Shown one piece after another: positions 1 to 64,000 of a DNA stretch of 64,000 nt (its first letter is position 1; every line of letters starts with the position of its first letter). The stretch is taken from the NCBI GenBank assembly GCA_946965045.2, contig OX337236.1, forward strand, positions 1,240,001 to 1,304,000, given 5' to 3'. Under the pieces are notes generated by a model. The model saw nothing but the letters and a program-made list of their open reading frames with translations. It did not search any database and had not been told where the DNA came from. This stretch comes from Epithemia pelagica (taxonomy: Eukaryota; Protista; Bacillariophyta). Made by a program: the position numbers and the translations under genes.

Positions 1-61
1 GAGAGCATTCCTTCAGTTTTGACCTTTGCCTCTATTGAGAGAAGAAACAAACGCTTCCAAG

Positions 62-496
62 ATGGATATGATGTTTTACATGAACAAGAACAAGGAGAAG
101 GCCGCGACCAAGGAGAAGGAGCGCAAGGAGAAGGCCGAACTCAAAAACGTGCTCATCACGGAAACTGCTGAGACAGCGATCCGATCGAAGCAATTCGGTC
201 AAGAAAAGGCCTGGAAGCAAAAGGGACGCGAAACCAAAGCTAATTTGAAAGACGTTAACATGGCAACGGCCGCGTTTGAGTCTGAAATCCGTAAGGAACA
301 ACATCAGCGGGAGAAGCAATGGAAACAAACTGGCCGCGAAACCAAGGAGTCCAACCGAGATGTTCTCATCACCGATACGTGCGAGTCGGATATTCGTAAG
401 GAGCAACATCAACGTGAAGTGGACTCCAAGAAGACAGCCCGGGACACGAAAGATTCCAACAAGGATGTCAATATGGCCGCTGCCGTTTTCGGTTAG
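62..496 (+). CDS. Hydrophilic 35/36-aa repeat protein, paralog 1 (144 aa), function unknown
   Basis: ATG at 62 (MDMMFYMNKNKEK) matches the start of the paralog at 1061. It has three 35-36-aa repeats plus a partial repeat ending AVFG-stop. Many differences from the paralog are synonymous. Confidence 0.8.
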   Translation: MDMMFYMNKNKEKAATKEKERKEKAELKNVLITETAETAIRSKQFGQEKAWKQKGRETKANLKDVNMATAAFESEIRKEQHQREKQWKQTGRETKESNRDVLITDTCESDIRKEQHQREVDSKKTARDTKDSNKDVNMAAAVFG

Positions 497-1060
497 GTAC
501 GTTCGACTTCGCTCTACCGATGTCGAAAACGCAGGAATGACGGAGATGGGTCTCCAAACGTGTGTCTATGTTTGATTTCGGGCATGTTAGGACTTAATTT
601 TATTTTAGAATGCCTTCGCTAGAGACATGTTCTCTTTGTACGGTCACCCTCAACCACTTAGAATCAGTTGCGACCTTTCAAATATGGCATTCATTTCGTG
701 TGTTGCGTCCTTCATATTTCTACAAAGGAGGAAATCTATGAGTAAGGCATCCAACATCCAATATCTGAATTGGAGCCAGACCGACCGAGCAAAGACAAAC
801 GTCGAACTTTTAAATTTTAAAAACTCCTTCGAAACGACCAAGACCAAAGTATCCAACAAACACATCTTCTTGGGTATGGACGCGCTGTGACCAAAATGAC
901 TCCCAATCAAACTATGAAATGTCTTTTTTCATCTTTTGGTAAAAACAAACACCTATCCACAGTTCTCACATCCAACGTTTGACAAGCCGCGTCGCTCCTC
1001 CTTCTCCCAACCGTTGCCTTCCCTTACTCGTCTTTCGAGAACAAAAATCACACTTTCAAG

Positions 1061-1603
1061 ATGGATATGATGTTTTATATGAACAAGAATAAGGAGAAGG
1101 CGGCGACCAAGGAGAAGGAACGAAAGGAGAAGGCGGATTTGAAAAATGTTCTCATTACGGACACGGCGGAATCAACGGTACGCAAGCAACAGTTTGGTCA
1201 AGAAAAGGCGTGGAAACAAACTGGTCGCGACACAAAGGCCAATTTGAAGGATGTTCTCATTACGGACACTGCCGAGTCATCGGTGCGCAAGGAACAGTTT
1301 GAGCGCGAACAACGTCACAAGCAAGACGCTCGCGATACCAAGACCAACCTCAAGGATGTGAATATGGCCACTGCTGTCTTTGAAACCGAGATTCGTAAGG
1401 AACAGCATGAACGCGATCAACAGGCCAAGCAGACAGCCCGAGATACCAAGACCAACCTCAAGGACGTCAACATGGCCACTGCCGTCTTTGAAACCGAAAT
1501 CCGCAAGGAGCAACACGAGCGCGAACAACAGGCCAAGCAGACAGCCCGAGATACCAAGGACTCTAATAAAGATGTCAACATGGCACGAGCTGTCTTTGGA
1601 TAA
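1061..1603 (+). CDS. Hydrophilic 35/36-aa repeat protein, paralog 2 (180 aa), function unknown
   Basis: Same N-terminus and C-terminal KDVNMAxAVFG as 62..496, with four repeats (e.g. KDVNMATAVFETEIRKEQHERDQQAKQTARDTKTNL). Confidence 0.85.
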   Translation: MDMMFYMNKNKEKAATKEKERKEKADLKNVLITDTAESTVRKQQFGQEKAWKQTGRDTKANLKDVLITDTAESSVRKEQFEREQRHKQDARDTKTNLKDVNMATAVFETEIRKEQHERDQQAKQTARDTKTNLKDVNMATAVFETEIRKEQHEREQQAKQTARDTKDSNKDVNMARAVFG

Positions 1604-2263
1604 TTAGAATAGATGGCATGAAGGGTGCCACTTTGAAGGAGAAGGTTTGGATAAGCGATGGTAGGACCAGGCTTAACCACTTACTCTAACTTTATGGACG
1701 ACCTTAAACCGTCATCCATGAAGCAGGTGAACGTCGACTGCAATGTCGTCTAATGTCTAGAACCATATATTTACTGTTGAAGTGATGAGTCTAGAACTGG
1801 CACGGTTATGTAGGGTATGCATAGCCATGGAGTAAACATCACAGGGTTTGCATTTGAAATACCGTGCATAGCTGGATTTTGGGAAGCTGCATTTGTCGTA
1901 GCTTCATTTTGTCTAGCTTCATTCCTCGTTTCTTCCTAAAAGTTGCTACATGCGTCAACAATCGACCTTTTGATATAGTTTCAATTATCTATGTGGTGTT
2001 CATGTCGAAAGACAAACGTCTATGAAACGTATGCTGGAAAGTTGAGGGTTGTCTCCTCTCCTACGAAATATCTGTGTACAAGAAAGTTTATCATAGTTTA
2101 TGTAGTTCTATCACGAGTTCGTCTCCTTTACAATCAGACTTAGGGTGGCCCTGAACAATGTTCACGCCCCTTGACTCACACATATACGATATAGGGCAAG
2201 AGACTGGATTTTTCTTGCTCTTGTCCGTCCCCTTGGACAAAACAAGAATCAGAACCCTCGGAT

Positions 2264-3373
2264 CTATGCCGACTTGGATGCGACAATGCGTGGTTTAGTC
2301 GAAGACGACGACGACGACGACGAAGAGACCTTTGTGGTTCGATGAGTCTGAAATTGGCTGGCATGCAGTGTTTTCTCGGTGGACGAGAACAAGACATCCT
2401 CAAATTGACTTGAAATGGATGCTCGACGGGAAAAGATCAAACGCCGTGAAAGTCCTCCTCCTCCATGTCCCTTGATACCCATGAGGGTGGCTCGACGACT
2501 TTGCTGAATAGCATCCACTTCTTCGACAGCCTTCATAATCTCGGGCAACGTGTATCCTAGATGCAACAGCCTATTAGTAACACGACAAAAAATGACAAGT
2601 CCGTGAGAGAGTGTTATGAGCAGAAGCACCTCAACAAAGAGTCGTTGCATCCTCAATGCATCGAATTTCAGAAGGCCCTGTTTTAAAAAGGAAACGTACC
2701 GAGAGAGTCGTGTCCCGGCATCGAGTCGTTTCACGGGGGCTGACCTTCTCCTTGAAGACTGAGGCTCATGACCTTCCACATCGTGCAGGTGCTGCTCTAT
2801 CATTGCATGGTTGCTCATTCGGCGATTGGCAGGTCGGCGGCGACCCATTTGATTCTGCTGAATGTTGTGTAAATGCTTTCGAATATATTCTTGATAATCC
2901 AGACGGATTACGGTTCGTTTTTCGTGATTCCATGCCAAGGTCAGCGGCGCTCCGCCATCGGAGACTCCTGGATGATCACCGAGCATTGTGGGAAACTCAT
3001 ATATCGTCAAATTGCCCCAACCAACACTGCGCAAATGGCGATGAGATGTTTTCTTTTTGGAACGGATGATGCGCTCACTGCTGTTGCTATGGTCGTGCTC
3101 GCAATGGGACGTGGCATCCTCTGTCGCCACGGAAGTTGAATCGTTGTGGCTGCTGTGTACCCTTCGAAGTATACTGCGAAATCGCAATGGTTGTTGTTGC
3201 TTTTGGGAAAGCTTTCCGTGTGGTTGCGGAGCCATGGTTGTTTGTGGTTTGCTGTTCAGTTGGTAGTTGGTATTATGGGAGATGCGTGTTAGCTCTATCG
3301 TCAAAGCCATGTGCTGCAGCAGATGAGAACAGCAAAAGACTTGGTGGTGGTGTTGTTGGCTCTTCTGCCACAT
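2264..3373 (-). CDS. Uncharacterised protein of a diatom-type family (VxW/FGxxxIxE...LGDHP...GxPLxLxW motif), 2 exons
   Basis: Motif SVGWGNLTIYEFPTMLGDHPGVSDGGAPLTLAW. An in-frame 129-bp GT-AG intron at 2571-2699 joins RLSR|LLHLGYTLPEI. The start is uncertain (ATG 3373 or 3235). Confidence 0.7.
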   Translation of the reverse strand: MWQKSQQHHHQVFCCSHLLQHMALTIELTRISHNTNYQLNSKPQTTMAPQPHGKLSQKQQQPLRFRSILRRVHSSHNDSTSVATEDATSHCEHDHSNSSERIIRSKKKTSHRHLRSVGWGNLTIYEFPTMLGDHPGVSDGGAPLTLAWNHEKRTVIRLDYQEYIRKHLHNIQQNQMGRRRPANRRMSNHAMIEQHLHDVEGHEPQSSRRRSAPVKRLDAGTRLSRYVSFLKQGLLKFDALRMQRLFVEVLLLITLSHGLVIFCRVTNRLLHLGYTLPEIMKAVEEVDAIQQSRRATLMGIKGHGGGGLSRRLIFSRRASISSQFEDVLFSSTEKTLHASQFQTHRTTKVSSSSSSSSSTKPRIVASKSA

Positions 3374-3718
3374 CGGTCTTGACAAGAGGGGCGGCCTTGC
3401 AAGTTCCCCATTGCAAAAGCTTCGAAGAACAAAAAGCACATGAGCCCAGGGACAATAAGTAAAACAAGGGGATACATTCGTGTTTGCCTCTTGTCCGAGG
3501 AGAAAGTCTGCTGGGGATGCTTATAATGCAGGGAGAAGAGAGAAGACGATAACAAGGCCGACGAGAAAGATGGAAGGGAAAAACATTAGAATTGATGCCG
3601 AGAATGAAAATGGCAGGGAGAAAATACTGTACTAGATGATCTACAAGAATTATTGGACAGACTTTGAGATTCCCCGAAGTGTTGGCAATCACGAATCCAA
3701 CTTTCCTCTTGCACTTGG

Positions 3719-3929
3719 TGTTGAAGGATGTCCCGTCATCGGTCGCGGAGGCGGATGCAACTGCGACCAAGGATACGTCGCCTGGAGCACCAGATGGAGT
3801 CGAATGGATGGAAGCTGAACGACGTGGCAAGCAATCGAAGAAAAAGAGCCAGAGAGCTCATTCTAAGGAGAATACGTAACTTGTAATCGATTGTTGCCTT
3901 TACAGCACAGTTGTTAATAGGTTTCAACA
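3719..3929 (+). repeat. 5' LTR (211 bp)
   Basis: Identical to 9591-9801, with TG...CA termini and a 7-bp terminal inverted repeat. Confidence 0.98.
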
Positions 3930-3943
3930 TATTCTCCTTAGAA
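3930..3943 (+). promoter_or_regulatory. Atypical primer-binding site, self-complementary to LTR 3861-3874
   Basis: TATTCTCCTTAGAA directly abuts the LTR end. It lacks the TGG expected for tRNA-CCA priming and is the exact reverse complement of TTCTAAGGAGAATA at 3861-3874. Confidence 0.75.
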
Positions 3944-3980
3944 AATAATCTCACATTGTGCCGTGAAGTACTGCCGGTCA

Positions 3981-4643
3981 ATGTCTGAGGAACCAAGTCG
4001 CCTCACCACTTTATTGAACCAGTTGACTTTGTTATCGATCGAGCAGCAAGATCGCATCAACGAGACCTACCGCAGGCACGAACATAACGTGCAACAGCGG
4101 GAAGAGGCGTTTCGTGAGGCCCGACGCGAGCTGGAGGACAAGCACAAAAACGATATCGCGCACGACCGGCGCCTCCTCCGAGACGCTAAGGATCGCATTT
4201 ACGCGGAAATCCAAGAGAGGCGGAGGAATTTATTGATTCAAATCCGTTCAACTTCAACTGTGACTGAAGAGCAGGAATTGGTGCCAAAGGTACCTAGGAC
4301 CGTACAACAACGCACCTCGGAGGCAGAATTGGATTCATCTCGGGACGAATCGGCTGAGCTAGCGGACGACATCAGGGAACTAGAGGACGGACGCATCGAA
4401 ATCATCGTTGAGATTCCAGATCTCCCCGCAGACGCAACCACCAAACCAAAGAAGCTGGCTATCGGTAGTGACGTGTGGGTATTAAATCCTTTGAAGCTCG
4501 CTCGAGTTCAAAAACGAACACACCTCAAGGCCAAAGTGATTGGAACCACCCCATCCGGACAATACAAGCTCCAGGTGTGGAACCCAATCCTCAAGGTAAA
4601 CGAAGAACATCGACGAATCCGGAAGAATCTGGCCCTCAGATAA
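3981..4643 (+). CDS. Extra retrotransposon ORF (220 aa): coiled coil, acidic linker and predicted SH3/KOW-like beta domain
   Basis: Intact ORF inside the element, upstream of gag. The N-terminus is helical and charged. The C-terminus (LAIGSDVWVLNP...AKVIGTTPSGQYKLQV...HRRIRKNL) has a small beta-barrel pattern. The fold is inferred. Confidence 0.75.
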   Translation: MSEEPSRLTTLLNQLTLLSIEQQDRINETYRRHEHNVQQREEAFREARRELEDKHKNDIAHDRRLLRDAKDRIYAEIQERRRNLLIQIRSTSTVTEEQELVPKVPRTVQQRTSEAELDSSRDESAELADDIRELEDGRIEIIVEIPDLPADATTKPKKLAIGSDVWVLNPLKLARVQKRTHLKAKVIGTTPSGQYKLQVWNPILKVNEEHRRIRKNLALR

Positions 4644-4645
4644 TC

Positions 4646-7600
4646 ATGTCACGCCAAGAACAACCACAACCAGATGGCGCCCCATCCTCAACAGCGAGTG
4701 GCACGGGGAGATATGGACGCAATGGTGGCCGCGGACGCGGTCGAGGTAGAGGAGGACGTGGCTCAGGTGGCCAACAAGGAAATACAAAGTTCCAAGGGCA
4801 GGAACCGACCCTTAAAGACTGTATCTTCGATTATTCAGAAGACCCACAGTCCAAGCGGTATCTTCGGAACGTCGAACACTTGATTGGTTATGTTGGGACA
4901 ACGTTCAAGCGGTACAATCTCCAATTCCAGCAAGCCCTGGAGAATCTTGAGTTACCACCACCTGATGAAGTTGTGCCTCCCAAGGATACGACCAACACCA
5001 TCAAGGTCGAAGAATGGAAGATGAAATACAAGATGAGAGAAGAACAATTGATAGAATATCAAAACTTTCGTGCCTCCCTCTATAGCCTCATCCTGGGTCA
5101 GTGCACCCAGTTGATGAAGGATAAATTGCAGGCCAAAGCAGAGTTCGACGCAGTAAAGAAATCAAGAGATGGAATCGAATTGCTCAAGTTAATCAAACGG
5201 ACCACATTCACCTACGATTCAGGGCGGATTTATGCTCTGGTGGGCCGTGACAAACTCAAGGAAGAATTCTACGGGTTGAAACGAAGACAGAATCAAAGCA
5301 TTCAAAGCTACTACGAGCTTTTTCGTGCGAAAGCCAAGGTAATAGAGGAGCTTGGCATTCTCCTCTATGATGATGACCTTGCACAACAAATTGCAACAGA
5401 CAACAGACACACAACGGGGCCCACCGAAGAAGACAAGGAAGAAGCACAACAGCGTTGCATCGCCATTCGATTCATTCGCTCATGTGGGGCAAGGGAGTAT
5501 GAAACCCATTTACAAAATACGTTTTTGGACGGACCGAACCATTATCCGAAGACCCTCGCCAATGCCCGAGCCATTATTGACAACCGACTGTCAGGCCATC
5601 GCAGTGGGCACGGGCAGCAACCGGTACAAGAAAGTAATGCCACCGGACTGGCTTACCATGCCAGAGAAAGCACCAACAATGGCGACGACGATACATCAAG
5701 TCTGACAGGAGCCACATTGAACACAACAGGACATCAGAGTGGAGCAGCCAACAATGATGGAGCACAGCGCAATCCTCCGAACACAAACGGTACAGTGACG
5801 GTTAACAGACAGCAAACAGAGCTGTCAGCAAATTCTCACCACTTCTCTTTCGCGTCCTCCTGTTTTCAGCCTTGTAACCTATCCAAAGAATGGCTCCTCC
5901 TTGATAACCAATCTACTGTGGATATCATTCACAGTGGACACCTTCTACAAAACATACACACAGCCACTACTCCCATCACCATCACAAGTCATGCCGGGGA
6001 GAGACAACTTACACAACAAGGATTGTTTCCTGGCTATGGGATAGTATGGTATGATCCCGAAGGATCAGCCAACATTCTATCTTTGACCAACGCTCAACAC
6101 CGATTTCGAATTCACTACGACAGCCACGACGGCAACACCTTTCAACTCTTGGACCCTGCTACGGGCAGACTCAAGCACAAGTTTACTCAGAGCCCACAAG
6201 GTCTTTACTACATGCATCTCGACTCCCTACAAGGTAGTAGTTTCGTAACTACGGTTAACGATAACGAAACTCATTACACTGCCAACGAGATCAGTAGGGC
6301 CAAGGGCGTACGTGCATTACAAGCTAAGATAGGGCGCCCTTCCACAAGGGATCTCATCTATATCCTCAACCACAAGCTCATCCCCAACGCTCCTTTCACC
6401 AGCGACGATGCGAGAAGGGCAGAGCTCATCTATGGCCCTGATCTGGGATCGTTAAAAGGAAAAACGACCAGAAGGCGTCCACCAGTTGTGGACACCACAG
6501 AAACAGTACCACCACGCCTCGCGGAAAAACATAAAGACGTCACGATTGCTTTGGATGTGATGCATATCAACAACATCTCCTTTTTGGTTACAACCTCACG
6601 CGTGTTTCGGTTTTCCACCATGGATGCCATCAAGGATAAAGAAGAGGACACGCTGATTCGATCGATCAGAAAGACATTGTCCGTGTTTCGTCGTGGCGGT
6701 CTGCGACCCAGGTTTATTATGGCCGATGGAGCGTTTGCAAGTGACGGAATGGAAATGAGTATGGGAAACTTAGGAGTGAAATTAAACACCACGGCCCGCG
6801 ATGAACATGTGGGTCTGATCGAACGGCACATACGAACTGTGAAGGAACGAATCAGGAGTGTTTATGCAACTTTGCCGTTCCCGACTCTGCCAAAGATTAT
6901 GCTGATCGAACTGGCTAAATTTGCCACCTTCTGGCTCAATAGCCTCCCAACACAGAATCATGAGTTGTCAACTACTATGAGCGCCAGAGAACTTGTCACA
7001 GGCGAAACGCTTGATTTTAATCGGCACTGCCGGTTTGAGTTCGGAGAGTACGTACAATGCCATGAGGAGCATGATAATACCATGGCTCCCCGCACGGTGG
7101 GGGCACTTGCATTACGCCCAACAGGCAATAGGCAAGGAAGTTATTACTTCCTGAGCCCCGAGAGTGGTCGTGTCATTACTCGGAACCATGCCACCAAATT
7201 ACCAATGCCGAAAGAAGTGATCCAGCGGGTAGCACAATTGGCAGCTTCCCAAGAGATGCAGCCTGGTCTTGCTTTCGGAAACCGAGATAACCGAATTCTC
7301 ATGTTAGATGATGATAATCCCCTCCTGGAGGACGATGACAGTGTGTATACGCACGTGGAGGAGGAAGACGACGATCTCCGCTATGATGACGATGTGGTTG
7401 ATCATGAACTGGAAGACGAGCCAGATCCAAACGGTCCACCGATGGAATGGGACCAAAATGGTGTTGAAAACCAGGAAAACCAAGGAGTGAATGATCCAGC
7501 TGGTGGTTTCGACAACGGTGACGGTGAGATGGAACCTGTGGAACAGGGAATCATGGAGGAGCCAATGGAGGGAGAGGCAGGGAATGTGGAGGAATTGATG

Positions 7601-9751
7601 GAAGGGGGGGAACAAGACAATAATGACAATAATGATATTGTTGTGGCCGAAGAAGATATCCAAAACAACAACCTTGAAGAAGTGATTGATATGCCGGACG
7701 ACGAGGAGATGGAGATTGTCTTCGAGCCTGCAAACGACGATGAAGACACAGCAAATGACAACGAGAACCCGAATGAGGGTGACAATAACAATCAACGATA
7801 CAACCTGCGCCCGAATCGTGAGCGCAGTTACGCGCATCGATTTGGTCACACATTCGCATGTGTTGACAGCCTCGAACCGAAACAGCGCTACGATGGATAC
7901 TTGCTCCGCGGAGTGCTATATCTCATTGAGGCAGAGACAAACCTAGCAACCCCACAGATGTCTATGAGGCTAGGGATCAAGATGTTCGGCAACAAAGGAA
8001 GAGAAGCCGTTAAAAAGGAAATAAAACAGCTGCATGACCGAGGGGTTTTACGAGCCGTCCACAAAGCCGACTTATCGTGGGAACAAATTAAGCAAGCACT
8101 GAACTACCTGATGTTTTTAAAACGCAAGAGATGTGGAAAAGTAAAAGGTCGGGGGTGTGCTGACGGGCGTAAACAACGAGGTTTTGTCCCGAAGGAAGAT
8201 GCCGCTTCACCCACCGTTTCGACAGAAGCAGTTTTCATAACGGCAGTTGTGGATGCCGTGGAGCGACGCTATGTTGTCATAGCAGATATCCCAGGCGCGT
8301 TTATGCATTCCGATATGGATCCAAATGTCCATATGCGTATCGAGGGCTTAATGGCAGAATTGCTCTTGGAAGTAGACTACGAAATGTACAGCAAATATGT
8401 GGTCTACGAATACAACAAACCAGTCATCTATGTGGAAATGTTAAAAGCTTTGTACGGCACCCTCAGGGCTGCTCGTCTCTTCTGGATCAAGTTGAGTGGG
8501 GTCCTGCAGAGTTGGGGGTACATCATCAACCCCTACGATCACTGCGTAGCAAACAAGATCATCAACGGAAAGCAATGCACCGTAACCTGGCACATTGATG
8601 ATTTGAAAATCTCACATGAGGACCCGGCGGTTGTTGAGTCGTTCTTAACCGATCTACAGGCTGAGTTCGGATCTTTGGGAGACATCTCGGTTTCCCGCGG
8701 AAAGCGCCATGATTATCTGGGGATGTTTCTCGATTTCTCAGAGGACGGGATTCTTCAAGTCGACATGCGCCCATACTTACAAACAATCTTTGCTAACATG
8801 CCATCCGAGATGGTTGGCAAAGCCCAAACGCCAGCTGCAAATCACCTGTATCATGTGAACAATGAAGCAACAAAACTCAATGAGCAGGATGCGGAGCGTT
8901 TTCACAGTATCACGATGCAGTTAGCGTACCTAGCACACCGCGGTCGGCCCGATATTCGAACTGCTGTCGCCTTCCTGTCCACCCGAGTGGCCCAACCTGA
9001 TGAAGACGATTATCGGAAGTTGTCACGAGTGTTGAAATATTTGCAAACCACCGTGGATCTGGTTCTTCGCTTACAAGGTGCAGCTGAGTGGATCATAAGA
9101 TGGTGGGTAGATGCATCATATGCGGTACACCCCAACACCAAAGGACATACGGGTGGATTCATGAGCCTTGGCAAAGGAACAGTGATCGGCTTTTCAGCCA
9201 AACAAAAGTTAGTTGCAAGAAGTTCCACCGAATGCGAGTTAATTGGCATTCACGACGTGATGCCATCACTCATCTGGAGTAAGAAGTTTATGGAGGCCCA
9301 AGGATTGAATGTGCAGGATGTTATACTGCATCAAGATAATCAGAGCAGCATCCTCTTAGCCAAGAACGGTCGACTGTCCAGCTCCAAACGAACGAAGCAC
9401 ATTGATGTTCGCTATTTCTTTGTGACAGACCGCATCAAGAACAAAGAGTTGAGTGTGGAGTTCTGTCCTACAGAACAAATGATAGCGGATTTCTTTACGA
9501 AACCGCTTCAGGGTCGCCTCTTTTACCAACTACGGGACCTGATCATGAATATTGCTCCTCACGATAAACATCATTCGTCCCATAGGAGTGTGTTGAAGGA
9601 TGTCCCGTCATCGGTCGCGGAGGCGGATGCAACTGCGACCAAGGATACGTCGCCTGGAGCACCAGATGGAGTCGAATGGATGGAAGCTGAACGACGTGGC
9701 AAGCAATCGAAGAAAAAGAGCCAGAGAGCTCATTCTAAGGAGAATACGTAA
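4646..9751 (+). CDS. Gag-Pol polyprotein, single uninterrupted ORF
   Basis: Protease WLLLDNQST. Integrase core ALDVMH...MADG...IERHIRTVKER. RT KVKGRGCADGRKQR and WHIDDLKISH. RNase H WVDASYA, SSTECE, QDNQS, TKHIDVRYFFVTD, ADFFTKPLQG. First ATG is at 4646. Confidence 0.97.
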   Translation: MSRQEQPQPDGAPSSTASGTGRYGRNGGRGRGRGRGGRGSGGQQGNTKFQGQEPTLKDCIFDYSEDPQSKRYLRNVEHLIGYVGTTFKRYNLQFQQALENLELPPPDEVVPPKDTTNTIKVEEWKMKYKMREEQLIEYQNFRASLYSLILGQCTQLMKDKLQAKAEFDAVKKSRDGIELLKLIKRTTFTYDSGRIYALVGRDKLKEEFYGLKRRQNQSIQSYYELFRAKAKVIEELGILLYDDDLAQQIATDNRHTTGPTEEDKEEAQQRCIAIRFIRSCGAREYETHLQNTFLDGPNHYPKTLANARAIIDNRLSGHRSGHGQQPVQESNATGLAYHARESTNNGDDDTSSLTGATLNTTGHQSGAANNDGAQRNPPNTNGTVTVNRQQTELSANSHHFSFASSCFQPCNLSKEWLLLDNQSTVDIIHSGHLLQNIHTATTPITITSHAGERQLTQQGLFPGYGIVWYDPEGSANILSLTNAQHRFRIHYDSHDGNTFQLLDPATGRLKHKFTQSPQGLYYMHLDSLQGSSFVTTVNDNETHYTANEISRAKGVRALQAKIGRPSTRDLIYILNHKLIPNAPFTSDDARRAELIYGPDLGSLKGKTTRRRPPVVDTTETVPPRLAEKHKDVTIALDVMHINNISFLVTTSRVFRFSTMDAIKDKEEDTLIRSIRKTLSVFRRGGLRPRFIMADGAFASDGMEMSMGNLGVKLNTTARDEHVGLIERHIRTVKERIRSVYATLPFPTLPKIMLIELAKFATFWLNSLPTQNHELSTTMSARELVTGETLDFNRHCRFEFGEYVQCHEEHDNTMAPRTVGALALRPTGNRQGSYYFLSPESGRVITRNHATKLPMPKEVIQRVAQLAASQEMQPGLAFGNRDNRILMLDDDNPLLEDDDSVYTHVEEEDDDLRYDDDVVDHELEDEPDPNGPPMEWDQNGVENQENQGVNDPAGGFDNGDGEMEPVEQGIMEEPMEGEAGNVEELMEGGEQDNNDNNDIVVAEEDIQNNNLEEVIDMPDDEEMEIVFEPANDDEDTANDNENPNEGDNNNQRYNLRPNRERSYAHRFGHTFACVDSLEPKQRYDGYLLRGVLYLIEAETNLATPQMSMRLGIKMFGNKGREAVKKEIKQLHDRGVLRAVHKADLSWEQIKQALNYLMFLKRKRCGKVKGRGCADGRKQRGFVPKEDAASPTVSTEAVFITAVVDAVERRYVVIADIPGAFMHSDMDPNVHMRIEGLMAELLLEVDYEMYSKYVVYEYNKPVIYVEMLKALYGTLRAARLFWIKLSGVLQSWGYIINPYDHCVANKIINGKQCTVTWHIDDLKISHEDPAVVESFLTDLQAEFGSLGDISVSRGKRHDYLGMFLDFSEDGILQVDMRPYLQTIFANMPSEMVGKAQTPAANHLYHVNNEATKLNEQDAERFHSITMQLAYLAHRGRPDIRTAVAFLSTRVAQPDEDDYRKLSRVLKYLQTTVDLVLRLQGAAEWIIRWWVDASYAVHPNTKGHTGGFMSLGKGTVIGFSAKQKLVARSSTECELIGIHDVMPSLIWSKKFMEAQGLNVQDVILHQDNQSSILLAKNGRLSSSKRTKHIDVRYFFVTDRIKNKELSVEFCPTEQMIADFFTKPLQGRLFYQLRDLIMNIAPHDKHHSSHRSVLKDVPSSVAEADATATKDTSPGAPDGVEWMEAERRGKQSKKKSQRAHSKENT
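9581..9590 (+). promoter_or_regulatory. Short candidate polypurine tract
   Basis: CATAGGAGTG lies directly before the 3' LTR and overlaps the HRSV codons. The purine run is only AGGAG, so support is positional. Confidence 0.5.
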
Positions 9752-9801
9752 CTTGTAATCGATTGTTGCCTTTACAGCACAGTTGTTAATAGGTTTCAAC
9801 A
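9591..9801 (+). repeat. 3' LTR (211 bp)
   Basis: Identical to the 5' LTR and followed by the TSD CTTGG. Confidence 0.98.
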
Positions 9802-9858
9802 CTTGGGCCGATGCCCGAGACTCAAGATTTGCGCCACAACATGAATCGGTAGTACTGT

Positions 9859-10152
9859 TTACTCTTTCACACTTACGAATATATCACAATGATTGATACA
9901 CCGGAAGAAATTTTTGTTTCTCTGCATGTGGGCAAAGAGTTCATGCAAGTCTTTGAGCGCTTCTTGTTTCGGAATTCTATTCCGTCCGCATAACGTTTTG
10001 TGATGGCATATGGGGAGATGAGTCCTTTGGTCAAGGAGACGTTTTTCAATCGCGAAAACGCAAGAATGCAGGATCGTTGCAATCAATTCAGCATTTTGTG
10101 GGGATAGCTTTGACACTGCTTTAGAATCGACGAGAGTGGATACGGCCTCCAT
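9859..10152 (-). CDS. Possible small exon or ORF, unrecognised
   Basis: ATG-initiated 97-aa ORF with a strong donor-like site (TTC|GTAAGT, about 9876) near its end. No recognisable motif. Confidence 0.25.
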   Translation of the reverse strand: MEAVSTLVDSKAVSKLSPQNAELIATILHSCVFAIEKRLLDQRTHLPICHHKTLCGRNRIPKQEALKDLHELFAHMQRNKNFFRCINHCDIFVSVKE

Positions 10153-10472
10153 TTCACCTCTCTACTAGAGTATCATGAAGAAAACAGAAGTGCACCTACT
10201 AATCAAGAGAATATCTCTGCCTCCCCGTAATCAACCAACAGAACAGAAAATGCTATTAGCAGTGACGCCTATTTCAGATACAGTACACGGTGTGGATTCG
10301 TTGCGGTGTACAACGGAGCAAGGAGTAAACAGACGCAATTGCGTGGGACGTTCCAGTTTCCATCCAGTGAATATTTTGGGATCGGATTTGTCAACTGTTG
10401 TCCTCAAAGCTCTGTGCCATTTCTACCAACCGAACTCTTTGTTCGGGCACCAAAGATAGTGATCCAATCAAT

Positions 10473-12185
10473 CTATGACACGGAGAGGACCGACGGTTCC
10501 GATTGCAGCAAGTGGAGGATGGTTGTCAGCCTCTCTGTCCCCGCAGTCGATTCATCAGTCCCTTCATTAGAAGGAGATGTCGATTTGTCACCCATGAGTC
10601 GTTTCCTGGCCTTTTCTAGCAACTGTTTCTGCTTGGCCGACAAAATGTTGTAGGGATCATTTCGTGCCACAGCCGACATGAGCGGTGCCTCACCAACGAG
10701 TTGATCTGCGAGATCCTCGGCTTCTTGGGCTTCCAGTGATGCAGCCGCGGCAAAGGGAGGCAATCCACTTCCATGATCGGTATAGCGAATCGCATCCGGA
10801 TAGGCCGCAAACAACCGCGAAACACCGGCAGACCAGGTTTTGCCAGAAAAGAGAGCCAACTGTAGTGGCGATCGGCCTTGACGATCTCGAGCATAGGCCG
10901 CTTCCTTGTAAGAGTCGAGTAACAAGCCAATAACAGTGTCCGATCTCTCTCGAGAATACTGCCTTGTCGCAGCTGCTTGTGCGAGAGCCACTCGTCCATC
11001 TTCATCGGCATGTGAAAGTTCCTTGGGGAATTGTTCCACGGCCAAGGGAACAACCTCATCAGGAAGGTAAACATCCATGGCGATCGCCCCTGAAACAAAG
11101 TAGTAGTCTCTCGGTACTGATGGTGTAACATTCTTTAGGTGAAAGAACGAAGCTTCAAGGAGGAAATGAGCCTTTTCCAAAGGTTTGCATTGCTTCTTGC
11201 CACCCTTTCCAATCCTCCTCTCTCGGACAACACGAGCCCATGCAATATACAATGGTGTCATTGTTGCTGTCGTCCGGGTTATAGGCAAGTCTCGGTGTTC
11301 GGCTGGCACACAGGGCACTGTTACCATGGACGGATCGGCTTGAACCAGAAGCTTGAGAGATTCCATGGCGAGACACTTGTCAACTGCATGATACAGTGGG
11401 GACCGACCGTATAAATCTTGCATGCGAACAGCCTTCGGAAACGACTTGAGGAGAAGTTCCACGACTCCTGAAGATGCGGCGTAGTGAGTCGCAAAATGAA
11501 GCGGTGTAGATCCTTCCTTGTCACGCTTGTGTGAGGCTGAGGGGTAAACCTTGAGTAAGGTTTCCACTACTGACTGCGGAGGACTGCCTGAAACAGCCCA
11601 ATGAAGCGGATAGAGACCATCCATATCACGATACTTCGCTCCTCTTCGCGAAGCCTGCTTCAGAACCAATTCCCAACTTTGCATACGCGCCAAGTCGATA
11701 AGAGGGGTCAAAGATGGCTTGGGAACATCGACGAACGATGATACATTCGTAACTGCGACGGTTTCTGCTTCCAGCCCTTCCGAGGACACTTGATCTTCCT
11801 TGAACGTCGCTTGATCCTGTAATACATCTTTGTTGTGCTTCCGGGACTTCTTTTTACGCCAAGGAAGTGGCGGAGGCAGGTGCATCTTGGCCAATTTGGC
11901 CAGACACTCACCTACAACGCAACTGTCCGACGACGACGTTGTGGTTGACAAACATGGATTTCGCTTGGCATTGCAGCGCTTTGCACATTTCAGGAAACGT
12001 GCCATTCGTCCAGCACACAGTCCATGACGCTTTTTCACTTCATACAAACGACAGGTGCTCTTCCAAAGATCAAATTTTCCTCCCAACAGTTTCCCTACAA
12101 CATGCTGATACACGCACAATGAACCAAACCACAAAAGGAATACGGAGGATGTGTCCGTCGATTGTAACACATCCAGAGGCCCCAT
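10473..12185 (-). CDS. Ankyrin repeat protein
   Basis: Repeats YPLHWAVSG...LL, STPLHFATH...LL and RSPLYHAV. Start uncertain (first ATG at 12185). Confidence 0.85.
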   Translation of the reverse strand: MGPLDVLQSTDTSSVFLLWFGSLCVYQHVVGKLLGGKFDLWKSTCRLYEVKKRHGLCAGRMARFLKCAKRCNAKRNPCLSTTTSSSDSCVVGECLAKLAKMHLPPPLPWRKKKSRKHNKDVLQDQATFKEDQVSSEGLEAETVAVTNVSSFVDVPKPSLTPLIDLARMQSWELVLKQASRRGAKYRDMDGLYPLHWAVSGSPPQSVVETLLKVYPSASHKRDKEGSTPLHFATHYAASSGVVELLLKSFPKAVRMQDLYGRSPLYHAVDKCLAMESLKLLVQADPSMVTVPCVPAEHRDLPITRTTATMTPLYIAWARVVRERRIGKGGKKQCKPLEKAHFLLEASFFHLKNVTPSVPRDYYFVSGAIAMDVYLPDEVVPLAVEQFPKELSHADEDGRVALAQAAATRQYSRERSDTVIGLLLDSYKEAAYARDRQGRSPLQLALFSGKTWSAGVSRLFAAYPDAIRYTDHGSGLPPFAAAASLEAQEAEDLADQLVGEAPLMSAVARNDPYNILSAKQKQLLEKARKRLMGDKSTSPSNEGTDESTAGTERLTTILHLLQSEPSVLSVS

Positions 12186-12922
12186 CGTTAATCCTGCCTG
12201 TTGTTGGTTCTGTTGCTGTTGGTCATGAGTGCATCCATCAAAAGTCAACATTGTATCTTTACGATAGATCTATTGTTTCTATCGTGCCAATCGCCAGATT
12301 ATGATTTATGATGCCAACATCTTCACAAACGTTCCCCTCTCTGCGTTGATTTTGTGGGCAAAAGGCAAAAGGCCTTTGACTTTGATCCTTGACTCGCGTA
12401 CAATTCCACGGCATCTCTTGGCTGGTAGAACAGTACAATGTGACACTCAGATGACATATTTGCTATGAGAACAGGACGCAATGAGAAAATCGAGACGTGA
12501 GGAAGTTCCAAGAACCGTCGCTGGGATAAAAATAGCCATACAAACACCAAAGTGATGATCCGAGCGGAGTACAAGTGGAAATTCAACCGAACGCTTGTTG
12601 GTCGCGAGAAAACTTTGACTCTGCCGTAGACTGTAGTACAAAGCGTGCTCATTGCTCATCTGAAACAGCTGAAACCAAAAAATTGCTTGCGCAGTTTTAA
12701 CAAACATCTTGTACTTAAAAAGATATATTGGACTCTACTATACCATATTATGTACCATTTCTTCGGCACGCAATATTTTCGCGACTGCATTTCCCTTTTT
12801 TTAGTTTCGCGTTTTCACACTGCGCGATGCTTCAGGGACCATGAAAGCCGTATCCCGAACGGTTTCCTGGCAGCCATAAGGTTGAAAGAGAACTACCTAC
12901 TCGCGTTATCCCAACCAACATC

Positions 12923-14953
12923 ATGTCCCGAAGTGTCACATTCGCTCCGGAATTTGAAGCAGCGGACGAGGAATACGATGATGACAATTATGGAGGTTAT
13001 CATCATGATCCATCACAACAACAGGCACCAGATGGTGATGCCGCTGACCACAGCTTTCTAGATCAAAAGCTTCCTGCTCGAAAAGATCAATCTACTCCAT
13101 CGTCTCTTCTCAATAATAATTCTTCGTCTTCCATTTTCTGTCCCAATTGTGGAAGTCGAGAAATTGAACAACAGGAGGCTTCCGGTGCATCTGTGTGCAT
13201 GGATTGCGGTGTCGTAGTGGAAGAAAATGCAATTGTGAGTGCAGTCGAGTTTGCCGAAGGCGCAGGTGGATCCACCACCATGATTGGTCAATTCGTCTCG
13301 GCGACATCATCCAAAGCCTTTACAGGTGGGGGCTCTGGATCGATGCGGGGAGGACGATTTGGATTCTCTCGCGATTCTCGAGAAACAACCCTGGCCAATG
13401 GAAGACGACGCATCTTGGAAATTGGGAGTCGATTGCGATTGGGGGGACATTTTGTGGATGCCGCACATCGACTTTTCACGATTGCTGTTGAAAAGAATTT
13501 CATTCAAGGGCGACGAACTACGCACGTAGTAGCAGCTTGTTTGTATATTGTGTGCCGACAGGAAAAGAGTCAACACATGCTGATTGACTTTTCAGATGCT
13601 CTTCAAGTCAATGTATATACCCTGGGAACATGTTTTCTTAAGTTCCGGAGACTGTTGGGTCTCAAGTTGGAGCTGATCGACCCGGCGCTGTACGTCTACC
13701 GTTTCGCGGCTCATTTGGAGTTGGATGAATTAGCAAATACCGTGTCGTTGACGGCTCTTCGATTGGTGGCTCGCATGAAGCGTGATTGGATTGTAGCGGG
13801 GCGCCGTCCAGCAGGCATTTGCGCAGCGGCGCTCTTGATCGCCTCTCGAGCACATGGCTTCTCCAAGCATCATCAAGATGTCACACGAATTCTCCGTGTT
13901 TGTGGAATGACGGTTACCAACCGGGTACGAGAATTCGAACTGACGCCAGCCGCCAGTCTCACATTGGGTCAGTTCCATGATATAGATTTGGAGGGAGAAG
14001 CTGATCCTCCTGCCTACTCGAGGAATAGAATAATGGAGGCGCGTGTCAAGGCCATCCAGGATGGAAACACTTCACTGTTGATGTCGGGGGCACTGGATGA
14101 TCCACGAGAGGGTATGCAAAAGGCTACCTTGTATCGGTCAACGCCTGGGAAAATGTCACAGCGCAAGGAAAAATTTAACGAACTCTACTCGACACTCGAA
14201 AAAGAGCTCATTGGAGGACAAGAACAAGACGTCACCGGAACAAACTCAGATACATCTGGTGTCGAACGACCAGAAGACAATGTAAATGAGAAAGGTGGAG
14301 GCGGGGAACTATCGGTGAGGACATCAGAAGCACCAGCGAGTGATCAGCCTGTTGAGCTTGTGGCAGGCAATGTGAAAACACTTTCAAAGGAGCTCCACAG
14401 AGCGCATCCCAAAGACGCGAAAGGAAAGTTGATGATTCTATCTGACCAAGCCACAAAAGAAGAATTACAAAGTCCCGTCGCCCCGGTCGAGACTCGATTT
14501 AGTCTGTCGGAGTGGAAGGCTGAAATGCCTGAATCCATGGAAAGCGAAATGGAAGACCTCTTTCGTTCCGATGAAGAAGAACAGCAAAAGGAGGCAATCT
14601 TTAACAAAATCAATAAAGAGTACCTTGAACAACAACAAAGGAAAGAAAGCTTGAAACAAAGCGAGGAGGCCGAGACGGAAGCTGATGGTGATGAGGATGG
14701 CCGTCCACGTCGACCGGGTCGACCGCGCAAACGAAAACAAGGAGATGGGGAAGACAATGGTGCCGATGCCATGGAAGGGACTTCGACTGAGTCACAACTT
14801 CGGGCTGCCATGGCCAACCGGAAAGTGTCCCGAAAGATCAACTATGATGCGCTGTCCAGTATATTTGATGAAGACGGGAGTCTTGGAAACATGACTACAG
14901 AAGATCGTGGAAATACTGCGGATGGTGGAGATGATGCCTTGTTTGATTTCTAG
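12923..14953 (+). CDS. BRF1: TFIIIB subunit Brf1
   Basis: Zn ribbon CPNCGS...CMDCGVVVEEN, cyclin folds (IQGRRTTHVVAACLYIVCRQ, GRRPAGICAAALLIA) and C-terminal KVSRKINYDAL. Confidence 0.96.
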   Translation: MSRSVTFAPEFEAADEEYDDDNYGGYHHDPSQQQAPDGDAADHSFLDQKLPARKDQSTPSSLLNNNSSSSIFCPNCGSREIEQQEASGASVCMDCGVVVEENAIVSAVEFAEGAGGSTTMIGQFVSATSSKAFTGGGSGSMRGGRFGFSRDSRETTLANGRRRILEIGSRLRLGGHFVDAAHRLFTIAVEKNFIQGRRTTHVVAACLYIVCRQEKSQHMLIDFSDALQVNVYTLGTCFLKFRRLLGLKLELIDPALYVYRFAAHLELDELANTVSLTALRLVARMKRDWIVAGRRPAGICAAALLIASRAHGFSKHHQDVTRILRVCGMTVTNRVREFELTPAASLTLGQFHDIDLEGEADPPAYSRNRIMEARVKAIQDGNTSLLMSGALDDPREGMQKATLYRSTPGKMSQRKEKFNELYSTLEKELIGGQEQDVTGTNSDTSGVERPEDNVNEKGGGGELSVRTSEAPASDQPVELVAGNVKTLSKELHRAHPKDAKGKLMILSDQATKEELQSPVAPVETRFSLSEWKAEMPESMESEMEDLFRSDEEEQQKEAIFNKINKEYLEQQQRKESLKQSEEAETEADGDEDGRPRRPGRPRKRKQGDGEDNGADAMEGTSTESQLRAAMANRKVSRKINYDALSSIFDEDGSLGNMTTEDRGNTADGGDDALFDF

Positions 14954-15431
14954 TTTCGACTCTTGTTGAAAGCGTGGCTCTACGTACCAACGATGGAGAC
15001 TTGCTCGATATGGGAGAAAGCCACTGGTGTGCCCCTTCATAAGACTCGTGCTGAATGGTAGATGTTACAAAGACATTCCACAACGACATTCGTGAAGCAA
15101 CTATACTGCTGTCGGTACTTTCCTCAGTGATCCATGGAATCTCAGCGGAAGAGTTTGATTCGTACACTATTTGTCAAGGACGTGCGAATCGATCCGGTTC
15201 TTCTGAAGTAGATGATCTCCTCATTATCCTCGAGTTATTCGATCTCTCCCTCTCGATCTCTCATCAAGAACCGAATTAAGCAAAGTTACTTTCCTTTCCG
15301 CCGGACGGCACAAAGTTCAAGACACATGAACTTAGACTCAGTGCTGATTCGAAAGAGATAGCTACTCCTAATAGATATGGGCTATGGTTGTTTCTGTCGT
15401 CTGACCACCAACCGTCTTTTTTCCACCGATC

Positions 15432-17354
15432 ATGACCATCCACATTCCCCACAGTCCAAGTACACCTCACACCACGATGGTTTCGACGAGCCAGTTTGAC
15501 GACGCAGAAGAAGACAATGTGGCTTCGATACCCGTTGTATTGGCAGAACATGGAGAGTCGTCCTTCCTAAACAAGGATTCGTTACTTGCTGCCACTGATC
15601 AGTTTGATGACGAGGATTATGGGGATGACAACGAAGACGATGATGATTACTACGACTATGATGAAGAGGACATGATAGTTCTCGGTTCCGCGTCATCTGT
15701 CTTGGGTGGTGGGGGTTCCTCGGTGAACAACACGAATAATATCAATTTTTCAGCCAAGAACGTCAACCTTTCTCACGCCGTGGCAAACTCTGTGACGAAA
15801 ATGGAACATTTGGAAATCCACAAACGTACCCTGACACAAGGCCGAGACGATCGAGCGACCTCGGAACAGGTTTTGGATCCAAGAACGCGTCTTATTCTCT
15901 TCAAAATGCTGAGTCGAGGATTTCTCCAAAAGATTGACGGTTGTTTATCGACTGGAAAAGAAGCCAATGTCTATTATGCTCGTGCAGGGGCACAGGCTCA
16001 AACAAACGACAGTGACATCAATTCACCGGAGGGATCATCCAAGGGCGTGGACGAATTTGCCATCAAGATCTACAAAACCAGCATCCTTGTCTTCAAAGAT
16101 CGTGACAAGTATGTTTCAGGGGAGCATCGATGGCGACGAGGGTACTGCAAATCAAACCCAAGGAAAATGGTCAAGGTTTGGGCCGAAAAGGAGATGCGGA
16201 ACTATCGGAGAATCTATCAAGCTGGAATTCCGTGTCCACAACCAATCCTTTTGAAGTCTCATGTTCTCTTGATGGAATTCTTGGGAAAGGAAGGTTGGCC
16301 GTCGCCTCGACTTAAGGATGCAACCTTATCTGATAAGCGACTTCGCGAAGCTTACGTTCAATGCATTCTTATCATGAGACATATGTATCAAAAGTGTCGA
16401 TTGGTTCATGGGGATTTGTCGGAGTACAATTTACTCTGGCATGAGAACCAGGTCTTCGTGATCGATGTAAGCCAATCCGTAGAAACGGATCACCCCTCCG
16501 CATTACACTTTTTACGGAAAGATGCACAAAATGTCAATGATTACTTCCGGAAAGTTGCTCGACTCAATGTCATGACAGTGCGGCAGCTGTTTGAGTTTGT
16601 GACAAAGCCCCTTGAGGAAATTCAGCAAGCAGCTGGAACAGAGTCAACTAGAGACCAACAACCTGACAACACGCCGGAGATGGAGTGGTTGGATCAAATT
16701 ATGGCCCATGTGGACGAGGAAGCGAGTGCCCTTGCTTCCCAAACAGAAGAAGAGAGGCGGAAGGCCGAACAACAAGAATCTGTGGACGAAGCAGTTTTCA
16801 TGAGTAGTTTCCTTCCTCGGAGTCTGAATCAAGTGGCCGATCACGAGATTCAGAAGTTGGAAGAAGGTGAAGTCGAAGAAACCTTTGCCAAGGCTGTCGC
16901 TTCAATGACTGGCCGCCCAGAGGTGGTCGAAGCAGTCGAAAAACGACTTGGCCGCAGCTTGACGAGTGGAACTGTCATGGCACAGACAGCCACCAGATCA
17001 AGTGAACCCAACAATCACTCTACGGGTGCTGCCTCCATCGTTCCTTCAGAAGGTGGGACACGACGAAATTTGGACCACCACGAAGCAGAATTGACTGATG
17101 GTAGCGTTGACGGGGAGTCATCGTCCGGGCACAGCGAAAGTGACACCGACAGTGCAGATGATGATCAATCTTATGTCAAGACCAAGAAGACGAAAGAAGA
17201 ACTCGAAGCGGAGAAGGAGGCTCTAAAGGCGGAACGGAAAGCAAATAAGAAGGCTGTAAAGGAGGCCAACAGTGAACGCAGGCAGACAAAAATAAAGAAG
17301 AAAGACAAGAAACGTGCAATCAAGAAGAGCAAGGTAGCAGCGCGCAAAAAGTAA
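15432..17354 (+). CDS. RIO1: RIO1 atypical serine/threonine kinase
   Basis: STGKEANVYYA, AIKIYKTSILVFKDRDKYVSGE, NPRKMVKVWAEKE, LVHGDLSEYNLL, IDVSQSVE and a Lys-rich tail. Start is at 15432 or 15477. Confidence 0.96.
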   Translation: MTIHIPHSPSTPHTTMVSTSQFDDAEEDNVASIPVVLAEHGESSFLNKDSLLAATDQFDDEDYGDDNEDDDDYYDYDEEDMIVLGSASSVLGGGGSSVNNTNNINFSAKNVNLSHAVANSVTKMEHLEIHKRTLTQGRDDRATSEQVLDPRTRLILFKMLSRGFLQKIDGCLSTGKEANVYYARAGAQAQTNDSDINSPEGSSKGVDEFAIKIYKTSILVFKDRDKYVSGEHRWRRGYCKSNPRKMVKVWAEKEMRNYRRIYQAGIPCPQPILLKSHVLLMEFLGKEGWPSPRLKDATLSDKRLREAYVQCILIMRHMYQKCRLVHGDLSEYNLLWHENQVFVIDVSQSVETDHPSALHFLRKDAQNVNDYFRKVARLNVMTVRQLFEFVTKPLEEIQQAAGTESTRDQQPDNTPEMEWLDQIMAHVDEEASALASQTEEERRKAEQQESVDEAVFMSSFLPRSLNQVADHEIQKLEEGEVEETFAKAVASMTGRPEVVEAVEKRLGRSLTSGTVMAQTATRSSEPNNHSTGAASIVPSEGGTRRNLDHHEAELTDGSVDGESSSGHSESDTDSADDDQSYVKTKKTKEELEAEKEALKAERKANKKAVKEANSERRQTKIKKKDKKRAIKKSKVAARKK

Positions 17355-18382
17355 AACAAACCATCGTGCTAAAGATTCTCCCGATATTTGTCGAAGAGAA
17401 GAACGAATACGTCTTATTTTGTCACGGGAGACAGGTTACAAGGTTGTGGTTTGACGTAGTCAACCCTATACGCTGGATGAATGATATGACCAGCTTGGAC
17501 ACTCAAATTACGGACATACAGCCTTGATCGTTATCATACGATTATAATGAATTGATACAGTGGTTCTTCACCCTTCAATGATATGATCGCCATACCATCA
17601 AATGGAGAAATTTTTACTATTAGAAACTTATGTTGAATGTACCCGGCTCGGCACCAGAGCAGGATGGGTGGGACACTGTGTATGCCATGTGGATGTCGGG
17701 GACAACCATTCATATCATTGCCTGGCTTCAATTCTTAGACAGTGTGGGGATCAATCATAGGTTGCCTCTTACCTTAGTTAGCATTTTCATTTTGTCTTTG
17801 CTGGGGTAGTCTCTCCGGGAGTTGAATTTTGGCTTCAGTGTATGAAAGAGAACTCTCTTGCCCATGTTCTCTTTCTGACAGTCTCCTTCGCATCCTGCTC
17901 GGTGTATCTGGACTTCCCAGCGCTACGATGTGCATACGTCTTTTATGAGTCCCAACACATAAACGACTTGGTTCATGGGGAGTACGCTGCAGCTTTCACT
18001 GCAGTTCTACAAGGTCGTTGTACAACCTAGAATGAGTCTATTATATACGGGTTCCCTTCATCACTACAACCTAGCTTGAGTTATTCGCTGTTGTCGAACT
18101 CGCGGCAACACATTGGCCATGGTCGCTCACGTACGAGAACCGGGCCCGAACACCAGAACCCAAACCACAGGTTTTGTGATGACAGGGTGACGTTGTGGAT
18201 AAGAACGCTGACGAAAGTTGGGAATTTCCTGCGCCGTGTGTGTGTGTCGTGTGTCTCTCGTTGAAGACGAGCAAAAAATTTAGGTAGGCATTAGGCAGCC
18301 CCATAAAATACAGAATCCAATAAACACGATTTGGGCGTTGCGTTGCGAGAAGCTGCCAAGTGTGCTGTTATAGATTATAACC

Positions 18383-20476
18383 ATGGTGCTGTCCTATGTT
18401 CCCTCACCTGAATCAATTGCAAAGACCGTAAGAGGCGATGATCGGCCCAGGTGAGGAAAATGCTGCGGTTTGATGACATGAACAATTTTTTTCGTCTGTT
18501 GAGTCCTGACATAATTTGCTTCGCACTTCGCTTCCCCCAGGCCCCTGCTTTCTTCCCTGACATTCTGGTACGCTTCGATGCTCGTCCTAGCGTTGTTAGC
18601 TGGTTCGATGGATTGGAAGATGCAAAGACATCTTCAATCAATGTCGAGATCAGTACAGTCTGCTCTGAGGCTAGCGACAGTTGACCTGATGGAAAACCTT
18701 GAAGCGTATCGTCTCGAGCGTGATGTCCTCAAGGAGAAACGAGGAGCCGGAACATTTGAAGAAGAAGCGGAGAGATTGGAGGCGAAAGCGGCAATTGAGG
18801 AAGTATATGCAGAAAGGGATAGGGACGATAGCTACCATATGGCAGAAATGGCAAATCTTGAGCAGCAAAAAGCTGAGAGCATGCTCGACAAATCTCATTA
18901 TACTGAAGAACTACGACAAAAAGTTCTGGCCAACATTACGCAGACTCAGGAAGATGAAGAAGAAACACTTGAACAAATAAGAAAGATCCATGAAGGTGCT
19001 TGTAGCTGGAAAGGGCTCAGCACGATTTGTGACACTGTTGGTGGAATCACCGGTCTGCAACAAAAGGCAGATAAAGAAGCCTTGTTGATTCAATCCGAAT
19101 GGCGAGAAGCTGCGGCGTTAGATCGACAGGAAAAGCTCCAATCAATGATTGCAGAAATGCTGGTGGGAAAAGCTGAGAAATTCAATGAAACGGCCAGCGA
19201 CTTATTGCGTGTCGCTGATTTGTGGGAAGCGCATGCCGATCGTCAATGGGAGATGGCGTTGGCAATGAATGAAACATCGCAGGAAATGGAAGAGGATGCA
19301 AGCGAGAAAGAACATGAGGTTTCGGAGATGATTTCTGACATTAACGAGCTTCAGATCGAAGCTCACAAATATCTTCGAGCCGCTCAGATGGACCATGTTG
19401 CTGCGTATTGGTATGCAATCGCGGCGATTGTGACCGGATTCTCGGCTCTTTTCTTTTTTGTCATCACGGCTGCGTCACGAGCGCTGGTCTTCTTTGAACA
19501 GGCAAGCTATATTGACCCAGCTCGCAACGAGGACACGGCCACTTGGTACAATGCAACCTACTGTGTTTTGCATGGGTTTGTGTTCTTGGTGACAGTTGGC
19601 ATGACTGGTGACTACTTTTTTCACATGAGTCAATACCCTGTTGGACAACGTGCAATCATTTTGGTTTGGTTCAGTTTTCTTGCCTCGGTTTTTCATACAT
19701 TCCTTCTGCAAGCCGTTCCGCGGTTTTTGGTTGAATGTAGGGCGCAGGTACCGAGTATCACAGACTTCGTGTTCCATCTGATTTGCAAGTTTCTGGTTTT
19801 CTTTTTTGTGTTCATGATCGAAGTCCTGCTAGTTTGGCTGAGTCTAGGTCGAACTCTTTTCTCACCGCCGATAGTCAATGCAGTCAGCGCAATTCTCTTT
19901 TGTTTGATGGTGGTTGTGTTGGCACTTGTTCATGCGGTTTACTTTGACAAGCAAACACAGCAACCAGGAAATGAAAGCGTAACAGTATGGCGCTGTGACG
20001 ATCAATCCACAATTCTTTCGAACGCAGGAGCATCTTACCAAACGTCCTTTGCAACCTCTGAGTGCACCCCACTGAGAAAGGAAGAAATTCTGTCTCATGG
20101 AACCGTGATTGACCTGCATGGGGAGGATTTGACTCGGTCGTCGTTGAGCTCAGAGAGCCGCACTTCGTGGCGAGAGTATTTTGTGGCGCTTCGAAAAGAG
20201 CTTTACCAGATCGTGTTGCCATTTGAAATACTTGTGGTAGCCTGTATGGTTACAGTTCTACGCAGTTGCCTGATGACTGTTTGGAATTCACAGGCAACGG
20301 TCTTTCAATGTGCCGTTCTGGTTTGTGCTTCAGTGTTGGTGCTTATGGGAGCCATCCTTGTAAACGATTTGACTTGTTGTGACGAATGTCAAGACAGTCG
20401 CACTGTCCGTCGACGAGAGAAAATAACAAAGGTGCTTGGCAAGCGGCCTGATGCTCTGGAGCTGGTCGAAGTATGA
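18383..20476 (+). CDS. Multi-pass membrane protein with long coiled-coil region, 2 exons, unknown function
   Basis: A GT-AG intron at 18451-18540 links ATG 18383 in frame to the 632-aa ORF. The protein has an N-terminal hydrophobic segment, about 230 aa of Glu/Ala-rich helix, then several TM segments. Confidence 0.75.
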
Positions 20477-20608
20477 GGGTAAAGAGAGATTCTGAATATA
20501 TTCATCGGAAAACACAAGAAAGAACGGTTGATTACTGGTGTGTATTCGTACTGCACATATGTTTTTGTTTAAATAGTGATCTATTATCATGCTGTATCCG
20601 ATGAATCG

Positions 20609-20901
20609 TTCCCATGTTCTTTCAGAGAATGTTTTGCCATTGTTGGGTGTTGGTACTTCTTCCTTCTCAGCTTGAAAGGTTTCGATGCGCCTTGCTCGCA
20701 TGCAAGAAATGGCTTGTCCTTTGGTGTCCAGTATCGATCCAACATATGTTTTTGTTGGAGTTGTGATATCTTTCCCATGTTCTTCCAGAGAATGCTTCAC
20801 CATTCATGGTACTTCCTCCTTCTCAGCTTGAAACGTTTCGATGCGCCTTGCTCGTTTTCAAGTACTTTCGGATTGTCCGTTGGTGTCCAGTATCGATCCA
20901 A
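20609..20901. repeat. Imperfect tandem duplication, two units spaced about 160 bp, covering the aminotransferase 3' end
   Basis: Shared blocks TTCCCATGTTCT, GGTACTTC-TCCTTCTCAGCTTGAAA-GTTTCGATGCGCCTTGCTCG and TGGTGTCCAGTATCGATCCAA at about 20609-20742 and 20772-20901, with 7-bp and 3-bp indels. Confidence 0.9.
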
Positions 20902-22354
20902 GTCGTTCGCAAAAGGAATGAATATCTTCATTGGTGTTGGTATAGGACACCGAAACCCGGATCAAGTTCGGCGCCCCGGTCCTTGCCGAGTCCATAGGAG
21001 TCGACGTGGCTGGAGACACACTAATGTCATACTGCAGACCAGTCGTCGGATCGACTTGCCATAGTTGGCTTTTTATCCATAATGGATCCACTGCTGGGGC
21101 CGTAATGCCAGCGGACGACTCGCTATTAGTGGTCACGGAAAAGGAACAAATACCACATTCGGGTTTGTAGTAGAGCTTCACTTGCGGAATCTCTCGTAAC
21201 GCATTATACAAGACCACGGCGCGGTCTTGAATACATGTTTCGATTGTGTGAATGCCTCGATTCAAAACCTCTTGCAAGGCTTCACCCAAAGCGAGACGAC
21301 CAGCAATGTTGGATTCCCAAAACTCGAATCGCTTGGCACTTGGTAAGGGTTTCCACTCCAAAAAGTCATTGACGGGTCTTCCTACGGCCATGACGTCTGA
21401 CAGGGCAGGAACCTTTTGCACAGGCATACCATAATGGTCGACATGATGAGGAAGGATTTTATCTCCAATCGATTCCGACAAATAAAGAAAGCCTGTCCCA
21501 CGAGGTCCACGAAGAAACTTGCGCCCTGTTGCAACGAGTCCATGACACTTTATCTCCGATACTTTTACTACCATTTGACCAATGGACTGACAGCTATCCA
21601 AAAGAAAAAGAATCGGAGGTAAGCTTTGGGAATCGACGGAACGGTCCGTGTTGTATCTGTCAATCAGATCTCCAATGTCTTTTGCTGGGTTTACGATTCC
21701 CGAGTTTGTGGGGACATGGGTTATACAAACAAGACATATGGTCGATGGATCCAACAACGAGCCATCATTCAAGTGAAAAGAGCCTCCGAGCATTTGTTTC
21801 AATACCTCGAGGTCCACTTTCCCTGTGCTTCGACCTTCGGAATCCACTTTGGATGGAATTGCCAAAACGATCCAATCTTCACGGTCTTCGGCCCATTGAC
21901 AAGCAGCCACAACATTTGCTGCATACTCAGCCTCCGAAATGAGAATCACATGCAGTGGCTTGTTCTGTTGTCTATCCAAAGCCGCTTGTCCTTCGCTTTG
22001 TTTGGCAGCACAAAACGAATAGAACAAACGTGTCCAACCCACCGTGGCACTTTCCACCAGTGCTATTTCCGATGAGCTTTTTGCATCAATAAGTGTGGCT
22101 GCCTTTTGGTAAACCTCATCCAGACGATGTTGCGCGTCGGCGGCTGCTTGATAACCTCCAAGCACTTGCTCGGCTGCATAATGGTTCGCCAAACAAGAGG
22201 TGACTCGAGTGGGAGAAGGCGATGCCCCTGCATGGTTCAAGTGCACGATGCGCCCGCTCCTTCTATGTGTGGACATGGCCATCCAAGGTTGACGAGCTGT
22301 AGAGTGACTGACTGCGCTGGAAAGCAAGACTAGAAGGGTACACCGATGCTTCAT
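20858..22354 (-). CDS. PLP-dependent class V aminotransferase (cysteine desulfurase / C-S lyase-like) with N-terminal signal peptide
   Basis: HLNHAGASPSP, THVPTNSGIVNP, LDSCQSIGQ, PLP-lysine motif ATGRKFLRGPRGTGFLY and RFEFWE. MKHRCTLLVLLSSAVSHS resembles a signal peptide. Confidence 0.9.
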   Translation of the reverse strand: MKHRCTLLVLLSSAVSHSTARQPWMAMSTHRRSGRIVHLNHAGASPSPTRVTSCLANHYAAEQVLGGYQAAADAQHRLDEVYQKAATLIDAKSSSEIALVESATVGWTRLFYSFCAAKQSEGQAALDRQQNKPLHVILISEAEYAANVVAACQWAEDREDWIVLAIPSKVDSEGRSTGKVDLEVLKQMLGGSFHLNDGSLLDPSTICLVCITHVPTNSGIVNPAKDIGDLIDRYNTDRSVDSQSLPPILFLLDSCQSIGQMVVKVSEIKCHGLVATGRKFLRGPRGTGFLYLSESIGDKILPHHVDHYGMPVQKVPALSDVMAVGRPVNDFLEWKPLPSAKRFEFWESNIAGRLALGEALQEVLNRGIHTIETCIQDRAVVLYNALREIPQVKLYYKPECGICSFSVTTNSESSAGITAPAVDPLWIKSQLWQVDPTTGLQYDISVSPATSTPMDSARTGAPNLIRVSVSYTNTNEDIHSFCERLGSILDTNGQSEST

Positions 22355-22374
22355 TGTCTCGGAGATCAAACATG

Positions 22375-23812
22375 AAAAAAAAAAAAAAATATAGAGATCT
22401 ATTATAACGCTGCCGCACGCCTCTCGCAAGAGAACGCCGACCGACGCGCCCGGCCTAGAGAACTAGGCGAGGACTAAGAGACTAGATAGCTGACGAATCA
22501 GCTAGAGCCAGAATGAGGGAAGGACAACAAGAGGGGTTTCCAAGTGTTGATCCAGGTTCGGAGTTGAATTGAAGTAGTCTCGAGGCGAAAATGATCATCA
22601 GTAGACGGATAGAACATAAATCTATCCGATACAGGAACCGAGGAACGAAGAGTATAAAGCACGGTGATTTCTCGCTGGGCTTGGTGGAGAGCTGCAGATT
22701 CACGAGAGGCAGCATCATGACCGTGTGTGTCGAGATTGCGTCGTAACCAAAGGTCATGCAAGTGGTTCCACAAAATTTTGATGGTGCCAGAAATAAGGCG
22801 ACGACCGGAGCATTGTGTAAAGGAAAGATCGTGGAGTGTTGCATAGGAATCTTGAATGGATACCCAGTCCTGTACAAAACGTCCAAGAAAGATATGTTCC
22901 CAGCCGACAAGGGTTTGGCGAGTGATGAGAGAGAGATAAGCGGATGGTACTGAAGGGAATTGCAGAGGGGCGTCAGAAATCCAAAGATGGATAGAATCTT
23001 GCAGTATGGTACGGAGGCACGGATCGAAATGATGTTCTGTCCAAAAGGACCCAAGTTCATCTAGCAGAGGACCGAGCCAATTACGACGGGACGGGCAACG
23101 AAGAAAATGATCGCGAGTTTCAACTGAAGTGGGGCAGTTTGGACATACGGACAAGTAATGGGTGGCGTAATGTTGTTTCAGCACTCCAAGAGGTAGCCAG
23201 TCGTGTACCAATTTTGTCAAGAAGTGTCGAAAGCGAAAGTTGGCGCGGAGAACGGAGCCATGAATGTCCCATCTGATAGACGCAAAGGTTTGTGGTGACC
23301 ACTTGTGTTTATCGCACATATATCGAGTGATGGCGGGTTCGCTTGCCAAACGGCGAAGGACACTTCGAAAATTAGACGTGATGGTCCCTTGTGAGCAGTG
23401 GAGGTTGACAGTTGTCCCGGCGATCATGGGAGCGATGTTAGGTGAAATGGAAGAGGGATATTCGTAGGCGCCAGCCAATTGATCTGCCCAAACATTGAGG
23501 CGAGCCGGAAGGGATAAGGTTTCCACTGATTGGTACCGATCTTGGTGACCTTTGACGTGTTGTATGGACGGTGGAGAATCGTATTGGCGGAGATTTGATG
23601 CGATTGCTTGTTGGAGATCCCAATCAGAGCACATAGTCGCATATGGATAGTCGTATGACCAGGCCATCCTTGTGGTGACTGTATCCACTAAGCTTTTCGA
23701 ATCCGTATAGAAGCATAGGTCGTTGGGTAGAGAAACTCCATAGAAATTGCAGAGGTGGTGCAGAAACCGTAGCAGACCAAGCAGGGCATAGCTTTCAGCA
23801 CGAAAAGAGGAA
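22375..23812 (-). mobile_element. 5'-truncated non-LTR retrotransposon (RNase H + Cys/His zinc-knuckle C-terminus), 1438 bp, 17-bp TSD
   Basis: TSD CTCGGAGATCAAACATG at 22358-22374 and 23813-23829. The frame is open 23811-22498 with RNase H motifs FRAE, YTDS, HVKGHQD and LNVWADQLA, plus CPNC...ETRDHFLRC. There is a (T)15 run at the sense 3' end. Confidence 0.93.
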
Positions 23813-25274
23813 CTCGGAGATCAAACATGCTATGAGATACCATACGTCGTCGGTCGCGGATCTCGGGTCGCTCTTAAAAGATACCATTTTCTCACAAAAT
23901 TTCAAACGATAAATTCGCAACATGTCAGGCCCACCACGATTGAAACCATCAGAAGAAAGGAGAGTCAACAAGGCTGACAAAAGGGAGCATGGGAACTCTT
24001 CAAGAATGCCCACCTTGTCCTCAGGACTGGTTTAATCGGTTGATGCCGATGCTTCTTTACCTTGCTGGAACGCTGGAAGTGACAGTACGAGGATTCATGC
24101 TTGGTTTTGGTGCCAAGATGCTCCAATTCATGATACTGGATGGCCAGGAGGACAAGCTTGAACGGTTGACTGCTCGCCTCCGCGTCGCCATTGTTTTTGG
24201 AGTGGCCACCGCATGCGTTATCGTTGGTTCGTCCATGTTTCTCCCGGCAAACATGCGCGTGCATTGGATTCAATACGAGGACTAGTGAGTCTCATATGAG
24301 TCAAGAGTCAAAACCTTGGAAGAATAAATGTACGAAGAGCAAGAACCAACAAGACAAGCTGCGATGACTGATCTCATGAGTCAATCAAACGAACATCCAA
24401 CCAGGTGGAAACAAAAAGACCTGAGTCTGTACAACTGCTTTCTTCATGGTTTGGTTGAACAAATGGTGAAAAGACTGGTGCCAAGAAACTGAAACTAATA
24501 CCTAGATATGCAGGAAAATCTGTCTTTTCTAGAGCTACATGTGAAGCCTGTGATTGATCTTACTTTGATTTTAGCGGTGACAAATCGTGCGTCCAAAATA
24601 CGCATCCCCAGTCACGACAATTTGATTCCAGAACTGACGATACTACTTCGTAAAGCGTTCCGGATGGGATTGCAACTACAGCATGCGAAACTATTGTCCC
24701 AAGACTGCACGACACGATGGGCGACTCGACCTGTAACCTACCTAGGTAGTTCGACACAGGTCGTTGTCCACGATTTCTATTTTGTATCCCAGACCGACCA
24801 GCGTTGCTGTAAAGGTCGCAACTTGCTCGTAACCTATTCCACGAATCGTTAGAAGAACGCATCACTGATGTGAGATCAAAGTAACACGTGTTGAAATTTG
24901 ACACCAAGCAGAAGATTCGTTGGATCCACATGATATCTTTTTACCGGTTACTGCGCGACTGGTTTGTGGCGATGATTGCACGCGCCTCCAGACACCACGG
25001 GACACGTCACAGATTGCGGGTCATCCCAGTCTACTACACTCTGGCGACGCACGAATCACACTATCACGTACTTCGGTACGACAGGCTACAGAGAAAAAAC
25101 CCGAAGAACCTGGAAAAGGAGTGGGAGCACACACTCGTCCGGCCTGCTCCTACAAACTGGACCTTGCTTCTCTCATTTTCATTCCAACACTAAGCGATAG
25201 AGGCAATGCCACTATCGTAGCAACGCCAGTGGTTGGAAGAACCTGAGTTTTCACCCAAAATCCCAAAAAGATCC

Positions 25275-26300
25275 ATGATCAAGATGACAATGGACGACGA
25301 CTTGTCCCAACTAGATATGGCCGATATCGATAGTCTTCCAATGTTTGATGATGGGCAAGACCCGTACGCGGAAGATCAAGTACCACCACTTTTCACGGAG
25401 ACTGAAGATGATGCGGATGATCCTTTGGACAACTTGTTCTCCATCCCGGTTCAGGACTATCTCATGAGGCATGAGACTCCGGACACAATAGCGTCATCAT
25501 CAGAGTTCCTCTCAAAAGGACGGAAGATGTTTGGTCTGTCGCGGAGGGAGGATTCGTTGCGGGCATTTCATAGGATGCTATCCCAAAACGAGGACTTAAA
25601 ACTGCCACCGACAAAATCAGGAGTGGACAAGGGCGACCGCTCGCCCAGTGAATCCTTGAACCTCAAGGAGGCAATCTATCCGGTAAAACCTTCCGCCCAC
25701 ACCTCCATGGCCATTGCGGATTCCTCCGAAATCCAAGACTCACCGAAAGACAACGAAACCCGCAGCATGAGTTCATCGATTCATGAGTCAAGACCCACAC
25801 GAGGTTGGTCCAAGAAGCGAAAGAAACGACTTTTGAGGAGTGACTCCGAGAAGACTGACAATCCTCCGAATGCTCCAAATGAGCAGGAAGTGGCTCAAGT
25901 TCGCGATATTGATGTTCTGTTTGGAAAAGGGGGAAAGATTAACAAGCACTCTGGTAACCTGCAATACCATGAGGCCAAGAAGAAACTGCAGAAAGAGTAT
26001 CTGAATTCCAATACCACCAAGTGTCGAAAACGTGAGCTCGTCAAGCAGTTGTACAATATCGTTGTTCAAGATTGGGGAGGAAGATTCTTAAGGCGATCAG
26101 AGGACAAGGAGGAAGATCAGTCGCCAGATGACGACGAAGGCTGGACGGAAGCCAGCCGTGAAGCCGCTATGGAGAAGTGCAGACAAGCTCTGGCGACACC
26201 GGAAAGATCTCGTGAAGAACGAGCTGCAAGAAGACGCATGTTCATAGAGAAAAAGAAGCGCCGTGTTGCTTCGGGTTCCACCAAGAAAGCAGCTTTGTGA
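25275..26300 (+). CDS. DUF6824-type domain protein
   Basis: DVLFGKGGKINKHSGN...WGGRFLR...W...AMEKCRQAL. The 5' end is uncertain (possible upstream exon). Confidence 0.8.
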   Translation: MIKMTMDDDLSQLDMADIDSLPMFDDGQDPYAEDQVPPLFTETEDDADDPLDNLFSIPVQDYLMRHETPDTIASSSEFLSKGRKMFGLSRREDSLRAFHRMLSQNEDLKLPPTKSGVDKGDRSPSESLNLKEAIYPVKPSAHTSMAIADSSEIQDSPKDNETRSMSSSIHESRPTRGWSKKRKKRLLRSDSEKTDNPPNAPNEQEVAQVRDIDVLFGKGGKINKHSGNLQYHEAKKKLQKEYLNSNTTKCRKRELVKQLYNIVVQDWGGRFLRRSEDKEEDQSPDDDEGWTEASREAAMEKCRQALATPERSREERAARRRMFIEKKKRRVASGSTKKAAL

Positions 26301-26699
26301 CGGTGCTAAACCGATGCGTTGGGGCTGGGGCTTTCGGAAGCGCTTGTGTTATTCCACGTTTGTCTTTCTCCCGCTTATTCTCGTTGGTGGTTGCTTCCCC
26401 CGTGATTTTCCGTCAACGCAATCCTTCGCTCTCTCAATAGAAGCGCCGGTGTGTATTTAATTTCAGTACATGACAGTTAACCAATGTAATGCCGGAGGAT
26501 CATAGGGACGACGATGAATAGGTCGTTTCATGGGACCACACTTAACTCGAACCGGCTCAGAGTCGCCAGTGATATGTAACTTCGCAATTGCCAGGCGTAG
26601 CTAGCACCTTGTTGCCGTTCCAACGCTCTATCCAGAAACGAAACAAGCAAAGATGTGTACAATACCTTTCCTCTCAACAGTTTTCTTGTGCTCTAGTAA

Positions 26700-27110
26700 T
26701 TACTCTTGCTTTCGAGCCCTCTTCATTTCCAAGTATTCCTCCTTCCTTTCACGGGCAACGTCAATCCGTAGTTTGTCGCTCAGACCCATACCATTGTACT
26801 TGCCCTCTGTGTTTTCGCGACCCGATGGCTTGAACTTGCGTTGTCCATAAAAGACTTCTCCATTGCCCATTCGCTTTCCCATAAAGTCATCAATAACATC
26901 ATCTAGGTTGGACATAATATCGGAGATTTCTTGCAGCGGATTCTTAAAATTCCATCCACTTTTCTTCCCTTCATCCTTTTCCGCATGCAACAAAGTTACC
27001 GTGCCGACTTGTTTCAGCGGATAAGAACGCATGGGATGCAATCCCTGTTGGAAGCAGGAAGACATGAGGCTCAAACTTAAGAGCAAGTAACAAACGAGAA
27101 GGCTCCTCAT
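26700..27110 (-). CDS. Small conserved-looking protein with bipartite (plastid-type) targeting signal
   Basis: Signal peptide ending SSC|F, then a charged domain DDFMGKRMGNGEVFYGQRK. 136 aa, ATG to stop. Confidence 0.7.
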   Translation of the reverse strand: MRSLLVCYLLLSLSLMSSCFQQGLHPMRSYPLKQVGTVTLLHAEKDEGKKSGWNFKNPLQEISDIMSNLDDVIDDFMGKRMGNGEVFYGQRKFKPSGRENTEGKYNGMGLSDKLRIDVARERKEEYLEMKRARKQE

Positions 27111-27725
27111 TTTGAATACACAACTCTTGACTTCAGCAAATGCGATTTATCCAAAGTTCATGCACCGTAAAATCGTCCGATCGAAAATGTTTTATCCTTT
27201 ATCGTCATGGTGAAGATGACTCGAAGCAACACTATCTTGAATGCCGTGGTATATGCTGTCGTGGCGAACAGATATCTTTCACTCAGTCGCGTTTTATTCG
27301 CCCACGATGCTAGGGAGTTGCTAGTGGCTATGGTCTATGGTGGCTTCAACGCCCTAATAAGGGTAAGGAGTCAATAGTGGTTTGAGGTTGGAAATTGGAA
27401 AGCAATAATTCTCCTTACACCACTTCAGCATGTTCAAAGCGACATTCCGTCCGATATAAACAACGACGAATCATTTGCCTTGTTGGCGTGGGTTGGTTTC
27501 AATATTGTTAGGCGGTCGCCATTCGCCATGGCAAGTCATAAAGATTGGTCCTTGGTGTCTTTCATCACCAAACAATGACAAATTCGAAACGATCCCTGAC
27601 TTATACTGTCAAAGTCAAAAACATTGCAAGCTGCCTTCAGCTCACTTTTAATAGCCTTTGGAAGAACGTCTTCTCCAAATTCTCGGGTTCACCATTTTCC
27701 AGCGATCCATAATAGACGATAAATG

Positions 27726-27790
27726 CATAATGGATCCATGTTTGTCAGAACTCCTGGTGGTCCATAATGGATCCATTTCTGTCAGAACTC
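27726..27790. repeat. Two 28-bp direct repeats (37-bp period), each containing the palindrome ATGGATCCAT
   Basis: CATAATGGATCCATGTTTGTCAGAACTC at 27726 and CATAATGGATCCATTTCTGTCAGAACTC at 27763. Confidence 0.8.
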
Positions 27791-27982
27791 TGCGGGTTTG
27801 TCTTCAGTGTTTTTCGATGTACGTTTGAAAGAGAATATCCAAAATCGTGTTTTAAAAAACCATTTGTCATGGCATCAACCCAAAATTGAAGAAGTGACGT
27901 TTCACAAAAGAGAGACAGCGCTTTTTCGGAGTGTGTAACAAAAGGAATCCAAATGTCCCCCTCTTCTCGTTCTGAATGGGCA

Positions 27983-28723
27983 TTACCAGTCCAAGGAAGA
28001 TGGCGTCGTAGCAGCAGAGGAAGAAGCCTGTTGTTGTGGGATTTTTGGGGTATTGTTGTTGGATGATACTAGGTTTTTCTTTGTCATATTGGACGACTGT
28101 CCCATGAGACGAGCAAAGGAACCCACCGAATGCCCCAGTGATGTTGGATTGTGATGCTGCCATCCCAACTGCACCACCAATAATTTGTAACGTGCTCGTA
28201 CCCGTTGCCACAATTCTTCTTGAGTACGTCCTGTCGTAGTGGTGGAGGTACCAGCAGTTGTCACAGTCATGGCTTCCTCCAACTCCTCTAGCCTTTGCTG
28301 CAGTTGATGACAGGTTTTCACTACCTTGTCGTAATGAGCTTGTTGATTGTTCTTGTTGTTGTCATCGGCTTGAGGTATTTCTTGTTTGAGGCAAGCTTGT
28401 ACAATTCCTTGATAAAAACCCAATTCCAGACCATAATCCATACCAGTCCATTGTCCTTGATCGTGTCCCAGTTTCCATCCTGCGGCACGGCCCGCCTCTT
28501 GACCCTCTCGTTGCCCTTCTTTGAGAGCTACGGCAAAAGGATCATCCTCTTCGTCGTCCTGGTTCTTGTTTTTCTTCTTCACGCTGCTGTTTTCATCAAA
28601 CTTTAGATCCAATGTTCCACTCCTCTTCACCTCTGTGTTTCCAACACCTTTATCAGATCGGACCGGGTCCAGCATTTCGTCTTCAGTGTCACGAATTGTG
28701 TCGATGGATCGAACATCGTTCAT
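27983..28723 (-). CDS. Yae1-N / LTO1 (ORAOV1)-like GX3-repeat protein
   Basis: EGQREGQEAGRAAGWKLGHDQGQWTGMDYGLELGFYQG has the GX3 periodicity and the ELGFYxG motif. Likely start is ATG 28723. Confidence 0.7.
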   Translation of the reverse strand: MNDVRSIDTIRDTEDEMLDPVRSDKGVGNTEVKRSGTLDLKFDENSSVKKKNKNQDDEEDDPFAVALKEGQREGQEAGRAAGWKLGHDQGQWTGMDYGLELGFYQGIVQACLKQEIPQADDNNKNNQQAHYDKVVKTCHQLQQRLEELEEAMTVTTAGTSTTTTGRTQEELWQRVRARYKLLVVQLGWQHHNPTSLGHSVGSFARLMGQSSNMTKKNLVSSNNNTPKIPQQQASSSAATTPSSLDW

Positions 28724-29349
28724 GGTCGGTGGCACGTACCCCGTAGCCGTAGCGGGGATGATTAAGGAATCCCGCCTGAGTCGGAAAAAGAGGTAAACCT
28801 TATCAAGGAGCGCGCGGCAAAGTAAAAACTCCAAGAGGGCAATGGATATGACAAAGGAGTAATACTCGTACTATGGTATGAACTAATGATAACTCGCGCG
28901 CACGCCGATGCAACAGACTTGGACTACGCACCGTACCATGCTGGGGAGTACGATATTTCTGTATCCAGAATAAAACAATCAACAAAGATGAAGATCGGTG
29001 TCTCATTGAAGATTGACAAGTGATGAAGCGGTAGGCATTGCTCATGAACTACCTAAAGGTATCCACGTGGGGTGTTTGGTCTTGGACTATAGTTTAGCAC
29101 TGGTAGGAGTTTGGTGCTGAACCAGCGATGGATCTTGTGTCTTTTCGGCCACTCAACGAACTCAAGCGGCTTGTTCCAGTTGTCCTTTGCAATCCAGTCG
29201 TCGAAGTGTCACCACCTTCGACAAAGGCATCCCAACCCAAGTTTTGCAGTGATTGAGCTCGGGTAGGCGGATAGACACTAAGCCGTTGAAAATCAATTAA
29301 AGAATGAGAACTTCAGTATCACTATTGCTGCTCCAGTGTATTCGGCAAT

Positions 29350-30702
29350 TTACGAAAGGTTGAGTTGTGCCATCATGTCTGCCAAACCCACTTCGGGGTC
29401 GGCTTCACTGACACGCCCCAAATCGAAAAGCATAACTTCTGGCTCTGGCTTTAACCCGGCCGTCCTCGATCTACTTTTCCTCGGGGGCGACAAAATTCCA
29501 AGGTGTCGCAATGCCAGATCATCATGTTTCAAGCCTTTTGAGGCAAAATTCTCAATCGCTGTCTTCACCGCTGCCAGATCCTCTTGTAATAGTTCTCCAT
29601 CCTGTAGCTCCAAGGGCCGCAGGTATCGCATTATCAAAGCGGGTCGGCCAGACAGCGTTGTAACTCGGGCGGAGTTGGGTCCGTAGACTCTTTGCCAGTT
29701 GGCAGCCTCATTTTGTATTTGAGCTAGTTGCTCGACTTCGGCTGATTCATCACTGCTTGATGCGGATCGGATAGGGAACTTGATGCAGCATCCGAGTCCA
29801 GCGTCAGTGCATGCCCGCCACACACGCCCATCCGCGCCTTCTCGTAGATCGGCCAGAAGAGTGAACTTGTTGGCCGACGGGAGCACGGAGTGAAAAAGTT
29901 TGGATTCATCCTCAACAGAGATCTTGCCCCACGACCACTGATCCTTGTCCAATATAATGTAGGGTCTATTTGGGTCAATAAGACGCACCGGCGATCTTGG
30001 CGCGTTAAACATTTTGAGAATTGTTGTGCAAATTACACGGGAAAGATTCTTATCGTTCCAAGCATAAAGTTCGCTGCCATGTAGTACCCTCTTCGGTACT
30101 ACTGTTTGTGTTTCCACTTCATGTTCTTGAGCCTTTTGAGCAGTCGCTGAAGTAGCCATTGCCGCTCCATCCGATGGCGGCATCCAGCAAACACGCCACT
30201 TTTCGTACGATGTCAAAATACCAAATACCTGTTCGAGACCAAAGAAACTTTGTAATCGAAGCATGTAGTCAAAGAGTTGTCCATGCACATAAGGATTCTG
30301 AAGCATTCCATCCTCGCCCGGTTTCTTGACTTCAACTACTCCAATTGGGATGCCTCCCCCATAAACAATCCTAATGTCAGGCCGCAGGTCAAAAATGCTC
30401 AGTTCGTTGAAGCATTTTAATTTCCCTTTCAAACCAACGGTATATATTGCGGTTTGCAAGACTTGTTTTACCATTCCTTGTATGTCACTTTCACTACCCC
30501 AATCAAGCGATCCATTTTCTTCGTGGATCTGCCATAGAACCGAGCTGTCGAGGCGACAAAGACTTTCGTCTGGAAACAACCCATAATCAGACCGCTCCAA
30601 CAACAAGGCGTCATCATGTTTTTCTTTGGATACGCTTCCTCTTGATTTTGATCCCGAGCGCTCGCCAAGAGGAGGAATGCCGTCTTGGAAAAACGTTTTC
30701 AT
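29350..30702 (-). CDS. PD-(D/E)xK nuclease-like domain fused to a protein kinase-like domain
   Basis: RPDI...GVVEVKKP...GQLFDY...GILTSYEKWR (REase-like). Then EGADGRVW, CIKF, QNEAANW, HDDLALRH and LFDLG (kinase subdomains). Intronless; first ATG at 30702. Confidence 0.75.
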   Translation of the reverse strand: MKTFFQDGIPPLGERSGSKSRGSVSKEKHDDALLLERSDYGLFPDESLCRLDSSVLWQIHEENGSLDWGSESDIQGMVKQVLQTAIYTVGLKGKLKCFNELSIFDLRPDIRIVYGGGIPIGVVEVKKPGEDGMLQNPYVHGQLFDYMLRLQSFFGLEQVFGILTSYEKWRVCWMPPSDGAAMATSATAQKAQEHEVETQTVVPKRVLHGSELYAWNDKNLSRVICTTILKMFNAPRSPVRLIDPNRPYIILDKDQWSWGKISVEDESKLFHSVLPSANKFTLLADLREGADGRVWRACTDAGLGCCIKFPIRSASSSDESAEVEQLAQIQNEAANWQRVYGPNSARVTTLSGRPALIMRYLRPLELQDGELLQEDLAAVKTAIENFASKGLKHDDLALRHLGILSPPRKSRSRTAGLKPEPEVMLFDLGRVSEADPEVGLADMMAQLNLS

Positions 30703-30917
30703 GATGGCCAACGGAGGGCGCCGCTCCGTCTGCTCCAGTAATAATGAACGAAACGAAACGAAACCTTCGCGCCGTCCCAACGATGACTCTCAACCCGTTG
30801 TTTTGTTCTACCCCGTCGATCAGCGGAGTCAAGGGTCGGCGACAAGGACAAGAAGAAGAAGCGCCAACGTCAACAACATCATCTGTTTTTTTTTCACGTA
30901 TTATGGATTTTATTTTA

Positions 30918-32513
30918 CGCTCTAGTGTTTGGGGGAACTTCTAAGCGGCGAGTTCGCAGAGAAGTGGGGCGGTTGCCGTGGTGGGCAGGTAGTGTTCCAT
31001 GCTGGCCGGGGAGTATATTGGAGTTATAGGTGGAAAATTTGGCCGTGAAAGATTTTGCAATTGGGTCGTTCGTTTCTGTCTGGTGGTGTGATATTGGTGG
31101 ATGGCTGTCATGTGGTTGTTGACATGGATTGCTAAGCTTGTGACGATGGCGTGGCTGAGGGATGCCTTGGCAAAGTGTCCCATCGAGTACATATGGGCTT
31201 CTGGGTAGCAAAATTTTTTTGTCTCTTTGTTGGCTGCTGTGAGAAGGTTGGCTGGGGCGTGAGTGGTTTCCTGAAAGAGTGCAAAGGCTTGTGGGTGTGC
31301 ACTGCTGCGAAGACTGTTTTTTCCGAAGTGTGGGTCGTCCCACGTTGGCGGTTTGCCCGGATGAAAGAGGTGTGGTTGGTGTTCACTTGGGAAAAGCAGG
31401 TTTTCCGCGAAAGAACCTAAGCCTCCGAGGTGATCGACCGTAAAGGGGAGGAGGTATACCCCGTTGTCGTAGAGGTGTTGTGCAGTGGTGGGGTCTCGAC
31501 AGAATTTGTCACGTGCTGCGTCCTGGTGCGTCTTGGAGGCCATACAGGCAATGTTTTCGTGGTCAGACGGGTCCAGGATGGGCTGTGGTTTCTGTGGAGG
31601 AGGGACTGTAATATCGATAGCGGTGTAGCGAAAGTGCTGGTTTCGGTGTGGTTGTTTAAGGAGCATGCCGACGTCCGCTTGTCGGATGTTTCGGCTGTGT
31701 TGTGGAGCCAGGCCTGGCGGTTCGATAAGTACATCCAGACTTGTGTCCACTGCTTTTGGGGCTATTTGGCGCAGGACATCAAACAGGGTGTCTCTGATCG
31801 CGTTCGAAAGGGGAGTCTTGGAGGCGGCGCTGCACGAAAACAAGTGGTCCCCTTGTGCGTCTAGTGTGGCTTTCTTGGCACATTTGCAAGATTTTGGAGC
31901 CGGTTGGTTGGGGTCTTGGGAGAACAGTGGTAGACGTAATTTTCTCCTCATGGCTGTTTTGAAGACCGCGTTATCAAGTCGGAATTCGGAGGCTGTCAGC
32001 GGCAGAGAAAAAGCCATGCTTGTGAGTGGTGAAAGCAGTGAAGGTAAGAAGATGCGTTGTTTGGTGTCTGTTATCGTGAATAGTCTTTCGATTGCGTGTT
32101 CTCTCATGATGTGGTTCATCATGCTGTTGTGTGTGTGTTTGTCATACCGAGATGGGGTATAGAGGGCTTTGTCTGCCAGTTCGTGGGCAAAAAGCGAGAG
32201 GCTTTTACGGAATTTGGTCATGGTTGGTGTGGTGGAGTCTTCCCAGGTGAGGAAGGGCCGGCTGTGGACGGTTGGAATTGGTGTGTCTGTGGACGACGCA
32301 AGTTTGATTGCTCGCACGGTCTGAGTGAGAAATCGCGGGTACGCTGCGGAGGAGGCCATTTGGTAGCCAAGGCCTCCGAGGCGTTGAGGGATTGATGCAA
32401 TAATTATCGCTGTTTCGTTGACGTCCGTGTCTCTGGAGGAGGTTAGACGGGCGAGGAAGCGTGCTGTCAGTTTGTCGGTTCGTCTCGTGGTGTCGCTGTC
32501 CCACATTGTTGAT
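30918..32513 (-). mobile_element. 5'-truncated non-LTR retrotransposon with C-terminal restriction-like endonuclease (CRE/R2-type architecture)
   Basis: 521-aa ORF at 30941..32506: RT-thumb motif IPQRLGGLG, CKC...DAQGDHLFSC zinc knuckle and EP...RQADV...AIDITV RLE motif. No RT core. Candidate TSD TTTTATTTTA at 30908-30917 and 32514-32523. Confidence 0.82.
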
Positions 32514-32989
32514 TTTTATTTTAGTTGTCTATGGTTGACGGGCGTAGCTGCTGCATAGCAGGTGGGGTTTTTGACTGAGAGACCGAGCAACAACGAGGAC
32601 GGACAGTTTCACCGTACGACATACGGACAGTGACGATGGCAGCAGACTCTCATGTCTAACCAGTTAGCGCATGGCGGAACGGTAAAATTACGAACAAACA
32701 CTATGGTATGAAGCGCATCATGTGATACTCCTAGGTATCTTTGTAACATGGACAGAGGGTGACAAGTGACAGAACCAGCACGTTTTCACGCTCAATACCT
32801 GGTCGAAAAGGACAAATGTATAATTCACAGCGCCAACTCCAAGATGGAAAATTCATGGCAATTTACGGTAGTCCAAATGCATCTGAACGCCATACAAACA
32901 TTGAAGCTTCTCACGGCAAGGATCCGAGTCCTAGACATGCCTTTATTATGGATCTGACTTTGTTGCGAGACGGGTCCCGCAAAGGCCAC

Positions 32990-34507
32990 TCAGTCTTTTG
33001 GTCCATGTTTTAGTTTCCGCCAAACCTTGGCAGGTAACGGAGAAGACGTACACTGTTCTTGTTTCTCTTCTTCATGATTGGTGTCGGGTCCAAACAGCTG
33101 CCGAGTCAACTCCACAAACTGACCGGGTGTAAGTTCTTCGGGTCGTTTGGAAGCCCAATTTTCCGGCAAGGCTTGATGCAAACAAATGGAATCTCCCTGT
33201 TCGGCGAGTTGACGAACTGATCTTGGCAGTGGAATAGCGGGCAATGCTGCATCCCAGGAAAGACTGGTGGCATCCGAGGTGGTGGTGGCTGTTGTTGGTG
33301 GTGGTGGAGGCTGGACGTCCCGTGCCAATTTCCGCAAGGAATTGCGCAGTGTTTTCCGTCGTTGTTGAAAGGCCGTGGTGAGTACCCGTCGCAACTGTCG
33401 TGGATCGACACCTCCCAGTCGTTGTTGCAATTGGTGTGGTGGACAAAAGCGTAGGCCCATGAGGGCGGAATCCACCTTGGGTTTGGGATAAAAGACGGTC
33501 GGTGGAATTTTGAAATGACTGTGGACTTGTCGCGTATACAATTGAAAGACCACACTGAGGATTCCATAGTCCTTGGTCCCCGTCGAGGCAACCAGTCGTT
33601 GTCCCACTTCCCATTGCATAGTCACCGTGGCACATTGAATGGCACCGACATGACTGGCATCGGCCAAGGCAAAGAGAATTTGGGATGTAATATAATAGGG
33701 CAAATTGCCAATCACCACCAAGGGCTTCAAAACGTCCGGTTGCTCGTCCTTCTCCTCTTCCTTAGATTGACATTTTCGGCGGGCCATTTGAGGATAGTCT
33801 ACTTGCAAGACATCGGCATGCACAATGTGCAAGGAGGGGTGTTTGTCTTGTAACAACTCCACAGACCGATCGTCAATTTCAATGCATTCCAGTTTGTCCG
33901 CTCCATACGTTTCCACCAACTTGTCTGTTAAAGCACCCGCACCGGGTCCCAATTCGACGATCCGGTCCGTCCAGTCCGAATCATCCGGAACCACGTCTTG
34001 TTCCTCCTCGTCTGGATTGGAGGATGAGGAACGCACCACTGGAAACAAGGAGGCGTAGGATTGTACGGCATCTTGATGAAAGGCTCGTATTATTTTGGCA
34101 ACCGTATTGGGATCCTTGAGATAATTTTGTCCCAGTGATTGTTTGGGTCGATAGGATCCGGATGGCAATTGGGGAGTGGCCGAAGGAATAATGGGTTGAG
34201 TTTCCGTCCGGGACATTGTTGTGGTGGCACCACCCGAATATGTGGGATCGTCTTCGGCCCATTCCCATTCGCCATCGGAGGTACGTTGCACCCAACCATA
34301 TAAGGCACTTGTCGTCGTCGGCGTCGTCGTCGTTCTCGAAACACGTTGGTTCGGATTCCACACCAAACGGCCAACTGATGGTCGCCCCTGCAATGTCCTG
34401 GGTACTCTCCACAAACCAAGTCCAAAGGCATTAATCTGGCACGAGGGATTCCATACAAGAAACATCCATGCTACGAAATGACACACAGACATTATGGTCA
34501 TTTTCAT
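32990..34507 (-). CDS. rsmA: rRNA small-subunit adenine dimethyltransferase (KsgA/RsmA/Dim1 family), organelle-targeted
   Basis: KQSLGQNYL, ELGPGAGALT, IEID, GNLPYYITS, PKPKVDSA and AFQQRRKTLRNSL. A signal peptide ending INA|F starts from ATG 34507. Confidence 0.92.
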   Translation of the reverse strand: MKMTIMSVCHFVAWMFLVWNPSCQINAFGLGLWRVPRTLQGRPSVGRLVWNPNQRVSRTTTTPTTTSALYGWVQRTSDGEWEWAEDDPTYSGGATTTMSRTETQPIIPSATPQLPSGSYRPKQSLGQNYLKDPNTVAKIIRAFHQDAVQSYASLFPVVRSSSSNPDEEEQDVVPDDSDWTDRIVELGPGAGALTDKLVETYGADKLECIEIDDRSVELLQDKHPSLHIVHADVLQVDYPQMARRKCQSKEEEKDEQPDVLKPLVVIGNLPYYITSQILFALADASHVGAIQCATVTMQWEVGQRLVASTGTKDYGILSVVFQLYTRQVHSHFKIPPTVFYPKPKVDSALMGLRFCPPHQLQQRLGGVDPRQLRRVLTTAFQQRRKTLRNSLRKLARDVQPPPPPTTATTTSDATSLSWDAALPAIPLPRSVRQLAEQGDSICLHQALPENWASKRPEELTPGQFVELTRQLFGPDTNHEEEKQEQCTSSPLPAKVWRKLKHGPKD

Positions 34508-34886
34508 CCTTGGAAAGAGTGATGAGTGGATCATCGTTCCATGGTCGTTCCGAATTGTGACATGTGCGATGGCTGTGGATGGTCCGACGGTCTGTCCAAC
34601 GATCGGCTCAAAGATTTTGCAGGGCGGAAAACATCCAGAATCGCCCCGGGGCACTTACACGCACACACATACACGTGTTTACGACACATTCATTTTCATT
34701 GCGTCGATTGTCGATTCCAAACGTTCACTTGAAATTGTCTTACCTCTTTGTTTTTGGGAATGAACAAAACCGAAACCTGTCGAACCCATTGGTGTTTCCA
34801 CAACGTCTGAGAGAAAAGACTGAGAAGAGAAGAAAGTTGGGTGGTGAGCAGCCTATTGTATCGTCCGATTGTTGTATCCAAGCACC

Positions 34887-37800
34887 ATGAAATCTCGGTT
34901 CGACGGTGTCGATGTGTTTGCCATGGTCTGTCATTTGCGACGGACCCTCTTGGGTTCCAAGGTGGTGAATATTTACGATGGGGATGAAGGAAGTGGAGGA
35001 GATAATAACAACAATACGACCTATGCCTTTAAATTGGATGCGCCCTTGGCCAAACGCAAAACCTTTTTGGTCTTGCAGTCGGGAATTCGCTTTCACGATG
35101 TGTCGAATGACACGGACGACACTAGTGTCACAGGCGAAACCACGAAACGCCAGGGGTCGTCAGCCACATCGTGGATGCAATCGTATGCCAATACACAGCC
35201 TTCTCCCTTTTGTTCCAAATTACGCAAACATTTGAGATATTCACGATTGGAACAAATTCAACAAATTGGTCAATTGGACCGTGTCGTTGTCTTTACCTTT
35301 TTTGGTGCCACTGCCAATGGATCGTCCTCGTCGTCGTCGTGTTCCCTCATTTTGGAGTTGTACAGCAAGGGCAATCTGATTCTCACGGATGCCAACTATG
35401 AGATTCTGGCTCTCTTGAGATCGCATGCCTATCAAACGACACCAACGTTCAAAGAGCAAAGCCCAACGGACAAGGACAATGACACCAACGACAAGGACAA
35501 GAACAAGAAGAAAACAAAGAAAGAAGACGAGGACGATCAACAAGTCTTGGTCAAGGTTGGTAAAATATATCCAGTGACGTATGCTTCCACATCGAAAACT
35601 GCTGCCTCCAATCAAACCAATGATCATGACGACGGAACCGGAATCTTATCGGACAAGTATAGAGAGTGGGTTCAGCAACAAGTGCAGGAAGAATACGAAA
35701 AGCAACAAGCCAGACAGGCAAATACAGCAGCCATGTCCTCCAACAAAAAGAAGAACAAGAACAAAGGCAACGACTCCAATCAAACGGAAAGTCAAACCTC
35801 GGATACCAATGCATCCTCCGTCTCTCTTTTGTCACTCTCCCTCAAAGCCCTGTTGTTGCGCAACTCTTCTGGTGTTTCGCATTATGGCCCCGCCTTACTG
35901 GAGCATGCCATTCTTTGTACAGAAAACCTATCACCCAACAAACCCCTTTGTATGGACATTCGTCCAACTGGCAACACGGAACCCAATGACAAAGATGTGA
36001 CCGACGACTCAACGTCGACCCCCGATATTGCAGGCTTGTCCGTGACAGACTGGGAAAGCCTGCGGCATTCGTTGAGAACCGAAGCTCCTGCTGTTCTGGA
36101 GCGACTTCAGAACGCGACGGAACAGGAAACACCAGGCTATCTTTTGTACAAGGACTTTGTTCCTTCCGCCAACAAGGCAGACAATCAAACGAATAGCAAT
36201 GGCAACACAGCCAATACTTCTCTCTCCGAACAACTCACATTGCCTCATCCGGACAAAACGCTGATTGAGTTTCACCCCCACTTACTAAAACAACATGAAT
36301 CCATGCAGTATGTCAAGACGAATCATTTCGGTCGGGCAGTGTTTGATTTCTTTGCACAGTTGCAGGCACAAAAACGCCGTCAACGGTCCCTCCAAGCCGA
36401 GCAAGCAGTGGCAGCACGGTTGCAAAGCATTCAACTGGATCAGCAACAACGTGTACAGGCCTTGGAAGATGAGATTGTCTTGTGTCAACAACGAGCCATG
36501 GCCGTTGAACAGAATGCCACACAAGTGGATCAAGCCTTGCAGGTTGTCAACAGCGCTTTGGATTCGGGTATGGACTGGGATCAACTAGAGCAAGTTGTAC
36601 GAGTAGAACAGGAAGAGCACGCCAATCCAATTGCTCTTCTTATCAAAGAGCTGCAGCTGGACAAGGATCAAATGATTTTGAACCTGCCCGTTCTAGTTGA
36701 AACTATGGAAGACGGCAGTGATGGTAATGAAAGTGGTGGATCCAAACTAGTTGAAGTACCCATTGTTCTCAATGAAACAGCTCATGGCAATGCCAGTCGT
36801 TTGTTTGCTCACTACCGTGCATCCAAAGACAAGTCGCGCAAGACAGTGGAAGCCTCGGCCAAGGTAATGGAAGCTGCTCAAGCCACGGCGGAACGACAAT
36901 TAGCGGCCGCACAAGCCAAGCAAAAGCAAAAACGACAGGTATCGTCGGCAGTGCGCAAAACGGCATGGTTTGAAAAGTTTCATTGGATGATCACTCGCGA
37001 CAATTACCTCGTTCTGGCGGGTCGAGATGCCCATCAAAATGAAATGTTGGTCAAACGATATTTGCGTCCAGGTGATGCCTATTTACATGCCGATGTACAT
37101 GGTGCAGCCTCGTGTATTCTGCGAGCAAAGCGACAACGTTTTGTCACAGCTAATGGAGATGCATCAACAACAAGCAAACCAAGTACCAGATCCAAAGCTT
37201 TGCCTCTGTCGGAACAAGCCTTGGTGGAAGCTGGACAATTTACAATCTGCCACTCTTCGGCCTGGTCTAGTCGCATGGTCACATCCGCCTGGTGGGTAGA
37301 ATCGCATCAAGTCAGCAAAACTGCTCCTTCGGGAGAATACTTGACTGTAGGATCTTTTATGATTCGTGGCAAAAAGAATTATTTGCCTCCTGTCCCACTG
37401 GAAATGGGATTGGCCGTCTTGTTTCGTTTGGGGGATGAAGACTCGATTGCCAGACACAAGGATAAGGACCGTCGAGATTTTCAAATGCTGGCCGCCACGA
37501 GTATCATGGAAGAGGAAGAGAAGGATGCAACAGACGATCGGGAAACCATATCGGAGCCGGACCGAAACGACAATGAAGTGGGTGTTCCGGAGAAGGAGGC
37601 GCAGAATGACGGATCAGCGGAAACGACGGAGATGGAACAACAACCGTCAAAACTCATATTGACTGATGTGAGTGAAGGAGACGATCCAGCAGAAGACGCG
37701 GACAATGACGTTGCGCCAGCTGTAATGGATTACAGGGAACCAGTGGATGAAAGTGGTGATTTGGAACAAGAGGCGAATGATCACATGTCCTCTGTACCGT

Positions 37801-39032
37801 CGCACCAGGAACAAGACGAGGCCAGCAAAGATCAAACGTCGACGGAAGAACCATCTGAAGATTTCTCTACAACAATGAAGAAAAAGAAAGGTCTCTCTGT
37901 ACGAGATCGAAAACTGATCAAGAAATATGGTTCGCTGGAGGAGGCAGAACGAGTACTCACCGAACAAAGAAACTCCACCATCGGGGAAAGCGAAGAAACT
38001 TTGACGGATAAGGGTGACACTGTGTCCGAGATCTCGTCAACAGTGGACTTGGCATCTCACAAACGTGGGAAAAAGGCCAAGTTAAAGCGACAAAAGAAGA
38101 AGTATGCAGATCAAGATGACGACGATCGCGAGTTGGCCTTACTGTTGTTGCATGGTGGCACAAAGGACAAGGGCAGAAAGAATAAAAACGCATCGAATAA
38201 AAACGGTCCAAAGACCAAGGTGGAGCAAGAAGTGGGTGAAGCAACGGCAGCTGTCTTGTCTAAAGATTCTAAACTTGTGGCCGAAAGTCTTCCTGAGGAG
38301 GTACGGAAGAAATTTGTACAGTGTCTCGATAGCCAAGAACCAACGAGTGATGAAGATGCTCGCTGGGATCAAATAGACGGAAACGTTGTCGAGCAGCTGG
38401 TTCAGTTGCAATCAGAAGAAGCGCAGTTAGCAGCAGTGAACCGATTACTTTTCCTCATGGAAACCTCGAAGGTGGACAACTTGACGTTGAGCCTGGCAGG
38501 GATTCTGAGAACGATTAGAAAATATGGTCATAAAAACCTCGTTTTATCGACGCAACAAATTGAGAAGAATGGTGACGTCAAGAACTCTGGACCTAAAGAT
38601 GATGATGAAACTGGTGATATCAACGACACTGGCGTGGATGAGATTGATGATACGACGGAACTGTCCAAACTCACTGGCAAACCACTTCCTGAGGATGTGT
38701 TGCTCTACGCAGTCCCTGTATGCGCGCCGTACTCGACCCTGTCACAGTATCAGTATCGTGTCAAACTTACTCCTGGGAATGGAAAACGAGGTAAGGCAGC
38801 GAAGCAATGCTTAGAATTCTTATTGCAGCAACATCAAACCAACTACAGCAACATCAAGAGTGGAGCAACTGGACCAAATCCCAACGACTTGTATCGTGAC
38901 CTTATCAAACGCGTTTCGGACAATGAATGGGTACAAACCATTGTTCCTGACGTTAAGATCTCGGCCGCAGGGTCCAGTAAGTTAATGAAACAACAACAGC
39001 AGAAGGGTAAAGGAGGCAAGAAGAAGAAATGA
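34887..39032 (+). CDS. NEMF: Ribosome quality control factor NEMF/Rqc2
   Basis: MKSRFDGVDV...NIYD (NFACT-N), WFEKFHW...AGRDAHQNEMLVKRYL and YLHADVHGA (NFACT-R), and C-terminal AVPVCAPY...VKLTPG. Confidence 0.96.
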   Translation: MKSRFDGVDVFAMVCHLRRTLLGSKVVNIYDGDEGSGGDNNNNTTYAFKLDAPLAKRKTFLVLQSGIRFHDVSNDTDDTSVTGETTKRQGSSATSWMQSYANTQPSPFCSKLRKHLRYSRLEQIQQIGQLDRVVVFTFFGATANGSSSSSSCSLILELYSKGNLILTDANYEILALLRSHAYQTTPTFKEQSPTDKDNDTNDKDKNKKKTKKEDEDDQQVLVKVGKIYPVTYASTSKTAASNQTNDHDDGTGILSDKYREWVQQQVQEEYEKQQARQANTAAMSSNKKKNKNKGNDSNQTESQTSDTNASSVSLLSLSLKALLLRNSSGVSHYGPALLEHAILCTENLSPNKPLCMDIRPTGNTEPNDKDVTDDSTSTPDIAGLSVTDWESLRHSLRTEAPAVLERLQNATEQETPGYLLYKDFVPSANKADNQTNSNGNTANTSLSEQLTLPHPDKTLIEFHPHLLKQHESMQYVKTNHFGRAVFDFFAQLQAQKRRQRSLQAEQAVAARLQSIQLDQQQRVQALEDEIVLCQQRAMAVEQNATQVDQALQVVNSALDSGMDWDQLEQVVRVEQEEHANPIALLIKELQLDKDQMILNLPVLVETMEDGSDGNESGGSKLVEVPIVLNETAHGNASRLFAHYRASKDKSRKTVEASAKVMEAAQATAERQLAAAQAKQKQKRQVSSAVRKTAWFEKFHWMITRDNYLVLAGRDAHQNEMLVKRYLRPGDAYLHADVHGAASCILRAKRQRFVTANGDASTTSKPSTRSKALPLSEQALVEAGQFTICHSSAWSSRMVTSAWWVESHQVSKTAPSGEYLTVGSFMIRGKKNYLPPVPLEMGLAVLFRLGDEDSIARHKDKDRRDFQMLAATSIMEEEEKDATDDRETISEPDRNDNEVGVPEKEAQNDGSAETTEMEQQPSKLILTDVSEGDDPAEDADNDVAPAVMDYREPVDESGDLEQEANDHMSSVPSHQEQDEASKDQTSTEEPSEDFSTTMKKKKGLSVRDRKLIKKYGSLEEAERVLTEQRNSTIGESEETLTDKGDTVSEISSTVDLASHKRGKKAKLKRQKKKYADQDDDDRELALLLLHGGTKDKGRKNKNASNKNGPKTKVEQEVGEATAAVLSKDSKLVAESLPEEVRKKFVQCLDSQEPTSDEDARWDQIDGNVVEQLVQLQSEEAQLAAVNRLLFLMETSKVDNLTLSLAGILRTIRKYGHKNLVLSTQQIEKNGDVKNSGPKDDDETGDINDTGVDEIDDTTELSKLTGKPLPEDVLLYAVPVCAPYSTLSQYQYRVKLTPGNGKRGKAAKQCLEFLLQQHQTNYSNIKSGATGPNPNDLYRDLIKRVSDNEWVQTIVPDVKISAAGSSKLMKQQQQKGKGGKKKK

Positions 39033-39390
39033 CGTTGTTCTGCGTTGCATGCCATCCTATGGGATCATGCATTCCCTCGAAGTCTCTGCCCGATCGACGT
39101 GCCCTTATGTGGTTGTCTCGTGAGCTCCTTTACCGCAGACTTTCCCATGTTGAAGTGGTGAACGGACATGGCGTTCGATCCTCCAAGTGATTCTGCGAGA
39201 TATGAATGTGAGTTCTCACTCTTGGACTTTTCAGTCATGTCACTAGTTCGTCGTTTGGAATTTTGGCTTAGCCAATAGAACCTTAAGTTTTGGTAACCAG
39301 TTAACTATTACTTAAAACTGATATTATGAGCATGGTATTGAAGACAAGCATTTAGTCTTGCCAGTATCGATTCCTTGGTCAAAACATACG

Positions 39391-40329
39391 TTACAGAAGT
39401 CCTGGTTTATCTTCTTCTGTTTCATCCAAATCTTCTGCCTCAATGTCTGAGGTCTTGTCGAGAGTCGGTTTGGGATAGTCTTCAATCTCGGGCATGGGGT
39501 TTTGACCCAGTGTGGATTTCGGAGTTAACCCTTCGTTGGCGGCTAGCACCAATTGACGTCCCAAGAAAAAGAACCAAGCGGGCCAAAAGAAAAACCGCGA
39601 AGCGAGGCTCACATAGAGGGCAAAGCGAGTAAACTTGATCCACTCCTTGAAACGCAACACCTCAAAGGCAAACTCAACCCAGCAAATACAGGACAAGAAA
39701 AGAGAAAACCATCCAAACTTTCCACTAAACTGAAAGCCAGAATCTCCTCCTTGTTGTCGTCGAATCGAAACAGAGAGCAAAATCAAAATAAAGCCCAAAA
39801 ACAACCACTCCAAGGCATTGACCCACATCAAAAGCCCTTCTACACTCACATAGACGACTTCCAATGTACGCCATCCAATATAATCAGGACCGGCCGATCG
39901 CGAAGCCATCCAAAAGTCCAAGTTGAAATCGTCCGAGATCCATTCCATGGCCATCAACGCTCCGACCAACATGACGTGACTGGCAAATTCGGTCGCCGCA
40001 CCCGTCACACTCAAGACAGCGATGGCGGTGTGAAGGCCAACCAATCGTTTGCCACCCAATGACAAGGCGAAGGCCAGCTGAAGCAAAGGGATGCATAAAA
40101 TAACCCATGAAACGGCATTTAATAAGCCTGCGGCCGATTGCAACGCTCGTAGATCACGGCGCAATTCCCAATCATCTTGGATCTTGGAAGGATCCAGTGC
40201 GGTATACTGTGAATAGTTGATGTGGCGGTGTGAATCATTTCGTTGCTTGGCCAATGTTGCCATGAACAAAATGTCGCCGACCACGGCACAAAACGCCGCC
40301 AGAACACAGGATAATGCAACACGAGGCAT
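39391..40329 (-). CDS. Multi-pass membrane protein, paralog A (312 aa)
   Basis: About 6 hydrophobic segments. Aligns over its full length with 43118..44099 (DWxLRRDL, LSxGGKRLVGLH, IGWRxLEV, VEFAxEVLR). Confidence 0.8.
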   Translation of the reverse strand: MPRVALSCVLAAFCAVVGDILFMATLAKQRNDSHRHINYSQYTALDPSKIQDDWELRRDLRALQSAAGLLNAVSWVILCIPLLQLAFALSLGGKRLVGLHTAIAVLSVTGAATEFASHVMLVGALMAMEWISDDFNLDFWMASRSAGPDYIGWRTLEVVYVSVEGLLMWVNALEWLFLGFILILLSVSIRRQQGGDSGFQFSGKFGWFSLFLSCICWVEFAFEVLRFKEWIKFTRFALYVSLASRFFFWPAWFFFLGRQLVLAANEGLTPKSTLGQNPMPEIEDYPKPTLDKTSDIEAEDLDETEEDKPGLL

Positions 40330-41199
40330 GTTTCGATGGACAACAATAGGGGAAAATGAAAGAGATTAAGCCGAAATGCGTTCAAAAGTTCTTCTTTCAT
40401 AAGCGGAGCTCAGCTCATCATTGTGTGGTTCGAGAAAAGCACACGCGAGGCACGGGTGAAAAAGTGAAACTCAAGCGGTGATGATGAATTCTTACAGAAA
40501 ATATATTTCGACATAATATCATACATTTCGCTAGGGTGTTGTATTACGTCATCAAAGTAACAGTTTGCACACCAAAAGCACGACACACATGCGACCCGAC
40601 CACTCACCCCTACTTGGGGGTAGGCGTTCTTTTAGCGGAGATCGTGGAGTTTATTTCCCCTTGGCTCCGCTAATCCGCTATCCGAATAGCGAGGCCAATC
40701 AGAAAGCCCCAATACGTCAGCATAGCGGCGCTCGGGTGGAGATAGCCTTAACGCCAAGGCCCTGATCGAATGACGCATTTACTTGAGGCTATTACACTCT
40801 ACATGGAAGTAATTGTCTTAGAGTATCGTGCATCGTGCGTGATGCTCGATGCATGATGGCACAATCATTATCTGGATTTGATGCACCTGTGACTGCAAAA
40901 CAAAACCGGGAGTTTAAAATCCCGCACACCACTACAACATGTCAAGGTGCTCTCTAGGTATAGGTTGCATTACATAGTTACGCCTCTGGTGTGCTCTTCT
41001 CTGCTTGTATCGACTGTGTTTCAAGAAGCAAAAACTGTTGCTAGGAAGAACGTTGTTTTGTGCACATAGTCTTCCAAACCATGTCTTCCAAAATCTGATG
41101 TATTCTTTACAAAATGGTGCAGTGATGGAATCACTAAGCCCAATCATAAACTAATGCCTTTCGGGTCTCTCCAAATTGAGACCCCCCTTGACTTTTGTC

Positions 41200-42715
41200 T
41201 TAATTAAGGCTCCACTTCTCAACGCCATACCCAACAAACTTTTCGCTGGTTCGTTTAAATCCAGCCCCATCAAAGCCACTCAATCCGAGCGAATCAGTGG
41301 CAGATTCCAGTCGCTCCACCTCTTGGGCCGACAATCGCCATCCCATGGCACCCACATTGTCCTGGAGCTGAACCGTGTTTCGTGCCCCCGGAATGGGGAT
41401 AATGTTGTTGCAAACAAGATAATTGAGAGCCACTTGAGCAATGGTCACAGGGTTGTTGCCTCCATCCGTGCTGTGATGTTGCGCAATTTCTTCCATGACC
41501 GTCAAGAGGGAAGCCAAACCACCATTGCTGTCCCCGTCGGTGTGGCTTGCATACTTTTGCAGATCGTAAAGCTCCAATGCAGTCTTTCCACTCTTGGTGA
41601 ACGACGACGAGTGCGTCGACAAATGACGGTTTTCATGCTTGGATGATGGATTGTACTTTCCCGTCAACAATCCCATGGCCAAGGGGTAAAATGCCAATAC
41701 CTTAATGTCGTGGTCCTTACAGTACTCAACAGTTTCTTGGGCGCCGTTATGTCGACCAATTAGCGAATAGGCGATTTGATTGGACGCCAAGGGGACATTG
41801 TATTGTGCCAGCTTGTCTTTGCATTGTTCCAACAAGGTGGGACCGTAGTTGCACACTCCCACATTTTTTACCAGTCCACGATTATAACACTCGGCCAAGC
41901 CTTGCCAGTAAATTTCATCTTTGGTTTGTACTGGTTGACCCAATCGAGCCAAGGGTTGCACAATATCCGGCATGTGCAATTGATACAAATCAATTTGATC
42001 GACTCCCAAACGACGGCACGATTCCTTGCAAGCCTCCACCACGGATTCGACCGTGGTTCGCCATGGCAATGGGGTAAACTTGGTCGCCACCACGGGGTCC
42101 AAGGAAGAAGATGACGACGACGACGACGACTGAGACAGGAACTTGTTGAGCATTTGCTCCGTCTCGCCGTACCCCATTCCAAACGCTGTCTTCCAATGAG
42201 AACCATATCGTTCAGCTGTGTCAAAGAATCCTGCGTTAGCCTGAACCGCTGTATCAACCAAGTTTTGAAGTTCCGAGTTTTCTATATCAAATACTGTATA
42301 CATACAAGAATTCCAAGCGGCAAAGTTGTCAGAAGCCCTGTGATACATCCTGAACGTGACCTCGTTCGCACGTACATTTATCGCTGGACCAAGAGATTGT
42401 CCCCACACCAATCGAGGGGACGTCAAGGTTTCCCAATTTTGTTGTGTCGGCATGACCGTTTTGTTTTACAAAAAGGTTACTTTCTTGTGAAGAGGGCCTG
42501 GATAGTCCACTTCCACCCCCAGCCTCTTCCAAGTCCACATACATGTTCAATCTGGTTGTAGACGATGACAATGACGCGGTCGGGAATGAATATCTCGCTG
42601 CGGTTGTCGTCGTCGGAGGAGATGCGGAGAAGCCCTGAATTTCATGGTCGAACATGATAACTGTGGCGACAAGAAACAGCCTGAAGCCGAAATGTTTATT
42701 CAATGTGGTGTCCAT
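41200..42715 (-). CDS. Aldo-keto reductase, plastid-type targeting, 2 exons
   Basis: Intron 42294-42375 joins GVGTISWSSDK|LFDIEN. Motifs FFDTAERYG, ATKF, IDLYQLH, VGVCNY, AQVALNY and PIPGARN. Signal ends IQG|F. Confidence 0.92.
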
Positions 42716-43117
42716 GGTCCTTGGTTTGATCTGTAGGAGTACTTCCTTTCAACGTCGAAAGGAAAATGATGGATGTATGACAAGTCAAACAAAGAAACAG
42801 AATTTTCAGAAAACGTTGGCTAATTGGTGATGGTGATGCGTGCGACTGCAGTGGTGCGAATGACTCATTCCACCCACAGGGTGCCCACAGGGCGGACTCG
42901 GAAGCGGACAATCGCGCGTCACACTCGCAGAGTGAGTCAAAATTACACGTCGTGTAGATACGAAGTACTGACGCCGAAAAAATGCATCGGTCGCTCTTTA
43001 TCCCTACTAGCATCCCTACTAGCTTATAGCCTATCAAATCTTTCTCGAAGTCCTACTCTAGAGGAGTAGGAGTAGTTCCCGTTCTGAAATGCATCTAAAG
43101 GGGCTCATCTCTAAACT

Positions 43118-44099
43118 CTAAACAACATGTTCGGCGGCGTCCTTGATGTTCAAATGACTGTGCTTGTCTGGCTCGGACATGGTGCCTTGTTTGTTGTTGG
43201 ACAACACCACAGTCTCGGCGGTGGAGAACGGAACGGACGAGGAGGTGCGACGGTTCCGTGCGAGTTGCTCTCCCAACCACAAGAACCACAGGGGCCAAAA
43301 CAAGAATCGGGACACTAGCTTGACCACCGTGGCAACTTGCGTGTATGGTATCCATGACTCGAGGCGTAGTACTTCCACGGCAAATTCCACGAGGGAAATC
43401 CAGGACAGGACCAAGCAATATCCTCCAAAGTTTCGGGAGAGAAACGGGCGGGGGCGTTTGGGACGCCCCGACGACGACGACAGCGGTTGTGCTTCGTCGT
43501 TGCCGGCACGAACGAATTGAATATTTACTTGTCTTTGAATCGAAACAAAGAGAAGGACTAATTGTGGCCGCAAACAATACTTCAATGGCATCGACCCAAA
43601 GAACGATTCCATGTATTGCCACTGCCGCAACTTCCAGCACACGCCAGCCAATGTGATCGTCCTCTTTGTTGCTGTCCAACCAACGATCCAAGTTGAATTC
43701 GGTCGACATCCATATCATGGCGGTAGAGGACCCCGTTGCCAAAAGAGTGCTCAACAGTTCAATCATGGAAGCAGCCATGGCCAATACACCAATGGACGAA
43801 TGCAAGCCAACCAACCGTTTTCCACCCATGGACAATTTCCATGCCGTTTGCAGTAGAGGTATACAAAATGTGACCCAGGCCAGAACATTTACAAAACCCG
43901 ACACTATAGCGAGAGGTTGCAAATCTCTTCGCAACTTCCAATCTTCCTCAATCAATTCCGTGTCCATCTCCTTGTATTCGTCAAAGTTAGACAATTGGTT
44001 CGATTTTTGACTGAATTTGCGAAACACAGTCAGCTCCAGAATGCCGCCCAAAATGGAAAACAAGGCTGCCACAAAACATGATCCAGCAACTCGTCCCAT
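43118..44099 (-). pseudogene. Multi-pass membrane protein, paralog B, frameshifted near 43560 (pseudogene or sequence error)
   Basis: Homology to paralog A switches frame at FAATI|(L)VLLFVSIQRQ. Restoring two T (ATT TTA GTC) restores colinearity. No intron fits at this point. Confidence 0.7.
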
Positions 44100-44427
44100 G
44101 GTTGTATATGATGCTGGTGGAAGGATTCAATATCTGAACTCTCCTCAAACTGTCTCGGATCGTTATATGGTTCCAAAGAATGAACATCTTTCAAAGGAGA
44201 TGCTAGAGTTACCAGATGAAGTGGGACCGCCATGTTCCCTGCTATGCAGGATGCAGGGTTCTTTGACTTTGTGACGATTCGGAGTTTTTCTGGGAGAATC
44301 TTCTCGAGATTCTCTCGCGATGGCACGGAATTTATCACTGACCACACAAAAAAGTATCTTTCGAAAGATCTTTGATTTGATTTGAATTCTGATTTTCGAC
44401 AATGTGCAGAATCCAAAAGTCATTGCC

Positions 44428-45504
44428 ATGACCACCAGTGCCGCCGTTTCTACAGCTGCTCCAAGGAGCGATAAGCTGGAAGAAGCGTTGACTCAAGTGC
44501 GTCAGAACCAGAGTCAGTGGACCGAGGTCCCCACCATGTCTGGAGAAGGCCTGTTTGAGCTATTTCAAGAGCATCAGCGACACTCCAACAACAATACCAA
44601 CAACGAGGAACACGCCGAGTCGGATTTTGTATTGGTCGATGTTCGTTCCAAGGCAGAACGCCGAGTGAGTGTCATTGCAAATTCCATTTCGCTAAAAGAA
44701 TACAACGAAATCTATGCGCCCAAGAGAAACAAGAATCCATCGGATGGGGCGTCATCATCATCATCATCTGGTACCAAAGTTATTTTGTATTGCACAATTG
44801 GTTATCGATCTGGTATGGAAGCAACTCATTTGCTTCATCGAGATCCGTCTTTGAATGGGCGCATCTACAACATGGCAGGAATCGTGGCATTTTCACACGC
44901 TGTCGTGCACCATGCCCAAGGACAAGGCAATACTAATATCACAGATGCAACAGGAAACATGCCTACAAACACCACTGCAAGTCCACGAACCAGTCTTTCC
45001 GAACCTTCCAACTATCATCGAACGCCAACCGTGGAAGCCCTGGATCCAGATTGGGCATGGAACTTGTTGGTGGACCCGGCCACGCAGTCCCCCACGCGTC
45101 TGGTACATACCTTTGGTGATACCTGGGACTTGTGTCCCGAAAATGAGATTGAAACACGCCAATTTTCGACACTGGCACTTCTTTGGCAGTTTTTGACCTT
45201 GTTTGTCCACATGATGGTACGATTTTTGCAACGGTGTGGCCATTCCCTGCACAAGGCAACGATGCGGAGCAACAGATCTCCGACCTCGACTGTTGAGACA
45301 CATCCTCTCCATCAATCGGATCCTTCTGTGATGGCTGTCGAAATGACAGAGCAAGGCGAGGAAGAAGAAGAAGAAGCAGCAGAAACAGTAGGAACGACAT
45401 CGATTATTCCACCTGCCCAAACCTCACAGAACGTACGACCGTTTGCTACCTCGGCAAGTGGACTTCGAGCACGGTCGAGTAGCAATCTGTCTTCCGCTCC
45501 TTAG
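44428..45504 (+). CDS. Rhodanese-like domain protein
   Basis: VLVDVRS..ER.VS.I, active-site loop LYCTIGYRSG and YNMAGIVAF. Confidence 0.85.
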   Translation: MTTSAAVSTAAPRSDKLEEALTQVRQNQSQWTEVPTMSGEGLFELFQEHQRHSNNNTNNEEHAESDFVLVDVRSKAERRVSVIANSISLKEYNEIYAPKRNKNPSDGASSSSSSGTKVILYCTIGYRSGMEATHLLHRDPSLNGRIYNMAGIVAFSHAVVHHAQGQGNTNITDATGNMPTNTTASPRTSLSEPSNYHRTPTVEALDPDWAWNLLVDPATQSPTRLVHTFGDTWDLCPENEIETRQFSTLALLWQFLTLFVHMMVRFLQRCGHSLHKATMRSNRSPTSTVETHPLHQSDPSVMAVEMTEQGEEEEEEAAETVGTTSIIPPAQTSQNVRPFATSASGLRARSSSNLSSAP

Positions 45505-45931
45505 AGATGCAGGGATCAAGAAGTGTAACAGAACTACTAAAAGTACACCTTCCCGTTCTGAGTGTGGCCCCATCACTGGTTCATCGTCTGAAGCTACCTT
45601 GCGGAAAGCCTACCCAGTTCATCAACGCGGCAACAATACATTTCATGCAATAATCAAGGAAGAACTTTGTTCACTTGACGATTCTTCCTATCAGGCCCCG
45701 TTAGCCTTAGCACGACAACAAAGCTCACCCAGGATCCAAGATACCATCTGCTCTCCGCTTCGACCTCTATTCACATGCCGGGTAGCCAAGTCGCTCTTCC
45801 ATATTTAGGCGCGACCAAGAAGCGCGAAAACCCGCCATCCACAGAATCCACACACAGATGCAGCCTTTCTCACAAAATCAAAAACTCAAAAACTTTCTCC
45901 ACAACACACCCAAACAACTCGAACTTACACC

Positions 45932-46780
45932 ATGTCGACTACCTTTGAAACATCCAGCGCTTCCTTTCAACCCGAAACAGCACAACAGAACTTCCATGAA
46001 TCATCCAATGATATTGTCCAAAACCTTCGAGACCTTCTTCTCCTTTTTGATGGTTCTGACGTTCAAGAAGCCAAGCTCTATGCTGCCTATGACAAAGTTT
46101 TCCATGAAGATGTCAGTGTTCAGACAAATTCCTCAGACTCTCCCCTCGAAGACCGAATGGACCCAGACAAGCTTGTCGAACTGAATCATGATGACTGTTA
46201 CAAACAAGTCTTCCTGGCATATGCCAAGATGCGCGTCAAGGTTGAAAACATGTCGATTCAAGTTCCTGCCGCAGGCAAGATTGATTATTTTGTCCAGTTA
46301 GACCAAATGGGTCACACTGCTGTTGTTCACCTATCCGCGGAAACAAGGGACAACAAAATCTACCATTTGGAGCGGAAAGAAACACGTTTGCTCGCAATTG
46401 AAAACCTGAAGAATCTGTTTATCAAGCATGATGGATCACAACCTTACAATCGAGAACAGTGTTTTGAAGCTTTTGAAGCTACGTTTGATGAAAATGGCAC
46501 AGTTCTTACTTTTCCATCGGGCACGAAACCAGAGAATTTTGGTGACCTCTCGAACTGTGTGCAACTCAATTTCAATGAGGCCTTTGCGAATTATTCGGGT
46601 TGGATCCAAAGCCTTGACAGTCCTCTCAAGATTGTTTTCATGAAGCCCAAGGAAGGAGGCGTGTTGGAGTATGCTCTCCAGGGAAGTTACATGGGAGATA
46701 CATTCACCTGCTTTAACCGTGCGCATTCCTCACATGACAAAATCGTGTCAGTCGAAACTGTCAAGATCGTAAAGAATTAA
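45932..46780 (+). CDS. 282-aa protein with two internal alpha/beta repeats (NTF2/SnoaL-like fold inferred), copy 1
   Basis: Intact ATG-to-stop ORF. The two halves share NLxxL...DGS...F...LN...Y...KI patterns. Confidence 0.8.
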   Translation: MSTTFETSSASFQPETAQQNFHESSNDIVQNLRDLLLLFDGSDVQEAKLYAAYDKVFHEDVSVQTNSSDSPLEDRMDPDKLVELNHDDCYKQVFLAYAKMRVKVENMSIQVPAAGKIDYFVQLDQMGHTAVVHLSAETRDNKIYHLERKETRLLAIENLKNLFIKHDGSQPYNREQCFEAFEATFDENGTVLTFPSGTKPENFGDLSNCVQLNFNEAFANYSGWIQSLDSPLKIVFMKPKEGGVLEYALQGSYMGDTFTCFNRAHSSHDKIVSVETVKIVKN

Positions 46781-47500
46781 TTCCCTCGAGCGAAAGACTA
46801 GAGGCTCATAAGAAGTTGCAATCTGACAACAACTCTTTGTTTCTTTATTTATAGAAGAGAAAGACTAAACTACAAGAATTGGAAATAAAAATCTGGTTTA
46901 ACAGCGTTTTTCAATCCATTTTTCTTGCTTGAGACTGTAATGCTGGGCATTACAAGGTTACAGCATGTCACTAAAAGCCATATCCAGATCGGAGGTACCA
47001 TGCCGTATTCTCATCACTACCTAGGCAACAAAATAGGCAGCAAACCTCAAAATAATGTCATACTCGAGACTAGGAGTAATTGCGTTTTCATATCCAACTC
47101 GATTCATCTGCGTTAGCTTCGCCGCCAGAGAACTCGGGTATGGTCAATGCAAGCTTAAGCCTTTCACATGGGATCGACAATCAGTGACCCATTGCTGTTT
47201 CATACGAACTTCCAAGTTCATAGGAGTAGATGATAGTAGCTGGGACAGAAAGGAAGCGATTTGAAATCCTGGTTACCACAAGTTTTTGCAGTGAAGTTCG
47301 GGTAGACTAACTCACCTTAGTCCCGTTGAGCTTAGTGCATAGGAGTAGCGCATAGTGACCAGTTGGCTATCCGCGCAAAATAATGCAGACGCGCGACCAA
47401 GACCAACACAGGATTGATAGACATCCGTTCTCCGTTCTCACAAAATCAAAAACTCAAGAACTGAACAAGTAAAACCAAACACAACTCAAACTCAAATACC

Positions 47501-48349
47501 ATGTCTACTACTTTTGAAACCTCCAGTGCTTCCTTCCAGCCTGAATCGACACAAGCCGATTATCATGCCACATCCCATGATATTGTCCAAAACCTTCGCG
47601 ATCTCCTTCTCCTTCTTGATGGCTCCGAGGTTCAAGAGACAAACTTCTACAATGCCTACAACAAAGTATTCCACAAAGATGCCAGAGTTCTGACGTACTT
47701 CTCCGACTCTCCTCTTGAAGACCGAATGGATCCAGCAAAACAAGTTGAACTGGATCATGATTCATGCTATCAACAAGTTTTCTTGGCATATGCCAAGATG
47801 CGTGTCAAGGTTGAAAACGTGTCGATTCAGGCTCCTTCTGCAGGCAAGATTGAATACTTTGTTCAGTTGGACCAAATGGGTCACACTGCCGTTGTCCATC
47901 TTTCTGCGGAAACAAAGGACAACAAAATTTACCATTTGGAGCGAAAAGAAACACGCTTACTCGCAGTTGAAAACCTGAAGAATCTGTTTATCAAGCATGA
48001 TGGATCACAACCTTACAATCGAGAACAGTGTTTTGAAGCTTTTGAAGCTACGTTTGATGAAAATGGCACAGCTCTTACCTTTCCATCGGGTACGAAACCA
48101 GAGGATTTTGGTGACCTCTCGAATCGTGTGCATCTGAATTTCAATGAGGCCTTTGCGAATTATTCGGGTTGGATCCAAAGCCTTGACAGTGCTCTCAAGA
48201 TTATTTTCATGAAACCCAAGGAAGGAGGCGTGTTGGAGTATGCTCTCCAGGGAAGTTACATGGGAGATACATTCACGTCCTTTAACCGTGCGCATTCCTC
48301 ACATGACAAAATCGTGTCAGTCGAAACTGTCAAGATCGTAAAGAATTAA
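47501..48349 (+). CDS. 282-aa protein with two internal alpha/beta repeats, copy 2
   Basis: Colinear paralog of 45932..46780 with identical length. Confidence 0.8.
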   Translation: MSTTFETSSASFQPESTQADYHATSHDIVQNLRDLLLLLDGSEVQETNFYNAYNKVFHKDARVLTYFSDSPLEDRMDPAKQVELDHDSCYQQVFLAYAKMRVKVENVSIQAPSAGKIEYFVQLDQMGHTAVVHLSAETKDNKIYHLERKETRLLAVENLKNLFIKHDGSQPYNREQCFEAFEATFDENGTALTFPSGTKPEDFGDLSNRVHLNFNEAFANYSGWIQSLDSALKIIFMKPKEGGVLEYALQGSYMGDTFTSFNRAHSSHDKIVSVETVKIVKN

Positions 48350-48790
48350 TTCCCTCGAAAGACAAGAGGCTCACAAGAAGTTGCAATCTGACAGCAACTC
48401 TTTGTTTCTTTATAGATAGAAGAGAAAGACTAAACTAGAAGAAATGGAAATAAAAGAACTGGTTAAACAGCGTTTTTCAATCCATTTTTCTTTCTTGAGA
48501 CTGTAATGCTGGGCACTACAAGGTAACAGCATGTCACTGAAAGCCCTATCCAGATCGGAGGTACCATGTTGTATTCGCATCGCGGCCTAGGCAACGAAAT
48601 AGGCAGCATACCTCAAAACAATGTCAAACTCGGGATTAGGAGAAAGTGCGTTTTCATATCCAACTCGATTCATCTGCGTTAGGTTCGACTCCAGAGAACT
48701 CTGGTACGGTTAATGCAAGCTTAAGTATTCTTCCAATTTTTTGGATGTCATTCTGTTGTAGCATGAAAGGAAAGATTGTTGCAGCACTGG

Positions 48791-49378
48791 ATGAATATGA
48801 TAGTCGTTGAGGATGAGACTACAGATGTTTTAGTGGAGCATACCTGGGGTGTGGGACGCGATTTGTATTACGCCAATTTGACGACTCTTGATATGTATTA
48901 TCTTTATCATGAGCCCAAGAATGGAATCCCCGAAGTCTTTATTGATCCATCTGTGGGAGACGCCGGCAGGTGTGAAATTCCGACAACTGTGATTGGAGGT
49001 CTCATCGCAGGTGTTCCCCTGTTCGCGGTCCTTTTGTTGGCACAAGGTTTGTCTTCTGTCGACTACTTTGCATTTCTCCCCTGCCTCTCTCTCGCAAGCG
49101 TAATCGGATGGTTGACCTACCGGCACACCTATCACATATCCTACACTCGTGTTCGCGAGGGCAAGGGAGCCCGAATTGTTGGGTGGGTCCCAAGAGATTA
49201 TGATCATGAAGCTCAGCCATGTTCGGTTCCCAGGGAAGGCGAGGATGACTTTGGTCCGACAGTGTCCCTACAAATGGGACGACATTCAGGAATATCCATG
49301 GTTGTACCACCCGAAACAACACATCGTGTGGGATATTCTCGTGCTGAAGTCGTTGACGAAGAACGAGGTTTTTCATGA
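48791..49378 (+). CDS. Hypothetical membrane protein or 3' gene fragment
   Basis: Open frame with two adjacent TM-like segments (VIGGLIAGVPLFAVLLLA, FAFLPCLSLASVIGWL). The 5' end is unresolved. Confidence 0.45.
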   Translation: MNMIVVEDETTDVLVEHTWGVGRDLYYANLTTLDMYYLYHEPKNGIPEVFIDPSVGDAGRCEIPTTVIGGLIAGVPLFAVLLLAQGLSSVDYFAFLPCLSLASVIGWLTYRHTYHISYTRVREGKGARIVGWVPRDYDHEAQPCSVPREGEDDFGPTVSLQMGRHSGISMVVPPETTHRVGYSRAEVVDEERGFS

Positions 49379-49574
49379 GTTCCTTTGGAAATTCCATGGT
49401 TTGAAACGAGGTTTTTCATGGATCACTTTGAAATTTAAGGGGTTTGTACCGAATACTCCGTGAGCCAAGAGGTGCCCATGCGGAATGTGTATAGAAATCC
49501 TTTAATAGTTTACACTGTATTCATCCATATGTAACTTACATACCTTCCTTCATCTTGGAAAAATATACGTAGTG

Positions 49575-51349
49575 TTATCTCGGGATTTCTTTTTCGGCTT
49601 GTTTTCGAATGGTATTCAACTGTCCAATAAGAGTGTTCGCCTTGGTAAAGGACTCTTTTTTCCCTTCCCCCGTCAACTGTCTCTGCTTGTTATTCGCCGA
49701 ATGGTAGAGTAACGATTTGGAGAAATTAGCAGGGTTGTCAATGACAATGATACGTTGCATGTTACAGGCGTGCCGAACCGTAGAGAGTTGCATTCCCCCC
49801 GAGTACCATTCCACGTTTCTCATATCCAAACCATCGTAGCGGTAATGCGGTGGTTCGTAGGGTGGCAAGAACCCGCCTGGACAAATTTCCGTATGCCACT
49901 CCCATAATTGCTGTCGAGTAGCCATCCAGCCCCCTTGATTGTTGATATACTTGAATTCTAACGGTGCTGGTCGACGGGCTTTTTTGTCGTCCTTGCCCCA
50001 ATACTTTAAGTGTTGATTGGACCAATAATCACCAATGATTTGGTTTTTGTCCAGTTTGTTTTGACTTGGACCTCGCAACATAACAACCCAATCCAACCAG
50101 CTATTGGAGGGCATTTTACGAACTCCGAGAGGCCATATATTCGTCTCCCATAGCATGAGTTTATCAGCAGCAGGTGATTGGGGAATATGGTCATTTGCCG
50201 CGTCGGGTGAAACATGACAACAAAACTCTGGTGAAACCTGAGCGTCTTCATCATCATTACCGAATTTCATATCAATGGGGATAGGGCCCGTAGTTCTCTG
50301 TGCGGGGTATTTGTCCTCATCCAGCAATACTTCAACTCGAATAAAACCAGGTATCATTCGTTTCAGCATTCCTTTGGTTAACTGTGTTCCCCACCCATAA
50401 ATCAGCCATACCACAAGAATGAGTGAGCGCATCCATACCGACATGCATACGCAAGCAAAAGACTTACCGGGCCATGGTAGTGTTGATCTGGTTTGACACC
50501 ATCCGGAAGATGAACCGAATCAGGAGCCGATTCACGCAGACGTAGCAACTCGTTGGTCACGGCAGAGAAATGTTGAATGTGCTCCGCATGAATGACCATG
50601 TCATCTTCGAAACATGCAAATAAATCATACTTTGCAAGTTTGTCCTTGATGACAAAGCGATGCTGTCTTGCCAAATGCAGGGTTCGATTTTCCAGCTTCA
50701 CAAAGGGTTCTTTCCCTGTATCATACCCCAAAGGGGTTGCGGAATTCCAAAACTCCAATCCCACCGAGCTGGGAAGAGCTCTTCGCACAAGTTCATATCG
50801 TTCCGGTTGCAGGATAAAATGACACACCAAGAATACGTCGACTGAATACCCTGCTTTGAGCATGCTTTGTACTGACTCGGACATGACAGGGATGAGAGTT
50901 TCTTGCAAACTGAACCAAGAGACAGTGTGCAAGAAAGAAGAGAGGCCGATGTATGAGCACATACATGGAACGGTGATCAAAAAGAGTCATTGAGTTGCGT
51001 ACCGATCCGATCCTCTCACAGTGTTTCGCGTTCCTGAATTGTACTCTGCCAAGGTTGTAATGATGTAGAGGATGCGAGTTGATTTGGATGCTGTTTCATC
51101 TCTGTGCTCACTTACAGCACTGAGAGAGCGGCCAGAGATTGAACTCGATCCAGAGAATTGTACTTTCGATAGAATCAATGCCACCAGGGCGACGACGGCC
51201 ATTGACAAGAGGACATGTTTCTTCCAGCTCCTAACTCGCTCACTGGGCAGTTTTGTGCGAATTGGGGGGCCATTGTCACTGTCTTCGACTCGAATATCCT
51301 CCTCCATCCCTTCCTTGACTTGAGCGGCTAGATTCCTTCTCATCTCCAT
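49575..51349 (-). CDS. Type II membrane protein, putative glycosyltransferase-like, 3 exons
   Basis: Introns 50911-51002 and 50382-50467 join three ORFs in frame (SDR|LQET, HGP|LTKG). It has an N-terminal TM anchor and an FEDDM acidic motif. Function is inferred only. Confidence 0.75.
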
Positions 51350-51641
51350 GTTTGTGCGGCCGTCTTTTGGGAATGGATAAAAAATGTCATGCGACGGGTG
51401 GGACGGTCATCGTCGAAAATCCTGATCCGGTCGCAGAAGCTGAGAAGATTTCACTGCCCACGGTCTGCGCATGCGCATCATTCATGACTGACGAATCGGG
51501 ACTTCCCAGTCCACTACCCGCCACAACGCAGTCCAGATATCTTATTGATCTTTGGTGGAAGGAGAAAAGAGAGCAAGAGAGGGATCGATCGAACAGACTA
51601 GACATTAATACAAGTACACCCCAAGTCCAGATTGTTGTGCC

Positions 51642-53228
51642 ATGTCATCGTTTCGGCCCAAGATCTCGAACGCCGGTGGCGGCGGCGGAGGAGGAGGAGG
51701 TGGTATGTCGTCCGAAGATGCGGAGCAGGAAGCCGCCGAACGGAACTTGATTCGACGATGTATTGATTATCACGGTCCATCTATATTGGATATACAAAGT
51801 CGCCTGTACACAGTGGCAAGTCGCTCTCATCACGCTCGTCGACTCCCCGCAATGCAACCCCATTCTTCCCATTTGTTTCGCATGGGCATGCCCTTATCGA
51901 CGGTGGCGGCGCCGACGCCCTCTCAGTTTTATCTCACCTACATGGCGCATGTGACAAGAGCCAAGAATTCCACACCGGTCATGTGCATTTCGTGGACACC
52001 TGGTGGAAGACGATTACTCACCGGAAATCAAGAAGGAGAATTTACGCTTTGGGATGGAATCACTTTTGGCTTTGAGTTGATCATGAGTGCCCATGACACG
52101 GCCTTTCGAGCCATGGCATGGTCGCACAACCGCAATTATCTCTTGACAAGTGATGCTGGTGGAAATATTAAATACTGGTCACCCTCCATTGCACCTGTCC
52201 AGTCCTTGGATAGTCACAATCAACAATCCATTCATGCCTTGTCCTTTTCGCCTGCAGATACGAAATTTGTATCGTGTGGTGACGATGCCACGGTTCGAAT
52301 CTGGGATTGGGCCTCGCATCGCGAAGAACGTGTTTTGGAAGGACATGGATGGGACGTCAAGGCAGCGCAATGGCATCCACGATCGTCTGTTATTGCTACC
52401 GGTTCCAAGGATAATTTGGTCAAATTGTGGGACCCGAGAGCTGGAAGCTGTCTATCAACGCTCTATGGACACAAAAACACTGTCACGAATGTGGCATGGA
52501 ACGACAATGGCAATTGGCTACTGACGACATCGCGTGACCAGCTTATTAAGTTATACGATGTTCGTGCGATGAAAGAACTATGTTCTCTCAAGGGTCATTT
52601 CAAAGAAGTGACCAGTGTGGCGTGGCATCCGATCCAAGAGACTGTGTTTGCTTCCGGAGGGATGGATGGTACTCTCTTATTTTGGAATGTTGGCCCGAAA
52701 GGCATGTCGGAACCAGCAGCCAAGGTTCCCTTTGCCCATGATATGGCCATTTGGGATTTGCAGTGGCATCCGGCAGGCCACATGTTGGCCACGGCCAGCA
52801 ATGACCGTCAAACCAAATTTTGGGCCCGCAATCGCGTTGGTTCATCTAATGGCCTACCAGAACAAGACGAAGCCGTAGGTGTTGTCGCCAACAAGCCGGC
52901 GGCCGAAGCCACAACACAGGCCAGTGGAGCGGCGGCCAACGCAACTGTCAGCAACAGCCGTGAACTATTGACGGATGAAGTGGAGTTGGGTAACCATGTC
53001 GGAATTGTCATTGGTCGCAAGGGACAAACAATCATTAGTATGCAACGTGCAACTGGTACGAAAATGCATGTCGATCAAGTTCGACGAACCTTACTCATTC
53101 AAGGCACTGCCCGACAAATTGAGACTGTCAAGAAACGAGTCCACGCGCTTCTGGATCGCGTCTCCAACGAAGACGCCCCAAGCAAACAACAGCCGCAATC
53201 CGTGGAGTCTATGATGCCCATGTCCTAA
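51642..53228 (+). CDS. WDR33: WDR33/Pfs2 polyadenylation factor with C-terminal KH domain
   Basis: [65 protein letters not shown] motif [12 protein letters not shown]. Confidence 0.92.
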
Positions 53229-53649
53229 GGGGAACAAACTAGATGCTCTGTTGTCACCAAGCTGGGGCTTGCTGAGAAGCGCATCCAGAAAGCCCTCACC
53301 TACGACGGTCAAGTGGCAACCAGGGACCTCCCATTCGCGTCTTGCCGTTCTTCAATCGACAACATGATGCGAGTTGCTGATGGGTTAGCACCTGTACGGG
53401 TACAGGTCTGGACCGAGACAGGAGGACTGGGAGCTATGGCTTGCTCCCCCAGGCTTCCTGCTTGCTATGGTGGCTCATTCTTCGTTGGGTTCGGCTAGAT
53501 CTTCCTAGCAAGCCTAGTTGAGTTGCGAGGCCTGAACCCTAATCGAAATCAGCGCGCTGCGATTTCGAGATGTGTGTCGTGAATCGTGATACTGAACGAT
53601 ACCGTTTAAGTGGGATTCATATCCTATCGCTGGGGAGCACGACGCAATC

Positions 53650-54891
53650 ATGGGAGTTTGCGAGATGGAAACGGATGGAAACGTGCACACCCTCGAGACT
53701 TCACGACTGAACAAAGACAGTTGCTCCCAAAAGCAACAAGAGTGTCGGACCGCAACAAGCAGTTGCGCTTTGTTGCTAAGTAAATCAAGACATAATCGCA
53801 CAATCTCCCATCCGGAACAGAACAACAAAAAAACATATCTTATGCAAACAAACAAACAAGAAATCGTCTGTTCCGATTCCTCCGTAAACAAAATGCACAA
53901 CTCAATGGATCTCTTCCATAGTGCTGACTCTATTGGGTCGCTCAAGTACGACTTCGTGGAATTGTTCCGCTCCGGTAGCACTTTTTCATCAGGTGCTCCT
54001 CTCTATCTGGGAGATTCGATGCTTTTGTCAGGCAAGCCAACCTTCCAGTCGACTTCACACTCCAGAACCGAAGTACGCAGTAGAAGCAGCTCTCTTGAAA
54101 CAAACGCGAACGATTCAGGTCTTCATTTGGATCTGTCAATTTGCCCTCTTGCTGCTGCATCTTTGGCAGACGCAGGACGAGTAGCGGAGGAAATGAAGGA
54201 AGCCAATAAAGAAGAACCCGCGCTTGTAAATGAAGAGAAGGAAGACCAATCTACGGCACAATCAGTTCCGTGCCTCTCATCTGATGAGGAGTTCAAGCCA
54301 GATGATGACTCTGATGCAGAAGACGCATTGGATGCGGAATACATTTCTCCAGCTGGTGGCATCAAATCATCGGCTCAGAGCTCGAGGACCCGCAAACGTC
54401 AAGTTCCGAAATCCGAGAAAGTCGATGACGAATTCAGATTAGAACCGGAAGATGAAGAAACAAGTGAAAGACCCAAGAAGAAACAGAAACGCGTTCGCAA
54501 GGTGTACGAGCCAGAGGAGAGAGTCTATGTGGAATACACAGCTCTTGATGTATTGTGTCAACGCGGTGGCTTAGCCAATTCCCACACAGGAAACTGTCGC
54601 TTCCGCGAAGCCAAGGACAAGTTACAATGCGAATATTTTGCAACTCCCAAACTAGAACGAACTCGGGTCAGCCAAAAGTTGGTCGATGAAGTCCATGATT
54701 GGAAAGGCCGCTTCTTGCGAAAGGACTCCAGCGGTTGGTACGAGGTGCATAACCATGTAGCGCGGACCAAGGCAGGACAAGCCCTCCGCGAAACATACAC
54801 TCCTCAGGAACGTGCCGCAAAAAGAGCGAAGTACACCAAGAAGAAGAAATCTAAAAAACAGCATCAACTCAAGAACAAGAACACCCAGTAA
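53650..54891 (+). CDS. DUF6824-type domain protein
   Basis: DVLCQRGGLANSHTGN.RFR...KGRFL...WYEV...RTKAGQALRE. The N-terminus is uncertain. Confidence 0.82.
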   Translation: MGVCEMETDGNVHTLETSRLNKDSCSQKQQECRTATSSCALLLSKSRHNRTISHPEQNNKKTYLMQTNKQEIVCSDSSVNKMHNSMDLFHSADSIGSLKYDFVELFRSGSTFSSGAPLYLGDSMLLSGKPTFQSTSHSRTEVRSRSSSLETNANDSGLHLDLSICPLAAASLADAGRVAEEMKEANKEEPALVNEEKEDQSTAQSVPCLSSDEEFKPDDDSDAEDALDAEYISPAGGIKSSAQSSRTRKRQVPKSEKVDDEFRLEPEDEETSERPKKKQKRVRKVYEPEERVYVEYTALDVLCQRGGLANSHTGNCRFREAKDKLQCEYFATPKLERTRVSQKLVDEVHDWKGRFLRKDSSGWYEVHNHVARTKAGQALRETYTPQERAAKRAKYTKKKKSKKQHQLKNKNTQ

Positions 54892-55795
54892 AGATGCTGC
54901 CCGTTGTCGTAACAGGAACTTTTGTTTTGAAAAGCCGTCGATATTCGTCGAATGACGTTAAAGCAATTCAGTGAAGAATGAACACCAGATTCTGTTTGAA
55001 GCAAGAACTGCTTTCCTTTTTGTTCCATATCTAACCAAGTGATTAGATTGTTCCTCATGGCAGGATGGGGCACTTTACAAAAAAATCTGATGATAATCGT
55101 CCCTCCTATGACCTTAGACTCCCTACAGAAAACAAAACGATTTAAACGTCGCGTTTCCATGTACCATGTACCTTAGACCATCGTTCACGGTGTCATGAAA
55201 GCATGCTCCGTTTACATGGACTACGAAAGGTTGCATCCGCGTAATCCCTGAACCTGCTAGATATAAAAGTTTGTATTCTTCTTAATTGTACCAGGCTTTC
55301 TTCTTAAGAGCCATGTTCGACTATCTTTCTCTCAACATACACGATCTTCCATTATGTGTCGATACATAAACAGCCGCAACGGGGCCTTCGATCATCTTAG
55401 CCCACCTGGATAAGTTCTCAAACATCTCCTCAATGTTTCGTTTGGAAGAGTCACCCAAATCATTCATCCAAGTGCCGGCCGCGTAAGAAAGCCTTGGAGA
55501 TTCACATCAGTTTGATAGATATGCAAGCCGTTGTCCTGACGGCCTAAAACGAGATTATTTACCTATCATCTGTAACGAACACTCAAAATGAATCTACTAT
55601 GTGCACACGGACGGTATCTTGAAACTTGAAAAGGATATGTTCAGTACGCGAGAAGAAAGGACCATTTTACGACCTTTGTCGTACGGTTCGTCGAGTGGAG
55701 TAAAGAAGCGTCACTGATTTTCACCCTCCGCAACTTGAAATCAAGCGACGATTCATAGTGTCCTCACGTACGTTATCCCTGGTGCTTCGATTGCT

Positions 55796-57561
55796 CTAGC
55801 CCATCGCCTCGACGCTTCTTTGAACCTGCGTTGTCAACTCTGCTTCTCCGCTCGTTTCCTGTTTCTCGTACTCTTCAATAAAGCAATTGCACAAACTCAA
55901 GTTCAAACTGTTCATAGGCCATGACAAAGTTAAAGTGGTGTGTTAGTCATTCAAGACCAGCTTTCTCCGTCCCCCTTTGAATTGACTTACAATGTTGTGG
56001 GAGAAAGAGCAAGTAGTGCGACGCTGATCACCACCATGGAACTGTATGTCACTAGTTCTGGTACGACACTCCCAGGATCGCCGGCCATTTCGATACTCTG
56101 GCCAACCAAAGCTTGAATGTCACGAGGAATGATCTGTGTTCCAAAAAAGACAATGTTGGTGATACACAACCATGTGTGGAAACGCAAGGACGATAAGTAG
56201 AACTCAAAACCACCTGCTTCACCGTATAGAGATGATATCGTGCTGGGACTTTCTTCTTCCTCATTGGAGGCAAAAAATCGTTCCACCGAACCCACGAAGG
56301 AAGGAGATGACGTGAAACTTTTCATTTCACGAGGGACTTTAAACCGAGGAGGTAGTATGTGTACAGATTGTGCTTGTGCTCCATTTTCCGAAGCTTCCAC
56401 TAGAGCAGTTGTGGGCAGCATCATGCTTTTAATTTCGGACATTTTCCAGAAATTGGTCAATCCCCAGAGCACGGAAAGCGACACAATAACCACTGATGGA
56501 ACCAGAGCTTCCGGACTAGAGAAAAAGAATCCTGCCGAGTCGAGAGCATTGGGCGACGACGAGTTGACAACATCATGAGACAAGTCGACAGCGTTGGCCA
56601 GAGCCAGTGCAGGGACAAGAGGAAGCCAGGTCAGAGGGGATAATTCAACCAGTTCAAACAAGAGGTCTGAAAATCGTTCTTCCATGACTGGCTTGACCCT
56701 TGTATTCTCTGATATACTGCCTTGTTCCACCAAGTACGATCGAATTAAAAGACTCTGGCCGTTTCGCTTTTCCGTAGATAGCTTGAGCTCTTCCCAGACA
56801 GTCGTTCGTGGAATCAAACTCAACATTTCATCGTCGGTATACGGTGTAGCCTTTGAAGGCAGCGACGGTGCATCCATAAATGCAGCAATTCGGCTCGGTG
56901 AGGCAGTACAAGATCCATCGCCCGGGTCAAGACCAATTTCTTCCAGACCGTTGAGGCGATCCATGTTCTTCAAAGACACGGCAACTTGGTATCCGGCCGC
57001 AAAAAAGAACGCTATTCCCACTTGAAAGAATGCCGTATGAAGAAATTCAAAGGATTCCAACAGTATTTCTTCTTCGCCAAGGTATTTTTCAGAGAGCTCT
57101 CCGAGCACAGGTTCGAATGGATGAACCAGAACTTGAAGAAACAGGCCAATAAATCCCAGACCAGCGACTTCGGCCCACATTTTTTCAAAAACGGGCTGGA
57201 ACGTTTGTGGAAGCGTTTCTCGTACCGTTTCGACAAAGGATTCCCAAGCGTAGAGCAGTGAAACCAATGTCAGCATAATGGACAAGGACCAAACGGCAGG
57301 AAAGGACAAAACGGTATCCAAAACACCGTCGGATGGAGCTGAATGGTGGGCAATGGCCGAGGATTCGAGCGACACTTTATCTGTTCCTACCGGCCCAGCA
57401 TTGTGACGAGTCTTCAAAGATTCATAGGATACAAACGGAGCCATCGGTGTTTTTGTTGTTCGGTACGTGGTGCCCTGTCCACGGTGATGGACCGCAAAAT
57501 TGGGATGGAAGCCATGAGCACAGGAGGCCAAAAGTACCGCAACCACCATTCCTAGCCTCAT
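55796..57561 (-). CDS. MLO-like multi-pass membrane protein with bipartite-type N-terminus, 2 exons
   Basis: EKMWAEVAGLGFIGLFL and EFLHTAFF resemble the MLO TM2/TM3 regions. Intron 55908-55990 adds TTFLNLSLCNC...AMG-stop. Signal ends AHG|F. Confidence 0.65.
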
Positions 57562-57792
57562 CGTGGCTTTCAAATTCTTTCTTTTTGTCTTCATGCCTTG
57601 ATCTCTTTGGCCTCTTGTTGTTTGGGATCGACAATCAAGAGAGGAAGGCTTTTTCGGTCACCCATAGCTGTTTCTGTGATGTGTTCGTTGGAATGAAAAG
57701 TCTCGTGCGACTGCGCGGTTGCAGCACCTTCACGAAAACACGTACGCACGCGCTCGCTCCTTCTGCGACTGCGATTGGGCTGACGGAGTGAG

Positions 57793-59571
57793 ATGTCAGG
57801 CCGTCGTCCGTCAACGGGATCTTTTGGGGGTTTGGGGGCCATCAAGAAAAAACCATTCGAGACCATGGCGGAAGTACGGCAAAGTCCCAATGGCGGCGAC
57901 CATCACCCAGGATTGGGCCTTTTTGCAACCAAAGACTATAATGTCGGAGACTTCATCATCCAAAATGAATGCCCCTTACTTATTCTGACGCCCCAGTCGA
58001 AGGAGGAAGAGTCGCTTCTGGTCAATCTGTTGAATGCGTCGACTACTGGAGCAAAGAACAACTCCGAACCAAAACAACATCAAGTGGAAAAGGGGCAGAG
58101 AACAGGGTCCAATGACAAGGAATCAAAAGATCCTTCTGTATGGGATTTGATTTCTGTCCATGAATCAGTTTTGGAGGACAATGTTGGAAAGTTCAAAGGT
58201 ATGGTTCAAGCTGGCCTATGCGCGTGGAAAGCACTACAGAACAGCGACGAGTCTCGAATGGAACAAGTGCTGGAGCTTTACCACCCACAAGACGACACGA
58301 AGAGTGAAGTCGAGCAGGAGCTCCTTCGTATTGCCAAGCTGGCGCTTGAGTGCGTTGTCCGTGTGGTAAAGACGAATGAGAAAACCATTACCAAGGACAT
58401 GGAAACAAAGTTGCTCAAAGTACTTCTCATCTGGAGCTGCAATAGTTTCGAGGGTGGGAGGATATACTCGACAATAAGCAGGATTAATCATTCATGTAAT
58501 CCGAATTCCATGATTGAGGTGGCCACAGACAGCAAGACATTGGACAATCAAAGCGTTCGAGCTCTGACTGGCATTCGAGCTGGTGAGGAGATTACCATTT
58601 CGTATTTGGGATTGTTTCTTTATGCGGAACGACCAGTGCGGCAGGCTATACTCAAGCAAACAAAGCATTTTGTTTGTGAGTGCTCACGTTGTCAACAGGA
58701 GGTAAAAGACCCTTGCCTTGATACAGCTTCCTCCATACCATGTCCCATTCACCACCCAAGAGAACAAGGCGGTCGACAGTTGGATGAAGAGACCCAGTAC
58801 GATGATGATAAAATCGCAACCTATGTTTGTGGATGGTCGCTGGATCATCCTTCAAAATCATTCGTGAAAGATAATGCTCCTACTCCCCAGACGAAAAAGG
58901 AAATGAAGACGAGCGACGCAGATCGTTTAACAAATGCAATGGAACAGGTACGCAACAAGGTTGTCAAATTTCTACAAGGCAAACGACCACCGAACAAAAA
59001 GTTAAAACCTTCTGTTAGCAAGGAGGAAGAAGATGAAGATTCCGCGGATAAGCTCCTGCAGTCTGAAATGTTGGATCAGCACATACGGTTAGCCAGTAGT
59101 GTCATGGGAGCAAGACACTGGACAACCAATCTGCTCTTGCTATTTCAGCTGGATGATCTGCTTCAATCCATTCACAACGAAATGCTGCTGCACGATGAAA
59201 CGCCCGACTTTACGGTATTGGCTGAAGCAATCGACATGTTGCAGCGACTAGTGCACTTTGTCGACGGACTCTCGGTTCTCTCCAATATGGATCACAGGAA
59301 GGGCCATTTATTGTCAAGTGTCATGATAGGCACGGCCCGTGCCTTGGTCAGCCTGAGCGATGTCAAGAGCCAAAGATATGCCGTTGAATGGGTGGATCCT
59401 ATTCGTGACTATGTCCGTATTTTTGAATCCGAAGGATTGCAAAAGGTGGTGGATACCATCGCCAACGCATACAAACAGAACAACAGCGACACTCCAAATG
59501 AGGATAGCAAGCGACGTGCAAAAGATGCACCCAAAGAGCATGGTTCCTCCAAAAAGACAAAAAGAACGTAG
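57793..59571 (+). CDS. SET domain protein (SMYD-like methyltransferase)
   Basis: GLGLFATKD...GD.I, SRINHSCNPN, GEEITISYL and post-SET FVCECSRC. Confidence 0.9.
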   Translation: MSGRRPSTGSFGGLGAIKKKPFETMAEVRQSPNGGDHHPGLGLFATKDYNVGDFIIQNECPLLILTPQSKEEESLLVNLLNASTTGAKNNSEPKQHQVEKGQRTGSNDKESKDPSVWDLISVHESVLEDNVGKFKGMVQAGLCAWKALQNSDESRMEQVLELYHPQDDTKSEVEQELLRIAKLALECVVRVVKTNEKTITKDMETKLLKVLLIWSCNSFEGGRIYSTISRINHSCNPNSMIEVATDSKTLDNQSVRALTGIRAGEEITISYLGLFLYAERPVRQAILKQTKHFVCECSRCQQEVKDPCLDTASSIPCPIHHPREQGGRQLDEETQYDDDKIATYVCGWSLDHPSKSFVKDNAPTPQTKKEMKTSDADRLTNAMEQVRNKVVKFLQGKRPPNKKLKPSVSKEEEDEDSADKLLQSEMLDQHIRLASSVMGARHWTTNLLLLFQLDDLLQSIHNEMLLHDETPDFTVLAEAIDMLQRLVHFVDGLSVLSNMDHRKGHLLSSVMIGTARALVSLSDVKSQRYAVEWVDPIRDYVRIFESEGLQKVVDTIANAYKQNNSDTPNEDSKRRAKDAPKEHGSSKKTKRT

Positions 59572-59865
59572 TTCTGGCCACAAGAAGGAGGACGTACATA
59601 CCAGCCATCAAAGAATGAGACAACCACTAGTACTAAAACAGCGCTTCTTCACGCAAGAAAGGAAGAACCGCATCAGAGTGGAAATTCATTGATGGTTTGG
59701 GCAGGACAATCAATGACATTGCTGTCTTCTCAGTACACAGCATCTATTCATTTATTCTGGTGAAAATTATCTATCTGGGTGGCTGGGTTTTCCGGTTGAG
59801 TCTCCAGAACCACAGTACATTCACAATGTGTCCAGTACAATGTATCTCCTCCCCAGTCCTCTATC

Positions 59866-62800
59866 CTAAAGCAGAATCAACCGATTCGTTTGAACTAGCG
59901 CGTCACCAGCTGCCTGTGTTTGTGGGTGTTTGTCTCCCAACTGAGTTCGGAAGCCACTAGAAGCCTCCTGATACAAAATCTGGGCTCCCCACAACTTTCC
60001 TTGACAACGTAACAGTTCCGCAAGTTGGATGGTCGACTTGAGAGTGTCTACATGATGCTTGCCTAACAACTTTTGTCGTATAGTCAACGCACCACGAACT
60101 AGGCCCTCCGATGCCTCCAGCTTGCTCTGATCTTTCATTAATTGTGCCAGCCTATCGACGCAGAGCAGTGTATCAGGATGTTCTGAACCCATCTGTGCAC
60201 GCCGTCCGCATAGTTCCTCATGACAAAGGTCAGAGGCCTCCTTGAACTTGCCTTGCTTTTTCAATAGGCCGGAAAGATGCTGCATTGTGTTGAGCGTGGC
60301 TGGGTGGTGACCGCCCATCTTTCGCCTTTTGCACTTTAGTGCTTCATGAAAAAAGACCTCTGCTTCCGCCATCTTTTTACCGCTTTTCAAATGAAAAGCG
60401 AGGTTTTCGATGGAAGTCATGGTACTGGTGTCATACTCTCCTAGTAGCACTTTCTTCAACTCAACTTCTTGGCGAAGGATGGCCTTTGTTTCATCATTTT
60501 TCCGTAGGTTCCTCAAGAGCACGGAAAGAGTGCAAAGAGCATTCAGAGTTTCCATGTGTTGATCACCATAAAGATTCCGCGTGAGATTCAACACCTCACG
60601 ACACAAAGGCTCAGCGTCAACTAGTTTGCCTTGGTGTCGAAGAAGGTCAGCCACAATTTTGATGGCCTTGAGTGTGTGCAAACTTTGGTCCCCAAATTCC
60701 TTCCGCGCTTCAAGCAGTGCATCGCGATACAAAAGTGTGGCGCGCTCTAAGTTCCCTTGCTCCCGAACAGATTGAGCAAGGTTGTTCATGGCGATAAGAG
60801 TTGTTGGGTGATGGTTTCCCAAACGAGCTCGTCGGTCCGCCAGAATCAAGTCAAAAAGCGGTTCGGCATCCTCCCATTTGCGCTCGTCTTTGAGCAAAAG
60901 GGCCAAATTCTCCATTGTTTGTAACGTCTCTGGGTGATCCTCTCCGCTTAATTTTCGGTTTAAATCCAGCGCCTCGTGATACAGAATCTCGGCTTCACTC
61001 AGTTGATCTTGATCTCTTAACAAATCGGCAAGATTCGTGATGGCGCAAGGCGCATCTGGGTGAGGAGAATCTGGATGTAGGCGGTACCCATCCAAGGCCA
61101 AACGAAAATGTTTCTCGGCGTCTTCCAGTTTTCCTCGTTCCTTTTGCAGGACAGCCAAATGATGCATTGAACTGAGGGTACTGGGGTGGTGACGACCCAA
61201 CTTTTTTCTGTGTCCATCCAAGGCTTGGCGACAGAGCTTCTCAGCCTCTTCTAGTTTCCCTTGATCATGTAACAATTCTGCCAGACTGCGGATGGAAACA
61301 AGCGTGGCCAAGTGGTGATCGCCCAGTTCCACACGTTGTTCTTGCAAAGTCTCACGGCAAAAGGAATCTGCTTCCTCCAGTCTACACTGTTGCTTGAGAA
61401 CAAACAAAATACTCTGGACCGAGTTTTGCGTTCCCGCATGCCCATGGCCCATTTTCTTTTTGTATCCCAGCAATGCCTCGCGAAACAGTTTCTCCGCTTC
61501 CTCAAACTGGCCTTGATCTTTCAAGACAAGAGCAAGATTCGTGATTGCCTTCAGCGTCTGCGGCCGGTAACTTCGCAACTGCATTCGGTACGACTGTAAT
61601 ACTTCCCGTAGCACTTCTTCAGCCTCTTCCAGTTTCTTCTGATCCTTCAGGAGTAATGCCAAGCAATTAAGTGTCTTTAAGCGCTGGTTTTCGGATGGAT
61701 CACTCTCCAATGCCTCTCGAAACAAGGGTTCGGCCTCGTTCATTTTACCATGGTCCTGCAGCAGCTCTGCCAAGTGACGTAGATACGCACAGATGCAATC
61801 AGACTTTTTGTCCGACGACTGCCGAACCCTTGGCAAGTGTGAGTGGCCAATGTCAATAATCCATTGCCGAAGTTGCCCAGCAATGACTGTTTTTGCGTTG
61901 GATTGTCCTCCTGTCTGTCGTATTCGGTCCAAAATGACTTTGTCCCTTGCTCCATTGCAAACAGTCTCGACAGACAGCGCATGCAAGTATTTCTGTACTG
62001 TTCTAAGCTGACGACCACTCTTGTCCAGAAAAGCGTCCAACAACCGAATTTCGACAAGTTCAGGTACCAAAATCGAAATGGGTGCATTGACTCGGGTGGA
62101 GGTGAAGATTTCCCACAACAGCTGGAGTGTTGGTCGTATGGCTGTTCCCAGAATTCCTGGTTCATCAATGCCGTGAACAAGAAGAACAGCGTTGTGAATT
62201 GTCTCAATCTGTTCCTCCCAGCCTTTCCATAGTATTGCTTCTTGGAAAGGTGATTGTGGACAATGTTCTGTCAGCCAAACCAATGGATTGACGCAGAAAA
62301 CATCCATCCAGAGAAACTCCGCAGGAGAGACGTTCTCTCGAAGTAGTTTGATAATATCATTCAGAGAAGCTTGATCTAAGTAGGTCACAAATCTTGTTGC
62401 ATTTCCCACTATGGGTGTCTCCTCCTCCGCGTGTTGTTTCGTGGTCGTTGACCATTGGTCTTTCAGTGGATTCAACTGTTGTAGTAACGCACCCCGACAA
62501 GGCCACCCTAAAGTATCCGGACTACTGTTGTTCGTGTCTGTCTCAGTCGAACGACGGAGCAATTCAATAGTACAAACCTTGCGAATGAACCACATGGGAC
62601 AACCAAACTGCCGCAATCGTTCCATATACGGTGATTCACAAAAAGTATTGAGGAACCAACCGACATGAATTCCCTTGTTCCGAACCAACAAATGGCTCTC
62701 ATCCACGGAAGACGGAAGATTGTGTAGAATTTGGTGCACCAACAAATGTGGATCTTGTGTTTCTCGTTTTCCTCCTGAAGAATTCCCTTGACCGGATTCA

Positions 62801-63159
62801 TTGTAAAGCCGCATGGCCAATAAGAGTTGCTCTTCCAGAGAAGCCCTGTGATTGTGAGCTTCCTGCCAGAGTTCAAAGGGTGACATCTGGGATCCTCGTC
62901 GGTGCTTCTCAAGGGCTTTGGAAAGCATGGGAGACCTCACAATCAGCACTATCACCACAGTAGCAAGGATTCCGACGGTGATTGCGACCAATTGGGTCTG
63001 GCAATCCTTTTCAACAAGACAGTCTTCCAGCCATATTTGTACTTCATCCCATCGCATGCCGCCTTCCGAGTGTGATGTTTCGTAGATCGCAATTGCCACT
63101 GCACTGGCGGCTGCCGCAGCCAGTGCTACACGCAACGACGGACGTTTCGATGTCGACAT
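59866..63159 (-). CDS. Degenerate HET-like domain + 15 x 42-aa TPR (kinesin light chain-type) repeats
   Basis: Fifteen repeats of LAxLLxDQGKxEEAExLxREAL...GxxHPxT. Upstream are ATRFVTY...FLWMDVFCVNP...WEIF. Two hydrophobic N-terminal segments. Likely start is ATG 63159. Confidence 0.85.
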   Translation of the reverse strand: MSTSKRPSLRVALAAAAASAVAIAIYETSHSEGGMRWDEVQIWLEDCLVEKDCQTQLVAITVGILATVVIVLIVRSPMLSKALEKHRRGSQMSPFELWQEAHNHRASLEEQLLLAMRLYNESGQGNSSGGKRETQDPHLLVHQILHNLPSSVDESHLLVRNKGIHVGWFLNTFCESPYMERLRQFGCPMWFIRKVCTIELLRRSTETDTNNSSPDTLGWPCRGALLQQLNPLKDQWSTTTKQHAEEETPIVGNATRFVTYLDQASLNDIIKLLRENVSPAEFLWMDVFCVNPLVWLTEHCPQSPFQEAILWKGWEEQIETIHNAVLLVHGIDEPGILGTAIRPTLQLLWEIFTSTRVNAPISILVPELVEIRLLDAFLDKSGRQLRTVQKYLHALSVETVCNGARDKVILDRIRQTGGQSNAKTVIAGQLRQWIIDIGHSHLPRVRQSSDKKSDCICAYLRHLAELLQDHGKMNEAEPLFREALESDPSENQRLKTLNCLALLLKDQKKLEEAEEVLREVLQSYRMQLRSYRPQTLKAITNLALVLKDQGQFEEAEKLFREALLGYKKKMGHGHAGTQNSVQSILFVLKQQCRLEEADSFCRETLQEQRVELGDHHLATLVSIRSLAELLHDQGKLEEAEKLCRQALDGHRKKLGRHHPSTLSSMHHLAVLQKERGKLEDAEKHFRLALDGYRLHPDSPHPDAPCAITNLADLLRDQDQLSEAEILYHEALDLNRKLSGEDHPETLQTMENLALLLKDERKWEDAEPLFDLILADRRARLGNHHPTTLIAMNNLAQSVREQGNLERATLLYRDALLEARKEFGDQSLHTLKAIKIVADLLRHQGKLVDAEPLCREVLNLTRNLYGDQHMETLNALCTLSVLLRNLRKNDETKAILRQEVELKKVLLGEYDTSTMTSIENLAFHLKSGKKMAEAEVFFHEALKCKRRKMGGHHPATLNTMQHLSGLLKKQGKFKEASDLCHEELCGRRAQMGSEHPDTLLCVDRLAQLMKDQSKLEASEGLVRGALTIRQKLLGKHHVDTLKSTIQLAELLRCQGKLWGAQILYQEASSGFRTQLGDKHPQTQAAGDALVQTNRLILL

Positions 63160-63502
63160 TACATTTCCATGTTGCTTCGATGGCTTGATTGTACGAATGG
63201 TTGCGTGTCTCTTGTCAATTGAATTGTGTCTCAACGATGGGAACTGATTGAAGCTACCCCAACGCGACTAAAGGCGTCGATTGAAAATCTGAAGCGGTCT
63301 GGGAAAAACTAATCATAATAAAGTGAACCATTATCAATTTGAAACCACTGAGGATTTCCTTCCTCCCCTGAAGATCCAATCGATCGGGAGTCGTCAGTCA
63401 AGTGATGTGTCAAAACACCTCCAACAAATCACAACCATCGAATGTTGCTGTTCTCCGTCATCGTTGTTCCATAATATCAACGAAAGAAAAGGTGTGAGGA
63501 CA

Positions 63503-64000
63503 ATGACAAAAGTCATGTTACGGCTAACCTCTGTATCTCTCCTTGTGGTATTGTGGCTACCACGCATCTCGACATTCACGTTGCGACCGGTACCGTTGCA
63601 CCAACCAGAATGTTCCACCGTGTCGCTGGTGTCACTGGAAATGGGGAAAAGCCGCAAGGCTCGAAGGTCTGTGGACAAATCGAGGCCCAAAAAGTCGTTT
63701 TTTGAAGTCATGGATGATGCCGAAGGAAAGGGCTCCAAAAAGTCGAGTCCCAGTACAGCTACGGCTACCCAACAAGAGACGAGCAACCAACCAGCCGAAG
63801 TTGTCAACGATCCAGCCGAAGCAGCGCGACAAAAACAAATGGCAGAGGCACAGAAACGAATTGATCAACGACCGGATGTGTCTACTGTCGTTGTAGATGA
63901 AGAAACAGGTGCCGAAATTGTACAACAAGGAAAAAATGTCATGGATGTGGTCACACGACAACCTGTCAAGCTTTCTTCGTTGGGCCCCGAATATCGATTA
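63503..64000 (+). CDS. 5' part of a protein with bipartite (plastid-type) signal, runs off the window end
   Basis: ATG at 63503, signal ...LWLPRIST|FTL, and 166 codons open to base 64000. It is absent from the ORF track because there is no stop. Confidence 0.75.
   Translation, partial: MTKVMLRLTSVSLLVVLWLPRISTFTLRPVPLHQPECSTVSLVSLEMGKSRKARRSVDKSRPKKSFFEVMDDAEGKGSKKSSPSTATATQQETSNQPAEVVNDPAEAARQKQMAEAQKRIDQRPDVSTVVVDEETGAEIVQQGKNVMDVVTRQPVKLSSLGPEYRL

Follow-up and report, generated by a model that had tools for sequence, protein, structure and literature searches.

How does an LTR retrotransposon begin reverse transcription when no tRNA-type primer site follows its 5′ LTR? This question is raised by an element on contig C9 of a 60.5-Mb, 23-contig genome. 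The window (the whole 64,000-nt stretch that was analyzed, C9:1240001-1304000) carries the element on its forward strand, bounded by two 211-nt LTRs with TG...CA ends at 3719-3929 and 9591-9801, which proved 100% identical when the repeats were compared. The repeat finder returned a 212-nt repeat, which consists of the 211-nt LTR and one chance flanking G. The LTR borders were set by the 211-nt identity and by a 5-bp target-site duplication, CTTGG, whose two copies directly flank the 5′ LTR (3714-3718) and the 3′ LTR (9802-9806). A genome search revealed six loci with at least 95% identity to the 5′ LTR-leader, and for five of these it was at least 98.5%. With its identical LTRs and its near-identical loci elsewhere in the genome, this copy is young and structurally intact. 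Directly 5′ of the 3′ LTR lies a polypurine-tract-like sequence, ATAGGAGTG (9582-9590, forward strand), and (A/G)AAGGAGTG was found at this place in almost all related families read in the same genome.

The coding capacity of the element identifies its class. The gag-pol polyprotein ORF (4646-9751, forward strand, first ATG to the stop codon at 9749-9751) enters the 3′ LTR by 161 nt and has more than 1000 homologues at E <= 1e-20. The named relatives of the polyprotein come from the diatoms Mayamaea pseudoterrestris and Nitzschia sp. Nitz4, and the element is of a diatom-type lineage. A Copia-type reverse transcriptase (Pfam RVT_2, PF07727) was recognized at 8129-8791 (E 5e-10; 39.7 bits against a cut-off of 31.6), and it is the sole Pfam domain recognized in the element's ORFs. 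An approximate RNase H region at 9092-9484 was delimited by eye from the motifs WWVDASYA, ECELIG and KHIDVRYFF in the translation. Upstream of these, the region at 6278-7345 had no sequence match in Pfam, NCBIfam or the PDB, even when a 23-sequence profile was run against the PDB, and an HHCC pattern was looked for in its translation and not found. Nevertheless, an AlphaFold2 model of this region (23 homologues, pLDDT 78.4) resembles retroviral integrases in the PDB (Foldseek E about 3e-9, probability 1.00), and we assign it to integrase, recognized only by its predicted fold. An integrase located 5′ of an RVT_2 reverse transcriptase gives the Copia domain order, and on the strength of this reverse transcriptase and the upstream integrase fold, the element is a Ty1/copia-type LTR retrotransposon. 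All of these coding features lie on the forward strand, as does an upstream ORF of 220 aa (3981-4643) located between the predicted primer site and gag-pol. A Pfam search with the upstream ORF gave no match; its TAA stop is followed by TC and then by the gag-pol ATG at 4646. A relative at 39% RT-RNase H identity (L063) has a like-placed ORF at about 150-460 whose N-terminus looks similar by eye, and the 220-aa ORF may be a conserved extra gene of the clade. At the other end of the coding region, the pol ORF continues through the U3 of the 3′ LTR (9591-9751; also in L031-L049), and the LTR-encoded C-terminal tail of pol has a recurrent EW..V.RR-like motif.

A candidate answer to the question of priming lies at the border of the 5′ LTR. 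Reading 3861-3874 (TTCTAAGGAGAATA) against 3930-3943 (TATTCTCCTTAGAA) showed that the two segments are exact reverse complements over 14 of 14 nt, with pairs running from 3874-3930 to 3861-3943. Pairing stops beyond these 14 bp on both sides, where 3860 (A) faces 3944 (A) and 3875 (C) faces 3929 (A). Since the LTR borders are fixed by the identical repeats and the target duplication, the second 14-mer adjoins the terminal CA of the LTR without a gap. A TGG-type site was looked for after the 5′ LTR and none follows. The probability that such a match arises by chance in one element is approximately 7e-7 (about 198 start positions in the LTR divided by 4^14). A first-pass annotation of this DNA had described a gapless 14-nt perfect complementarity at the LTR CA, the lack of a TGG-type primer-binding site and a chance probability below one in a million, and all three statements were borne out. 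Within the window, the 14-mer was found at the three expected sites only, even with up to 2 mismatches allowed (0.29 expected from shuffles), a second copy of the LTR block being located at 9733-9746 in the 3′ LTR. When the RNA of 3860-3950 was folded, the two arms were paired in a structure of -32.1 kcal/mol (z = -7.47 against dinucleotide shuffles).

One possibility to be weighed is that a tRNA, half-tRNA or other RNA of the host is the partner of 3930-3943 and that the match to the LTR is secondary. Half-tRNA priming is a known alternative among Copia elements, as in Osser, Bryco and Bianca (PMC6317226). In the 60.5-Mb genome, 51 exact occurrences of the 14-mer were counted and, by coordinates, all of them are LTR or adjacent-site positions, which confines the 14-mer to these elements. 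Singletons with one mismatch numbered 9, at or below the roughly estimated chance expectation of about 19, and a genome scan with up to 2 mismatches gave no more matches than a reversed-pattern control. A comparison of the site with host tRNAs had been proposed in the first-pass annotation. As far as this could be judged by place only, the 63 scored of 1840 candidate tRNA genes included none at a place that matches the 14-mer with 0-1 mismatches. Likewise, neither the window nor the 390 kb of retrieved loci contained a tRNA gene, an Rfam search of 3600-4100 matched no family, and no other conserved candidate site, whether TGG-type or tRNA-like, was found after the LTR.

Related elements in the same genome were then the main source of evidence on the pairing itself. 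A DNA search with the LTR-leader and a protein search with the reverse transcriptase yielded a graded series of relatives at 100, 86, 83, 74, 72, 65, 56 and 45% RT identity. In the closest families, whose LTRs are 73-80% identical, both arms are unchanged, and a host primer would also be compatible with this observation taken by itself. Families at 65-86% RT identity have differing arms, each of which is a 14-nt perfect match to its own LTR. The arms were read at loci L031-L050, and seven arm sequences were obtained in full (TTCTAAGGAGAATA, TTCAATGGAGTTTA, TTCAATGGAGAATA, TTCTATTGGAAATA, TTCTAAGGAGATTA, TTCGATGAGTAAAA and TTCTTTTTAAAATA); two further variants were seen in part in a genome-wide pattern scan. 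An alignment of 11 own-genome family representatives (A1) contained standard pairs in 154 of 154 cells of the 14-pair helix. Ten of the 14 pairs are changed on both sides and none is changed on one side only, which is the kind of pairing-keeping change that the first-pass annotation had suggested looking for in related copies. None of 500 shuffles reached the observed pairing by any of five measures, and pairing fell to 38-55% (at most 54.5%) when the register was slid by 1-3 columns. The first three paired bases (TTC) are invariant among the own-genome families, and no G-U intermediates were seen among the 11 families of A1.

The same arrangement was found outside this genome. Ten intact elements at 39-62% identity (RT-RNase H down to 39%), located on contigs of other assemblies, on metagenome scaffolds and on Logan contigs (L051, L052, L055, L057-L061, L063 and L064), have 13-15-nt arms of unrelated sequence at the same place. 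In every intact foreign contig that includes a 5′ end, the longest exact inverted match before gag is the pair formed by the LTR block and the site; L062 was left out of the pairing test as it lacks a 5′ end. The LTR block directly follows TCA in L051 (CTTCTTGAATAAGA), L052-54 (CTCTATTCGATTTA), L055 (TTCCGTAAGTTTTA), L060 (TTCCGTACGCTTTTA, with one G-U), L061 (TTCTTTTGAATTAA, 44% RT-RNase H identity) and L063 (TTCTTTTACAATAA). It follows CTC in L058 (AGACTTTTAGATTTA, 15 nt), GCA in L059 (GTTTTAACTTTAGA) and TTC in L064 (ACTTTTAATTTAAA, 40% RT-RNase H identity), and it reads AGACTTTTAAAATTA (15 nt) in L057. An environmental set of 80 loci (382 kb) from JGI and ENA metagenome contigs was also searched for non-simple inverted repeats of at least 13 nt spaced 20-400 nt apart. 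Of the 40 repeats counted, 26 lie in the exact context in which the block follows C or CA and the site follows CA or CAAC, and another 6 or more are recognizable variants of this context, giving about 32 elements in all. On the opposite strand, used as a control, the context rule was met by 0 of 40. Most elements share a common context, with (C)TCA before the block in the LTR and CA before the site after the LTR, and in almost every family read the helix ends at the terminal CA of the LTR or at most 1 base away from it. Altogether, about 50 related element families keep the pairing with differing sequences, and the pairing, its covariation and its fixed place at the LTR border are present across a large clade.

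These data bear directly on the two simplest objections. No one host RNA, be it a tRNA, a half-tRNA or another kind, can account for about 50 different sites, each of which mirrors its own LTR and always varies in step with it. Together with the genome-wide counts given above, this makes a host primer an extremely improbable explanation. A chance inverted repeat or an assembly artefact would have the AT-rich composition of the arms in its favor and nothing else. Beyond the low chance probability calculated for one element, the pairing recurs in independent assemblies, in metagenomes and in many families, and this recurrence excludes both chance and artefact. Loss of complementarity in relatives, which the first-pass annotation had named as an outcome that would speak against its reading, was not seen among the intact relatives read. 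A Mayamaea copy (L056) that retains the LTR block and the first 7 nt of the site, followed by a deletion, was considered as counter-evidence and rejected, since the deletion within the site marks it as a decayed copy. As a separate observation, an older family represented by L071 (about 290-420) and L085 (about 1570-1700), with LTRs 92.9% identical, has 12 Watson-Crick and 2 G-U pairs; two of its LTR-block positions are T where the site predicts C.

Based on these observations, we propose that the element primes its reverse transcription with a piece cut from its own RNA, without a host tRNA, and we assign this reading a probability of roughly 0.85. Self-priming of this Copia element had already been put forward in the first-pass annotation, and it is now supported by covariation in the 11 own-genome families, in ten foreign contigs and in about 32 environmental elements. 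In the proposed sequence of events, transcription would begin in the 5′ LTR at the initiator-like junction of TCA and TTC, at 3860 or 3861. The first 14 nt of the RNA (3861-3874, the predicted self-primer block and start of R) would fold over the remaining ~55 nt of R and U5 (3875-3929) and pair with the predicted primer-binding site at 3930-3943. The RNase H of the element would then cut the RNA about 14-15 nt from its start, at the inner duplex end, and synthesis from the freed 3′-OH through U5 and R would produce minus-strand strong-stop DNA, with the terminal A of the LTR as the first templated base. After such a cut, strand transfer would need an R that reaches beyond nt 15. During plus-strand synthesis the retained primer would be copied, and the site after the LTR would in this way be rewritten to match the primer in each cycle. 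The transcription start, the RNase H cut, pairing in cis as opposed to trans, the position of the R/U5 border and the rewriting of the site are the parts of this scheme that we infer.

Rewriting of the site from the primer in each cycle would explain why the arms are strictly Watson-Crick, and the lack of G-U intermediates in A1 fits a templated origin of one arm. This part of the proposal is an analogy that draws on the general behavior of retroviral primer sites. It draws as well on a statement about Tf1, whose self-primer is not removed according to the title of a study cited in PMC6317226.

Covariation demonstrates pairing, not priming, and a helix of this kind could have other uses. A 14-bp helix at the extreme, capped 5′ end of an RNA would affect scanning and could serve packaging, so it is conceivable that the helix is a structural RNA for packaging, dimerization or translation control and that priming occurs otherwise. 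In LTR elements, the start point of minus-strand synthesis determines where U5 ends. In nearly every family, the helix has its inner end on the LTR border or at most 1 base off; only priming predicts this position, and it favors priming over a helix with a structural role only. In addition, there is no alternative TGG-type or conserved tRNA-like site after the LTR that could take over the priming, and the lack of any G-U intermediate in the 11 own-genome families is fitted better by templated copying than by structural selection alone. We therefore regard a purely structural role as very unlikely.

The primer might also come from the element and yet not be made by folding back of the same molecule's 5′ end. 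A second RNA in the same particle might supply its 5′ end in trans, as might a short 5′ fragment, or else the site might pair with the block's copy in the 3′ R. The predicted RNA carries the block at either end (3861-3874 and 9733-9746), and sequence covariation fits pairing in cis and in trans alike. Of the Logan contigs, one stops precisely where the block does and two stop 7 nt past it, positions that are uninterpretable. However, every minimum-energy fold pairs the arms in cis, the arms being 46-104 nt apart in every family read in detail, and a primer from the 3′ R copy would carry the poly(A) tail and need an extra cut. These variants appear unlikely on these grounds.

The model predicts that transcription starts at or next to the primer block. 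The block directly follows TCA within TCATTCT, and the initiator-like motif as a whole (GCTCATTCT) occupies 3856-3864 on the forward strand. CATTC is invariant across the 11 own-genome families of A1 and the T before it is nearly so; (C)TCA also precedes the block in most foreign elements. In oomycetes, the commonest form of the initiator YCAYTYY is TCATTCT, with the start usually at the A (PMC3599244), and for diatoms an Inr-like motif TCAH+1W has been proposed in which +1 is the base after TCA (PMC4686930). By these two motifs, transcription would start at 3860 (A) or 3861 (T), that is, one base before the first paired base or at it. An overlap of the block with the initiator would explain why TTC is invariant at the first paired bases. 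CTCATTC also lies within the last codons of the pol ORF in the 3′ LTR, and the pol stop is located 3 nt past the primer block in 4 of 7 own-genome families. Because the same bases encode the last pol codons, the conservation of CTCATTC is not proof of an initiator. The transcription start near 3861 that the first-pass annotation had suggested is consistent with the motif, which lends it indirect support.

Public sequencing data were consulted as well. A search for public runs that contain the element returned no RNA run, and the four runs that do contain it gave DNA-like contigs of a kind that cannot reveal a transcription start. We also weighed whether the ends of the Logan and JGI contigs (L051-L055) might mark transcript ends and discarded this idea, as the run types are not given and repeats break assemblies. 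In one of the runs (X4), word depth over 3650-9649 was 52-185 in the LTR against 0-6 in the internal region, which suggests that the sample has many solo LTRs or no full-length copies. In the other three runs, the LTR and the internal region were covered about equally.

The region enclosed by the helix, which is the rest of R and U5 at 3875-3929 on the forward strand, has a conserved segment of its own. Most positions of TTGCCTTTACAGCAC (3894-3908, in U5) are invariant or nearly so across the 11 families of A1, with variable flanks; the segment may be a poly(A) region or a protein-binding site. Its CTTTAC.G core recurs in L055. An inner hairpin resembling the U5-IR was predicted in nearly all families folded. 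In the family of the window its z-score of -1.83 is not significant, and other families range from +0.57 to -3.94. An RNAalifold consensus fold gave no covariation for the inner hairpin.

Several known systems can be compared with this element. Tf1 and Tf2 of Schizosaccharomyces pombe and the Tf1/sushi group also lack a tRNA site, and their site next to the 5′ LTR complements the first bases of their own transcript, as is predicted here. In Tf1, the duplex is formed by the first 11 nt and the site, and cleavage by RNase H falls between nt 11 and 12 (PMC7175516). The arms enclose R-U5 in both cases, and the model in both is a fold-back duplex that is cut by RNase H (PMC7175516). The duplex of the present element is longer, with 14 nt (13-17 in relatives) against 11 in Tf1. 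Tf1 also needs the stem-loop enclosed by its duplex, whereas the corresponding hairpin here falls short of statistical support. The host in our case is a stramenopile rather than Schizosaccharomyces pombe, and the element is known from sequence alone. Membership in the Tf1/sushi lineage of Ty3/gypsy chromoviruses, which has a gypsy reverse transcriptase and the gypsy order RT-RNase H-IN, was considered and rejected, since the integrase precedes an RVT_2-type reverse transcriptase. Nor does the element resemble the tRNA- or half-tRNA-primed Copia elements, which include copia, Ty5, Osser, Bianca and most others: the site has no TGG start, and it varies with the LTR.

Within the Copia superfamily, there is an earlier sequence-based prediction of self-priming for the TAR lineage of plants, to which Houba and Osr-1 belong (PMC6317226). 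TAR elements resemble the present element both in their superfamily and in the prediction of an LTR-derived site in place of a tRNA site (PMC6317226). They differ in belonging to land plants and in the type of evidence, which here is explicit covariation across about 50 families. Given the prediction for TAR, a self-priming Copia element is not unprecedented. The CoDi elements of diatoms are divergent Ty1/copia-like elements of 5-8 kb, with LTRs of 153-844 bp, TG/CA ends and a gag that lacks CCHC in most groups (PMC2806351). The element studied here is likewise a divergent diatom-type Copia with short TG/CA LTRs, and its relatives occur in Mayamaea and Nitzschia. The text of the CoDi paper (PMC2806351) contains 0 mentions of 'primer binding', 'tRNA' or 'priming'. 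The fungal GalEa elements are Copia elements that also have no tRNA-type site and have an unusual conserved sequence in its place; for them a 'conserved hairpin site' with no complementary LTR sequence was reported, and the Tf1 model was rejected by the authors (PMC5445492). In contrast to GalEa, for which no LTR partner was reported, the partner in the present element is explicit and covaries with the site. We found no description of self-priming in diatom Copia elements in the literature, and the start of reverse transcription in these elements appears undescribed so far. In view of the earlier TAR prediction, the novelty was overstated in the first-pass annotation.

A wider reading of these results concerns the whole clade. 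We tentatively suggest, at slightly less than an even chance, that tRNA-independent self-priming is the ancestral and general mode of a very large, mostly diatom Copia clade, having arisen apart from both Tf1/sushi and TAR. One 14-nt segment would then serve as the downstream half of the core-promoter initiator, as the primer and, in the 3′ LTR of many families, as the last codons of pol, and the site would be rewritten in each cycle. If true, this would offer a natural system for the co-evolution of a primer and its site. It would also mean that a dominant class of diatom transposons escapes dependence on host tRNA, and possibly control based on tRNA fragments. Among the LTR retrotransposons of diatoms, those of Copia type predominate, and a link between them and stress-induced genome change has been drawn (PMC2806351). 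With a self-encoded primer throughout the clade, mobility would be independent of host tRNA, and pipelines that find or classify LTR elements by their tRNA sites will give them wrong scores. There are now three distant settings in which self-priming has been found or predicted, namely fungal and vertebrate gypsy elements, plant Copia elements and stramenopile Copia elements. According to an old proposal, tRNA priming in LTR elements came after hairpin or self-priming (PMC3601003), and the spread over three settings bears on it. Furthermore, the approximately 50 natural arm variants are a ready-made mutational series from which the rules of pairing can be read. In the own-genome families these rules are a length of 14 nt, a fixed TTC start and strict Watson-Crick pairs.

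Two further observations were made in the course of the genome-wide searches. An unrelated, near-identical repeat that begins with TCATTCCAGCGACTTCC is present in four copies, at C2:2728890, C10:3265517, C11:1920176 and C17:2715517. This repeat came up as a chance match to the architecture pattern, and its arms are not complementary. Finally, contigs C14, C15, C21, C22 and C23 carry dense clusters of high-scoring tRNA genes, some of which are duplicated between contigs and with C13:405-419 kb. These small, tRNA-dense contigs are probably organelle genomes together with a nuclear insert of organelle DNA, or else assembly duplicates.
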